From NCBI GenBank assembly GCA_020536535.1, contig JAHLWZ010000450.1, forward strand, positions 1 through 64,000: a stretch of 64,000 bases of DNA. Reading direction: 5' to 3'. Positions 1 to 64,000 of this stretch are shown piece by piece (within the stretch, counting starts at the first letter, position 1; the number at the start of each line of letters is the position of its first letter). Source of the DNA: Pelomyxa schiedti. Taxonomy: Eukaryota; Protista; Evosea. The notes under the pieces are model-generated. The model had not been told where the DNA came from. It was given only the letters and a program-made list of their open reading frames with translations, and ran no database searches. Made by a program: the position numbers and the translations under genes.

Positions 1-2
1 AC

Positions 3-685
3 GCACTTGGAAAGCAAGCTGCTGCACTCGAAACGGAAAAGCAAAGCGCACTTGAACAGCAATCTGTTGCACTCCACACAGAAAAGCAAAACGCACTTGA
101 AAAGCAATCTTGTGAGCTCAACACAGAAAAGCAAAACGCACTTGAAAAGCAATCTGCTGAGCTCAATGCAGAAAAGCAGAACGCACTTGAACAGCAATCT
201 GTTGCACTCAATGCAGAAAAGCAAAATGCACTCGAAAAGCAAGCTGCTGAACTCAATGCAGAAAAGCAAAACGCACTTGAACAGCAATCTGTTGCACTCA
301 ATGCAGAAAAGCAGAACGCACTTGAAAAGCAAGCTGCTGAGCTCAATGCAGAAAAGCAAAACGCACTTGAACAGCAATCTGTTGCACTCCACACAGAAAA
401 GCAAAACGCACTTGAAAAGCAATCTTGTGAGCTCAACACAGAAAAGCAAAACGCACTCGAAAAGCAAGCTGCCGAGCTCAACACAGAAAGGCTGAAGGAC
501 CTAGAGCAAAAAGAGGCTGCACTCAGGAAAGAGCAGCAGAAGGCACTCGAAGAGCAAGAGATTGCACTCAGGAAGGAGAAGCAGGAGGCACTTGAAGAGC
601 AAGAGGCAACACTCAGGAAGGAAAAGCAGAAGGCACTTGAAGATCAAGAGATTGCACTGAATGCAGACAAACAAAGTGCACTCGA
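3..685 (+). CDS. Partial coding fragment of the 15-aa coiled-coil repeat array (variant of 12700-13246)
   Basis: Frame starting at base 3 reads ALGKQAAALETEKQSALEQQ...KDLEQKEAALRKEQQKALEEQ. It is near-identical to the 12.7-13.2 kb part of the large gene but has extra units and substitutions. Ends at the N gap. Confidence 0.75.
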
Positions 686-785
686 NNNNNNNNNNNNNNN
701 NNNNNNNNNNNNNNNNNNNNNNNNNNNNNNNNNNNNNNNNNNNNNNNNNNNNNNNNNNNNNNNNNNNNNNNNNNNNNNNNNNNNN

Positions 786-1400
786 TCAGGAAGGAGAAGC
801 AGGAGGCACTTGAAGAGCAAGAGGCAACACTCAGGAAGGAAAAGCAGAAGGCACTTGAAGATCAAGAGATTGCACTGAATGCAGACAAACAAAGTGCACT
901 CGAAAAACAAGAGATTGCACTGAATGCAGACAAACAAAGTGCACTCGAAAAGCAAGAGATTGCACTGAATGCAGACAAGCAAAGTGCACTCGAAAAGCAA
1001 GCCATATCACTGGGTGCAGACAAACAAAGTGCACTTGAAAAGCAAGCAATTTCACTTGATGCAGAAAAGCAAAGTGCACTGCAGCAGCAAAGAAGCACAC
1101 TCGAGGAGGAAATGCAAAGTGCCCTGAAACAGCAAGCAATGGCACTGAGCACAGAGAAGCAGAACGCACTTGAGCAGCAGCAAGCCGCACTGAGCACAGA
1201 AAAGCGGAACGCGCTCGAGCAGCAGGAGGCCGCGCTCAAGGCGGAAAAGCAAAGTGCACTCGAGCAGCAGGAAGCCGCGCTCAAGGCGGAAAAGCAGCAG
1301 GCACTCGAGCAGCAGGCAAGTGCACTGGATTCCGAGAAGCAAAAGGCTCTTGAACTGCTGGCAGCCACACTCAAGGCAGAAAAGCAGCAGGCACTTGAAC
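786..1400 (+). CDS. Partial coding fragment of the 15-aa repeat array (variant of 9480-10050), flanked by gaps
   Basis: Reads RKEKQEALEEQEATLRKEKQKALEDQEIALNADKQSALEKQ... It has one more QEIALNADKQSALEK-type unit than the 9.5 kb copy, plus point differences. Confidence 0.75.
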
Positions 1401-1520
1401 NNNNNNNNNNNNNNNNNNNNNNNNNNNNNNNNNNNNNNNNNNNNNNNNNNNNNNNNNNNNNNNNNNNNNNNNNNNNNNNNNNNNNNNNNNNNNNNNNNNN
1501 CGTTCATTGAGTGACCAACA

Positions 1521-2036
1521 ATGCAGGCTCCAGTGTACACATATCCTTTTTGTACCAACTCAATGCCTCAGCAGCCTGGCTCCTGCAGTAACACTGTTCT
1601 TCAGGCTGTCTCAGCACCAGGCCATCCTCAATACTACGTAGGAGCTCCCAGACCCATAACCCCGAACACGCAACAGCCCGTCACCGCCGTGGCCTACCCC
1701 CAGCCGATGTCGATGCCGCGCCCCACTGTCCCACAGCAGCAAACATCACACGCACAGCAGTCGTCGGCGCCGCAGAAACAGGCCACGTGCTCGGGCCCAC
1801 TGTGCACCAGCTGCGCCGGGGCCACCGCCGTGATGAGGCTGCTGAAACAAGAAGTGTCGGACGCCAGGGACATGATACAGTTCTTCAAGAGACAGAACGA
1901 GGAGCTGCAGAGCAACTTCTCTTCAGTGCTGGCGAGAAACGGCGACATGAACAAGCAGATCGAGGCACTGACGGCCCGCGTGCACGAACTGGAGGCCCAG
2001 ATCCCCACTCGCTCGGTTCACGCAACTCGTTGGTAA
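1521..2036 (+). CDS. Hypothetical protein, Pro/Gln-rich N-terminus with C-terminal coiled coil (possibly 5'-incomplete)
   Basis: 171-aa ORF with GC3-rich codons and a heptad-like segment (LLKQEVSDARDMIQFFKRQNEELQ...IEALTARVHELEAQ). It starts 20 bp after a gap. Confidence 0.5.
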   Translation: MQAPVYTYPFCTNSMPQQPGSCSNTVLQAVSAPGHPQYYVGAPRPITPNTQQPVTAVAYPQPMSMPRPTVPQQQTSHAQQSSAPQKQATCSGPLCTSCAGATAVMRLLKQEVSDARDMIQFFKRQNEELQSNFSSVLARNGDMNKQIEALTARVHELEAQIPTRSVHATRW

Positions 2037-2148
2037 TCTTCAGCGAAGTGTGATGAGTGTTTTTGTGTCTCGGAACAGAAAAAAACCGCCCTTCAAAAAG
2101 GCGATAACAGACAAGAAATGTTCGGCTTTTTCTATTCTCGTATTCGAC

Positions 2149-4059
2149 ATGTACGACGACGTATCACTGTGGCGCGGGACGCAACAACAAGAGGGGGTAG
2201 AGGAGGAGCGTGAGGAAAGCAGCGACAATAACGCGCCAACCTCGTGCACCACCAGTAGCTCCCAAGACGGTTCATGCCGCGGGCGCAGTCGTGGCAGTGC
2301 TCGTGGTGCCGCCCGCGGCGGCCGCGGTGGCGCCAGCAGCAACGGGGCGCCGGCCGCGAGGCCGAGAGGGGGCCGCGGCGGCTCCACCGCCTCCTCTTCC
2401 TCGTACTCCGCGTCGTCGTCGTCACCAGGGGCAGCGGAGTCGGCGACGGCTAGCGCGGTGATGGTGGCCGAGCGCGGCCACGAGCTGCTCGCGTCGTCTC
2501 GTGGCGGCGGCTGTGGCAATTGCACCAAGTGCGGGCGCCGATGCACAGAGCCGGTGAATTGATTTGACTTGATTTGATTTGACTTGACTTGTTGTTGTAC
2601 TTTTTGTACTTGCACTGCAGTGGTGGACATCGATTGCTTCAGTCTCTTTGTTTATCAATTGATTTTATTTATAACTCTTGTACGAAATAGGGACATTCTT
2701 TGTGCAAGGCATGCTATGGATTGAGGTGGGTTCTTCATTTATCCCACAAGGCTAACTCATATGCAGGTTCAAAAAGACAGTTCCAGTCGGTACAGTCCCT
2801 TGCGCCGAGTGTGGAGTTAATATGGCCAACGAGGTGAACAACCGTGCTTGTTTGCGTGAATTCTCACCTACCATTGCAGGGCTTTAATTTTTGTGAAGAG
2901 TGTTTCCTTAGAGCGGAGCAGGCCGGTCTCTGCCGAAATTGCCACCAAGAGAAGAAAAAACCAGTTGGGTGCTTTCAAAAGCTTTTGTTTTCTATTAACT
3001 TCCAAGTAGGGATCAGGAATGTGCTATGATTGCTATGCGGACACAGAGGAAGCAAATCTCTGTCATCGGTGCCAAAGAAACCAAAGAGAAGATAAAGCAT
3101 GTCACTTCAAGAAATAACCCACTCGATTAACTGTCATTATAACAGAGACATAAATGGTGTCATGAGTGCTTTGCCGAAAGGTTTCTGTGCATCATTTGCC
3201 ATACTGCCAAGCGATTGCAAGGCAGCAAAACTTGTTCTTCCTGTGTCCCAGTATGTGGAAACAGGGGAAAAAAGGATAGATCTTAACCTCCAAACAAGGA
3301 CACAACACTGCGCCCACCCCCAGCAATGAAGGAGCAAAGACTAATACAACAATTCTACAACAGTTGGGTGGATCCAAGGCGCCCCACAGTAATTGGTGTC
3401 TACGGTGTATGGAATACCAACTCCCATGTCCGGCACCTCGCCTACAATAAGACACTTCCGCCATCTGCTCGCAAGCCTAAAGTGCACCTGTTGAGGTTGT
3501 GGCATGGAACTACCATGCAATGCGACGTTTGGGCAGCAAATAAGGTTTCCAAGATTTTTCCAAAATCGCCAACACATCTGACAGCTTCATGCAGACTTTA
3601 TGCACACAACCAACGTGTGCTGTGTGTAACATTGGAAGAACAGGGTTTGATATTAGATTTGCCGCGGCAGGCGAATGGGGGCGCGGCTTGTATTTTGCAC
3701 ACAACGCCAGTAAAGCACATGGCTTTGCCACTGGCAGCATAAAGAATAACATCTGCTGCCTGTTCTTGTGCAAGGTTTTTTTTCACCTTCTATTGCAATC
3801 CAGCCCAGTCACTTTCCATTCCAAACTCATCCAACCAAACACAGGTCACTGCCGGTGTCAGCAAAGTGATGCCTCAAAGAGATAGGTCATTGGCAGCACC
3901 ACCAAATGGCTTTCATTCAGTTTTGGGAACAGCCAACCCTCTTCCTGAGTTGATTGTCTATGATCGGTAATAGACACCATTCCCACAAAAAAAGTCACTT
4001 ACCATACTCATAGTGATGCTGCTTTACCAGCCTGGTTGGTTTTCTACCAGCTTAATTGA
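2149..4059 (+). CDS. Multi-exon protein with tandem CxxC...CxxC Zn-ribbon repeats and a C-terminal PARP-like ADP-ribosyltransferase domain
   Basis: Spliced reading gives CTKC/CKAC, CAEC/CEEC, CRNC/CYDC, CHRC/CHEC and CIIC/CSSC pairs. These are followed by LWHGT, CAVCNIGRTGF, WGRGLYFAHNASKAHGF, LFLCKV, GFHSVLG and PELIVYD..AALPAWLVFY, giving an H-Y-E type triad. Confidence 0.75.
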
Positions 4060-4157
4060 AGTTCTTAAGCCTCAACAACAGTGCAAATAAGTACCAGCAA
4101 ACAAGAAAAAAGAAGTTTCTTTTCCATGTCAACTACGAAGTAATGTGTTTGGTTGTG

Positions 4158-4870
4158 TTATGGTGAGTCCCTTCTGTGTTTGCGTTGGGTCATTGGAACA
4201 AGAGCTTTCTGTGCACCCTGAGTGACATTTGTTGGGATGTTCCATAATCGCTGGTTGCCACTCATTCGGAAAGGTAAAGTGAGTCTCTCTGGGTTAGAGC
4301 AAAGCCACAAGAATTCACTGTCATTGGGGTCACGTTGGTTTTCCTCCGTTGATTGGTACCTCTTTTGGTCAATGCAATCAACTACCTGTGAGTCAAGTGA
4401 AACTGGCGGGATTTCTTTCATTGGCGTGGCTATGGTGGTAATAATTGCCAATCGTTTGTGCACAAACCCAATGCAATAATAATATGTCATACTTCAACTC
4501 GCCCAACGAGGGCACCCAGAGGATAGTCTTTGGGGAATTGTAGGTCCTCGTCAGGTGATAGCAGCCTGTATTGTTCCTACAACGCCAATGAAAAAAAAAA
4601 AAAGGACGGTGCAAATAAGTGAGCAGCACAAGGGACTACCTCCAGCGATCGTATCACATCCGGGTCCGGCTGTTTGGATGCAGCGTGTATCCACAACTTC
4701 CCGCGGTGGTTGGTAGTCCAATTACGCCCCTCGGCGGTCTTGATCCCATACACCAACAGAGATGCCCACGGCTGATGCAACGTGAGAGCCTTACTTCCAC
4801 CACCCGGCGACGACGCATTTGTTGCTGTCGCAGTTCCGGAACCTCTTCCTCTCCCTCGCACCGCTGCCAT
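4158..4870 (-). CDS. ASCH (ASC-1 homology, PUA-like) domain protein
   Basis: KALTLHQPWASLLVYGIKTAEGRNWTTNHRGKLWIHAASK, then YPLGALVGRVE|VVDC and GNQRLW across two GT-AG introns. Confidence 0.9.
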
Positions 4871-5094
4871 TGCGTGTCTCAAGCTCTGATTAATTGCAAT
4901 CAAATGTCATCAATACGCACAATTCACTGAAGTGACATCTCTGCAGGCAAATGACGTCTCCCTGTCGATTGATCGTTGAAGTCATTTTTTTAAACAAACA
5001 AAAAACGAAACCTCCACACCAACACGGACACTCAAACGAAGGTGTGTTGTTTGGTTGTGTGTGAGGGAACGACTGTAACCGCAAGATCTACGAG

Positions 5095-8000
5095 ATGTTT
5101 CGACGTTCAGGGAGTGGTGTTAAGCAGAGGTACCGTATCACGTTCGTGGTGGGAACGGGTCTGCCGGCGACAGCGGCATCAGCGGCGGTGACGTGGAAGA
5201 GAGGCGCCAAGAAGGAGAACCAGGGGACCGGCACACCGCGGCCTGTTGTGAACGGGGCGTGCGAGTGGAATGAAGCAATAAGCATTGTCTGTACTCTGTT
5301 CAAGGACGGCCCAACTTATGTACTTACTGTGTGGGGGATGCGGGCGTTAGTTATATGTTATTTTTCATGAACTTTCTCAGCTAGATATATTTTAGGATGC
5401 CAAGAACATCATCTTCTGCATAGAAGAAAGAGGGGGAAAGAAAAAACACACCCTGGGTAAGACCACTGTAGACTTGAGTGAATATGCTGACCTTGGTGGA
5501 TCCACAAAGACTGCTACCCTTACCTTGACCAAGAAAGGGAAGGACAAGAGTTCAAAAGACAAAACACCCAAGTCCACAATGGGTCTTGTGGTATGCAGCC
5601 TTCGCTGTACCTTTTTCCTCATTACTTGGTCTTGATAACTTATATATGTATCAGGTGAAGTTTTCTTCTGAGAATATGGGTGCATCATCTGGGTTAGTAA
5701 AAAATTATTTATGGGCACAAACACGAAATTGATGTTTACTGCAGAGAAGATGAAACAGAAATCCTGAAATCAGAAGCTGATGTTTGTGCATCTTTTTGTG
5801 TTTTTATACTCCTTATTCCCTCCCAGGAGGAAGAAGATGATAACGAAAAGGTAAATTTTGAGACCCTGGCTTCCAGCACTACCACTACTACAACCACAGC
5901 ATCGATATCACCCCCTCCAAAACCTTCCCCGGATATGTCTGTAGTTCAAGGTAAGAAGAACCCAATACCCTTAGCACAACTAATCAGCAGATGTTGAAAT
6001 GATGATGCAACTGAGGCAACAGTTGATTGACCTTGCAAAGGAACGGGAAGAGCTGAAAGAGCAGCTTGAAGAAAAGAAGCACTCAGCAAATAAATACAAA
6101 AAGAAGGCCACTGAATTACAAACAGCATTGAGGTAGAGTGTTTTCTGAAACATAAAAAATAAATAGTTCAATTCAACAACACCACCATGTAAGATTGTAG
6201 CAACACTTTTGATACCTTTACTTTAAAGTCAACTTTGACAGTGCGAGTATCCCAGCAAGTGAGCAAGAGGATCTCAAAAATCAATTGGCCACCCTTACAG
6301 CAGAAAAAGAAAAGCTTCTATTGGACAACAAAATCATTGCCGGTAACAAATGGAGCTAAGTTAGAGTATGATTAAATTATGTTAGACACCGCACAAGAGT
6401 TGGAATCCCAACAGGCCAAGACTAAAAGACTGCTTGAAAAATCTGTACGAAACCACACCCTTAACATTGTTTGACCCCACACAGCAAAAAAAACAGTTGG
6501 ACCTCACAGAGCAACTGTCTGCCATCCAAAAAGAATTGGAAGCACAACAAAACACAAACCAGGAACTTCAGAAACAGCAGGAAAAATCTATTTCTGAAAT
6601 AACACAATTGCAAGAGCGAAGCCAGGTGCTAGATGTTGAATTGAACAAGAGCAACCTGAGAGCTCAGGATTTTGAATCCAAGTGGAAACTGTCTGAAGAT
6701 AACGTTTCACAGCTTCAGCAGAGGGTATCAGAGCTGACAACACAATCCGCAGCGGAAATAGAGCGCCTTAACCAGCAACATGGACTCGACCTGAACAAAT
6801 TGGACCAACAGCTAAAATGTCTGCAAGAAGAAGTTGAAAAGCAAACAACAACTATCGCGTCATTAGGCAATCAGGTGTCTGATGCAAGACAACTTGCAGC
6901 CGATTTTGAGCAAAAATACAAGGGAAGTGAAATGACTGTCACGCAACTTCAATCAGAGAGGGCTATGCTAAAAAAGGAAAACTGTGGCATTCAAGAAGAA
7001 CTCCAGAAGGTCAGATGCACATCTGAGGCTACAATCACACAACTAAATTCGGAGATCGATTCACTGAGGACTAAAAACGACTCTCTTCTTCAAACTGCAT
7101 CCAGTACAAAAGCGGAATTGGAAAATTGTGACAAATTACTAAAGGATTGCGAAAAGGACCTGGAATTACACAAAAATAAGCTCAAGGAGTGTGAGTGCCA
7201 ACTGGGCCTTAAGCAGCAGAAATTGGATGAAACTGAAACTCTGCTGCAGCAATCCAAGATGGAGCTGGAGAATTACACAAAGGAAATGGAGTGCAAGCTT
7301 GAAGAGCAGGGCAGACATCAACGCGAAATGGAGGCTGACCATGAAAACGCCCTGAAACAAGTGAACAATGACCTGGAATCACACAAGCAACAAGTGAGGG
7401 CACTTGAAGACAGCTTGAAGACATGCAAGCAATGCAATGACGCCCAAGAAGTTGAATTGAATCAAAAGCTTGAGCAAATTGGGTCTCTCAAGGCAGGACT
7501 AGCTGAAAGCCAGCAACATGGTGAGAAGTTGGAAAATGAGCTTGAACGTCTAAACACACTTAATTCATCACTTGAACTTAAGCAGCAGTCCCTTACAGCG
7601 CAGCTGGAGGATTTTTCAAGGAAAATCACCTTGCTGGAGGAGCAAATATCCAGTGGAGATAACAAAAACAGGGAACTTGAGTCGGAATTGAGGAACCTCC
7701 TGCAGCACAAGGGAAACCTGGAACTTGATCTCTCATCACACAAGGAGAAAAGCACAGCCCTCGTGGCCCAATTAACTGCAGAGAAAAGCCAACTGGCATC
7801 CCAGATTCAAACAGCCAATGAAGAATTCCTCAACCTGCGGGCAGATTTTGAGAAGGAACAGCGGCACAACAAAGATGTTGAAGAAAAGCTCCAAAAGAAA
7901 CGGAACACCTGCAAGTCACTGAAGAAGGATTTGGAAGAGAGGAAAAATTCAATCAGTGCCCTGGAAGAAAAGCTTGCCCAGCACCAGCAGCAGAACACAG

Positions 8001-11000
8001 ATTTACAGGAAAAGCTTGCAAATATGCAACAGGATAGTGCTTCAGTGAAATTGGAACTGGACAACAAAGCCAAGTATTGCCAAGACTTGGAAGCCCAGAT
8101 ATTGATGCACAAAGAGCAATACAAGAGCATTGAAGAAGAGTTAAAGCAAGCTAAATTAAGTTGCAGCCAGTGCTTTGCACGCATCCAAGAACTGGAAGCC
8201 GGGGCACAGGAAAGCGAGAAACAGATGCAAGCACTCAGAAGTGACCTGAATAACAGTGCGCAAAAGTTCCAGGACCTGGATGTTCAATCCAAAGCGGAAC
8301 GGCAGTCCCTGGAATCGCATATAAAGGACATTTCACAGGAAAGCGAAAAGCTGAAGTTGCAGCTTGATGCCAATCAGCACCACAGCCAACAGCTGCAAGA
8401 ACAGCTTGAAAAAGAGACCGCTTCCAAAGCGGCAGTGGAAGCCAATTTTGCTGAACTTAACAAACAAAAAAAAAGTTTGGAGGATGACCTCAAGGAGCAC
8501 AAAGAACAGCTTGCCAGCCACTTGCACACAATCGCACAGCTTGAATCGCAACTCAATCTTCAAAGAGAAACTGTGGAGAAAGAGCTCAGGGATAAAATCG
8601 GCGTGCTTGAAGTTGAGCTTTCAGAGCAGAAGAATGCCTATTCTCTGCTGGAGAACAACCTCCAGAACAGCTCCCGGCAACTTCAGAATTTGACTGACGA
8701 ACTTGAAATTAAAGTGCAGCAACACAATTCACTGAAAGAAGACATCAACAAAGAGAAGGAACGCAACACACAATTTACACTCATGGTAGAGGAGTTAAGA
8801 GGCCAACTTGCAGAACTAGGTGCCAAGTATGAGGACTGCAAGCAAAGCAACTCTGTGCTTAAATTAGAAGTGGACAAGAACAAAGAAGTCATTGCGCAAC
8901 ATGAATCCAATTTGCAACAAAAGAGCGTGGTGATATCCAGTCTGGAAGGGGAAATTGCCCAGATCAATCAAAAGAAAACAGAAATGGAACTAAGCTATGA
9001 GCGAGCACTGGAAGAACAGAAAATAGCACTGAACAGTGAAAAGCAAAGTGCACTCCAACAACAAGAGGCCGCACTAAACACAGAAAAACGGAACGCACTC
9101 GAGCAACAGGCAAGTGTATATAATGCCGAAAAGCAGAGTGCACTTGATCAACAGGAGGCTGCACTCAACACTGAGAGGCAGAACGCATTGGAACAGCAAA
9201 AGATTGCACTTGAAGCAGAAAAAGAAAACGCACTTAAAGATCAAGCAGCCACACTCAACACTGAGAAGCAAAGTGCACTTGAAGACCAGGCAACCACACT
9301 TGGTGCAGAAAAAGAGAACGCACTTGAAAAACAAGCTGCTGCACTCAACACAGAAAAGCAAAACGCACTTGAAAAACAAGCTACTGAACTAAACGCTGAA
9401 AAGCTTAAGGACCTAGACCAAAAGGAGGCTGCACTCAGGAAAGAGCAGCAGAAGGCACTTGAAGAGCAAGAGATCACACTCAGGAAGGAGAAGCAGGAGG
9501 CACTTGAAGAGCAAGAGGCAACACTCAGGAAGGAAAAGCAGAAGGCACTTGAAGATCAAGAGATTGCACTGAATGCAGACAAACAAAGTGCACTCGAAAA
9601 GCAAGAGATTGCACTGAATGCAGACAAGCAAGGTGCACTCGAAAAGCAAGCCATATCACTGGGTGCAGACAAACAAAGTGCACTTGAAAAGCAAGCAATT
9701 TCACTGGATGCAGAAAAGCAAAGTGCACTGCAGCAGCAAAGAAGCACACTCGAGGAGGAAATGCAAAGTGCCATGAAACAGCAAGCAATGGCACTGAGCA
9801 CAGAGAAGCAGAACGCACTTGAGCAGCAGCAAGCTGCACTGAGCACAGAAAAGCGGAACGCGCTCGAGCAGCAGGAGGCCGCGCTCAAGGCGGAAAAGCA
9901 GCAGGCACTTGAGCAGCAGGAAGTCGCACTCAAGGCGGAAAAGCAGCAGGCACTCGAGCAGCAGGCAAGTGCACTGGATTCCGAGAAGCAAAAGGCTCTT
10001 GAACTGCTGGCAGCCACACTCAAGGCAGAAAAGCAGCAGGCACTTGAACAACAGGCAAGTGCACTGGATGCCGAGAAGCAATGCGCCCTGCAACAGCAAG
10101 CAAGTGCACTGGGCGCCGAAAAGCAAGCGGCACTCGAGCAGCAGGCAACCACACTAAACGCAGAAAGGAAGGATGCGCTCGAGCAGCTGCAATCTTCACT
10201 CGACGCAGAGAAGCAGAAGGCACTTGAGCAACAAGCAAGTTCACTGGAAGCCGAAAAGCAAAACGCCTTGCAACAACAGGCAAGTTCACTGGATGCCGAG
10301 AAGCAGAACGCCCTGCAACAACAAGCAGCGGCGCTCAACGCAGAAAGGAAGGATGCACTCGAACAGCAAGCGGCTTCACTCGAGGCAGAGAAGCAGAGTG
10401 CACTGGAACAGCAGGCCAACGCACTGGAGGCACAGAGGCAGAGCGCGCTGGAGGCAGAGAGGCAGTCGGGTGCCGCCAAGTTGGCAGAGCTCAAAGGGCT
10501 CATGGAAAGCTCACTGGAACAGCAAGCCAAAACACTCGAGGCAGATAAGCAGAGCGCACTTGCACAAGAGAGGCAGAACGGCTCTGACAGGCTTGCAGAG
10601 CTCAAGCAGGCCATGGAAAGCCAGCTCGAGGCAGAGAAGAAGTCCAGCTCCGACAAGCTGGCGGAGGCCAAAGAGGGCATGGAGAGGGCACTCCAAATGC
10701 AGCAGCAGCAACACCAGCAGGAGCAGGAGCAGGCAATCGCGACAACGACTTCACAGCTCCGGCTGGAGGCGGAAAGGGAAAGGGAAACCCTGAGGAGGGT
10801 GCTTGAAGAAGAAGCTGCACGAGTTGAAAAGGAAAGGCGCCTTGAACGCGAGCAACGCGATTCGGCATACGAGCAAGAGCTGGCCAGGCTTCGTCAGCTT
10901 CTGCAAGAAAAGGAACAAGAGCTCAAGGATAAGCTCGAGGCGGAAAGGCAGAGTTGGTCAGCCAAGCTTGCTGACCTCAAGCGTGACATGGACAATGCAC

Positions 11001-14000
11001 TCGAACGACAGGCAGCTGCACTCAACGCCGAAAAGCAAAGTGCACTCCAACAACAAGAAACCACACTCAACTCAGAGAAGCAGAGTGCACTCGAGCAACA
11101 AGAAACCGCACTCAACGCGGAGAAGCAAATCGCGCTCGAGCAGCAAGCAGCATCACTGAACGCGGAAAAGCAAAGTGCACTCGAGAAGCAGGCGGCATCA
11201 CTGAACTCGGAAAAGCAAAGTGCACTGGAGCAACAAGAGGCCTCACTCAACACAGCCAAGCAAAGTGCACTGGAGCAACAAGCAGCATCACTGAACTCGG
11301 AAAAGCAAAGTGCACTGGAGCAACANNNNNNNNNNNNNNNNNNNNNNNNNNNNNNNNNNNNNNNNNNNNNNNNNNNNNNNNNNNNNNNNNNNNNNNNNNN
11401 NNNNNNNNNNNNNNNNNNNNNNNNNCGGAAAAGCAAAGTGCACTGGAGCAACAGGCAACATCGCTTGAGGCGGCAAAGCAGAACGCACTCAAGCAGCAAG
11501 AAACCGCACTCGGCGCGGAAAAGCAAAGTGCACTCGAGCAACAGGCAGCTTCCCTAGAGGCTGAAAAGCAGAACGCACTCAAGCAACAAGAGGCTGCACT
11601 GAGTGCCGAGAAGCGGAACGCTCTTGAAGAGCAGGCAAGTGCACTGAATTCCGAAAAGCAAAGTGCACTCGAGCAGCAAGAATCGGCACTCAACGCGGAA
11701 AAACGGAACGCACTCGAGCAACAGGCAAGTGCACTGGATGCCGAGAAGCAGAACGCACTCAAGCAACAGGAAACAGCACTCAACGCCGAAAAGCGGAACG
11801 CTCTGGAGCAACAAGAAGCTGCACTCGATGCCGAGAAGCAGAACGCCCTTGAACAACAAAAGGTGGCACTTGGCACTGAAAGGCAGAACGCACTGGAAGA
11901 GCAAAAAGCGGCACTGAGTGCTGAAAAGCAAACTGCACTGGAGCATCAAAAGGCAGAACTGAGTGCTGAAAGGCAAACTGCACTGGAAGCACAGAAAGCG
12001 GCACTGGATTCGGAAAAGCAAAGCGCACTGGAAGATCAAAAGGCGGCACTGAACAGTGAAAAGCAAACCGCGCTGGAAGAACAGAAAACGGCACTGAATG
12101 GTGAAAAGCAAAGCGCACTGGAAGATCAAAAGGCAGAACTGAGTGCTGAAAGGCAAACTGCACTGGAGCATCAAAAGGCAGAACTGAGTGCTGAAAAGCA
12201 AACTGCACTGGAGCACCAAAAGGCAGAACTGAGTGCTGAAAGGCAAACTGCACTGGAAGCACAGAAAGCGGCACTGAACAGTGAAAAGCAAAGCGCACTG
12301 GAAGAACAGAAAACGGCACTGAACAGTGAAAAGCAAACCGCGCTGGAAGAACAGAAAACAGCACTGAACGCCGAAAAGCAAAGTGCACTCCAACAGCAAG
12401 AATCTGCACTCAACGAGGAAAAGCGGAACGCACTCGAGCAACAGGCAAGTGCACTTGATGCCGAAAAGCAAAACGCTCTGCAACAACAGGCAAGTGCACT
12501 TGATGCCGAAAAGCAGAAGGCTCTCAAGCAACAGGAGGATGCACTCAGCACAGAGAGGCAGAACGCCATGGAGCAGCAAAAGATTGCACTTGAAGCAGAA
12601 AGAGAAAACGCACTTGAAAAGCAATCAGCCACACTCAACGCCGAGAAGCAAAGCGCACTCGAAAACCAGGCAGCCGCACTTGGTGCGGAAAAAGAGAACG
12701 CACTTGGAAAGCAAGCTGCTGCACTCGAAACGGAAAAGCAAAGCGCACTTGAACAGCAATCTGTTGCACTCCACACAGAAAAGCAAAACGCACTTGAAAA
12801 GCAATCTTGTGAGCTCAATGCAGAAAAGCAGAACGCACTTGAACAGCAATCTGTTGCACTCAATGCAGAAAAGCAAAATGCACTCGAAAAGCAAGCTGCT
12901 GAGCTCAATGCAGAAAAGCAAAACGCACTTGAACAGCAATCTGTTGTGCTCCACACAGAAAAGCAAAACGCACTTGAAAAGCAATCTTGTGAGCTCAACA
13001 CAGAAAAGCAAAACGCACTCGAAAAGCAAGCTGCCGAGCTCAACGCAGAAAGGCTGAAGGACCTAGACCAAAAAGAGGCTGCACTCAGGAAAGAACAGCA
13101 GAAGGCACTTGAAGAGCAAGAGATCACACTCAGGAAGGAGAAGCAGGAGGCACTTGAAGAGCAAGAGGCAACACTCAGGATGGAGAAGCAGAAGGCACTT
13201 GAAGATCAAGAGGTTGCACTGAATGCAGACAAACAAAGTGCACTCGAAAAGCAAGCCATTTCACTCGACGCGGAAAAGCAAAGTGAACTACAGCAGCAAA
13301 AAAGCACACTTGAGGAGGAAATGAAACAACAAGCATTGACACTCAACACAGAGAAGCAGACTGCACTTGAGCAGCAGGCGGCCACACTGAACACAGAAAA
13401 GCAGAAAGCACTTGAGCAGCAGGAATTTGCACTCAAGGCAGAAAAGCAACAAGCACTTGAACAGCAGGCCAGTGTGCTGGAGTCTGAGAAGCAAAAAGCA
13501 CTCGAGCAGCAGGCAGCCACACTCAATGCAGAGAAGCAGCAGGCACTTGAACAACAAGCAAGTGCACTGGATGTCGAAAAGCAAAGTGCCCTGCAGCAAC
13601 AAGAAGCAGAACTCGATGCAGAAAGGAACGGTGCACTTGAACAGCAGGAATTTTCTCTAAGGGATCAAATTCGAACAGTAGAACTAGTCGTTAAAGACAA
13701 AGACTCTGTTATTCAAGCCCTTGAAGGTTCAGTGGAACGACTGCAGAAAGAAACATTTTCTTTGGAAGACCAGAAGAAGCAGATGGCACTTGAAGTTGAA
13801 AGTTTAACTCAAGTTTCTGAGCAGCACTCACACTGTGAGTCCCTCCGTAGGCAACTTGAAGAACAACTACGGAATGAGCTCTCTGCTGTGGAAAATAAGT
13901 TCCAGGAGGTTTGAGAATGCAACAAATTTCTTTTTGTTAACCGTCTTTCAGCAACTTCGATCTTTATCCCATCAATTAGAAGTTGTTGTAATTGTTAAGA

Positions 14001-15298
14001 AGGCATTATATCAGATCGAGTCCCCCGCTTTTGATTCCGAGTTTGTCCCTCGGCCATGTAATATGTTACTTGGGGCCATGAAGGAGTGGGATTGCTTTCA
14101 TATCCCAGACCAGTTCTTACATGCACACATTATTGAAGCTCTCAATGTTCTTGCACAGGTATGACTCACCAACTGGGTACAAAAAACTTAATGTTCTCAG
14201 AGTTACTCCAATCTACCATTAATGTGCGGCTATGTTCTTAATATTTGCTGGACGTTGGTCCGCCTTGTTCGTGGTGAACTAAAAACAATCTGTCCACCTG
14301 AGTAGGCTTTGCCACGCCACCCAATTTTATTCTAACAGGTCCCCAGGCTGACTCCCCATGAAGAGATTTTTGTTGTACTGCCTCCAGATTCTCCCATTTC
14401 AGACACGGAACTACACCAATTCTATCATCAATTGCAAGGAGTACTACTTCTAACATACAATACGTTCTTAACGAGATTCAAAAAAGTGCATTTTTTTCCC
14501 CCTCAGGAACACCTTATTAACTGAGTTTAGGCCATCGAACCCATTCTATTTAATGCTATTTTTGAACAAAATATTGTACCAAGCAAACCAGGGGGACCTC
14601 CAACACCCAGTCGAAGGTTAAGAATTATAGACTTATGTTACACTCAAACAGCTACCCTCACAGAACTCAGCGTGGAAATATCACTGAGGTTAATGGAACT
14701 TTGAATGAGGCCCTGCATTTACTGTCTGAAAACAAATTTCCGAGCAACATAATTGTGCAATTCTTTTCCCAGATGGCCTATTGGATGAACAGCCTTCTGT
14801 TTAATAAATTACTGTCCAACCCTGAACTATGTATCAACTTCTTCTATTTTTTTTTGTTTGCCTCTCACTCCACAGCAAGGTACAACCGCTAAAGGACTCG
14901 AAATTGGTATAGGACTTTCCCAATTGCAAGAGATTTTCTCCAGGCCACCCTTGTCTCCCGCGAAGTGTGTAATTTCACCACCGATAGCCTTTTTTTTTGT
15001 AACCACACGTTTTTCCAGGGAATACCTCAGCCATATTAAGCAGGCAACAAACTTCCTCGCCATGGACAAATCTGTACTCTTGCACGACGAAAGCATCACC
15101 ACCGCCTTTGGTGCACTAAACGCAGTGCAGCTTGGCCATCTCGTGCACAACTACAGGCCCGACCCATCTTCCCCTAAACCTCTAGCAGCACCCATTCTCA
15201 CCAGAATTCCACGGACACCTGAAACCCCTACTCTTAAACTACTCCTGGACCCCAACGCGCACATAGTTCCAACACAACTGCCAGAGAAGAAGCCCTAG
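5095..15298 (+). CDS. Giant NT-C2 (EEIG1/EHBP1-type) + coiled coil + Dilute (DIL) domain protein; spans an assembly gap
   Basis: N-terminus: VTWKRGAKK..NGACEWNE.ISIVCTLF and LGKTTVDLSEYA (NT-C2). Middle: >2400 aa of coiled coil (6434-13914). C-terminus: IIVQFFSQMAYWMNSLLFNKLL..C, LSHIKQATNFL and LNAVQLGHLVHNYRPD (myosin-V-tail-like DIL). Confidence 0.8.
9001..13650 (+). repeat. 45-bp (15-aa) coding tandem repeat array, consensus about LEQQxxALxAEKQ[SN]A, with higher-order blocks
   Basis: Recurring gcactcgagcagcag...gcagaaaagcaaagt motif every 45 bp. The block KDLDQKEAALRKEQQKALEEQEITLRKEKQEALEEQ occurs at ~9407 and again at ~13057. Confidence 0.95.
11326..11425. other. Scaffold gap (100 N) inside the repeat array; other gaps at 686-785, 1401-1500 and 62456-62555
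   Basis: N runs of fixed length, all adjoining the 45-bp array. Confidence 0.99.
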
Positions 15299-15604
15299 AC
15301 CCGCCCTCAGCTTCACCTGCACCCACACAACCCACCTTTTTTTCGCACATCACACCGCCATGTAAATGTCACAGCCACAGCATAAACCACATTAGGTAAG
15401 TACCTGTATCTGCATCGGATTCCCTCCAATACAGATTTTGTGCACCACCCAACAGACTTTGGGATCCCCAAAATCGAACAAATAACCGGAAAAAGACGGC
15501 AAGCAAAATAACCGAAAACCGCCATTCATAAACCCAACAACTTTCTCTTTGTTGAGCTTTCAAACAACCGAAACAACCAACAAAGAAACACCAATACCTA
15601 GTAA

Positions 15605-16765
15605 ATGAAAACAGTTGTTGCCTTCTTGCTGTTTGCTGCAGTAGCATCAGCAGTGTACACCAAGTCCGACTTTAGTATCTGGGCCAAGAAGTACAACAAG
15701 GCCTATGCCTCACGTGAAGAGGAAGACATGAGGTTCAAAATTTGGATCAACAACAGGAAGTACTATGACAAGTTCAACACGGAAGGACACTCCTGGACTC
15801 TTGGTCCCAACCAATTCACTGACTTCACTGCTGATGAATTTGAGGTTCTTTGTTTTTAGTCGTTTTTGTTTCAGCATGCGTGGTCATTGAATATACTATT
15901 GCTTGTCTCGCGTTTCATAATAAAAATAAAAAGGCACCCATTTCTCACCTGTGTGTTTGAAAAAGGCGAAGTACTTGATGCAATCAAGGGAGTTTGTGAA
16001 TGGAACTGCAACAATGCCATCAGCAGTGAGTGATGTGGACTGGACAAGCAGCTGCGCTGCCGTAAAGGATCAAGGAAGCTGTGGCTCCTGCTGGGCATTC
16101 AGCACCACCGGCTCCATAGAACCCTGCAGGAAGATAACCGGAGATGGGCAGCTCATCTCCCTGTCTGAGCAGTACCTTGTTGACTGCTGCACCGGAGCGT
16201 GCTGCAACGGTTGCAGTGGAGGCACAATAGCCGGTGCTATGAAGTGTGCCGAGAGCGGCCTGCCTTCTGAGAGCTCTTATCCTTACACTGGCATCAAGAA
16301 GACCTGCCAGAAAGCAACGCTTGTCACAAAGATAACCTCATACACTGCAGTCACAAGCGGTGATGTGAATCAGTTGCAGTCACTGCTCATGACCCAGCCC
16401 GTCTCTGTTACAATTGATGCTCGCCTCCTCTCGTAAGTTTTCCTGTCCACCTGTTGTGAAACAGATATAACTAGCAATAGTAAATGTATTATTACTGTTG
16501 TTTTCAGATAAGTAAAGTAGTGAGCTGACATTGATTAAACAGGGGCTATACCGGTGGGATATGGTGCCCTTCCACGTGCTCCACCTCTACCCTTGACCAC
16601 GCTGTTGTGCTTGTGGGTCTCAACACAGAAAGCAAGTACTACAAGATTAGGAACAGCTGGGGTGCATCATGGGGTGAGTCTGGCTACTTCCGCATGTGCT
16701 GGGGGACAAATCAATGTGGAATTGCTACTGCTGCCTCTCAACCAAAGGGCTGTGTTGCTGCCTAA
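15605..16765 (+). CDS. Papain-family (C1A) cathepsin L-like cysteine protease with signal peptide and I29 prodomain
   Basis: [16 protein letters not shown] signal peptide. ERFNIN-like and GPNQFTD prodomain motifs. [11 protein letters not shown] (catalytic Cys), LDHAVVLVG (His) and [16 protein letters not shown] (Asn). Confidence 0.95.
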
Positions 16766-16988
16766 AATCTTAGTTTGATTAGCCACTCCAAGGGACTGCT
16801 AACACGAAACCAAAAATGAGAAAAACCAAATAAAGACACAAGTCTCTTGAATTGTTGACCGTAGAATTCTCTTCTTTTTTTTACTTGTATAGCATCATCA
16901 AGTTTATTGAACTACTGTTATACTCGCCACCGACAGTTCTGGATAGTTAATGGATTCACACGCACACTCACTGATGCATGACCCATAA

Positions 16989-17630
16989 TCAGTCCCGGAA
17001 CATCTTGAGCAAGAACTTGGCCTCGGCCATCCACTGCCTCCTGTCCTCGGGTGCCATCTCCATCGGCGTCACCCCGGCGTTGTTCTCGACCCACGGGCTG
17101 GCGCCCATGGCCAGCAGCGCCCTCGCCGAGTCCCAGCGGCCGGCCGCCACCGCGGCGTGCAGCGCCGTGCGCCCCTCGGGCCCCGCGCGCCGGTTCATGC
17201 CGGCGCCGGCCAGCGCCAGCACGACCACGGCCTCGGTGTTGCCCGCGGCCGCCGCGGCGTGCAGCAGCCCCGGGTGCAGCCACAGCACGAACGTGCCGTT
17301 CTCCAGGATGTCCTGCATCGTGTGCTTGGCGTCGCGCCCGCCGCGGGCCGCCGCCATCGCGTCGTCGGCGGCCGTCACGTACGCGCCGAAGTCGCAGAGC
17401 AGGCCGAAGAACGCGCAGGCGCCGGAGAAGCCGCGGGCCAGCCACGTGTCGCTCCTGACGCACACCACCACGGCCACGCCGGCGAATACCGCGAACAGCA
17501 TGGGCAGGACTCCAATGTAGTGGAAGTGTGGTATGTTCCTGTCCTTGGGCTGCTTCCTCGTCGTCGTCGTCCCTCCTCGTTGTGTTTCATTCTTCATCGT
17601 CTGCCCCGAGTTCGCCTTGGGCGTGTCCAT
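16989..17630 (-). CDS. Intronless membrane-anchored ankyrin-repeat protein
   Basis: Two hydrophobic segments, followed by LLHAAAAAGNTEAVVVL, GRTALHAAVAAGRWDSARALLAMGA and NNAGVTPM. Very GC-rich. Confidence 0.75.
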   Translation of the reverse strand: MDTPKANSGQTMKNETQRGGTTTTRKQPKDRNIPHFHYIGVLPMLFAVFAGVAVVVCVRSDTWLARGFSGACAFFGLLCDFGAYVTAADDAMAAARGGRDAKHTMQDILENGTFVLWLHPGLLHAAAAAGNTEAVVVLALAGAGMNRRAGPEGRTALHAAVAAGRWDSARALLAMGASPWVENNAGVTPMEMAPEDRRQWMAEAKFLLKMFRD

Positions 17631-17818
17631 GATCACGGCCAACCGAAAAACCGAAAAAAAAAAGTGTTTGAACAAACGCGAAAATGGACCGGCCGATTGA
17701 CGTGTCATTCTCGGTGGCGATAGGGATTGCTGACTCGATCGTGATGTGGAACAGGAATGGAGAGAATTGAGTAAGGTCGTGGGTGCATTCCTTTTGCTTA
17801 CAAAATAAACATGGGTAG

Positions 17819-18636
17819 TTACAGCAGTTTCATCTGACGCAACACATCCGGGTGGCCCCAAGCCCTGGCAAGGTCAAACACATTCATTTCTGCGCTGGGC
17901 TCAAATGTGGAGTTGAGGAAGTACCCGGAATCCTTTGTAAGGTCGGGGTGAACAGCAATGACCATTAGGCAAATTTGAGCATTCTTGGCAAGAAGTGCTT
18001 CAGCCAAAGGTGATACACGCCGGACTGACCCGACACCACACCCACCAGCGCATTCTTGGTCTGTAACAAGTACTGGTACCTTTAGCTGGTTAGTGTATTT
18101 GTAAGGCGTGTTCTTTTTTGATACATTGGCAGAGAGAAGTGTGTGAACAATGAGCGGGTCCCCTCTGCGAACTGCTTCTGTAATAGGGTACGTAATATCG
18201 TTATTGTGAGTTGCCGGCTTCTTTGGGTCAAGTACTCCTAAGGTGGTAGGGGGCCTGGTTAGGTCCTACACAGGGGAAAAAAACACAAGAAAGTTAAATC
18301 AGACCAGATCTTAGGGCCTCGACGATCATCTCTTGGCTACCAAACTTTGCTAATGATACGAAACTACTTTGTAGAGACTTGAAAGTTTGTAAAGCTCCTT
18401 GTAGTTCCGCCACAGCTGTTAAATTATTTTTTTCCCTATGTTAGTGCCTGCCTAACTTAACGCTGAGTCCAAAGCAATTAATTTACAGTTCATTATTTGT
18501 GTGAAACGACACTAGCAAACCTACTTCGAGAAAAGCTTTCAGGCGTAGATCCGAAGGCGGAAAGAAGGTACTTCAATGCCGTTTGTTTGTTGGGGTCGTT
18601 CTTACCCACCGCCGACACCACAAAGTCACCAAACAT
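17819..18636 (-). CDS. Putative divergent ankyrin-like protein (multi-exon)
   Basis: Manual splicing gives YPITEAVRRGDPLIVHTLL, SPLAEALLAKNAQICL and NVFDLARAWGHPDVL, which are ankyrin-like helices. Confidence 0.45.
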
Positions 18637-18785
18637 CTTCAGATAAAGTATTTTTTTTATGCTTTTTCTCTTTGTAATCAGCTGTTTGACATTTTTAGAA
18701 GTGATTGCCCTGCCTTGTTAGAACGGTTTTAGCTTTTCTCTGTTGTCGTTTACGGGGCCTTCGACGAAACATCCAACAAAACGAA

Positions 18786-21700
18786 ATGTGGAGCTTGGAG
18801 CCTGACGACCCCACCCTCAGGGTCGTTCATGTAAAGCCCGGCAAGGAGGTCACACTGGGCAGGAGCAAAAAAAACGGCATCAACGACCGCTCGGTCAGCA
18901 GGCACCAGCTCCTCCTAAGTCTCGTTTCTGTCCCCCCCGTGTCCCCACAGACATCCCCGTGCTCATCAGGCCCCACTTCGCCAGCATCGTCAACTTCTTC
19001 TGAATCAGGAACAGTGAGACTCAGTGTCACGTGCATGGGGGTTTCGCCCTCGGTGATTTCGCGGGGCGAAAGGAAGAGCGGAGGCGAGCGGGAGGTCGCC
19101 GGCACGAATCCCGCTGATCCCAAGTCTGTTGTTACGAATGGCAGCACTGAGACCACTCTCGTGAAGGGATCCTCAGATTTTTTGGACCACGGGGATTCTC
19201 TGTATCTTATTATGGGCCGGTTCAGATTCACAGTCAAGGCTCCCCCTGGTCTTCCTCTGATAGCGAAAATTGAACCTCCAAAGGAACCCTCCCCCGTTGT
19301 CATACAAAATTCAACTCAAAATACTACTGTACAAACTACACCGCCATCTGTGGCACGTGATAAAATTGTGTCTACAGAGCAAGTTCAAACTGTTAACCAG
19401 GTTATTGTAACTTTATTTTTTTTTTCGGGTAACCTATTGGTGACTCCACTTTTAGGATACAAGCAGTTCACTGAAACGACCACCTCTCAAGCAAACCCGC
19501 AGTTGTGGGTCACTTAACGAGATAGATGGAATTACAGACTACAATTCTGCAATCCAAGCATCAAATAAGCAAGGCGATTATGTTACTCCTTCAAATAAAC
19601 CAGGAGACTCTGCAATCCCCCTCCAACTCCTTCCTCCACGTCAGATACAAGCATCCGAAAATCGCATTCTTCTACAACCAAGCACCATTTCTCAACCAGA
19701 ACTACCTCAAAATAAGCCGGTAGCATGCCACTTTGACAAACCACCAACCACATCACCAACTGAAATGCCTGCCTCAAAACCACCACAAAATTCACTGGTT
19801 CACACACACCCTGTAATTCCCCAAGCGGAACTTCACCTGACTTCTACTCCTATAGTAACACCTCACACAGCAGATATGACGAAAGCACCTTCACCCCCTC
19901 ACACTCCTCGTGATGTACCAGTAACTGTCCTCCCCCCTTCGGGAAATTCCACCTCTACTCCATTGTGTAGCCCTATTCCAGTAACTCCTACAGCACCCGG
20001 AAAAACAGAAAGTGCATGCAGCAGTCCGCCCCCTGTAAGTGCACCTCAGCAACCGGAATCCCCGCCACCATCAGCTGCCATCCCACCTAGACCAGAAATT
20101 TCCCCTGCCACACCAATGAAAAGTACGATGCAATCTATTGCAGAAGCCCAAGCGCGAGCAATGGCATTTTACAAACAAAAAGCAACTACTTCTCCATCTT
20201 CGAGTGCCTCCAATTTGACAGCTCCTCCAGGTCCACCAAAGTCTCCAATACCACCACCAATGGTAACTCCACCAGCAGAGAAAGCAAAGCCTGAAACTAT
20301 AAAGCCTTTACCCCAGAATAACACAAGTGCAGACCCACTGCCCCCAGTGGACTCACACATCGTTATCCCAATTGGAGGTTCAACATCTGGGGACTCAGAT
20401 GACATAGTGAAAAAGTCCCGAAATTCCATTTGTATACACGGTTCCAGCACTGGTGTGAGTACAAGCACCACCACGAGCACGTCCGCATTAACGACAACGG
20501 GCACGAGCACGAATACGAGCACAAGTACAAGTTCAAGCACAACCACAAGCACAAGCACATCTACTTCTCCTTCAAACACAACAGATACCAACACCGAAGC
20601 AACATTATTGGAACTAAAGGATATGTTTCCAGTGATAAGTATATCGTTTCTACGCCAGAAGTTAGCAGAATCTAAGGGAGATGTATCTGAGGTTGTATCT
20701 ATCTTGCTCTCGGATCCCCCAACTTTAGCTGCACCCACACCTTCCAAGTCCCTGCCCCCACCTCCATCTCCATCCCTTACAACCTCAGTGACAAAAGGGG
20801 AACCCATTCCTCATGATTCCACCGCATCCATGTTGGACACCCCACTGAAAAAGCTTGCTGCAATCTTTCCTACACTGGAACTTTCTCTTTTGGAATCAGC
20901 ATTGAAGTCAAGTGGTGGAAATATTGATCAATCCGTTGCGTGGCTTCTGGGGGAAGACAGGAGTGAGCCCACTGTCCCTATGAAACGTCTACCAGATCCA
21001 CCTCCTTCCATGCTGCTTCCACCTCCTTCCATGCTTCCACCTCTACCTTCATTCACAACACTTCCATACAGTCCTCCTCCCATTTATAGTCCAGTGCCTA
21101 AAAGGCCCAGAAGACGCGCCTACCCGGTTACCACCATGAGCCCGTTTATGTTTGGGGGCCACATGTTTCCCAATACAACCCCTGCTCGCCCCCTAAATAT
21201 AAAGATAGATTCCAGACCTTGTCAATCTCTGTACAAGCAGACATTTGACCCCGTACAACAGATCTCAAATAGTTTGTAAACCTCTCGATTATTTTCCCTT
21301 ACATTCACTTTGTAGCTCTTCAGATGCTGTCTGATAAAGCACAGTATGTCGGATATTGTGCACAAACAATGATTGAAAGGGGTAAAAGTTCAATAAATAA
21401 CCTTACCTACCAAAACGAACCAGAGCCACAATAATAATATAAAGAGCAGGAACACTGGGGTGATTGGTTTGTGTTTTACCACTCTTACTCGTTTGCTCTG
21501 CTATTATACGAGGTTCAAGCAGAACTAGCTAGAGCCATGTATACACTTCCTGATGAGTTTGCTCCGCTACCACGGATACTACACGGACCATTTCATGGAA
21601 AACCTACCTTAGGTATATTCAGTTCTAGTGTGATCATTGTTTCCCTTTACCACAGATATGCTTCTGGAGGATTTCAAGCACATGACGAGTCAAGATCACA

Positions 21701-22505
21701 ATCCAAACTTCCGGGCCCTTGCAATCTCCGTTAGTTGCTCTCTGTTTGCTCCAGGATCTGAGGCGCCACCTCTGAGTTGTTTTTCACAGGGTTACTCCTG
21801 TTCAGACTTGTCATTTCGTGGTCTGCTTACTGGCTTATTACGCACCTGTGGAGTACATGATCCAGACTACTTGGCAGATAAAATCGTTGAAGTTGGGGAA
21901 AAGTACCGCCTTCCAGCAAGCCCATACAAGGCCACCGGCGCTACCGGCATGTTTCCATTCCTTCCCACTGGAATGCTTTCCGCACCACCTTCGATCAATC
22001 GCGACGAGGAATCCCTTGGCGGCGGCTCCATGCTCCAGATATTTATTCACAAAGACACTGTTGACAGTCTCGCCTATGCTTCATATCCCATGGGAGTTCC
22101 CATTCCTGGTGTCCCTTCACTCGCCGAGCATCTCAAAGACGGGCACACTGAAGGCCAAGCCAGAATCTTCATGCACCCAGGTATTCATACTTCTTTTACA
22201 ATTTATGTTCCTATCTTCCTCCACCCCCCAAAACAAAACAAAACAAAACAAAACAAAACAAAACAAAACAAAACAAAACAAAACAAAACAAAACAAGGAC
22301 TCACAAATTCCTAGCGGTGTTCACAGACACAACCAAAGCACATCTGTATCACTATTCCGCAAGCCCGCTTTTATCTGCCATGGATTCCAGTGTGCCTCTA
22401 AGCCGAGGAGCCTTCATCAAGGACCTTAGAAAAACCCTGGAACCCATCCTTGGGGACTACGCTGCCCTGCGGAAGGCATTCCACGCCGTAGAAGGAAGAC
22501 CGTAA
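18786..22505 (+). CDS. FHA-like domain + Pro/Thr-rich linker + two CUE domains + unassigned globular C-terminal domain
   Basis: VTLGRSKKNGINDRSVSRHQL (PNKP/aprataxin-type FHA GR..SR.H). LKDMFP..SFLRQKL...GDVSEVVSILL and LAAIFPTLE..LLESAL...GNIDQSVAWLL (CUE). A globular-looking domain at 21440-22505. Confidence 0.75.
22229..22296. repeat. (CAAAA)n microsatellite in an intron
   Basis: About 13 perfect pentamer units. Confidence 0.95.
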
Positions 22506-22859
22506 ATTCCATGTGTACTGCCCTGTGCATCTGCGGCCCAGATAGAGACCCGAGAACCGAAACCCATTTTAGGATGGTTGTCGACTTCTCCTTCTCATCA
22601 TAGAGCAGGAAAGAAAACGGTTAGGGAAATTTCATCCCGCGAAGTCACGTTACATAAAATACGTTGAGTGTTGTCCAACCGCTTTTACGTAAAAGCAAAC
22701 ATCAAAACTCGTTTTTTCTTCAAACAGCGTTGTACTTTTTATTCCAATGGATTTGCATTTTTGTTAAACAAACAAACAGCTTCAACAAACAAGGCACCTA
22801 ACTAGGAGAATATAATTCGTGTGGTCCTGGGGCTCTTTGTTGGGAAATTACAATTCCTG

Positions 22860-25800
22860 ATGTCTCTTCGTCTGTGGCTCAGCTATTCTATTGTTGTTTG
22901 TGTCCTTCTTGGGTCTGTTAGTGCAGGAGGGAGTACGTTTTCTTCTTAATTATTACTTCACTCTTTTTCCTTGTTACCACTGAGTTTTCTTTTCATTTTT
23001 TGTTTTTTTGTTTGTTGTGTTTCTTTTCCCAATCACAATTCCCATTCACTTACTCTTATCCTGTATATATCTTTCAGTACTTGGGCTCAGTAGTATTTCG
23101 TCAGCAACAGAGGCTGCCACTGATGGATCAGAGCAAACTGTTATAAGTGGAGTGCTGTTACCCCTTCTGTCGGGATCATGCACAGTTCAGATAGGTGGAC
23201 AACCTTGCTTTAATGCCCATGGTGACACACTGGGTCTAAGTGTTACTTGCACTCCATCTCCTGGGGTTGGGACTTCTTTACTTGTAAACGTAGTTGGCTA
23301 TGCTTCTGCTGCAGTGTTTTCCTACAGAGGTTTTTCCAAACTATCTACCAACTAGTAGTGATCCTTATTCTGTTTACAGCGGCTTCAATTTCCTCTATTT
23401 CTGGGGGAAGCACAAGTGGGAATCAAAGAATTGTAATCTCTGGCTCCAATTTCGGGCCGAGCAGCACTTCAGGTAACCAAAAGCAGTTTTTGCTTTTTTG
23501 ATTAGTGATTTCGTTTTGGTAGTCTCTGTAACCGTTGGAAGTGGGGCGTGTGGAGGGATCAATGTTTCTCAGGCTCATCATCAAATTACTTGCTATCCTC
23601 CAGAAGGTGTTGGGTCAGCCACCGTAACCCTTAAAGTGCCCTCAGGTGGTTCTCGTTCCACCACCTTTCAATATGTTTATCCAGGTTTTTCATATCATCC
23701 ACCATTTTCAATTGGTGATACCAGTAGGTCCTACTATTAGTACGGCAACTGGTGTTAATACCAATGGCACTTTGACCACCATTTCTGGGACTAACTTTGG
23801 GCCTCTGGGAACACCTGTAACACTATTGCACCCACTTTCTTTTGGTTCACTTATTGATGCAGGTTTCAGTTACAGTTCATGGGAGTGAGTGCAAGGGTGC
23901 TGCTGTTTCTTTTGCCCACTATGCGATCTCTTGCACTGCTCCTGTTGGTGTCGGAACAAATCACAATGTTACTGTCACAGTTGCAGGAAAAACAGTCTCA
24001 GGCCGCATTCTTTCATACAACAGTATAGACTCATTTTCCGAGTCACTACTAATACTTGTCTCCAAGAGCCACGGATCACTGCTGTGACGAAATCAGATAC
24101 CGCTGCATCAAAGTTAATTAATATCACAGGGGAAAATTTTGGGCCCATTGGCACCCCTGTTGAGGTATTAATCGATGGCGTATCCTGTCAAAATCCATCT
24201 GTTATTGTTGCCCACAGATTGGTGTCTTGCAAGCCACCTTCTGGATCAGGTAACAAAACTGGAAGGGCCAATCTTACCATTTTCTAAGGCTCGAATCACT
24301 CCGTGACAATACAAGTCGGTGGGCAATGGTCGGACCCCCAGAATCTCTTCTCCTATTCCTGTACAGCCTCTTTTCGTTTCTTTAGCTCACAGAAAATGTA
24401 GCACCAATCATTACTTCTGTATCTCCTTCTGCAACATCAGGAGGGAGAATTACCATCGATGGAAACAATTTTGGACCACTTGGAACAAATGTTTGGCTTG
24501 ATTGTTTTGGGATGAACTCATTGTAATAGGTTTCTGTGCTTATTGCTGGAAAACCTTGTTTGGGGGCCTACATTGACGTTGCTCATACCAGGATATCTTG
24601 TACTGTGAATCAAGGAACAGGCACCAGCTATTCCACTTACGTAGAATTACCTGTGGGACAGCATTCCTTAGGGTGCCTTGCTCCAAATTCTTTTTCCTAC
24701 CAAGGTTTATTTTCCAAGCTTCCTTCTTCACAACTTTGACCACTTCTAGCCCCTGTCGTACTTGGTTCCACACCTGTTGCAACAGACGGAATGGAGAGCA
24801 CAGTTATTTTTGGGAATAACTTTGGTGCAATGGGAGGGAATTCAATTGTTTATATTAATAGCCAATTGTGCAATCAACCTGCCGTGTTATCTCACAATGT
24901 ATTCTTCTTATTGTTATCTTCAGTTTGGTTACTGTTTCCATAGGCCATATCTTGTCTACCAAAGAAAGGAGTGGGCATGAACCAAACTGTTGTTGTACAA
25001 ATTGATGGACAGTCTGGGTCAGCTATGGCATTTAGCTACAAATGTTTTCCACCAACTTCTTTCCCTTTTACCATCAATATTCATTGGTTTATTACAGCAC
25101 CCTCTTTGGCCTCAGCAACTGTTTCCAATAAGACAGCTATCATAACTGGCGATAATTTTGGTCCCCTAGATACTGTTGTTTCTGTTTTTATTGGCGATAA
25201 GCAGTGCTCTAGTGCCCGCGTATCTGTTGATTCCATTCAAATTCTTTGTACTCCAGCAGCGGGGACTATTGGTATTCCCACACAGTAACGTGAAGACTAA
25301 CCACATGTAGGACCAGAAGTTTTTGTTTCACTGAGAAATCCTTCAGGTGGGTTCTGGGTCAATACTTCTGCCAGTATTTTTGTAGCCAATGCACCTACAA
25401 TTAATTCCATCTCCCCCCCTCTCACTACTGCTGGAAACTCTACGGTTTATCTTCTGTGGGAGGCTTCTTTTTCTGACAACCTCTAGGCAATACTGTATGG
25501 AGATCACCTGGGTGTGACAGGGGCCTCTATAAACATAACAATTGAGGGGGAAGAATGCCAGAATGTTATTGTATTGGAGAATGATACTGCTGTATCCTGT
25601 ATTCCACCCGCTTTATGTGGGAAAAACCTCGAACTGGTTATCAAAGTGGTGTCTCCTGGCCAAAGTAATATGACGACTGGGATCTCAAAATTGTTCTACT
25701 ATCCCGGTTTGTCAAAATTTGTTACCCTTCATTTTCATATTTTTTTAAGGTCCAGAAGTATTTTATGTATCTTCTGCAAGTACACAAGGTGGTTCAATTT

Positions 25801-28800
25801 TACTTCATGGGAAGAATTTTGGACCTCTAAATACCACATTGACTGTTCAGATCAACAACGAAGCATGTATTCATGCATCTGTAACAGTTCCACATACAGA
25901 GATCTCGTGTATTGCCCCAGCTGGTGTAGGGGCTCATCTTCCACTCTCTTTATGGGTCCCCGCCAGCGGCTCTCACTCTCAAACGTTCGGATCCCCAGTA
26001 TTCAATTACAGCGGTACCTATCTCGTGTTTTCATTCAGTAGTTCTTTGACAATTGATCAGAGCCTAAAATAATCAATGCTACACAATCGGACACTGAAGG
26101 CAAAGATCCAACTTACATTAATGGTGAAAATTTTGGCCCTCTTGGTACTCGGGTGTCTGTCTTTATTGGCAATTACACCTGCGCAAATGCAACTGTCACT
26201 GTGGCACATAGACAGATTTCCTGCTACCCTCCACCAGGAATAGGACAACTCCCTCTCAACCTCACCATTCTCTCCAATACTTCACAAAGTGCTGTTTCGA
26301 CATTTCGCTATGCAGGTAACTACTTTTCATCCCTGCTCTTTTGAATAGCAGTAGTAAATAACATCTTAGGACCCAGCATTTCCTCTGGTTCAAGTTTCGC
26401 CACAATTTATGGTTTGCAGGCATATATTTATGGTCTCAACTTTGGCCCTCCAACAACAACAGTGTTTGTGACAATAAACAATCAGTCCTGTACTGGGGCC
26501 ATGGTGATTTCTCACACAACCATACAATGCACACCTCCCAGCGGGTCAGGCACCAACCTTAGCATAGTGGTATCAGTTGCTGCACAAGGTACTAGTGACT
26601 TTGTCTCAGATGGGAAGAATGCATTTTCCTACACATGTATGCACTTTGAAGTGCCAAAAATGTTTCTTAAAACTCGCAGATCCAAACATCATTTCGTGTG
26701 CACCTGTGGACACTGATGGCCAGACAGCTACCAAGATCACAGGTCGTTATTTTGGCCCAATTGGGGGTAATGTTTCGGTGACAATCAACCACCTTCCTTG
26801 TACCAATGCAAGTGTCATCGAAGCTGATTCAGTAATAAGTTGCTATCCTCCACCTGGGGCCGGAAAGTTCCTGCTTGTAGTTGTTTCCTTTTTGTACAAG
26901 GCAGCTAATACAACAGGAAATGCATCGGTTTTTTCTTACAATGGTGTGGCTTCCCCTTGGTTATACTGTTCTGAAACTCCATAGATCCTAGTCTTGGGAG
27001 TGCTACACATGTTGCAACAACCGGAATCGAGGAATGCATCATAGTTGGAAACAATTTTGGGCCTGTTGGGACTAAGTTGGAAGTTTTCATTAATGGGACA
27101 AAGTGCCTGAACTCCTCCGTGTTGAATCACACCCATATAAAGTGCTTTCCTCAAGCAGGAGTCGGTGCCAATCTTCCTTTATATGTTTCCGTGGCTTCGG
27201 ATGACAACATTCCAGCTACTACATTATCCAACGTGTTCTCCTTTACAAGTAGACGTGATTTTCTTTATCTTTGCTCACAGCCACGATTTCAGGCCCAACT
27301 ATTACTTTGGCAACAAGCACTGACTCAAATTCTTCAACCCCAACATTCATCACTGGGAATAACTTTGGTCCCATTGGGTCCCCTCTTTCTGTATCAATTG
27401 GGGGCAAAGAATGTCTGCAGGCAAAGGTGGTTGTCCCTCACACACAGATTGAATGTTACCCGCCACTGGGAGTTGGAAGGAATATCTCCATTACCGTTAC
27501 ACTAGTTCCTGGATCGAGTAATGTGATTAGCTGCAGTGCCCCCGTTTTTTCCTACAACTGTACACTGAGATATTTTTTTTTCTGCTTTAACAAGCATTTC
27601 AGTTCCTCAAGTGTCCACAGCCACCAGTGTAAATACTTATGAATATACAAAAACACGTGTAAGGGCAAATCTTCCTTTTCTACTTCTCATTCCCTTAGAT
27701 TACTGGAAAAAATTTCGGACCTACTGGTACCTCTGTTGAGGTAACCATTGACTCTCTTCCTTGCACAGAAGCTGCTGTTCTATCAGATTCTGTGGTGGAA
27801 TGTTATCCCCCTTCCGGGGTTGGTCGCGGTTAGTCTAGAAGTTACTCTCACAATTTCTTACTTTACTATAGCCCTATCTGTTTCTGTTGGGGTTGCCCGC
27901 CCAGGGCAACTCTTTTTCTCAAGCTCGGCCAAAGTGTTTTCTTTCAACTGTAGATTGCCTTATACTTGATTATAATTAAACTATCTCCTAGCTCCGAGTG
28001 CCTATTTTGCTAGCTCATGTGGCACTGAGGGACGAGAGAATATAACAATCTATGGAAGCAACTTTGGCAAGAAAGATCTCAACACCTCTCTTTATGTGTT
28101 GATTGGTGGCAAACCGTGTTCTGATGCATTTGTTTCTATGGACGATTTTCAGATTACTTGTGTTGCTCCAGCAGGTGTAGGGCAGGATGTTGAACTTGAG
28201 ATATGGGTGCCCTGGGATCCAGAAAAGAACCAAACTTTTAATTCTTCAATATTTTCTTATACAGGTACTCTCAATCCCATGCAATTCTTTCTCATTTCAA
28301 AAATAGCGCCATCCGTCACTTTTGTTTCCTCAGCAAACACTGATGGCAACCAAGCTCTCTACATCGACGGAAAGAACTTTGGATCATGCAACATGTCCTC
28401 TAATATTGGGGTGACTATAGGCGAGTCTCCTTGCAGAAACATCAGTCTATTATGTACAACACCAAGGATTATATGCTATCCACCACCTGGCTTTGGAATT
28501 AGACCTTTGAAACTTTCCATTCCTTCAGATCCAGCACACTCACAAGAAGCAACTTCATACTTCTCATACAATCGTAAGAAGTGGGAACTCTGCATTCAGT
28601 GATTAATTCAATGATAGTTCCTGAAATTCACAATGCATCTACAACTGATACTGATCCGCATAATGCAACTCTCATTTACGGAAGAAACTTTGGAACTGTG
28701 GATGCGAATATTAGTGTTATGATTGGTGGAAAAGCCTGCCAAGATGCATTCGTATATTTGGAGCACACTATAATTTCTTGTATTCCTGCCCCTGGATCTG

Positions 28801-31800
28801 GTCGTTTCATTGACGTTGAGGTTGTCATTAGGCAACCAATCCCACTCATCCTAAATAGGTTTGGATTCCAACTGGTTCCTCTCATTACACATCAAAAACA
28901 GCGTTTAGCTACAGTGGTATGAAAGACTCTTTCCTTCTATCCTTCCTAATTGTTTTTGAATTACTTCCTTCTTGCAAAAGATCCAATTATTGACTTCATA
29001 ACCCCTTGTTCAACTGCTGGCCAGAGTCCCGTTTTTATCAATGGATCCAACTTTGGCCCACTACTAACTAACGTGTCCGTCAAAATTGGTGGAGAGCTAT
29101 GCCAGAATGCTTCTGTTACTATTCCTCATACTCAGATTATGTGTTATCCTCCGCCAGGAGTTGGCGCCAATATTGTTGTTCAACTATCAGTCCCCAGTAA
29201 GAAAACTGACACCAGTTATCCTATTGAGATTTCATCCCCAATTTTTTCCTATTCTCGTAAGCAGCCAAGTCTGCACTTCAGTAAAACTTATACCGTGCAG
29301 CTCCTTTGCTGTTGTCCACAAAGGGCTCTGGTACAGATGGGAGAAGAGAACTCAAAATTCTTGGTTCTAATCTTGGCCCTTTTGGTACAAATGTGTGTTT
29401 GCCCCACTGATTCCTTCATTTAGTGATTTGTAACAGATGCTCGTTCTTGTAAATGGAGAGATTTGCGAGTCACCCAGAATAACACAAGAGCACGTGGAAA
29501 TTGGGTGTTTTGCCTCTCCAGGCGTTGGAACAAATCTCCCTGTGACTGTTTTCATTCCAGCAACTGTCAGTGAAGCACAAAACTTTTCAGCCAATATTTT
29601 TTCTTATGACCGTAATCTCCTGCACTGCCCCCCCTTTGACACTCACATGTTATTGTAGCTCCATTCATAAGTTACTCAACCCTTGGTGATACCACTGGGC
29701 TGGTCCCTGTTTCTATATTTGGCACTGATTTTGGTCCGAACTTGACCATTATAAGTGTTACTATTGATGGAGTAGCCTGCAGTGCCTATGTCAAAACGCC
29801 TCACACAGAAATATCTTTTCTGCCGCCCGTTGGTGTTGGAAGTGATCATAATATCTCAGTTGCAGTTCCCGAAGGAGGTCAAATTGGATTGGGGATGTTT
29901 TCATACAAATGTATGTATTCATTGTGAATTTCCTTATGAAGTTTACTTTCTCTATAGACCCTCACATAAATTCAACAACTCGTGCTTCCACAACCGGACT
30001 TGAGAGGTATATCCCCTTTTCTCCTTTTCATCTAAGCTCAACAAAGAACGATAATAACTGGGGAAAACTTTGGTCCTTCCATAACACCAGTATTTGTGAC
30101 AGTGGGAGGAGCTGAATGCATAAATGCCACAGTAGTTGTGGATCACAAACAAATAGAAGTAGGCCTGTAAAATGACGATACCTTTTGTACTAATACTATT
30201 AATAGTGCTACCCTCCCCCCGGTGTAGGCTGTGGAAATACAGTTCAGGTATTCGTTCCGACTGGGTCGTCGCAATTCGGTTCCGCCACTTCTTTTTGTTA
30301 TTCTGGCTAGTCTCCCTTTGAAAACTTTTTCTTTTTCTGTTAATGCACCATTAGAGCCTGTCATTGACGATATTCCAGCAGTGCAAACACTGGGAGAAAG
30401 TATTATCATTAGTGTATGCAAGTTCCCATTTAGTCTCGATTTATTTGCATTAGGGTACAAACTTTGGACCTGGTGGTTCATTCTATAAAATAAGTGGTTT
30501 TGTGGATAACAGCTCTACGTTTATTGCGTCATGGTTAAATCAGAGTGCTATCATGGCTCCAATTCCTGCTGGTACTGGCCTGAACCACTTCATAAGAGTG
30601 CAAGTAAAAAATATTTACTCCAACACTATTAAGCTGAACTATCAAGGTATACCACTTGATTCCCACAACTGTAACGTCCTCCTAGGTCCGGTCGTTTTAT
30701 CAGCATCACCAACCAGCACTGCAGGAGATGAGTATACAAGAATTTCTGGTTCTAATTTTGGGCCTCTTGTCACGAATGTAAAACCCCGAGATACTGTACA
30801 AATACTAACCCATGAAGGTTTCAGTTACTATAAACGGTCAACCTTGTGAGGATGCACATGTCTCGCACCCAGGAGTAGAAATTTCCTGCTTGCCTTGTAT
30901 GGGGATTGGTACAGGGAATCTTATTGAGGTATCATTTTGTAACACAAGAAATCAGCTTAGGTATCCACTAGATAATAATCCCAGCCAACTCAGAGAATTC
31001 CCAGTCTGCATCTGCAAATATATTTTCTTACCGGGGTAGGGAAGTTGTCTTATTTTCCATTTCACTTAAGATTCTTAGCGCCGTCTATTGAGTCAGTAGC
31101 AGTAACGAGTTGCACCAGTGGCACATTAAATATTACTGGCTCAAACTTCGGTGCAAATGAATCCGAGATATCCATTTTAATTGGAGGGGAACGCTGCAAG
31201 GACACAGTTATGACAACATTCCATACTGCATTGTCATGCAAGATTCCTCCAAAAGTGAAATCTGGAGATTCTGTTGTAGTAGTAGTTGCTTCTCAGGAAA
31301 GCAATCATGCCTCTTTGCCTTGTACCAAGAAGCTCAACCTCCCTTTGGTGATAGGAGTTTGTGGGGGTGGTGCTCTCTTACTTGTTTCTTCGGCAGTTGT
31401 GGCTACTGCCTGCATTTGCTTTCGAAAGAGGTTCCAAAAACCACAAATGGTTATGCCTTCTAAAGGAAAGCAGGAGACATTATTTCCCAGGAGAGGTTCC
31501 AATGAATGATCTCTGGACAACAGATGAGTCAAATGAAGACGTCTTTGATGAATCGAAGTCACTGTATACCCCCTTTCTTTCCAGACTTGTTTGTAATCCC
31601 CTGTAGGGCTGTGGAAAATGATGACTTCATTCTTAACGTAAGTTTGCCATACATTCAAACCCCAAATAATCTACATTCAGGTGTCGATTTCCACTTTATC
31701 TTTTGGGCTTGGATCACACCGAGCCCCTGTGGATAAACAATTGGAAGAATCAATTGAATTGACCAACTATACCAAGAAACCCATCATTTATAAGTTCTAT

Positions 31801-33506
31801 CCACCACCATCCAGAAAGATTGCAATGTCCTTTAGTCCCCAGAGCGTTATCCTTGAACCGGTTAGTAATTTGACTCTTCATTTTTGTAACTTGGCGAAAA
31901 GATGGGTCAAGTTGACGTTCTTGTTACATGCACTATGCTGTGTACGACATCAATATCAGGTTCTGTCACATTGGCTGCTTCATTTGGTTAGACGTCGAAG
32001 TTTTAGTGCCAATCCTTAATTGCACTTGGATATCAGGTCGCAATTTTGGGGAGAAACCATTGCAGCATATTACTATCCCACTCACCTTAGAATCGAAGCT
32101 GTCAACGAAACTGGATCCTGACGAAATTATTTTACATACTCCGGCTATTGGTAGGTACTTTGGGCATGCTATTCTTATTCTAACACCCAAAAACAGGTGA
32201 AGGTATATGTACAATCAAACTTGTAACAAGTTATAATAATTATCAAAGGCTCTTTTGGATTTGTCTATAAGGGGGAGTGGCGTAGTCAAACTGTTGCTGT
32301 CAAGGTATTCTGAACTTAGATATCTAAATGATACATAAAATGTTTCAGATTCTCAAAAATCAGGAAAGTGCTACACAGGCAATGCATGACGAGTTTCTTC
32401 AGGAGGTGTGCCTATGATAACCTAGAAACGATCTAAAAATGAATAGATTCAAACATTGGAGTCATTCCGATGCCCACAGGTAATCATCTTCTGTAACCCG
32501 GGTTGGTACCCACGTCCTCTAGATAGTGAATTTCGTTGGTGCAATTCATATTAAGAAGAGGCTTGCCATATTAACAGTATGGATGAACATTCATGAAAAC
32601 CCATTAAGAGAATTAGGAATTTATGGAACTGGGAAGTCTGTCACATGTGATTGAACACAATAAACTCACAATAAAGCAAAAATATAAAATTCTTTTGGAC
32701 TGTGCACGTGGGATGAGCTACCTGCACAAGGTTCTCATTCTCTCATCTTTGTGTTTTTTCTCATTTTTTTAGAGTGGCATTATTCACCGGTATCATTGAA
32801 CTATTTTTTCCCCCGGTGTTCATTGTATGCAGAGACCTTAAAGCAGACAACATTCTACTCGCCACACTTGACACAAGTGCGGCAGTGTGTGCAAAATTAA
32901 CCGATTTTGGAACAACACGAGATATCACAACCTCAGCTGCCGATCTTCAGATGACCAAGGCAGTTGGGTGAGTAAATTCTATCCAAGTAAACAGTGATCT
33001 CACACACATTAGAACACCTGCATATATGAGTCCAGGTATATCCTAGGGGTAAGTAAATAAGGGATCTCATTTGATTGCAGAAATTCTACAAAATGCGCCC
33101 TACGACTTCTCCACTGACGTGTACAGTTTCGCCGTATTGTCTTACTTCGTATTCACAGAGAAGGGTACTCCTGTTTTTTTCCTTGTCAGTGTTCTTACAG
33201 CTTTTAGTCCCTTTCAGTGATTCTGAGTTCCGTGGTTCTTCTTGGAGTGAGTCACCCCTCCTTTAAATACAACCACTTAACCACTGTGCAGAAATTCTAG
33301 AGTTTGTAATTTCCGGGAAGGTATTTCTTTTTCTTTACTCTGGCACCAAAAACTAAACCCAACAAAAGAGGTTGACTTTGACAGAGAAAGTACCCAGTGA
33401 TGCTGTTCCCTTGATAGGAAGTTGTTGGGCACAAGAACCATCCACAAGGCCAAAGTTTGACTCTGTCGTCTCCGCACTGGAGCCCCTTTTTGACAGCAGC
33501 ACCTGA
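22860..33506 (+). CDS. Receptor-type transmembrane kinase (TKL group, Entamoeba TMK-like) with ~25 extracellular IPT/TIG repeats
   Basis: Signal peptide MSLRLWLSYSIVVCVLLGSVSA. About 25 repeats of I.GxNFGP...V.I....C...H..I.C..P.G.G...FSY. TM segment VIGVCGGGALLLVSSAVVATACICF. Juxtamembrane LESKLSTKLDPDEI. Kinase motifs IGEG|SFG.VYKG.W, VAVK, HRDLKADN, DFG, GTPAYMSPE and TDVYSF. Confidence 0.9.
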
Positions 33507-33662
33507 TAACAAAGCCACGAAACAAATACAATAGACCAACACTAGAATCAAAACACAAAAAAAAAAGAGTGAGAGACTACCCACGAGGCAAATGAGAGGA
33601 ATAAAATAAGCGTTTCATTCTTCTTCAAATTGCTTGTTCTTCATTTGGGTGTATTCTATCTA

Positions 33663-36600
33663 CTAACTCCACCATCCACATTCATGCAAAAGCTCACCCC
33701 ACATATCACAACAACCTCGGGCACTCTCTGCATACATATAGTAGTCCCGGAAGTACCGCACCTGTTGATTTTTAGCTTACTAGTTTGTCCGGGAGGTTTG
33801 ATACATGTGCAGAGATATCCATCCACAGAGTTGTTGGTGGCCGGTACCATATAAGGATTACATGTTTGAGACGGAGTATATCCTGTGCGTTCTGAGAATG
33901 TAGTAATCCTGTATCATTCATACCATAAGGCCTGCCTTTCCCTGACAAATGAGATGTAGGGAGGGAGGCATGTGCGCCATGAAGCTCATTTCACCAATGT
34001 TGAAAACCACAGGGAGACTATTTTCCCACAGGCCATTAATTACTGCAATATTCTCTTGTAAAGGCTGAAGCCATTCCAAAGGGTCACAAGCAACTACAGT
34101 ATCAATATTCCTTTTAATGACTGCACACCAAACACCCTCTCCTGGTCGCATGATCTTTGTTTTTTTTTTTTTTTGGCTTAGCAAAAAACTCAGTGCCTTC
34201 CTTTGTAACCTTCAGCCAAGCTTCCCACTGATTACCTACTGCTATAGCCGCCAATCTCCAGTTCCTACACTGCTTATGAATTTTCGATCCATGAAAAAGT
34301 AGATACCTTATCATACTTGCTTCATTGTCACCATACTTGAGAGCAACCCTAATAAAAAGGTAGTTGAGTTATAGCTGAGACAATTTACTCTACTTGCTGT
34401 ATTGCTTTGCTTGCAAAGAAACGTCATACCACTGTTTGCATGTGAGGGCACACGAGTTCAAATCGACAATATCCAAGAAACTAACTTGTTTATTGGGTTT
34501 CCTAAAAACGCAACTACTTTTGGCAAACCTGAAAATAACTTCAAGGCACGCATTGGGTAAAATTTGTTCAACCTGCGCTGTTGCTCTCTCTAGAACACCG
34601 CATGTTGATGCCAAATAATTGGCACACTCAGTAAATTGAGGAACGTGATAAAGAGCCACCTAGAGCCGTTGGAAAAGGAAATGAAAAGGAACCTTACTTC
34701 ATGTGCTGTGAACTCTTTTTTATCAGGTGTGCGCTGTTGAGTGTTTAGTCCTTTCCCAACGAGCATCTTGAGAATGGATGGATCTTTATGATGGGCAGCT
34801 AAATGCACCAATGAGTATTTTGTGGAAGGGATGTTCCAGTCTATTTTTGCCTCTAATTCAGTAGCTATTCTGGTCACTACAGTCCCATGCCTAAATGCAA
34901 GGTGCAATGCCGTCCAACCAGATCCTGAAACGGCTGTAAGCAATTGAGGCCCAACTCCCCTTTCTGTCTCCCCAGAAACAATCATGTCCAAAACTTTTAA
35001 AGCAACAGTGGTATCTTGGAGACGCAGTGATAAATAAAGTTCATTCCGCCCAAGTATATCTGTATTCCCAAGCTGCACAGAAGGGTTGCTCAAGAGTGCT
35101 AGAGACACTGGAGTCTTATTGTTCATAATAGACCTCATCAGTGGTGTTTCGTTTTTCTTGGATTTGGCATTCACTTGAGCTCCAATAAGACACAAAACCT
35201 CGACTGCCTCAGGGCTCAGTGCTTTGTGCAAGGGGGTCTCATTATCAGAATCGCGCACTTCCCCGACAGTTTTATGAATACTGGAAATAAGCTTAAGTAG
35301 CTTGATATCATCAATCGACACTACGAAAAAGAGAATTGGCAGAGGATCTGCACCACAACTCAGTAGTTTGAATAGAAGTTCATTATCAATGTCTTGATTG
35401 GATTTCCGCAAGGTACTACGTAAGGTTAAAAGCCGAGTCAATTGGAAAGGTCTACCATGTCAAAGCACTCTTCCCATCCTGATTAATATGATTCAAGTCA
35501 ATACCTGGAATTTGTAATAGCCACTCTGCCACTGTTCGATTACCAACTATAATAGACTCCATGAGTGGAGTGTTGCCTTCCGAAGATATGGCATTTATAT
35601 TCACCCCAACTTTTAATAGGACCTCCCCTGCTTCAACACTACGGATATAGTGGGCAAGCATTTTTCCTGAAGCATTGGGTAAATCTTCGATGACTCTGGC
35701 GGAAGATACAACAAATTTTAGCATATCCACATTATCAGTTTCAACAATGTCATGGAGGGAACTACTGGGATTGACCCCAGCACGAAGTAGAACTCCAAAT
35801 ACATTGTAGTAATACTTCTGCATTTCTTCTGAGACCTGCAGCAATGAGTGTGCCCATTTCAGAGTCTTCATCTCAGAGGAAATGTATTGTAATGTAAGAT
35901 TTTTTTCTTTGTCACTCACTCGAGTAGAGTTTGTAAGAGCTTCTATTGCAACAAGATTCTTGGTTATAACAGCATATCGGAGGGGTGAGTTGACATTGAG
36001 GTCAATGATAGGCGATTCTATAAAAACTTGGAGCAGATCACTGGAGCAGTGGGCTTTTATGGCATAGTGCAGAGGTGATGCCGCAATCTCTGTGCTAAAG
36101 AGTGCAGGAGCAGCTGCCAGTAGAGTGGAAAGGCAAGGCAGGGATCGAGAACCTGAAATCATATGCTGAACTGGGGTGCGTCCATGCTTGTCTTCAGAGG
36201 TAAAAGCATTTGGTCCCATAAACTTTAAAAGTACTTCAAGGCATTTTGTTGAACCTATCTTTGTTCAATCAACAATGGAAATTCAACTTCTTAGATACAA
36301 GAGAAACTAGGTGAACAAGGTTGTAACCATCTCTATTCTCCGTGAAAATAATCCCCTGTTTGGGCTCGGTACTAAGAAAAAAGGAACATGGCAAACCTGG
36401 GCTTTTTCCATGAGGTACCCTAACAGTTCTGCATTTTCAGATAGACAAGTTAAATGTAGCAAGCTGTTTTGTTTTGCATCTGAAGACTCAATTTCAGTTT
36501 TGTTGGCCTCTACTTTCATTCTTACAAGAGCAGCGTTTCCTGTAATTGCAGCAAGTTTTGTCTTGAAAAGAAACTTAGTAATCACGAAGCAAGCTGTATT

Positions 36601-37179
36601 AAGAGTATACGTCGGTGCAGGGCAGGCCTGATGCAAGGGCATCGACAATATAGAACATTTCCATTGCATACACTTTCAATACATCCTCTGGCATCCCAGT
36701 TTCCACTTTCTCAACAATCGTACTGCATAAAATTTAGTATATAGATATAAATGGGTGCTAGAGAACCTCATTCTTGTTGCAATGTATTTAATGGGTGCAG
36801 CAACAGTGGCTTTGGATTTAATAAAGCCAGGTATGCCATCAACTCTGGTCGTTACCTATTGCCAAATGAAAGGTGACCTTTCATAGTAGCACACCAATTT
36901 CACCAATTTCTCTCTCTCACAAAAAAAACATACTTGCTGAAACAAATCAAGAAGATGGGTTCCTCCCCTGGTAGAAGGTGCAGATGCCAATGCACGCGAT
37001 AACCTCTCAACCAGAGGCCCCGTCAATGAGGTTGCCCTTGGTTTCTGTTTTGTTTGTGGGTCACACGCGTACAGTACACAAAAAAGCAAAGCCCTTGAAA
37101 CGGGATTATGGCCCACCGTATTGGTTGGCGTTGCATAGTTTGCTCCGCTTTTACCTTTGGGCTGAAACGACACCCTCAT
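33663..37179 (-). CDS. Multi-ankyrin-repeat protein with an F-box and a C-terminal domain (5' end uncertain)
   Basis: Many ankyrin repeats (GRTPVQH, SPLHYA, GNTPLMES, NETPLHKA, GWTALHLA). F-box LPNACLEVIF|SFLDIVDLNSCALTCKQWYDVS after removing one intron. Confidence 0.75.
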
Positions 37180-37644
37180 GCTCCAAAAAAAAACAAAAAA
37201 AAACAAGAAGCGTGTGCACGAGACCAACTTGGAGATGCAGAAGAATCTAAGGACAACTGGCAGAATAAAAAAAACACCAGACCGCCGATCCTGAGCCACG
37301 ATAACGAAATGACAGCGTTCCGGTCTGTTGATTATTTTATGCAGCCAACTAACCAAACGGCCACAGCAAGTGTACATAAAATTTTTTAAGTCCAGACAGA
37401 ATTTGTTTGTTTGGGTGATGGAGGTACTCCAGCAAGTAGAAACTTGCTTGAGAAAACGGTTGGCATTATTTTAATAAGAGGTCGGACATAGGATTCCTTT
37501 TAGGTATATTTACAGCAATCTGCAAAAAGAAAGTTAGGCAAGCTGAGCGAGGAAATTGCATTTTATTTGGGAGAGTATCCCACACAAACTCGCTGTTTAC
37601 ATCCACACACGGTACTACAAACATGGACATACACAAGGTATCAT

Positions 37645-38496
37645 CTATAGCAGGTTGCACCCTCCCCCATCCTTTTTGCCTCCTTTCGCCTTTCCTCCTT
37701 TACCAGTGGTAGTGGTACTTTTCTGCAGGCCTGAAACACCACCCGATGGTTTTTTTGCTTTATCGGCAGCATCTTTCCCAGCCACAACCCGCGTTAGTAG
37801 GTCGTTGAAGATTTCATTCACGTTTGTGCCGTTAAGTGCACAAGCCTGCAAAAACCTAAGCAAAAAAAAAAAGTTCTAGACAGGGTCTTACCTCGAAATA
37901 GGATGCACCGATTTGTGCCGCTGCCTGTTCCGCCTGTTCTCTGGTGACGACTCTCTCCAAATCGGTTTTGTTTCCGACGACGAATACAACCTTGTTTTCA
38001 CTGGCACAGTAGCGTTTGATCTCGTCTCCCCAGTCAACAACTCGCGAGAAGGTTTCTTCGTCGTTGAGATCAAACACGACCATATAACCTTCGCTTCGTT
38101 TGTAGGCGGCCGTTGTAAGATGTCTGAATCTTTCTTCGCCTGAACTGTCCCACGTCTATAGGACAAGGGTTAGGAACTAGGGAAACATTTGTGTTGTACT
38201 ACAAGAGTGAAATCATGTACTTTTTTTTTTTGTTGAATTTCATTGTATGGTAATGCTTATGTTTATGTGTTGGTTTAGTGAAGCACAAGTACCTTGACGC
38301 ATATTTTTCGATCAGGTGCATCGATGTTCTTGATGTGGAAACCCTGTGCGTTCGGGGCAGCGGCGACACCAGGGCCTTGCATGTAGCACGACACGAAAGT
38401 GGTTTTACCACTACCGGCCTCACCGCACATCATTAATTCTATCTCCAGTTTGGGTATGGCAGCGGGAGTGGCTGCGCCTTTGGTCTTCTTCGACAT
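37645..38496 (-). CDS. Divergent Rab-family small GTPase with CaaX end
   Basis: G1 GEAGSGKT, G3 WDSSGEE, RFRHLT..Y, G4 GNKTD, G5 EACA and C-terminal CNLL. Two GT-AG introns. Confidence 0.85.
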
Positions 38497-38998
38497 GTTG
38501 TCTTGTTCGTTTGTCGCGCTGCGTGTGTGTTTGGTTTTGTGGTTTTTTTTTTTTTTTGTGTTCGTTTTTCGGTTCTTGCCCGGTTACTTTTTTTTCCTTC
38601 ACATTTGAAAATAAAATCATTTTTCTGTGGATCATTCTTTACTTGAAAACAGTTGCTTTTATTTTTGCTCTTCACCACTATGGAATGGAAATCTCAGGAG
38701 CTCCTTTTCTCTTACGGTAAGCACCTTTGTGTCCTGATCCACTTTCCCAATGAGAAAAGTTCCTTCTGATTTGATCCAGACATGTTTTCGGTCTATGTGA
38801 GAAGACCTACCTGCCATTCCCATCCTCATCGAAAAATGCATTATCACCGCAAGGCCCAGCTCTTCTGGAGTGACAGTCTGCAGCCCCTCCGGCCCACTCA
38901 GGTTCCAACCGAAATACCCTTGAATTCTTCGTCAGATTCGCTGGTTTGCTAGCAACAATAAACAATACGTCCAACTCACAACCGAAATAGAAACAAAA

Positions 38999-40234
38999 AT
39001 GGCCAAGGAACTGATCGCCAAAGGTGATGAGGCGTATTTCGACGACCAGTTCGAAAGCGCGCTGGCGTCGTACACCGCGGCGCTGGACCTCGACAGGTCG
39101 AGCACGGACGCCCTCGTGAGGCGCGCGCAGACGCACATCAAGATGTCCAACTTCCTCGACGCCGTCGCCGACGCCAGCGCGGCCATCGCCCTCGACCCCC
39201 GCAACGCCAAGGCCTTCCTGAAGAAGGGGGTCGCGGCCTTTTCCCTCGACGAGTTCGAGACCGCCCTCGAGGCCTTCCACGCCGTGGCTGAGCTAGATCC
39301 TTCTGAGGCGTCTTGCAAGATGTGGATTCGCAAATGCAAGGTCGAGCTGGGAATCACAGAGCCCAATCCCAAATCATCTGCAACTGCAGCCCCAACGACG
39401 CGCACGTCACATGCAACTGCAGCCCCAACGACGCCTTCGTCACATGCAATAACTACTCGGTCAGGACCAATAGGTAGTGAACCGATTGTGGCCTCAAAGC
39501 CGGCCTCAAAGCCTGCAGATACAAATACAAATATTAGTACTAATACTGATCCAAGTTCAAATACACCTGCAAATGGAAATACCACTCCAGCTCAACCGAC
39601 AGCACCTTCAGTGGTTACCACTCCAACTCCAACTCCTACCCCTACTCCTGCTCCCGTTTTTAAGCCCATTGCGCCTAAGAAGTATGATTGGTATCAAAAT
39701 GCAACGCATGTGGTGATTGAGGTGTTCCAGAAAAAAGTGCAGGAGCGGGATGTAAGTCTGGATGTGACAGAGCGCCACATGGACCTGAACATAAAGCTTC
39801 CAGAGGGGCGCGAATTCACCCTTGATATCAACCTGTGGGGCCCAGTGATATCTGGAGACACCACCAGGACTGTCATGCAGACCAAGGTGGAGATCAAACT
39901 GAAGAAGCAAAAAGCGGGGCAGACCTGGGCATCACTGGAGCCAATTACCGCCGCGCCCAAAGCACCGTCTCACCCGGGAACATCCAAGGACTGGGATAAG
40001 ATTGTGAATGAAGGCGAGAAGGACGAGGACAAGCCCACCGGTGACGCGGCACTGCAGGCTGTGTTCCAGCAGATTTTCGCCAACGGCTCGGAGGAGCAGC
40101 GCAGGGCAATGGTCAAGTCTTTCACTGAGAGCGGTGGCACAGTCTTGTCCACGAACTGGGAGGAAGTTGGAAAGGGGCACGTCAAGGGTTCACCTCCACC
40201 CGGACAGGAAATGCACAAGTGGGGTGACGATTGA
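38999..40234 (+). CDS. SGT1: SGT1 (suppressor of G2 allele of SKP1) Hsp90 co-chaperone
   Basis: N-terminal TPRs, CS domain (KYDWYQ...TKVEIKLKK..W..LE) and SGS domain (ALQAVFQQIFANGSEEQRRAMVKSFTESGGTVLSTNWEEV). Intronless. Confidence 0.97.
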   Translation: MAKELIAKGDEAYFDDQFESALASYTAALDLDRSSTDALVRRAQTHIKMSNFLDAVADASAAIALDPRNAKAFLKKGVAAFSLDEFETALEAFHAVAELDPSEASCKMWIRKCKVELGITEPNPKSSATAAPTTRTSHATAAPTTPSSHAITTRSGPIGSEPIVASKPASKPADTNTNISTNTDPSSNTPANGNTTPAQPTAPSVVTTPTPTPTPTPAPVFKPIAPKKYDWYQNATHVVIEVFQKKVQERDVSLDVTERHMDLNIKLPEGREFTLDINLWGPVISGDTTRTVMQTKVEIKLKKQKAGQTWASLEPITAAPKAPSHPGTSKDWDKIVNEGEKDEDKPTGDAALQAVFQQIFANGSEEQRRAMVKSFTESGGTVLSTNWEEVGKGHVKGSPPPGQEMHKWGDD

Positions 40235-40516
40235 AACCACACAATGCCGGAACCAAGTGGTACTACTTACTTGTTCCTCACGGGTTATCCAAACTAAACT
40301 AAACTAACATTACCATTACTTCGCCGTAAATAATACTCAAACCCAACACAAAACTCCAATAGAACTAAGTTCCATTTAGTTAGACTCTGTTGGCTCACTA
40401 TGCATCCCACCCAAACGAAATTCCATTCCACCCTGTCACTTGCATTTTTTTGAAAGTTCCAATAAAAACTGTTGATTCCGAATCAGAAAGCCACAAAAAA
40501 ACAAAGAAAAGGAAAC

Positions 40517-42575
40517 ATGAAGGGCAGTTTCGGGGGTAGCAGGGGAATGATGAATTCGCAACGGCATGCTACGTACTGCAGTCCTCAATCTCACACTGCC
40601 ACATACGGCAGTCAATCTGACCAGCGGCAGTTGCCAATGATGGGACCCACGGCGCCTCCCGTATCTGGAAACACTCGCGGGTGCACCAATCCTGAGACGT
40701 GCACCACTACCACTTCCAATTCCACTTCCACCTCAACACCGACGTCAGCAGCGGCCACAGCAACGCCCGTAGCCGATGCCAGCAGCACCAGCAGCACAAC
40801 GACCAGCAGCACCGATAATGGCGGTGTCGGCAGCCCGACAAGCACTTGTGGGACAGGAGAAGGGAGCCACAGCCGCGGCCACAGGCGCACGTACACGGCG
40901 GACTGGGCGTCGTTGGACGCGAGGCCCCTGCCAAAGTGGTACGCGGACGCCAAGTTCGGCGTGTTCATCCACTGGGGTGTCTATGCCGTCCCTGCTTTTG
41001 CTGTCCACAAGGTTTGGTTAGAGCCACGTGGTTGCGCAACCACCCAACTTAATTGCTATTTAGTTTTTGGTTTTGGTTTTTTGGGTCTGTTGGGCTTTTT
41101 TTTTAGTTTTGTTTTGTTTTGTTTTGTTTTGTTTTGTTTTGTTTGTTTGTTTGTTTGTTTGGCTGTTTTGGACTTACTTGCATACTTACTTTGAGTAGAG
41201 AGGAGGGGCGGAGTGGTACTTGAGAAAGTTGCAGACACCCAGTAGAGATGACGGTGCAACGCGACAGCACCATTCTGAGATGTACGGACCAAATTTTCCC
41301 TATTCGGAGTTCGCGCCTCAGTTCAATGCTAGTAAGTGGGATCCAAATGAGTGGGCAAGCATTTTCGCTGCCGCTGGAGCTAAATATGTTGTCCTGGTAG
41401 GTGATAGACTTATATATTTTGCTTGCAAGTGCTAACCACAAAGTACAATAGACTTCCAAGCATCATGAAGGATTTTGCCTTTGGGGGAGCAAAATGCACC
41501 CCCAGTGGAACGCAGTTGATGTACCTTCCAACCCCCAAAGAAAACTAAAAAATGATGCACTCACTAATACGTAGGTAGGACCACATAGAGACTTGATAAA
41601 GGCACTCTCTGAAGCAGTTCGTGCCAAGGGTATGAAATTTGGACTGTACTATTCCCTGCTGGAGTGGTCCTCGGATATATCTGACGGGTACATTGCTTCT
41701 ACTCGCTGAATTTCTAACAATTCCACAGTAAAAACATTGCAAGACCTAATGTGGTTGCCAGTGATCTGAGAGAGTTGGTGCAGACCTACAAACCAAGTGT
41801 TCTATGGTTTGATGGTAATTGGGGAAGAACCGCTGAATTCTGGAGAACCAAGGAATTTCTTGCATGGCTCTACAATGAAAGTGATGTACGCGACGAAGTT
41901 GTCGTTAATGATAGACTTGGTGAAGGCTGCTCTGGATTCCATGGTGACTTTTATAACGGTAGGGATAGATTTATTGCCACTGGCACTCTTGTTCACAAGT
42001 GGGAGTGCTGCATGACAATTGGGAGCAGCTGGGGTCATAATTCCTATCTTAAACCCTCTTACTACAAGAGGAGAGATGAGCTCTTGAGGACACTGATAGA
42101 AGTTGTGGCAAAAAATGGGAACCTTCTCTTAAATGTTGGACCCACCTCTGAAGGATTGATTGTTGATGAAGAGACAAGCGCACTGCTAGACATTGGTTCA
42201 TGGTTGAATGAACGAGGCTGTGCCATTTTCAGCACTTCCCCATGGCCGCGTGCACACAATGCGGGGTGTGTCAGCTACACAGTGGATGAGAGGGGCACTG
42301 TATATGCTCTGGTAACAAGCCCTTCAGGAGGCTCTTCTTCCACCAAGATTATTCTCCGTGGGATTCCTCGCCCATCAAGGATTGTGTCCATTCCCATGGA
42401 AGAGATAACAGTGGAGTTTTCCAATGGCGAGAGCGTGGTTCGATTCACACACATGACCCAGTTCCCAGTGGTTCTCCAGCTCCAGTACAACGAGGCACCC
42501 CCTGGGCCAACAAACAACAACACATCCACCACGCCAACTGCAACCCCACCACCACCAATGACCAACACTTCATAG
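40517..42575 (+). CDS. Alpha-L-fucosidase (GH29)
   Basis: YTADWASLDARPLPKWYADAKFGVFIHWGVYAVPAF, AGAKYVVL|TSKHHEGF, GLYYSLLEW, LWFDG, VVVNDR, KWECCMT and NGNLLLNVGP. Confidence 0.95.
41106..41160. repeat. (GTTTT)n/(GTTT)n microsatellite in a fucosidase intron
   Basis: Directly visible simple repeat. Confidence 0.9.
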
Positions 42576-43120
42576 CCAACAAACAACACTTAAACCAAAG
42601 TCCACACAGAAAACGACCCTTCAATCAACAATCCCTTGTTGGGCAATGTTACGTTATACACCGTGTGACCAGAAAAGGCACGCAGTGAGTTCACTTCCAT
42701 TGCACGAAAGCACCGACTTGCGATTTTTTCGTAGGGTTGGAAAGACGCGAGAGGTAAATTGTACTTCGGTGAACCCCAAAATTTCGTTGCCGAGACAGCC
42801 AACACGACGAAAATAGAGCCGAGCGAGGTTCTAAATTACAAAAAGAACAACATGTCTTTCAGATTTTTTTTCCCTTTCTACTTCTATTTGTTTTTTTTGA
42901 AAAAACAAAAAAAAAAAAAAACCAACAAGGCACACCGTACTACGCCAGCGCTGTGGTTCTGTTGATAATCACCGCAGTCAAGATCTTCACGTGCAAAGGT
43001 GACCTACAAGTTTGTTTGTTGGTGAGATCTAAGAGGGCGTAACCGACCGACGACGTCCCGGTTTTCGCGGCGCGAGTGCCAACTCAAACAGCGTCTTCTT
43101 AATTGGCCTCGAATACCCAC

Positions 43121-46100
43121 ATGTCCTCGGCGACAGGGGCGTGGCCTGCGTCTCCGCGCGCGAACGGCGTCCCGTCCCTCGGCCTCAACGGCGGCGTAAA
43201 ATCGCCTCGGCAACAATCAGGCCCCATTATTAATGATTACATACAACAGCAGCAGCAACAACAGGTCGGGAGTACCACCTCCCCTCGCTCTCAGCCACCT
43301 CAAGTTACCGTTACGTTCAATGCACAAGCTCCTGCCTACATCCCTCTAAGCGCTAAAACCCAGACACCGAAATGCCCTGTAACCGCCATAAATACTACCA
43401 AACTAGCACACAACAGTGGCACTGCTAGCAGCAATACCACAACACCAGCACCCTCCCTAGGAGGCCTTGGGTCCCCCAGGACTGTGAGTATTGTAACTTC
43501 CCCTCGAAGTTTGAATATCACTTCCCCTCGAAATCTGCCTATCACTTCCCCAAGAAATGCTACCATCACATCTCCAAGGAACAATACTATCACGTCCCCG
43601 AGAAGCGTGACTGTGACTTCTCCAAGAAGTATTGGAATCACCTCTCCTAGAGGTATAAGTGCTCCCAGCAATGCCCCTTCATCTAGTTATACGCCGCCGG
43701 GTTCTCCTAGTTCCTCTCTTCTTCATTCCCTTATTGCAGCCAGTGACGTTAACAATAATGGAGCCCATCTGAACGGACCTTACTCGGCTTATACAATGGC
43801 GCAGATGGGACAAATTGAAGATACTGCTACTACTGGCGCGGACAACTGCTATAGAGACCCTGGAGATTATTATGAGGATCAAGTGGGTAATGAGCTTGAC
43901 TATCAAGATTCCCCAAGGAGAATGTATGATTCGTACTCCTATCAAAATGGGTACGATGAAGGGGATATGGAAGACGACGACGGCAGTGAAGAATACAAGG
44001 ATAAGGCGTACGACTTCATAAATGGCCCCCATCCTGGTGTTATTTGGGACGAGGCAACGAACCAATTTCGTCCTGATCAGAGTGCAGAAAAGCTAGCCTT
44101 CGAAAAATATTGTACAGAATCTGATTCTCAAATGGAAAGTGGCCTTGAAGCATTGCATCTTCTGGATGACTATGAGTGAGCCTTTTTCCCATCCTTTTTT
44201 CTCTTTTATTCTTCTTTTCACACTGTGTTTAGGGGTTCTGACGGTTCGTTGAATGACATGAGTTCGATTGACATGGGTCTGTGGGGTTCCCCCACGACAC
44301 CCCTTACTCCTGATCCTTCTATTGAGGATTATTCGTTGTACAACCAATCCCTTATACACAAAAGCTCATCCCTACCGTTCATGCCACAATCAACAACAGC
44401 TTCTTCTGGTAACGCTCTCCGCAAACAGTTGTCATTTCCTGTGCCTATCTATCGTGGCCCAACCCCAACGGCATCTCCTAATATCAATCCAACTACCTCT
44501 AATGTACCTAATCTTCCGATTTCTACCTCACCCCCTCCCCAAACTCTTCCAATCACTTCCCGACTTGCCCAGGAGCAGGAAGTTTGCGGTTCGAGAATTT
44601 CTAGAAGCGTTCCTCCTCCTCAGTTTATTCCTGGCTTTATACTGAACGCCCCCCAAGTTCAAACTACTGAAGAACTACAGGTTCAATGCGAGTCAGATCA
44701 AGGATGGAAAACCGAGCACGACGGAAAAAGGCTACCTGAAAAAGAAGACGCATCCTTTTCGTATTTTCATTTTCCCAGTGGCTTTCAGCCTACCACCGTA
44801 ACACCGGCAGTGCTGATGCAACCTCCAGTTCCAAGGTCACATTCAGCAGACCACTTGGAGTCCTCTGGGCCACCGCCTCTTGATGTCGGTCCCACAACAG
44901 GTTTTCCACCCCCTTCACAGTCGCCTGCCTATTCTATGCCACAGCTTAATTTCACATCTCCCAATCCAGTTCTTGGTGGTAAACCGCCACAACCTCTTTC
45001 ACCGAGATCTTTGGAACAACAATCGTTTAAACCACTCTCTCCTCGCTCACAGGAACAAACAACCAAATTCCCACAGAATTCCCCCCGGGGTGACCAGCCA
45101 CCCTACAAACTTCCCTTGTCCTCCCCAAGATCCGTTGAACCTTCCACTGGTTACAAACTTCCTGTTTCTCCCAGGTCTGCTGAGTATAAGTTGTCACCAC
45201 GTTCTATTGAACAACCGCCCTATAAACCTTTATCCCCTCGCAGTGGTGACCAACAGCCAAGCTACAAAGCTCCACCATTATCCCCTAGATCAGCTGAGCA
45301 ACTGTCTTTGCAACAATCATATAAGGCAATATCCCCAAGAGGAACCGATCCACAGGCCTTCAAAACATCTCCCCGACCTGCTGCAGATCCACAACAAATG
45401 TACAAACCACTCTCCCCTCGTTCTAACGAGCAACCCTTCAAACTGTCCCCAAGAGGTGACCATGCATATACGAGACAACCTCTTCTCAACACACCAACTG
45501 TTCCCTCAATTGCACCAACGACATCTCTCCCAATTTTAAGACCCGATATTCCAAGAAGTATTGGTTACCCACTTGACTTGCCACCTCACTCCACCTATGA
45601 TATGCTTTCATCAAATGCACCGTTGCCTCTTCCCCAGGAGTCCCCAAGGCAGTATGCACCACAAGGTAATATCGTTTCTATGGCTTTGATTGTTACTCAC
45701 TGTTTGAAAAGATGGCTCAATTAATGATGACGCTCTCCTGATTCACAACAAAAGGGGAGAATTGGTGGAAAGCCCCAATTCTAGATTATCTTATAAAATG
45801 TTTTACCGGAAGTTTAAACAGACGGAGAAGGATGAGGGACTGAAAGCCGCCGTTAATTTTGCATTGCGCCATCTCTCAATTCTTCCTCACAAAGTCCACT
45901 GGAGGGTTTACCTTGAGATGGCAGATATGGCTAAACGTGAAAATGTTTTGGAAGAAGCACGAGACTATTATGAAAAAGTTACAGAGTTGCAACCCTATGC
46001 TTGTCAGGGGTGGCTGGAATACGCAAAAATGGAAGAAGAGTATGGGAGAGTTGAAGCGTGCAGGGTACCCTTCCAAACCTCTTCATCTCAGTTCTGATCA

Positions 46101-48076
46101 CATAAAGAACATTCTCGCAAGAGGCCTTAATAATTGCTCTTATAATGAAAGTTTAATGTTAAAGGCCATCAAGTTGGAAGAGAAGCTTGGCAACCTAGAT
46201 GCAGCTCGATCTTTGCTATCCCGAGTAAAGTGTGTAATAACGCAATTTAGTTACATCCTAACCACCCTCCAGACACTTCCCGGTTGAAAAGACTTGGAAG
46301 ACCATGCTTGAGGGTGCTTTATTGGAGGCCAGAAATGGCAATATTACCCTTGCACGGCACATTTTTAGGGTTTGGCCATTCTCAATCTGGAAGTGCTATT
46401 AACAACTTGGCCACAGTATTTGATCCGACATGCACCCTGGTTTGGCCCTATTTACCAAGAAGCATATCGCTTTGAGGAAAAATATGAATTTTATGACAAA
46501 GCTGTTACTATAGTGGAGACTGGCTTGAAGCAGTGCACACGGTAGGTAAAATTCTTAATCCATGAACCTTAAACATGTTTAGTTATGGTCCACTGTGGTT
46601 TTCTGCCCTACGGATCCATGAGAAAATTTCCAAAGGAAATTTAGAAAAAACGCGCCTGATAGTTGAGAGAGCTGTACAACAAATTTCCAAGGTACACATA
46701 CCGACGTTGTGAAACCTACTGAGCCATGTAGGAGCTGGTTTGGAAAATTTATTTTGAAGCTGCGCAAATAGAAGATAGGGCAGGTAACTGCGAAAAAGCT
46801 AGGGATATGTACGTTCATGCTGTTTTCAGTTGCCCTGAAAATTTGTTGTGGAAAATCTGGCTTGGAGGTAACACAACTCAGCAGGAGCTCTTTTCTTACC
46901 AAAAACTAGGAGCAAGAACAGAGCTTGGGGCTGACGAAATTCTTGTCGGACGAATGCTTGTGAGACGTGCTCTACAGGAAGTACCCTTAAAAATGAGGCC
47001 AACAGTACTGCTCGACAAGTCCAGGCTTGAAGAGTACGCAGGTGACATTGAAGCTGCAAGAAACATACTTTCCAGTGCAAGAAAAGAATATTCATACGAG
47101 TGGAAGGTAATAAAATTCATACCTCGCAAGTTTTAGACACCATCCCAGGTGTATCTCGAAAGTGTACTTCTGGAAATTCGCGCTGGAAATATCCCAGGTG
47201 CCCTTGCAGCAGTGAAAGAAGCACTCAAAGTAAGTTTGTAAGCTATTGTCTCGAACCTGAATCTCTATAGATACACACATCCACTGGTCGCTTGTGGGCA
47301 GTCTTTATACAATTGAAACAATCAAGTGGAACTGAAGCCCAAATGAAAGTGTTCCAGAAAGCACTCCGAGAGGTAATCTAAAGCACTAAGTACGGGAGTA
47401 ACCTTCTCAAGGTACCCAAGTCAGGGGAAGTGTGGTGTGAAGGTGCTCGAATTTATCTTTACCAAAACGACTTCAAAGAGGCCAAAAAGTGTGCTCCCCG
47501 ACTCAACATGTGCATTAATTAATATGGTTGCTCAAGAGCTTTGAAGTTTGCTATACAGTTCACCCCTCAGTATGGGGACTCCTTTATCGAGTGCCTTCAC
47601 AGAAAAATCTTATGTAAGGGTATTTCCTGTGATACCGATAATATTGAACAGGTAAGTGAGAACGTCCACTCTGGCGTTTGTGTTTAACATTTAAACAGCG
47701 GTGCATAAATGCAGAACCTAACTATGGGCCAATGTGGTTGCACTGTAAAACACACCCACTTGATTCATCCAGGCAGGTTCTTCGTACAGCTAAACAACTT
47801 CTTATCAAGGCACTTGCTGATAAGTGCCCTGTTGGTGCTGGTAGTGCCGGCAACCACAGTACTATTACCGCCCTTTCCCTGCCACCTGCCAACCAGCCAG
47901 GCGAGGTACCCCCAAACACTTCTTCCGCTTCAGCTCCTAGCAGCCCGAAGGACCAGCCGGATGACGAAGCAACTAACTCTCTATTTAACCTCAATGCCAT
48001 GCATCAGTGCCATGCTGGTGTGATACCAGCTGAGCGCCGCAAACTCATTTTTGGATCAGACCAGATCAAGCCGTGA
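43121..48076 (+). CDS. HAT/TPR-repeat protein (Prp6 C-terminal-like) with a long disordered SPR-rich N-terminus
   Basis: HAT-like helices WRVYLEMADMAKRE, GWLEYAKMEEEYG, WKIYFEAAQIE, VPKSGEVWCEGAR, FTPQYGDSFIE and CINAEPNYGPMW. About 25 S-P-R motifs upstream. Confidence 0.8.
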
Positions 48077-48589
48077 TTAAAGCCGTCACTTTAACAAGTA
48101 AACTCCGTCATTGCCCGCAATGATACATACCAACCCTACCTAGGTGAACAGAGCCCCCTGTTTCATACTTCCCAACAACAGCTGGAACTATGTAACAATA
48201 TTTTTGTTGGTGGAGGGCGTAGCGGGATGTGGATAACACCCCATCCCAAAAACAATGTAAAACTTTTGTGTAAGCCACGTTTTTGCATTGCCAGCCAGAA
48301 AGAAGCCTTTTTGCTTATTTTTTTACCCTGTCTTCCCAGTACCACATTCCTCTTCAATGAAGCCACTTCGCCCGTCTGGAGATTTTCGATGAAACGGTTT
48401 TTCCAAGCCGAGAATCCTCAGCTTTTTTCCAAAAGAAAGCCTTTTCCTTTCCCCCGGGCTGTACCTCCCGGGAACGAAATCTTATCTGTGGTTTGTCTAA
48501 AGAACCAAGTTTTTCGTGGCGTTGTCTTGGAGATAGTTGACATTTAAAAAAAAAAACAAACCACTATTGACAACCTGCAGCAGCAGTTT

Positions 48590-49922
48590 ATGCACAAGGC
48601 AGCTGCCTTTTTTTTACTGTCCAAGATCCGCCCGTCACAAACACATAATGCCTCATCTTGCTCTGTGTCATCATCAGAAACACCAGAAACCACAACAAAC
48701 CGCTGTTATGAAGGGGACTTGGAGGCCCTGAGCGCCGTTGCTGCCGAAGAAGCCATGTTGCAGCCTGTCGACATGACGTCGTCAGTGGGGATGTTGAGCT
48801 GCCGACCGCTGCCTGATTTGTTCGCCAGGTTGGGTCTTATATCTCTTTTTTTCTTATTGTCTCTTAATCATTGCGTAGTTTGGCTGCGGATATGTCACTG
48901 CCTCATTCTGTTGTCATCGTGGCTTGTATTTTGGCTCAGAGATGTTGTCAAAGGCTTCCGCTCACACTCGAAAACGTTCGAGAAATAGCTTTGGCATGTC
49001 TAGTCATCTCCTCTAAGTATGCTCACTAGTTGTGGATGCCTATTTCTTTGCTTATCTAGTTTCCAGGATATTATTAGACGATTTCTTACATTCAGCCCCT
49101 TTTCCTGCTTATGCAATATTCGCTAGGGCTGCTGGAGTAAGCTCAAATAAACTAGCGTCCTCTGAAAAGTTCGTATTATCCTCTGGGCTCAGGTTCAACT
49201 TATGTGTGGACCAAACGGAATACCCTGCATTTGCCTCAATGCTGGGTACTATGTCCCAGAACATTCCAGCCTCAATCTTTGGTGCGCGTCCTATTTTCGG
49301 CCACTGCGTCGCTTCACCTGTACCGACCAAAGAGTCACCAAAACAGAAGAGCGAAGTTTCACCCCCAATTTCTGCGCGAAGCACAACTGGGGGTGCAACG
49401 AGGATCGGGCCTCACCAAGTCACATCTCCGCGCGTAGTACCAAAGCCAAAAAGTGAGTCACTCACCACATCAACTTCTGTGCTGTCTCCTGACTCTCTCC
49501 GGGCTCAAAAGCAAAATCTAAGCCTCAGTGATGTTACACCACTCCCCTTGCAGAAGATTGACTTCCGTCGCACTGCCAGCGACAATAACCTGTACTCTCG
49601 GGTAAATTTGAATTCGTGTGAACTGCCACAAGTGCACCACAGTCACCACGTAACCACCTCCCTCAGAGCCTCAGGCACCACTCAGCACAGACACACAACA
49701 AACACAGAGGCCAGCCCGCAACTTCACTCACGCACCCCGCCCTCTGCAACAACCACAACCACAACCGCAACAGCAGCAACCACAACAACTTCTTCCTCCT
49801 CGCTGCCTCCACTTGCACCCAGCAACAAACCCCACACAGTATCGCCAAACCAGCACAGGCACCAATCACCCAGCACCAATCACAGGCCCTTCTCGCCTCT
49901 CCCGCCCATATCACACACCTGA
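48590..49922 (+). CDS. Pho80/Pcl (cyclin P/U)-like cyclin with disordered tail (start uncertain)
   Basis: Spliced cyclin box SVVIVACILAQR...LTLENVREIALACLVISSK|ILLDD...FARAAGVSSNKLASSEKFVL...LRFNLCV. Confidence 0.75.
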
Positions 49923-50230
49923 ATCATAGCAATCACCTGTCACAGCACTACCCCCTCAACACCCCAACCCACCCTTGTACTTGTACTTATGGCTTTTTGT
50001 TGTTTGTACTTCTAAAAATTGCTGATAAGGCCAAGTGACGTCCCATCATCGATGATGATGAACACTCCCATCAAACATTCCGTTCCGAGTTCGGTTTTTT
50101 TTCCACTTGTGCTAGTGTTCCTTCGTGCAACTCCTGGCCACCCATTTATAAGTGCGGCTAGCGCCATCACAAAAACCAAACACAAAACAAACAGCCAGGG
50201 CGCCGAAGCGTTGCGACCAACAACAACGCC

Positions 50231-53200
50231 ATGCAGGGTACAGGGAAAGGGACAGGCAAGGCCCGCAAGGCCGCTACTGCAGCAGCAGCGCCACCTCCAC
50301 CACCACCAGCAGCCAACAACCCGCCGACGAGCGCAGCCAAGGGCAAGTCGGCGCCGTCGGGGGCGACCACGGCCACGGCCACTGGGGGAGGGAGCAAGAA
50401 GAAGAAGCCCGCGGCTACGACTTCGACAGCGACTGCGACCGCGACCAAAGCGGTAGTGGCTACTGCTGCTGCCTTGTCTGAACCTACGCCCGCGGCCCCG
50501 GCCCCAGCCCCGGCTCCCACAACCCCTGTTGCTGTTGTTGGAGGCGCCTCCACGACGACGGCAACGGCAACGACCGACCCAGCACCCACAAGTGCCACCA
50601 ACAAGAAGAAAAAGAACAAGAACAAAAAACCCAGCGGCGGTGATACTCAGGCCCAGGCGCAGGCTCAGGCTCAGCCTCCAGCTCTGAATCAACCACCCGA
50701 GCCCAGCACCAGCACCACCACCAGTGCTACTGTTATTGTTGCTGCTACTGTTGCTGTTAGTGATAAACAAGGGGCAACTAACGCTAAATCCAACGCCAAT
50801 GGCAGCAGTGGCAAGGCGAAAAGTAAAAAGGGCGGTGCCACCTCTACCGCCGGTGCTTCTGGTTCTACTGCTGCTGCACAGCAGACACCAGCTACCTCGA
50901 CTGGTGCTACTGCGGCACAGAAGAAACAAACTGCTACTGATGCGCAGGGCACAAAGTCGGCGGATTCTACTGCTAAAGCGGCAAAGGCCTCTGCCGACTC
51001 TTCTGCAGTTCCTGTTTCTTCTGTCAGTGCTGCAACTTCCGCCAGCAGTGGTTCCGGCACTACTGCAACTAGTACTACTACTAGTACTGCTAGTTCTGAA
51101 GCCAAGCCTCGAGATAACTTGCAGGACCAAGGAGTGAAAACAGCCTCTACTTCGGCAAGTGGCACGACACCTCCTGGAAGTCAAGTTAGTGCAACTGGGA
51201 CCACTTCAAAGAAGAAGAAAAAAGGGAAGAAAGCCAAGCCAACTTCATTTGCTGCACATGAGGAGCTTGCATATATTGCTTCTTTTCTTTCTGGCGCCCA
51301 GCCGGCTTCTGCAGTCCAAACCACTTCCACAACCTCTACTGCAACCAGCACCGCTGTTCCTAGTTGCTATGTCAATTGTGGTATACCAGCTACCCTTTTC
51401 GTTGATGAGCATATCCTCATAACAGCTGCTAATACTGCTGAGGTACTTTTTTTTTCCCTCTGTCCTCCATACTTACATTTTGGTAGATCGAAGTGGTGGC
51501 AGATTTGAAATCTCCCATGACAGTTTCAGTGCCTGGAAAAGATGAGATTAACGTTACTGGTATGATTGTGTAGTTCGATTTTGTGCCCTAATTTCGCGTA
51601 GTTTCCCATCTACCTCCATTGACTTTGAGAGTGGAAGTATGTTGCCAAATAATTGTTTGCTTTGCGTAACCAAATTCAGCTTCCTACTACATATCCCTCA
51701 GACGATCCACCTTTGTTTTGTCTCAGGTATACCTTCTTTCTATCAAAATCGGGAGTCGTTTGACTGGTATTAGTTCTTGTTGGCTCACCCTGAGTCAACT
51801 TGCAACCTCCTGTCAGCATTTTGATAGACTGTGGAGCGAGCACCAAAACGAATTTATAATATTAAGGCATGTATATCGGAGAGTCAATTACGTTGACTCA
51901 CATATTTTTGTGTTTTGTAGGTGGATGCAATGGCTGAAAACAGAACTCATTGCTTCTTTGGGAATCAAGAGTGTGAATTTGTCCACTGACGAAGTAGCGA
52001 CTGAAATTGGTTTTTTCTTACTGCGTTGATCTTGTGTGTAACTCTTTTTAGAGGATGCTCGTGCAGTTGTAGAAACTGTGAATGATCAAGCGTTTGGGGT
52101 TGATGTTATGCCATATTTGATAGAATACAACAAGTAACGAACTTCCCTCTTGCAACCCTTTCCGAATCTTAAAAAAAAAAACAAGGAAACAAGCAACAGT
52201 GGTTTTCCGGCGCAGTGCACATACTTGCTCTATATGCCTTACCGACTTCCCTGGGACTGAGTTTTCAGAACTGGGTGACTGTGGGCACATGTTTTGCAAT
52301 GATTGCATGCGCACATTCTGGTATTACAGTGACTCTGTATCTTTGGCTTTTCTAACTCCTTCATAGTGCAACCCATATCACCAGTGGTGAAATCGAGTTG
52401 TTACATTGCCCTCAGACAGGATGCAACAAAGATATAGATCCGAATGTAATACGGAGCTTAGTATCTCCAGAACAATATGCGAGGTTCTTGAATGAAAGTT
52501 CAGTTGTCCATGTTTATTCTTTGCAGATACGAACACTTTTTGATTACCAAATCAATGGAGGGAAGACCCGATGTTACTTGGTGTCCTCGCTGTCAGCACA
52601 CAGGTTGGTTTGTTGTTGAGTATACAACCTTATCCAATGTGTTGTAGTTATTGGAGATCTTCACCTCCAGCTTGGGCCTTGCTTATACTGTCATTACAGT
52701 TTTTGTTTGAAATGCAGATCTGGATGGTTCCTATCTTCCTCACTTCTTCCTTTCTCACAACAGTAAAGGCATGCCAAAACACCATGTGTAAGAGTGGAAG
52801 GTACAAATATTCACCCGTGCAGCTTTTTTTTGTTTGTAAAAACCGCTTACAGAACGCCTTGCAAAAATCATTGCACAGGAGCGCCTTGCTACTACAAAAG
52901 AGATGGCAGCCAAGTTAGCAAAGTACCCAAGGGAAAAAAATGCATTTCCTCTCCACTTAAGGTAAATAGGAGACGAAAGGAAGTAGAACTTGAAATCAAA
53001 GACTTGGACTGGATCAAGGCCAATACCAAAGTCTGTCCACACTGTCACATTGCCATTGAAAAGACCTCTGGCTGTATGGCTTGAGGTAAACAGCGTGGAG
53101 TTGCTCACGGTGTAAACTAGGTAACCACATGTACTGCCAACATTGTGGAAAAGAGTTCTGCTACCACTGCTGCGCCAAGATTGTGGGCTATTCTCATTTC

Positions 53201-53498
53201 TCAGAAAGCAACTGTTTTCTATTCCACTACCCTGAAACGGAAGTTGTATGTGTTCCCATAATTAGGGGTTACCCGTATTGATGGTGTTGTCTAAATTACA
53301 TTGTAGCTTCGCCCCCGCTTTGCTCCACCACCAAGGCGTGAGAACCCAAAAATGCGAGAGAAGCTCCAGACACTCCCCAGCGGCCATCCCGACCTATACT
53401 CATGCCCAAGGTGCAAGTACCGCCATGCCAAAGTAGAGCCCAACAACCAGGTTTCTTGCATGAACTGCAAGCTCATGTTCTGCTTCCTATGTCTGCAG
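50231..53498 (+). CDS. RNF14/ARA54-like RBR E3 ubiquitin ligase (RWD-RING1-IBR-Rcat), main portion
   Basis: RWD (SHLPPLTL, LPTTYPSDDPP, SCWLT, WMQWLK), RING1 (CSIC...CGHMFCNDC...CP), IBR (WCPRC...CLYCHYSFCLKC) and Rcat (CPHCHIAIEKTSG|CNHMYC..CGKEFC). The last + strand exon ends at a GT donor (53499). Confidence 0.88.
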
Positions 53499-53650
53499 GT
53501 CTGTTACTGTCAATCTCCACTCAAAACAAAGACTAATCTAATGGCGAACTACCAAACAACAACCAATTGAATTTACAACAACAAACAACACACCAAGCAC
53601 AAAAAACAAGCGCTGCTTATGATCACACACATTCGCAAAAAAAAAAAAAG

Positions 53651-54009
53651 ATTGGAAGTTTTATTGTATCATCACTTATGCGCCTGTCAATTCCTTCCGT
53701 TTTCTGCTGTTATATAAGAGTGTCATTTCCCTATAACTTCCACAACGTTCTAATTGCGTTGGCTTTTGGTCTTGCCTTCACAGTCTCCTTACTGGAAGTT
53801 CCAATATGCTTCATCACCATGAAAATGTACTTCGACCCCAATTCTCCCAGTTTTGATTTTTCTCATTTTAACCCAGATTATCTGGTTCCTTTGTGTATAT
53901 TTCCTTTGCCCTGATTATCATTGGGGCACTTCCCTATCTCCTTCCTGCCTACTTGTTTATAAGCCTAGAGCTAAGGGCCCGTCAACTCCAACGTCCAATG
54001 CTACCCTAA
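53651..54009 (+). CDS. Terminal exons of the SLC43-like MFS transporter, lying on the strand opposite to the rest of the gene
   Basis: After the AG at 53649-50: IGSFIVSSLMRLSIPSVFCCYIRVSFPYNFHNVLIALAFGLAFTVSLLEVPICF, then LSGSFVYISFALIIIGALPYLLPAYLF...*. These match the last TM helices and continue ...SYLPLQ in phase 0. Confidence 0.75.
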
Positions 54010-54220
54010 AATAGCACCCAACACCACACCCACTTGTGAAAAACCAAAAATTCAGAAAACAATAAATTTTTAAATTGAAAAATCAAAACAAAAGAGAGGA
54101 AGGCACAACTCTGTGTGCTCTGATAGATGAATTAGAAACTTTCTCATCTGTTGTTTTTCAACTGGGGCAATTAGAGCCAAGGGAAGCACCCTTTACAGCG
54201 TCAAAAGGGTGGAGTCTACA

Positions 54221-54556
54221 TCACCAGCCCCAGCGAGCCAGTTGCCTCTTTTCCTTCTTGATGCAAACCTCGTCCTCAAGGTCGTCGGCGTCCTCGTCCC
54301 ACTCCGCATCCACGTCCTCGATGTACTGTGCGGATTCGAGCTTGGGCGGGGGCGCGACGGGGCCGCGCTGAGCTTCCTCGGCGATGTACTCCTCGTCGTC
54401 GGGCTTGAGGACGACCTTCTTGGCAGCCCCCCAGTGTTGCTGGGACGCCAGCCGGAAGACCGCGGGGGCCTTGGCCCTGGTCACGGGTGTCCCAAGGGGT
54501 GTGTGCTGCTTACAGCCCCCTTTGATGTTGAAGTGATCCCGGGTAGCCGCAATTGG
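54221..54556 (-). CDS. Terminal exon of the RBR ligase, lying on the strand opposite to the rest of the gene
   Basis: Preceded by a gctaac branch-like motif and a ttttttcacag acceptor. Reads PIAATRDHFNIKGGCKQHT..., continuing ...FCFLCLQ in phase 0. Confidence 0.75.
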   Translation of the reverse strand, partial: PIAATRDHFNIKGGCKQHTPLGTPVTRAKAPAVFRLASQQHWGAAKKVVLKPDDEEYIAEEAQRGPVAPPPKLESAQYIEDVDAEWDEDADDLEDEVCIKKEKRQLARWGW

Positions 54557-54660
54557 CTGTGAAAAAAGAATGTTAGCGGGGACGGGGGCGGGGGAGGGGT
54601 TTTTTTTTTTTTTTTTGAATTGATTAAAGAGATGGCGAAAAGGCAAATTTGGAAAGAAAC

Positions 54661-56706
54661 CTGCAAAGGAAGGTAGGAGACAAGAATGAAAATACACCAA
54701 ATAGTGAAAAGACAAGTGGTAAAAAGGAAAAGCATCTGTAAGGTCATAAGCTGTACCAAGAACATAGAAAAAATAAATACAAACGAGGAGAGGAATGTGG
54801 TCAACAGTCCATCTTTATGTTGGGACAATGAATTTTTTTTATAATTTCTGGGAATGGAAACCCATAAAATGGCAGTAAAATAATCCCACTTTGATTGAGG
54901 ATTGTAAATAGCGTAAGCATTGAGTTATCTTGAGCACCCATATCTGGAAAGAAAAAAAAAACTTGAGTGTCCCACAAGCTATCCATTTCCTACCTAAAAG
55001 AATCAGAGGTGCCATCCCAGAAAACACCACAACGAGGAGGTATCCAACACTTATATAGATCAATCCAAGAACGTACCGAGGACTCCATGCAAGAGATAGG
55101 ATGGTCCGGAACCTAGACTGCTACACATATTTTAGAAGGTACAGCAACCCAAGTAATGCCGACCTGAGGGGGTATAGAGCTCAGTGAAGCAGAAGCGGAA
55201 TCATTCATGGGACCTTCCAAGGGCACGAACCCAAGGGTATTCTTGGCGCAAATTGATTTGATTTTATCCATCATTTGGCGAAATTCAAACCCAATAGTGG
55301 CGTAATCACCTGGCACGTGGCACTTTTTGGTTGATCAATATTCTTGTGTGTAATTTGGGTCTCCCATTCCCCAGAAGTAACAAAAGTCATACCGTACCGT
55401 TGATGGGAAAAACAATGTCACGCCAATAGACCAGACAACAATTGACAGTATTGTGTAACTGCCAAACAATACATGGGTGCTCACACCAAGTTGAAAGTAC
55501 AGTATCTGCATCAGGTCAAATCATAAAAACTAAGAGAAACATGTGCACCTGCATAATTAAAAAACCAAAACTTCTCCTGGTGAGTGTATCACTCTTCTGA
55601 TAGATATGAAGAGGTACCTTCCCATGGAAAAAGCTGAACAAATCAAACTTATTGCAATATTGGGCCGACAAAATATATTTCCCATGTGTAAGGAGGCCAT
55701 GAAAAAGCCTGCCCCGCCTTCGACACAATGAGAAGTGAAGTATGGTGGCCATTCCTTACATACCGAATGCAATGAAGAAGAAAGCTGCCCCATAAGCATT
55801 AAATACTTGGTAATCAGCAAAAGTCCATAATATGGCGCCCAGACTGTGAAACTGAGCATGATAAGAGAAGTTCAGCATGGAAACGTCGTTTACCAATCCA
55901 CTTATAAGGCACACGAATTTTGGTCCACAGTTATCTACAGCCCATGCACAACTGAAAAATGACAGTGCAGTTCCTACGTGTAGTCCGTCACCAACGGTAA
56001 CTTCAAATGAAACCAGTCAGCATACCAAGAACTGCAAAAGCATAGAGGTAGCTCAGGTCAATTTCCTGCTGCACACATGTCCCATTCTCAAACACACACC
56101 CATCAGAAAAAACGCCACTATCTTTTTGGATAACGAAAAAAAAATGAGCAACTCTTTAAAAAACAAAGACGAGGATATACCTTTGAGAATCAGATACAAC
56201 GAGGGCATGCCAAAAACATACCCGCTGAGCAACCCCACCGCCCCCACGTGGAAAAGTAGCGACACGGAATCACTTGTGGGAGGGCACCGGCAAACCCTGG
56301 CCCCGGACAACTTGGTCGCCGCCCTCCCTCCCCTGCCCCCTCCCCGTCCCATAATCCCGGCGCCGCCGCCGCCCCCTGCCCCTCCGCCACCGACGCCCTC
56401 CATCAAAGAGAACGCCGAGGGCAACGACGGCGACGAGGACGAGGCCGAGGCGCCGAGCGAGACGGAGGAGCCGCCCGCGGCGGCGTCGGCGAGCGCCATC
56501 GCCACCCCCACGTCGGCGGCGGACTTCTGCGCGTGGGTCCTGGGGCCTCGGCGCCACTCGCGCTCTATTCGGCGCTTCTCGTCGCGGCGCTTGCTCTCGA
56601 GCCCTATGGCCTTGAGAGCGGCCAGGGTCTCCTGACGATCGCGTGCGTCGCCGACGTGCTCCACGCAGCACGCGTCGTTGAGCGCGTCCGCGGTTTCGGC
56701 TGACAT
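54661..56706 (-). CDS. MFS transporter, SLC43 (LAT3/4)/Fmp42-like, main portion
   Basis: GLLSGYVFGMPSLYLILK|DSGVFSDGC...CVQQEIDL and AVDNCGPK, with several hydrophobic exons. The last minus-strand exon ends ILVSYLPLQ at a GT donor (54660). Confidence 0.75.
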
Positions 56707-57096
56707 GAAAGTCGGTGCTGGCCTTGTTTTTTTTTCTGTTGGTGATTTGTAAAAACGCCAAACGAGATTTGAAAGGAAAACGGAAGAAGGTTGTTGGATT
56801 TGGGATACAGATTGCTGCCAGCTGTTGAAAAGATGCTCAACGAGGTGAATTCCTGCGACAGCGACCAGCCACTTCGGCATTGCCACCTCGCACTTCGAAC
56901 TGGCAATCTCATCACCAGGGCTCAACTTCTCACTCACTTTGACAATCACCAGCGATGACAGGTCGTTCTTCGCACTCACAAACCACTTGCCATTTGCTCT
57001 GGCTTACCCATGGCTGCGCGACCCTCAGTCATGCAGTGGCCAGTATCTGGGCTCCTGAGAGTGTACGAAAGTGGGAGCCGCTGTACAGCCTCCACG

Positions 57097-57321
57097 TGTA
57101 AGACAAGCCCTTGTGGGTGTCCGAAGCGAAAGTCGGCAAGCGAACAAAAAGTGTTCTCTCTTATATTTCTATAACTATTCTAATCCTTTAGGATAGTTCT
57201 AAACAGTGACTGTGTGTGTGGTGATGTCACTGGCGACTGCTGATTGAACTATAGCCGATCTGGTCCGGTTTGGGTGGGTGTGATTTAGGTCTGCTGGATG
57301 TGGGTTCTGAAACGGCCTACA
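57097..57321 (-). repeat. 3' LTR
   Basis: Direct repeat of 60106-60329. By manual alignment: 8 substitutions and 1 indel, ~96% identity. Confidence 0.93.
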
Positions 57322-57336
57322 CGTTCCCTCCCTTTC
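57322..57336 (-). other. Polypurine tract
   Basis: GAAAGGGAGGGAACG on the minus strand, immediately before the 3' LTR. Confidence 0.8.
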
Positions 57337-57362
57337 AAACCCGGCGCGTGGGTGGGCTACGG

Positions 57363-59557
57363 CTATCCCTCATTGGCGTGAATGAGCCCTTTCCTGGCGG
57401 GCCCTGGCTTTGTACTCCTTGATGAGTGCCCCACACCCTGTACAATCCTCTTCGTACTGCCATGTGTTGTGCTCATCACCCAGGCCCTTCCACTGAACGA
57501 GGAACTGCCTGCCATGGCTCTTCCACCTTTCTCCAACGATGGCCTCCATCTCCTTCTGCCCTGGGCTCGCGTGTGTATAGTGTCATCCCCCTGCGGTGGG
57601 GACCTTTTGGGGTCGAGGTCGTGCTGGGTGTCTGGTGGATCCTCCGTTTCGGCATCGTCTCCTCGTTCGTGCTGCGTTTGGTCGTCGGCTTGTGACCTCC
57701 AGTCGTCTCTCTGTTCGGGGGTCTCATTGTGGCTTGTGTGCACCTCACCCCCCGCCCTTTCCGGCCCCTCCTCGGGTATTGCGTGGCACTTGCATAGATG
57801 CCCCAAGTTTACCAGTTTCGGGGACTTCTGGCCGTCCATAGTCTCGAGCCTGGCAGCCCAATTCACGGGGAGACTTGTGATGCGGTACGGGCCCTTCCAC
57901 TTGTTGGCCAGTTTGCCTAGCTCCCTGTCCTTGTGTCCGCCTGTCCGTAGGACATACACTAGATCCCCTACCCTGAACTTCCTTTCTGTGGCTGTTGTGG
58001 CTTTGGTGCGCTCGTCATCCCATGCCTGCCATATGAGCTCTGCTGTCCGTTGCGCCAGCCGCCACGCTTCCCGTACCTTCTTGGTCACCCTTTCGGCTTG
58101 CCCGCCAACCAAGACCTCCTCACCCGTCCCAGCCATCGCCCCTGGAGTCCGGGCATCCCTCCCATGCTCGAGGTAGAAAGGTGAAAATCCTGTTGCTCTG
58201 CTAGTTGCCGTGCGGTACGCAAATGTCATCATTGGCAGGAGCTCATCCCAATTGTCCTTATCCTTGCCAGCGTGTATACGCAGCATTTCCACCAGTATGT
58301 GGTTGTACCGCTCAGTTTTCCCATCGGCCTGAGGGTGATACGCCGTCGTCTTCCTCTGTTCGATGTGTAGTGCCGTGCATAGCCCTTCCATGATCCGGGT
58401 CACAAAGTGGGAGCCCGATCACTAATGATCACACGTGGGACACCCCTTTGGCACACCCAATTCCTTAGCACTGCCCGTACTGCTGACTCGGCGTCCGGGT
58501 GTTTTGTGGCCTTCAATTCCACGTCTCCTGTCAAGTGGTCGATCATCACGAGGATATACGCATTCCCTCGTCTGGTGGATCTCAGTGGTCCGATGAAGTC
58601 CATACTCATGACCTCCCCAGGTTCACCTGGCACCGCCATTGGGAAGCCCACAGCTGCCCCTTTCCGGGCCGGCACCTTGGCCACCTTGCACTCGTGACAG
58701 CTGTTGCAGTGGCGAGTAATGTCTGCCCCCATGTTTGGCCACCAGAAATGGCCTTTGATGCGGTCCAACGTATATGCTTCGGAAAGATGACCCGCGAAGA
58801 TGCTGGCGTGGTTATCCTGCATTACCTGTCCCCTCATGATCGTTGGAACAACCACCGAGCGGTAGATCAGTTTCCTCCGGTGGTTCGCCTCCTTGTGGTG
58901 CAGTATTCCTTCGCAGACCTCAAAGTCCGCCCTTTCCAGGTCTAAGTGGTGCAGGTCCTTTGGCAAGGGTGATCCCCCTAGCCATGCTGATAGCGCTTGG
59001 CAGTCGGTGTCTGTTGCTTGCGCCTCCTTCCACCCAACCAAGTTGTCCCCCAACGCCGCAACAACAAACACTCGTGGCATCCTGCTGATTGTGTCCACAT
59101 CCCCCGACTGCTTTCCCGGCCTAAATTCCACTACAGCCCCATAATCATCCAGCAGTATTTGCCAGTGGGCAACCCTGGCACACGGGTGTTCCTGGTTCTG
59201 CATCCAGGTTAGGGCTTTGTTGTCTGTCTTGACAACACATCCGACTCCGTGTATATAGCTGCGGAATTTCTTAAGTGCCCACACGACTGCCGCCGCCTCT
59301 AGCTCACACACGGTATCGTACTTCTTTTCGTGGGGCGTGGTGACCCTGCTTGCAAGCTCGATAATGCGTTCCGCTCCCTTCGCGTCCATTTGTACCAGCG
59401 CGGCCCCCATTCCCACCTTGCTAGCGTCCGTGTGAATTTCCAGCCTGAACTCTGAGCTGTAATCTGGGTACTCAAGCAGGAGTTTCTCGGCAATTAGGTG
59501 CTTAATGTGTGTGAACGCTTCCTCGCAGCGCTCATCCCACACCCATGGTGCCGCCAC
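57363..59557 (-). pseudogene. Truncated pol: RT connection/RNase H + integrase, with a frameshift near 58403
   Basis: IHTDASKVGMGAAL, ELEAAAVVWAL and VKTDNKAL (RNase H). H..GH...C..C Zn finger. SMDFIGP, IISDR, YHPQADGKTER (DDE) and KWKGPY. Confidence 0.9.
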
Positions 59558-59770
59558 CCTTTTATCGAGCTACGAAACAGTTGATTAGTCCGCTCAGTCG
59601 TCAGCCGCCTCATTGAACTGTTGCATGAGTGACGAGTCGGCTGCGTCGCGCGTTGTAACCTCGACTGTACGGTCCCCTTCCTTGTGGGTGGTTGGTGTGG
59701 CCCCCAGAGGATGTCGCACCTCCTTGGAAACACTGCTTGTGCTGGGTGTTTTCTCTTGTGTGGCCTGCAC

Positions 59771-60090
59771 TAATCGATCCCTGTTATGCCTATTACACCC
59801 AAGAACCACAGCGGGAACGCCCGCACTAACGTGGCAGAGAGCAGCAAAGCAGCGGCAAGGGTATCCAACACGACCACAAGACTGGGAGTGGGCCAAGAAA
59901 AAGAAGAGCCGCCACAATGTTCTCGGTGCGGTGTCGTCTGCCCTGGCACCTGTTTCCATTACGGCCCCCCCACTCCCAGTCTTGTGGCCATGTTGGATAC
60001 CCTTGCCGCTGCTTTGCTGCTCTCTGCCACGTTAGTGCGGGTGTTCCTGCTGTGGTTCTTGGGTGTAATAGGCATAACAGGGATCGATTA
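59771..60090. repeat. Long inverted repeat: 122-bp arms (59771-59892 and 59969-60090) with a 76-bp spacer
   Basis: Arms are reverse complements with 4 mismatches by manual comparison. Confidence 0.92.
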
Positions 60091-60095
60091 AAGCA

Positions 60096-60103
60096 CTCCA
60101 CCA
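60096..60103 (-). promoter_or_regulatory. Primer-binding site, tRNA-Ala-like (TGGTGGAG)
   Basis: Starts 2 nt after the 5' LTR and is complementary to a ...CTCCACCA tRNA 3' end. Confidence 0.6.
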
Positions 60104-60105
60104 CG

Positions 60106-60329
60106 TGTAAGACAAGCCCTTGTGGGTGTCCGAAGCGAAAGTCGGCAAGTGAATAAAAAGTGTTCTCTCTTATTTTCTATAACTATTCTAATCCTTTAGG
60201 ATAGTTCTAAACAGTGACTGTGTGTGTGGTGATGTCACTGGCGACTGCTGATAGAACTATAGACGATCTGGTCTGGTTTGGGTGAGTGTGATTTAGGTCT
60301 GCTGGATGTGGGTTCCGAAACAGCCTACA
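60106..60329 (-). repeat. 5' LTR
   Basis: Direct repeat of 57097-57321 with TG...CA ends. Confidence 0.93.
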
Positions 60330-60533
60330 CACCAAGCAGTGATTGTTTCTCGCCAACAAGTAGAAGCCGGGCTGCTTGAGTGAACTCCAACATCACCCAT
60401 TGCATATCTGGGTCAATGGGCAGAAGTTTTTTACCTATCAAAAAGTACATACTTCCACCCCAACAAAAACTTCCGCCCAGGTGGAGGTATGCACTTTTTG
60501 GTCTGAGAAAAAGTTTTTAAGTTTTAAGCCAAC

Positions 60534-62117
60534 TCAATATTTATTTAACAGTGCTGACAAGGTTGTCAAAGCCACAATTTGTTGTAACAAACACTCCCAA
60601 GTGTTGTGTGGGTCAGATGAAGAAAGTCTACCACGGCAACAAACTTCCTTCAGATGTTTATGCCATTTGTTCATAGCTTCAGCTAGTTCTTGTTTGAGAA
60701 TACTTGGGGGACCAAAAAATTTAGCATCTGACCATGAATGCTCACACCAATAGTGAACAGAGGGTTGAGCTTTTGGCTAAACAAGGAGTATAAAGCTAAC
60801 ATGTTATTCCTAGTTGTGGTCCACCTTGAATGAATATCATCAGTCAACTTCTCACAATGTAACCACTCATAAGCAAAATTCAAGACAGACACTAAGTCAT
60901 TCAAAATATTTCTCAAAGATCTGTTTTGAACATCATTTGGCCTCCAGAGAACATAAACTTTTTGGCTCAACTCAGTTTGAACCCTGGTAGAAGCAGAATC
61001 CCAAAGATGGTCCAAACAATGAGATTCCATCACTGCTTTGGCTGTGTTTGCTTGAAAAGTTTTTTTTGGCCAATGAGAGGCACATGTGTTGATAGCAACC
61101 TTTAGAGTTGTGGCCAAAGCTTTATAGCCCTGAGACTTCAACCAGTCATAACAAGATAATAAAAGATTCAACATCACATTGGCAAAACAGTGCAAAGGGT
61201 CATACACCAACCTTTGCAATATTGGTTTAAGCAGAGAAAAAAGGCAATGTTGACATGTCTGCATGAGCACAGTGATTGGGCCCATATTACACCACTACAA
61301 CCACCATTGAATGGAGCATTTCTCTCTTGTCCAGCAATGTTTTCTTTTCTAGTGAAACATGCTTCTTCTCACAGACTGTGGCATCTGCATGGTTTAGGCC
61401 ACATCCTTGTGAAAGGTTTCATTGATGGTTGGCAACTGTGGGGAAAAAATCTCTTTGAGGATTGATGTCTTCATGAATTTCTTCAATGTCTGTTGCTGCA
61501 ACAGATGTAGTCTTCCCAACATCTCTTTGTGTAAGAAGAGCTTTATGTGGCAGCTTCTTTGCTGCACTTGCCTTGATGAGTGTGATGCAAAAATTACCCC
61601 AGCTGTCTGGAATCAAGTGGTTGTTGCTATCTCTCTTTTGATTTTGAAAGATTCTGACAACATATTGTGGAGACACAACACCCCACACATTCACTAATTG
61701 CCCCACAGTGAGAAAAACAAGGTCTGGGGGGTTCTGTCTCTCCACTTTCACCTCTTCCCACCACTTCACTCCACTTTTCGCCACACTGTGAACTGGTTTC
61801 TCCCCACTCCAACAGTACCCTTTTTTGGGGGTGTATAAGCACACCTCATCTTTTTCTTTCTTGTTCTTCTTTTCCTCAATCTTCATCCCCTCTTTTCTTT
61901 CCATTTTTTTGGCTTCAATTACTTCCTTCAATGCCACCACAAACTTTTCTCCTTTCTTCCATTTGACTTCCCCATTTTTGTTGAGACACAAAGATAAGAG
62001 GCGATCAAATTCTGAGGCAGCACACTTGGCTTCTCTCATTTTCGGTATCCAATTCATATCAGGTTTTGTATTGAAGTCAATACAGTGTTTAATGCTTTGG
62101 TACCATACTAAAATCAA
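60534..62117 (-). pseudogene. Decayed DDE transposase of Transib/RAG1/Chapaev type
   Basis: YDPLHC and FQANTAKAVM, then after a 1-nt frameshift near 60768 SVHYWCEH-x16-ELAEAMNK. In-frame stops upstream. AT-rich, CpG-poor and apparently intronless. Confidence 0.65.
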
Positions 62118-62555
62118 AATTAGTTGTTTTGGTAGTATCCGTTTCTTTTACCAGAAGATGTTGCTTGAGTTTCAGATGATGTGGTAGTGGATGAACTTTG
62201 TTCATTTGTGTTGCTTGAACAAGGATGCTCTTGGCATACAGACTCACTTGTATTATTAAAACAAGGAATCTCATCATTACAAATCTCCTGAGGCACATCA
62301 ACCTCCACCACCTGGCTCAAATTTAAAACAAAATTGGAAGAGTTTCATCATTGGAATCAGATCCAGCATTTTGAAGTGATGATACTGACTGGGTATGCCT
62401 GGATCGGTCACGAAGAGAATGGGAATGCTTGAGTCGCTTAGGTTTTGGAGGAGTTNNNNNNNNNNNNNNNNNNNNNNNNNNNNNNNNNNNNNNNNNNNNN
62501 NNNNNNNNNNNNNNNNNNNNNNNNNNNNNNNNNNNNNNNNNNNNNNNNNNNNNNN

Positions 62556-64000
62556 TCTGAGAAGCAAAAAGCACTCGAGCAGCAGGCAGCCACACTCAAT
62601 GCAGAGAAGCAGCAGGCACTTGAACAACAAGCAAGTGCACTGGATGTCGAAAAGCAAAGTGCCCTGCAGCAACAAGCAAGTGCACTGGGTGCTGAAAAAC
62701 AAGAAGCACTTGAGCAGCAGGCAGCCGCACTCAACACAGAGAAGCAGAATGCACTTGAACAGCAGGCGGCCACACTGAACACAGAAAAGCAGAATGCACT
62801 TGTACAGCAAAAAAATGCACTGGATGCTGAGAAGCAAACTGCCCTGCAACAGCAAGCAAGTGCACTGGGTGCTGAAAAACAAGAAGCACTGGAGCAGCAG
62901 GCAGCCACATTCAACACAGAGAAGCGGAATGCACTTGAGCAACAAGCAAGTGCACTGGATGTTGAAAAGCAAAGTGCCCTGCAGCAACAAGCAGCAGTAC
63001 TCGATGCAGAAAGGAAGGGTGCACTTGAGCAGCAGGCGGCTTCACTGAATGCAGAAAAGCAGAGTGCACTGGAGGCAGAGAGGCAGAGAGCCTCAGCTAG
63101 GTTGTGTGAACTGAAGGAGGACATGGAGAGGGCACTGGAGGCAGAGAAGCAGTCCAGCGCGGCACAACTGGCAGAGCTCAAAGCGTTCATGGAACAGCAA
63201 GCTAAAACACTCGAGGCAGACAAGCAGAGTGCACTTGCACAAGAGAAGCAGAACAGCTCGGACAGACTTGCAGAGTTAAAACAGGCCATGGAAAACCAGC
63301 TTGAAGCAGAAAAGAAGGCTAGCTCCAACAGGATGGCAGAGGCCAAAGAGGACATGGAGAGGGCACTCCACCTACAGCAGCAGCAACACCAACAGGAGCA
63401 GGAGCAGGCAATTGCAGCAACAACTGCACAGCTCCGGCTGGAGGCAGAAAGGGAAAGAGAAACACTGAGGAGGGCGCTGGAAGAAGAAGCTGCACAAGTG
63501 GAAAAGCAAAGGCACCTTGAATGTGAGCGATGTGAATCAGCCTATCAGCAAGAACTGGCCAGGCTTCATCAGCTTCTGCAAGAAAAGGAACAAGAGCTCA
63601 AAGATAAGCTCGAGGCAGAAAGACAGAGTTGGTCAACAAAGCTTGCTGACCTCAAGCGCGACATGGACAATTCACTTGAACAACAGGCTCTTGCTCTTAA
63701 CGCCGAAAAGAAAAGTGCACTCCAACAGCAAGAAGCTGTGCTCAATGCAGAGATGCAGAGTGCACTTGAGAAGCAAGCAGCATCACTCAACACAGAGAAG
63801 CAAAGTGCACTCGAGCAACAGGCAACTTTGCTTGATGCAGCAAAGCAGAATGCCCTCAACCAGCAAGAAACTGTGCTCAGTGCCGAAAAACAAAGTGCCC
63901 TTGAGCAACAAGCAGCTTCCCTTGAGGCCGAAAAGCAGACCATACTCAGGCAGCAAGAGGCTGCTATGTCAAAGCAATCAGAGCTCATTAAACATTGTGA
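62556..64000 (+). CDS. Partial coding fragment: diverged copy of the 15-aa repeat/coiled-coil block
   Basis: The first ~120 bp match 13483-13603. The rest parallels ~10100-11600 (QQQQHQQEQEQAIA..QLRLEAERERETLRR). The frame appears open to the window end. Confidence 0.75.

Follow-up and report, generated by a model that had tools for sequence, protein, structure and literature searches.

Gene content and layout of the locus

The 64,000-nucleotide window analysed here, a stretch of the Pelomyxa schiedti genome assembly, contains two neighbouring genes that face each other, a predicted RWD-RBR E3 ligase gene on the + strand and a putative membrane-protein gene on the - strand. The region is eukaryotic in character, with many short GT-AG introns. 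As assembled, the terminal exon of each gene lies on the strand opposite to the rest of that gene, and the terminal exons of both are held in a segment of about 950 nt (53650-54599) between a run of 13 A (A13) and a run of 17 T (T17). The preliminary description of this DNA had placed the last exons on the wrong strands between these two runs, and inspection of the sequence confirms this arrangement.

We assessed the orientation of the segment with Logan assembled contigs of public sequencing runs, aligned to positions 51900-56100 of the window (4201 letters). RNA is represented by two single-cell runs (X3 and X4) and DNA-like sequence by one run (X1); the RNA and DNA runs come from different cells of one culture. 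The features of the locus are as follows, with the evidence for each in brackets.

50231-53498, + strand: predicted RWD-RBR (RNF14-type) E3 ligase gene, all exons except the last (mapping of the public protein P0001, Pfam, RNA joints agreeing with the introns)
53307-53498, + strand: penultimate exon of the ligase gene (phase 0 end, ...FCFLCLQ)
53499-53649, + strand: 5' part of the last intron of the ligase gene, running into A13 (GT donor at 53499-53500)
53637-53649, + strand: A13 run, the left breakpoint (homopolymer count)
53650-54599, no strand assigned: segment that is very probably misoriented (opposite-strand RNA joints, loose end of the X1 contig, 16-mer unique in the assembly)
53651-53826 and 53877-54009, + strand as assembled (wrong for the gene): two terminal exons of the membrane-protein gene, stop included (X3 and X4 contigs)
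54556-54221, - strand as assembled (wrong for the gene): last exon of the ligase gene, 111 aa plus stop (RNA contigs of X3 and X4)
54600-54616, + strand: T17 run, the right breakpoint and an inverted repeat of the A13 run (homopolymer count)
54617-54660, - strand: 5' part of the last intron of the membrane-protein gene (donor GT at 54660-54659)
55322-55164, 55120-54994, 54943-54862, 54812-54785 and 54735-54661, - strand: upstream exons with RNA support, membrane-protein gene (CT..AC joints of X3 and X4 contigs)

The two runs that bound the segment are the longest of just ten homopolymers of at least 11 nt in the 64-kb window, and together they form a perfect inverted repeat of 13-14 nt with a spacing of about 950 nt. 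As assembled, the left junction reads cgc-A(n)-GATTGGAAG, beginning GATTGG after the A-run, and the right junction reads GGGGAGGGG-T(n)-GAATTG, with GGGG preceding the T-run. The assembly sequence has no Ns at either breakpoint. The segment is present in single copy in the 52.4-Mb assembly, a search of which found no second copy or haplotig. Another inverted homopolymer set, A11 ... T11/T15, is located at 37862-38557, within 700 nt.

Both genes had been described as stopping at a GT donor, and we find this to be the case with a shift of one base in each: the ligase exon ends at 53498, with the donor at 53499-53500, and the membrane-protein exon ends at 54661, with the donor at 54660-54659. Both donors and both acceptors are in phase 0, so that either pairing of the exons is in frame.

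The two genes and their terminal exons

A public predicted protein of 926 aa (P0001) maps residue for residue on the + strand at 50231-54006. Pfam identifies in it an RWD domain (PF05773, E 2e-12, residues 412-496), N-terminal to the RBR module, together with zf-RING_2, IBR and IBR_1 matches. The best PDB match of P0001 is ARIH1 (E 2e-23), in which IEKTSGCNHMYC is aligned to IEKDGGCNHMVC, the catalytic-cysteine motif; no solved RNF14 chain is among the PDB matches. The earlier label 'RNF14-like' is therefore supported as an architecture, RWD plus RING1-IBR-RING2, and the ligase has the RNF14/Itt1 domain order, its subfamily being assigned by domain order only. Like RNF14/Itt1-type ligases, the Pelomyxa protein has its RWD domain N-terminal to RING1-IBR-RING2 and carries a GCNHM catalytic-cysteine motif. 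It differs from them in about 400 aa of low-complexity sequence, rich in Ala, Thr and Ser, at the N-terminus, and in a putative extra zinc module, IBR/RING2-like, that follows RING2 and is split by the last intron. This extra module has the form CPRC...CMNC...CFLC...H...C and is composed of 53307-53498 plus 54556-54500(-). We know of no fourth zinc module after RING2 in RNF14. The C-terminus of human RNF14 is also acidic.

The penultimate exon (53307-53498) ends ...CPRCKYRHAKVEPNNQVSCMNCKLMFCFLCLQ and is followed directly by the GT at 53499-53500. The Pfam IBR match on this exon reaches profile position 56 of 65, right at the exon end, and the alignment to RING2 of ARIH1 extends to ...CL. Thus, the zinc module seems to be cut before its last His/Cys pair, as would be expected were the minus-strand exon to complete it. 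The minus-strand exon 54556-54221 is preceded by a cacag acceptor, and its protein starts PIAATRDHFNIKGGCKQHT; read from the sequence, it offers a His at residue 8 and a Cys at residue 15. The later part of this 111-aa tail is strongly acidic (21 D+E). The acidic tail gave no match in Pfam and nothing meaningful in a PDB sequence search, and a word-indexed protein search with all 111 aa found no relatives in the range 61-194 aa.

Two 47-nt GT-AG introns of the ligase gene (52923-52969 and 53074-53120) are retained in the RNA contigs listed and spliced in P0001. The contigs that retain them come from X3 (52861-53245) and X4 (up to 53130), and in both the neighbouring introns have been removed. 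Retention puts in-frame stops before and inside RING2. One X4 RNA contig has G>A at 52933, inside a retained 47-nt intron, explicable by allelic variation, error or editing.

The membrane-protein gene extends upstream to about 56400, with RNA support for the part at 54661-55322. Its exon 54735-54661 ends ...SYLPLQ, followed by the GT at 54660-54659. The + strand tail is split by a 50-nt GT-AG intron (53827-53876) that had not been mentioned before and that is confirmed by RNA contigs from three runs. The tail encodes three hydrophobic, transmembrane (TM)-like 19-mers (KD 1.65-2.2), and more such stretches are found in the upstream exons, to which RNA contigs join the tail. Long open reading frames on the - strand at 57366-59000, just upstream of this gene, encode LTR-retrotransposon sequence that is integrase-like and chromodomain-like, and they adjoin a very GC-rich stretch at 56150-56750.

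The minus-strand gene probably encodes a membrane protein, with the major facilitator superfamily (MFS) as a weak lead to its family. Pfam gave no match for the TM tail or for ten exon-level pieces of the gene, the exons (9-58 aa) being too short for a profile search to be telling. A PDB search with the TM tail and with a 104-aa ORF piece returned nothing meaningful; matches to VAMP2 at E 0.3 were set aside as compositional. In the Atlas feature search, the 104-aa piece matched Sugar_tr/MFS clusters at just 0.80-0.83, a weak lead, and the TM tail had no usable match. An exhaustive search of representative proteins with the 58-aa TM tail retrieved only P0001 and two repetitive proteins of a different kind, and so assigned the tail to no family. 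The exon-by-exon searches did not establish the earlier label 'SLC43-like'. SLC43 proteins have motifs resembling the N-terminal ...GMPSLYLILKG... and later ones of this protein, a likeness that we treat as a lead.

Orientation of the segment in RNA and DNA contigs

In both single-cell RNA runs, the ligase gene continues on the opposite strand of the assembly. Contigs of X3 (639 nt) and X4 (740 nt) join 53307-53495(+) directly to 54559-54110(-). The alignment reports this joint (53495/54559) as 'opposite strands', and the canonical exon ends to which it corresponds are 53498 and 54556(-). The membrane-protein gene behaves in the reciprocal way. An X4 RNA contig has an opposite-strand joint at 53649/54663, with canonical ends at 54661(-) and 53651(+), and a 900-nt X3 contig runs from 55322 to 54994 on the - strand and then through 53651-53826 and 53877-54029 on the + strand. 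Both opposite-strand joints therefore sit on canonical phase-0 exon ends, and the contigs that have them also carry ordinary GT..AG and CT..AC introns of the two genes. The mRNAs therefore correspond to a flipped segment. The earlier proposal that flipping the segment would restore both genes in phase 0 is thus borne out, both by the phase of the four exon ends and by the RNA contigs with the flipped joins. We also considered that the gene models had been misread and that the tails are foreign to both genes; this was rejected, because the RNA contigs join the tails to the genes.

The flipped form is also seen at the DNA level, in a view that comprises the left junction only and comes from one run. 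An X1 contig of 3091 nt (depth 88.9), which we take to be DNA-like because it is unspliced, covers 51900-53649 without a mismatch and, beyond the left flank and the A-run, goes on into CCCCTCCCCC (16-mer; continuation AAAAAACCCCTCCCCC). The 16-mer AAAAAACCCCTCCCCC is unique both within the window and across the 52.4-Mb assembly, its one position being 54590-54605(-). Thus, the X1 contig shows the flipped left junction in DNA. The A-run at this junction is A19 in the contig versus A13 in the assembly. The contig stops 10 nt past the A-run, and reads seem to be cut at 54572-54628.

Neither an as-assembled junction nor an as-assembled splice was found among the X1, X3 and X4 contigs and joints listed. 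The assembled orientation is therefore contradicted by two RNA runs and by one DNA-like contig of the same organism. A further run from a different study (X5) provides low-depth pieces of both terminal exons (53669-53944 and 54339-54490), which reach neither breakpoint. One of these pieces lacks the 50-nt intron 53827-53876 and so represents spliced RNA or cDNA of P. schiedti.

Probable origin of the flip and its consequences

The published account of the P. schiedti genome (52.4 Mb, 5337 scaffolds) describes a template of seven micromanipulated cells, whole-genome amplified with the Illustra Single Cell GenomiPhi (phi29) kit, and sequencing by Illumina and by Nanopore, the latter from T7-endonuclease-treated amplified DNA (PMC8887013). 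All reads were co-assembled with SPAdes 3.11.1 (--sc, k 21-121) and scaffolded with P_RNA_scaffolder, and transcriptomes were made by Smart-seq2 with Nextera (PMC8887013). One X3 contig has Nextera adapter ends, which fits this Smart-seq2/Nextera method. In a study of multiple displacement amplification (MDA), more than 85% of chimeras were inverted sequences, and more than 70% of chimera junctions arose when a displaced 3' end primed on 2-21 complementary nucleotides (Lasken & Stockwell 2007, PMC1855051). The breakpoints at the Pelomyxa locus, A/T runs of 13-17 nt, are within this reported range of short complementarity.

We conclude that the segment 53650-54599 has very probably been reverse-complemented in the assembly relative to the organism's DNA, as an artefact of amplification or assembly. 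A chimera at homopolymers introduced in one of these steps had been proposed as the cause, and the proposal is supported by the flipped RNA joins, the flipped left junction in X1 and the use of phi29-amplified DNA. The real locus would then consist of two ordinary convergent genes with 3' ends about 80 nt apart. The ligase would splice from 53498 to the exon 54556-54221 over an intron of about 200 nt that contains the A-run followed by a C-rich and pyrimidine tract, and the membrane-protein gene would splice from 54661 to the exons within 53651-54009 over a shorter intron, about 60 nt, with the A-run at its end.

The flip very probably arose in the making of the genome sequence, perhaps through template switching by phi29 at the A and T runs of 13-19 nt. 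The two runs lie about 950 nt apart, and a nascent strand ending in the A-run could prime on the T-run if the latter belonged to a displaced, same-sense strand. This would yield cgc-A(n)-GATTGG as assembled, and the mirror event would yield GGGG-T(n)-GAATTG. Short-read coverage breaks at the A/T runs and the neighbouring G-rich tract. Because the ends of the segment are mutually reverse-complementary, it fits its flanks either way, and a few chimeric reads, perhaps of Nanopore origin and taken up by SPAdes to close gaps, could have fixed the wrong orientation. A13 versus A19 is the kind of homopolymer miscount expected of such gap-closing reads. Some reads must have carried the assembled junctions; the step that introduced the flip may have been either an amplification chimera or gap closure.

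The locus shares with MDA inverted chimeras its origin in phi29-amplified single cells, the inversion itself, junctions at 13-17 nt of complementarity, and an intramolecular, local (about 950 nt) character. However, one template switch in MDA leaves a single junction, accompanied by inverted duplication or deletion, whereas the inversion here is clean and two-ended. We infer that it needed either two reciprocal types of chimera or an assembler join blind to orientation.

How much of this the assembler could have done by itself is a related question. Within the artefact reading, it is conceivable, although doubtful, that the assembler or scaffolder alone misoriented a short contig, with no contribution from amplification chimeras. 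An overlap join would be blind to orientation, given the reverse-complementary ends of the segment; the reads seem to be cut at 54572-54628; A13 in the assembly versus A19 in X1 has the look of a junction that error-prone reads were used to rebuild; and the window does have 100-N scaffolding gaps. The breakpoints, however, have no Ns, so P_RNA_scaffolder did not make the join, and SPAdes with k up to 121 needs junction-carrying reads, which would most obviously be chimeric ones from MDA or Nanopore sequencing.

The discrepancy between the assembly and the contigs could also reflect biology, either of the DNA or of the RNA. In the former case recombination between the inverted A/T runs would give rise to both orientations in the culture, as a true inversion polymorphism or as an invertible switch that swaps exons, with one form caught by the assembly and the other by the RNA and X1. 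Such an arrangement would account for the clean assembled junctions at a perfect 13-14-nt inverted repeat and for the phase 0 of both alternative splice pairings, and the assembly pooled seven cells, so that heterogeneity could exist. We nevertheless consider it very unlikely. The as-assembled junction and splice are absent from the contigs aligned, the RNA runs and the DNA contig having the flipped form only; the material was phi29-amplified, a chemistry known for exactly such junctions; and the as-assembled genes would encode a ligase lacking its last zinc ligands and a membrane protein lacking its last three TM-like stretches. The earlier suggestion of an exon-swap switch finds no support: none of the contigs aligned has the as-assembled junctions. 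That living P. schiedti cells hold both orientations of a homopolymer-flanked invertible segment that swaps terminal exons is, if anything, harder still to credit; if true, the RBR ligase of some nuclei or cells would end in a membrane tail, and their transporter would be truncated and acidic-tailed. In bacterial shufflons and phase-variation invertons a short segment likewise lies within inverted repeats, and a flip here would swap C-terminal exons, but there is no recombinase and the 'repeats' are mere homopolymers. The likeness to invertible switches is formal only. In the latter case, the DNA would be as assembled, and trans-splicing would unite exons whose transcripts come from opposite strands into the mRNAs, which fits RNA joints that employ canonical splice sites and, as the assembly is written, link opposite strands. 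This possibility, which had also been raised, is scarcely conceivable: it is contradicted by the unspliced X1 contig (depth 89), which has the flipped junction in DNA-like sequence, and two reciprocal events mimicking a simple inversion would be far less parsimonious.

An inversion in the assembly has consequences for the predicted proteome. The assembly had been said to allow a ligase with a membrane tail, and P0001 turns out to be such a product: it follows the ligase up to ...CMNCKL, takes an intron at 53478-53718 and continues into the membrane tail. This intron has no RNA support among the RNA contigs and joints listed. P0001 falsely fuses the RWD-RBR ligase to the C-terminal TM helices of the transporter and calls for correction in the proteome.

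With an artefact as the very probable cause of the flip, the public P. schiedti assembly would contain at least one local inversion, by which two genes are broken. In biological terms the locus would then be unremarkable, a convergent pair of genes whose terminal exons are normal, and the oddity would belong to a known class of technical artefact. If other such oddities have the same cause, wrong-strand exons, micro-inversions and odd fusions in this and other MDA-based protist assemblies should be presumed artefactual until RNA or unamplified DNA has confirmed them.

Elsewhere in the window there are four 100-N scaffolding gaps (686-785, 1401-1500, 11326-11425 and 62456-62555). The gaps are flanked by near-identical repeat units (...gcaaagtgcactggagcaaca...), which suggests that they are collapsed or unresolved tandem coding repeats.
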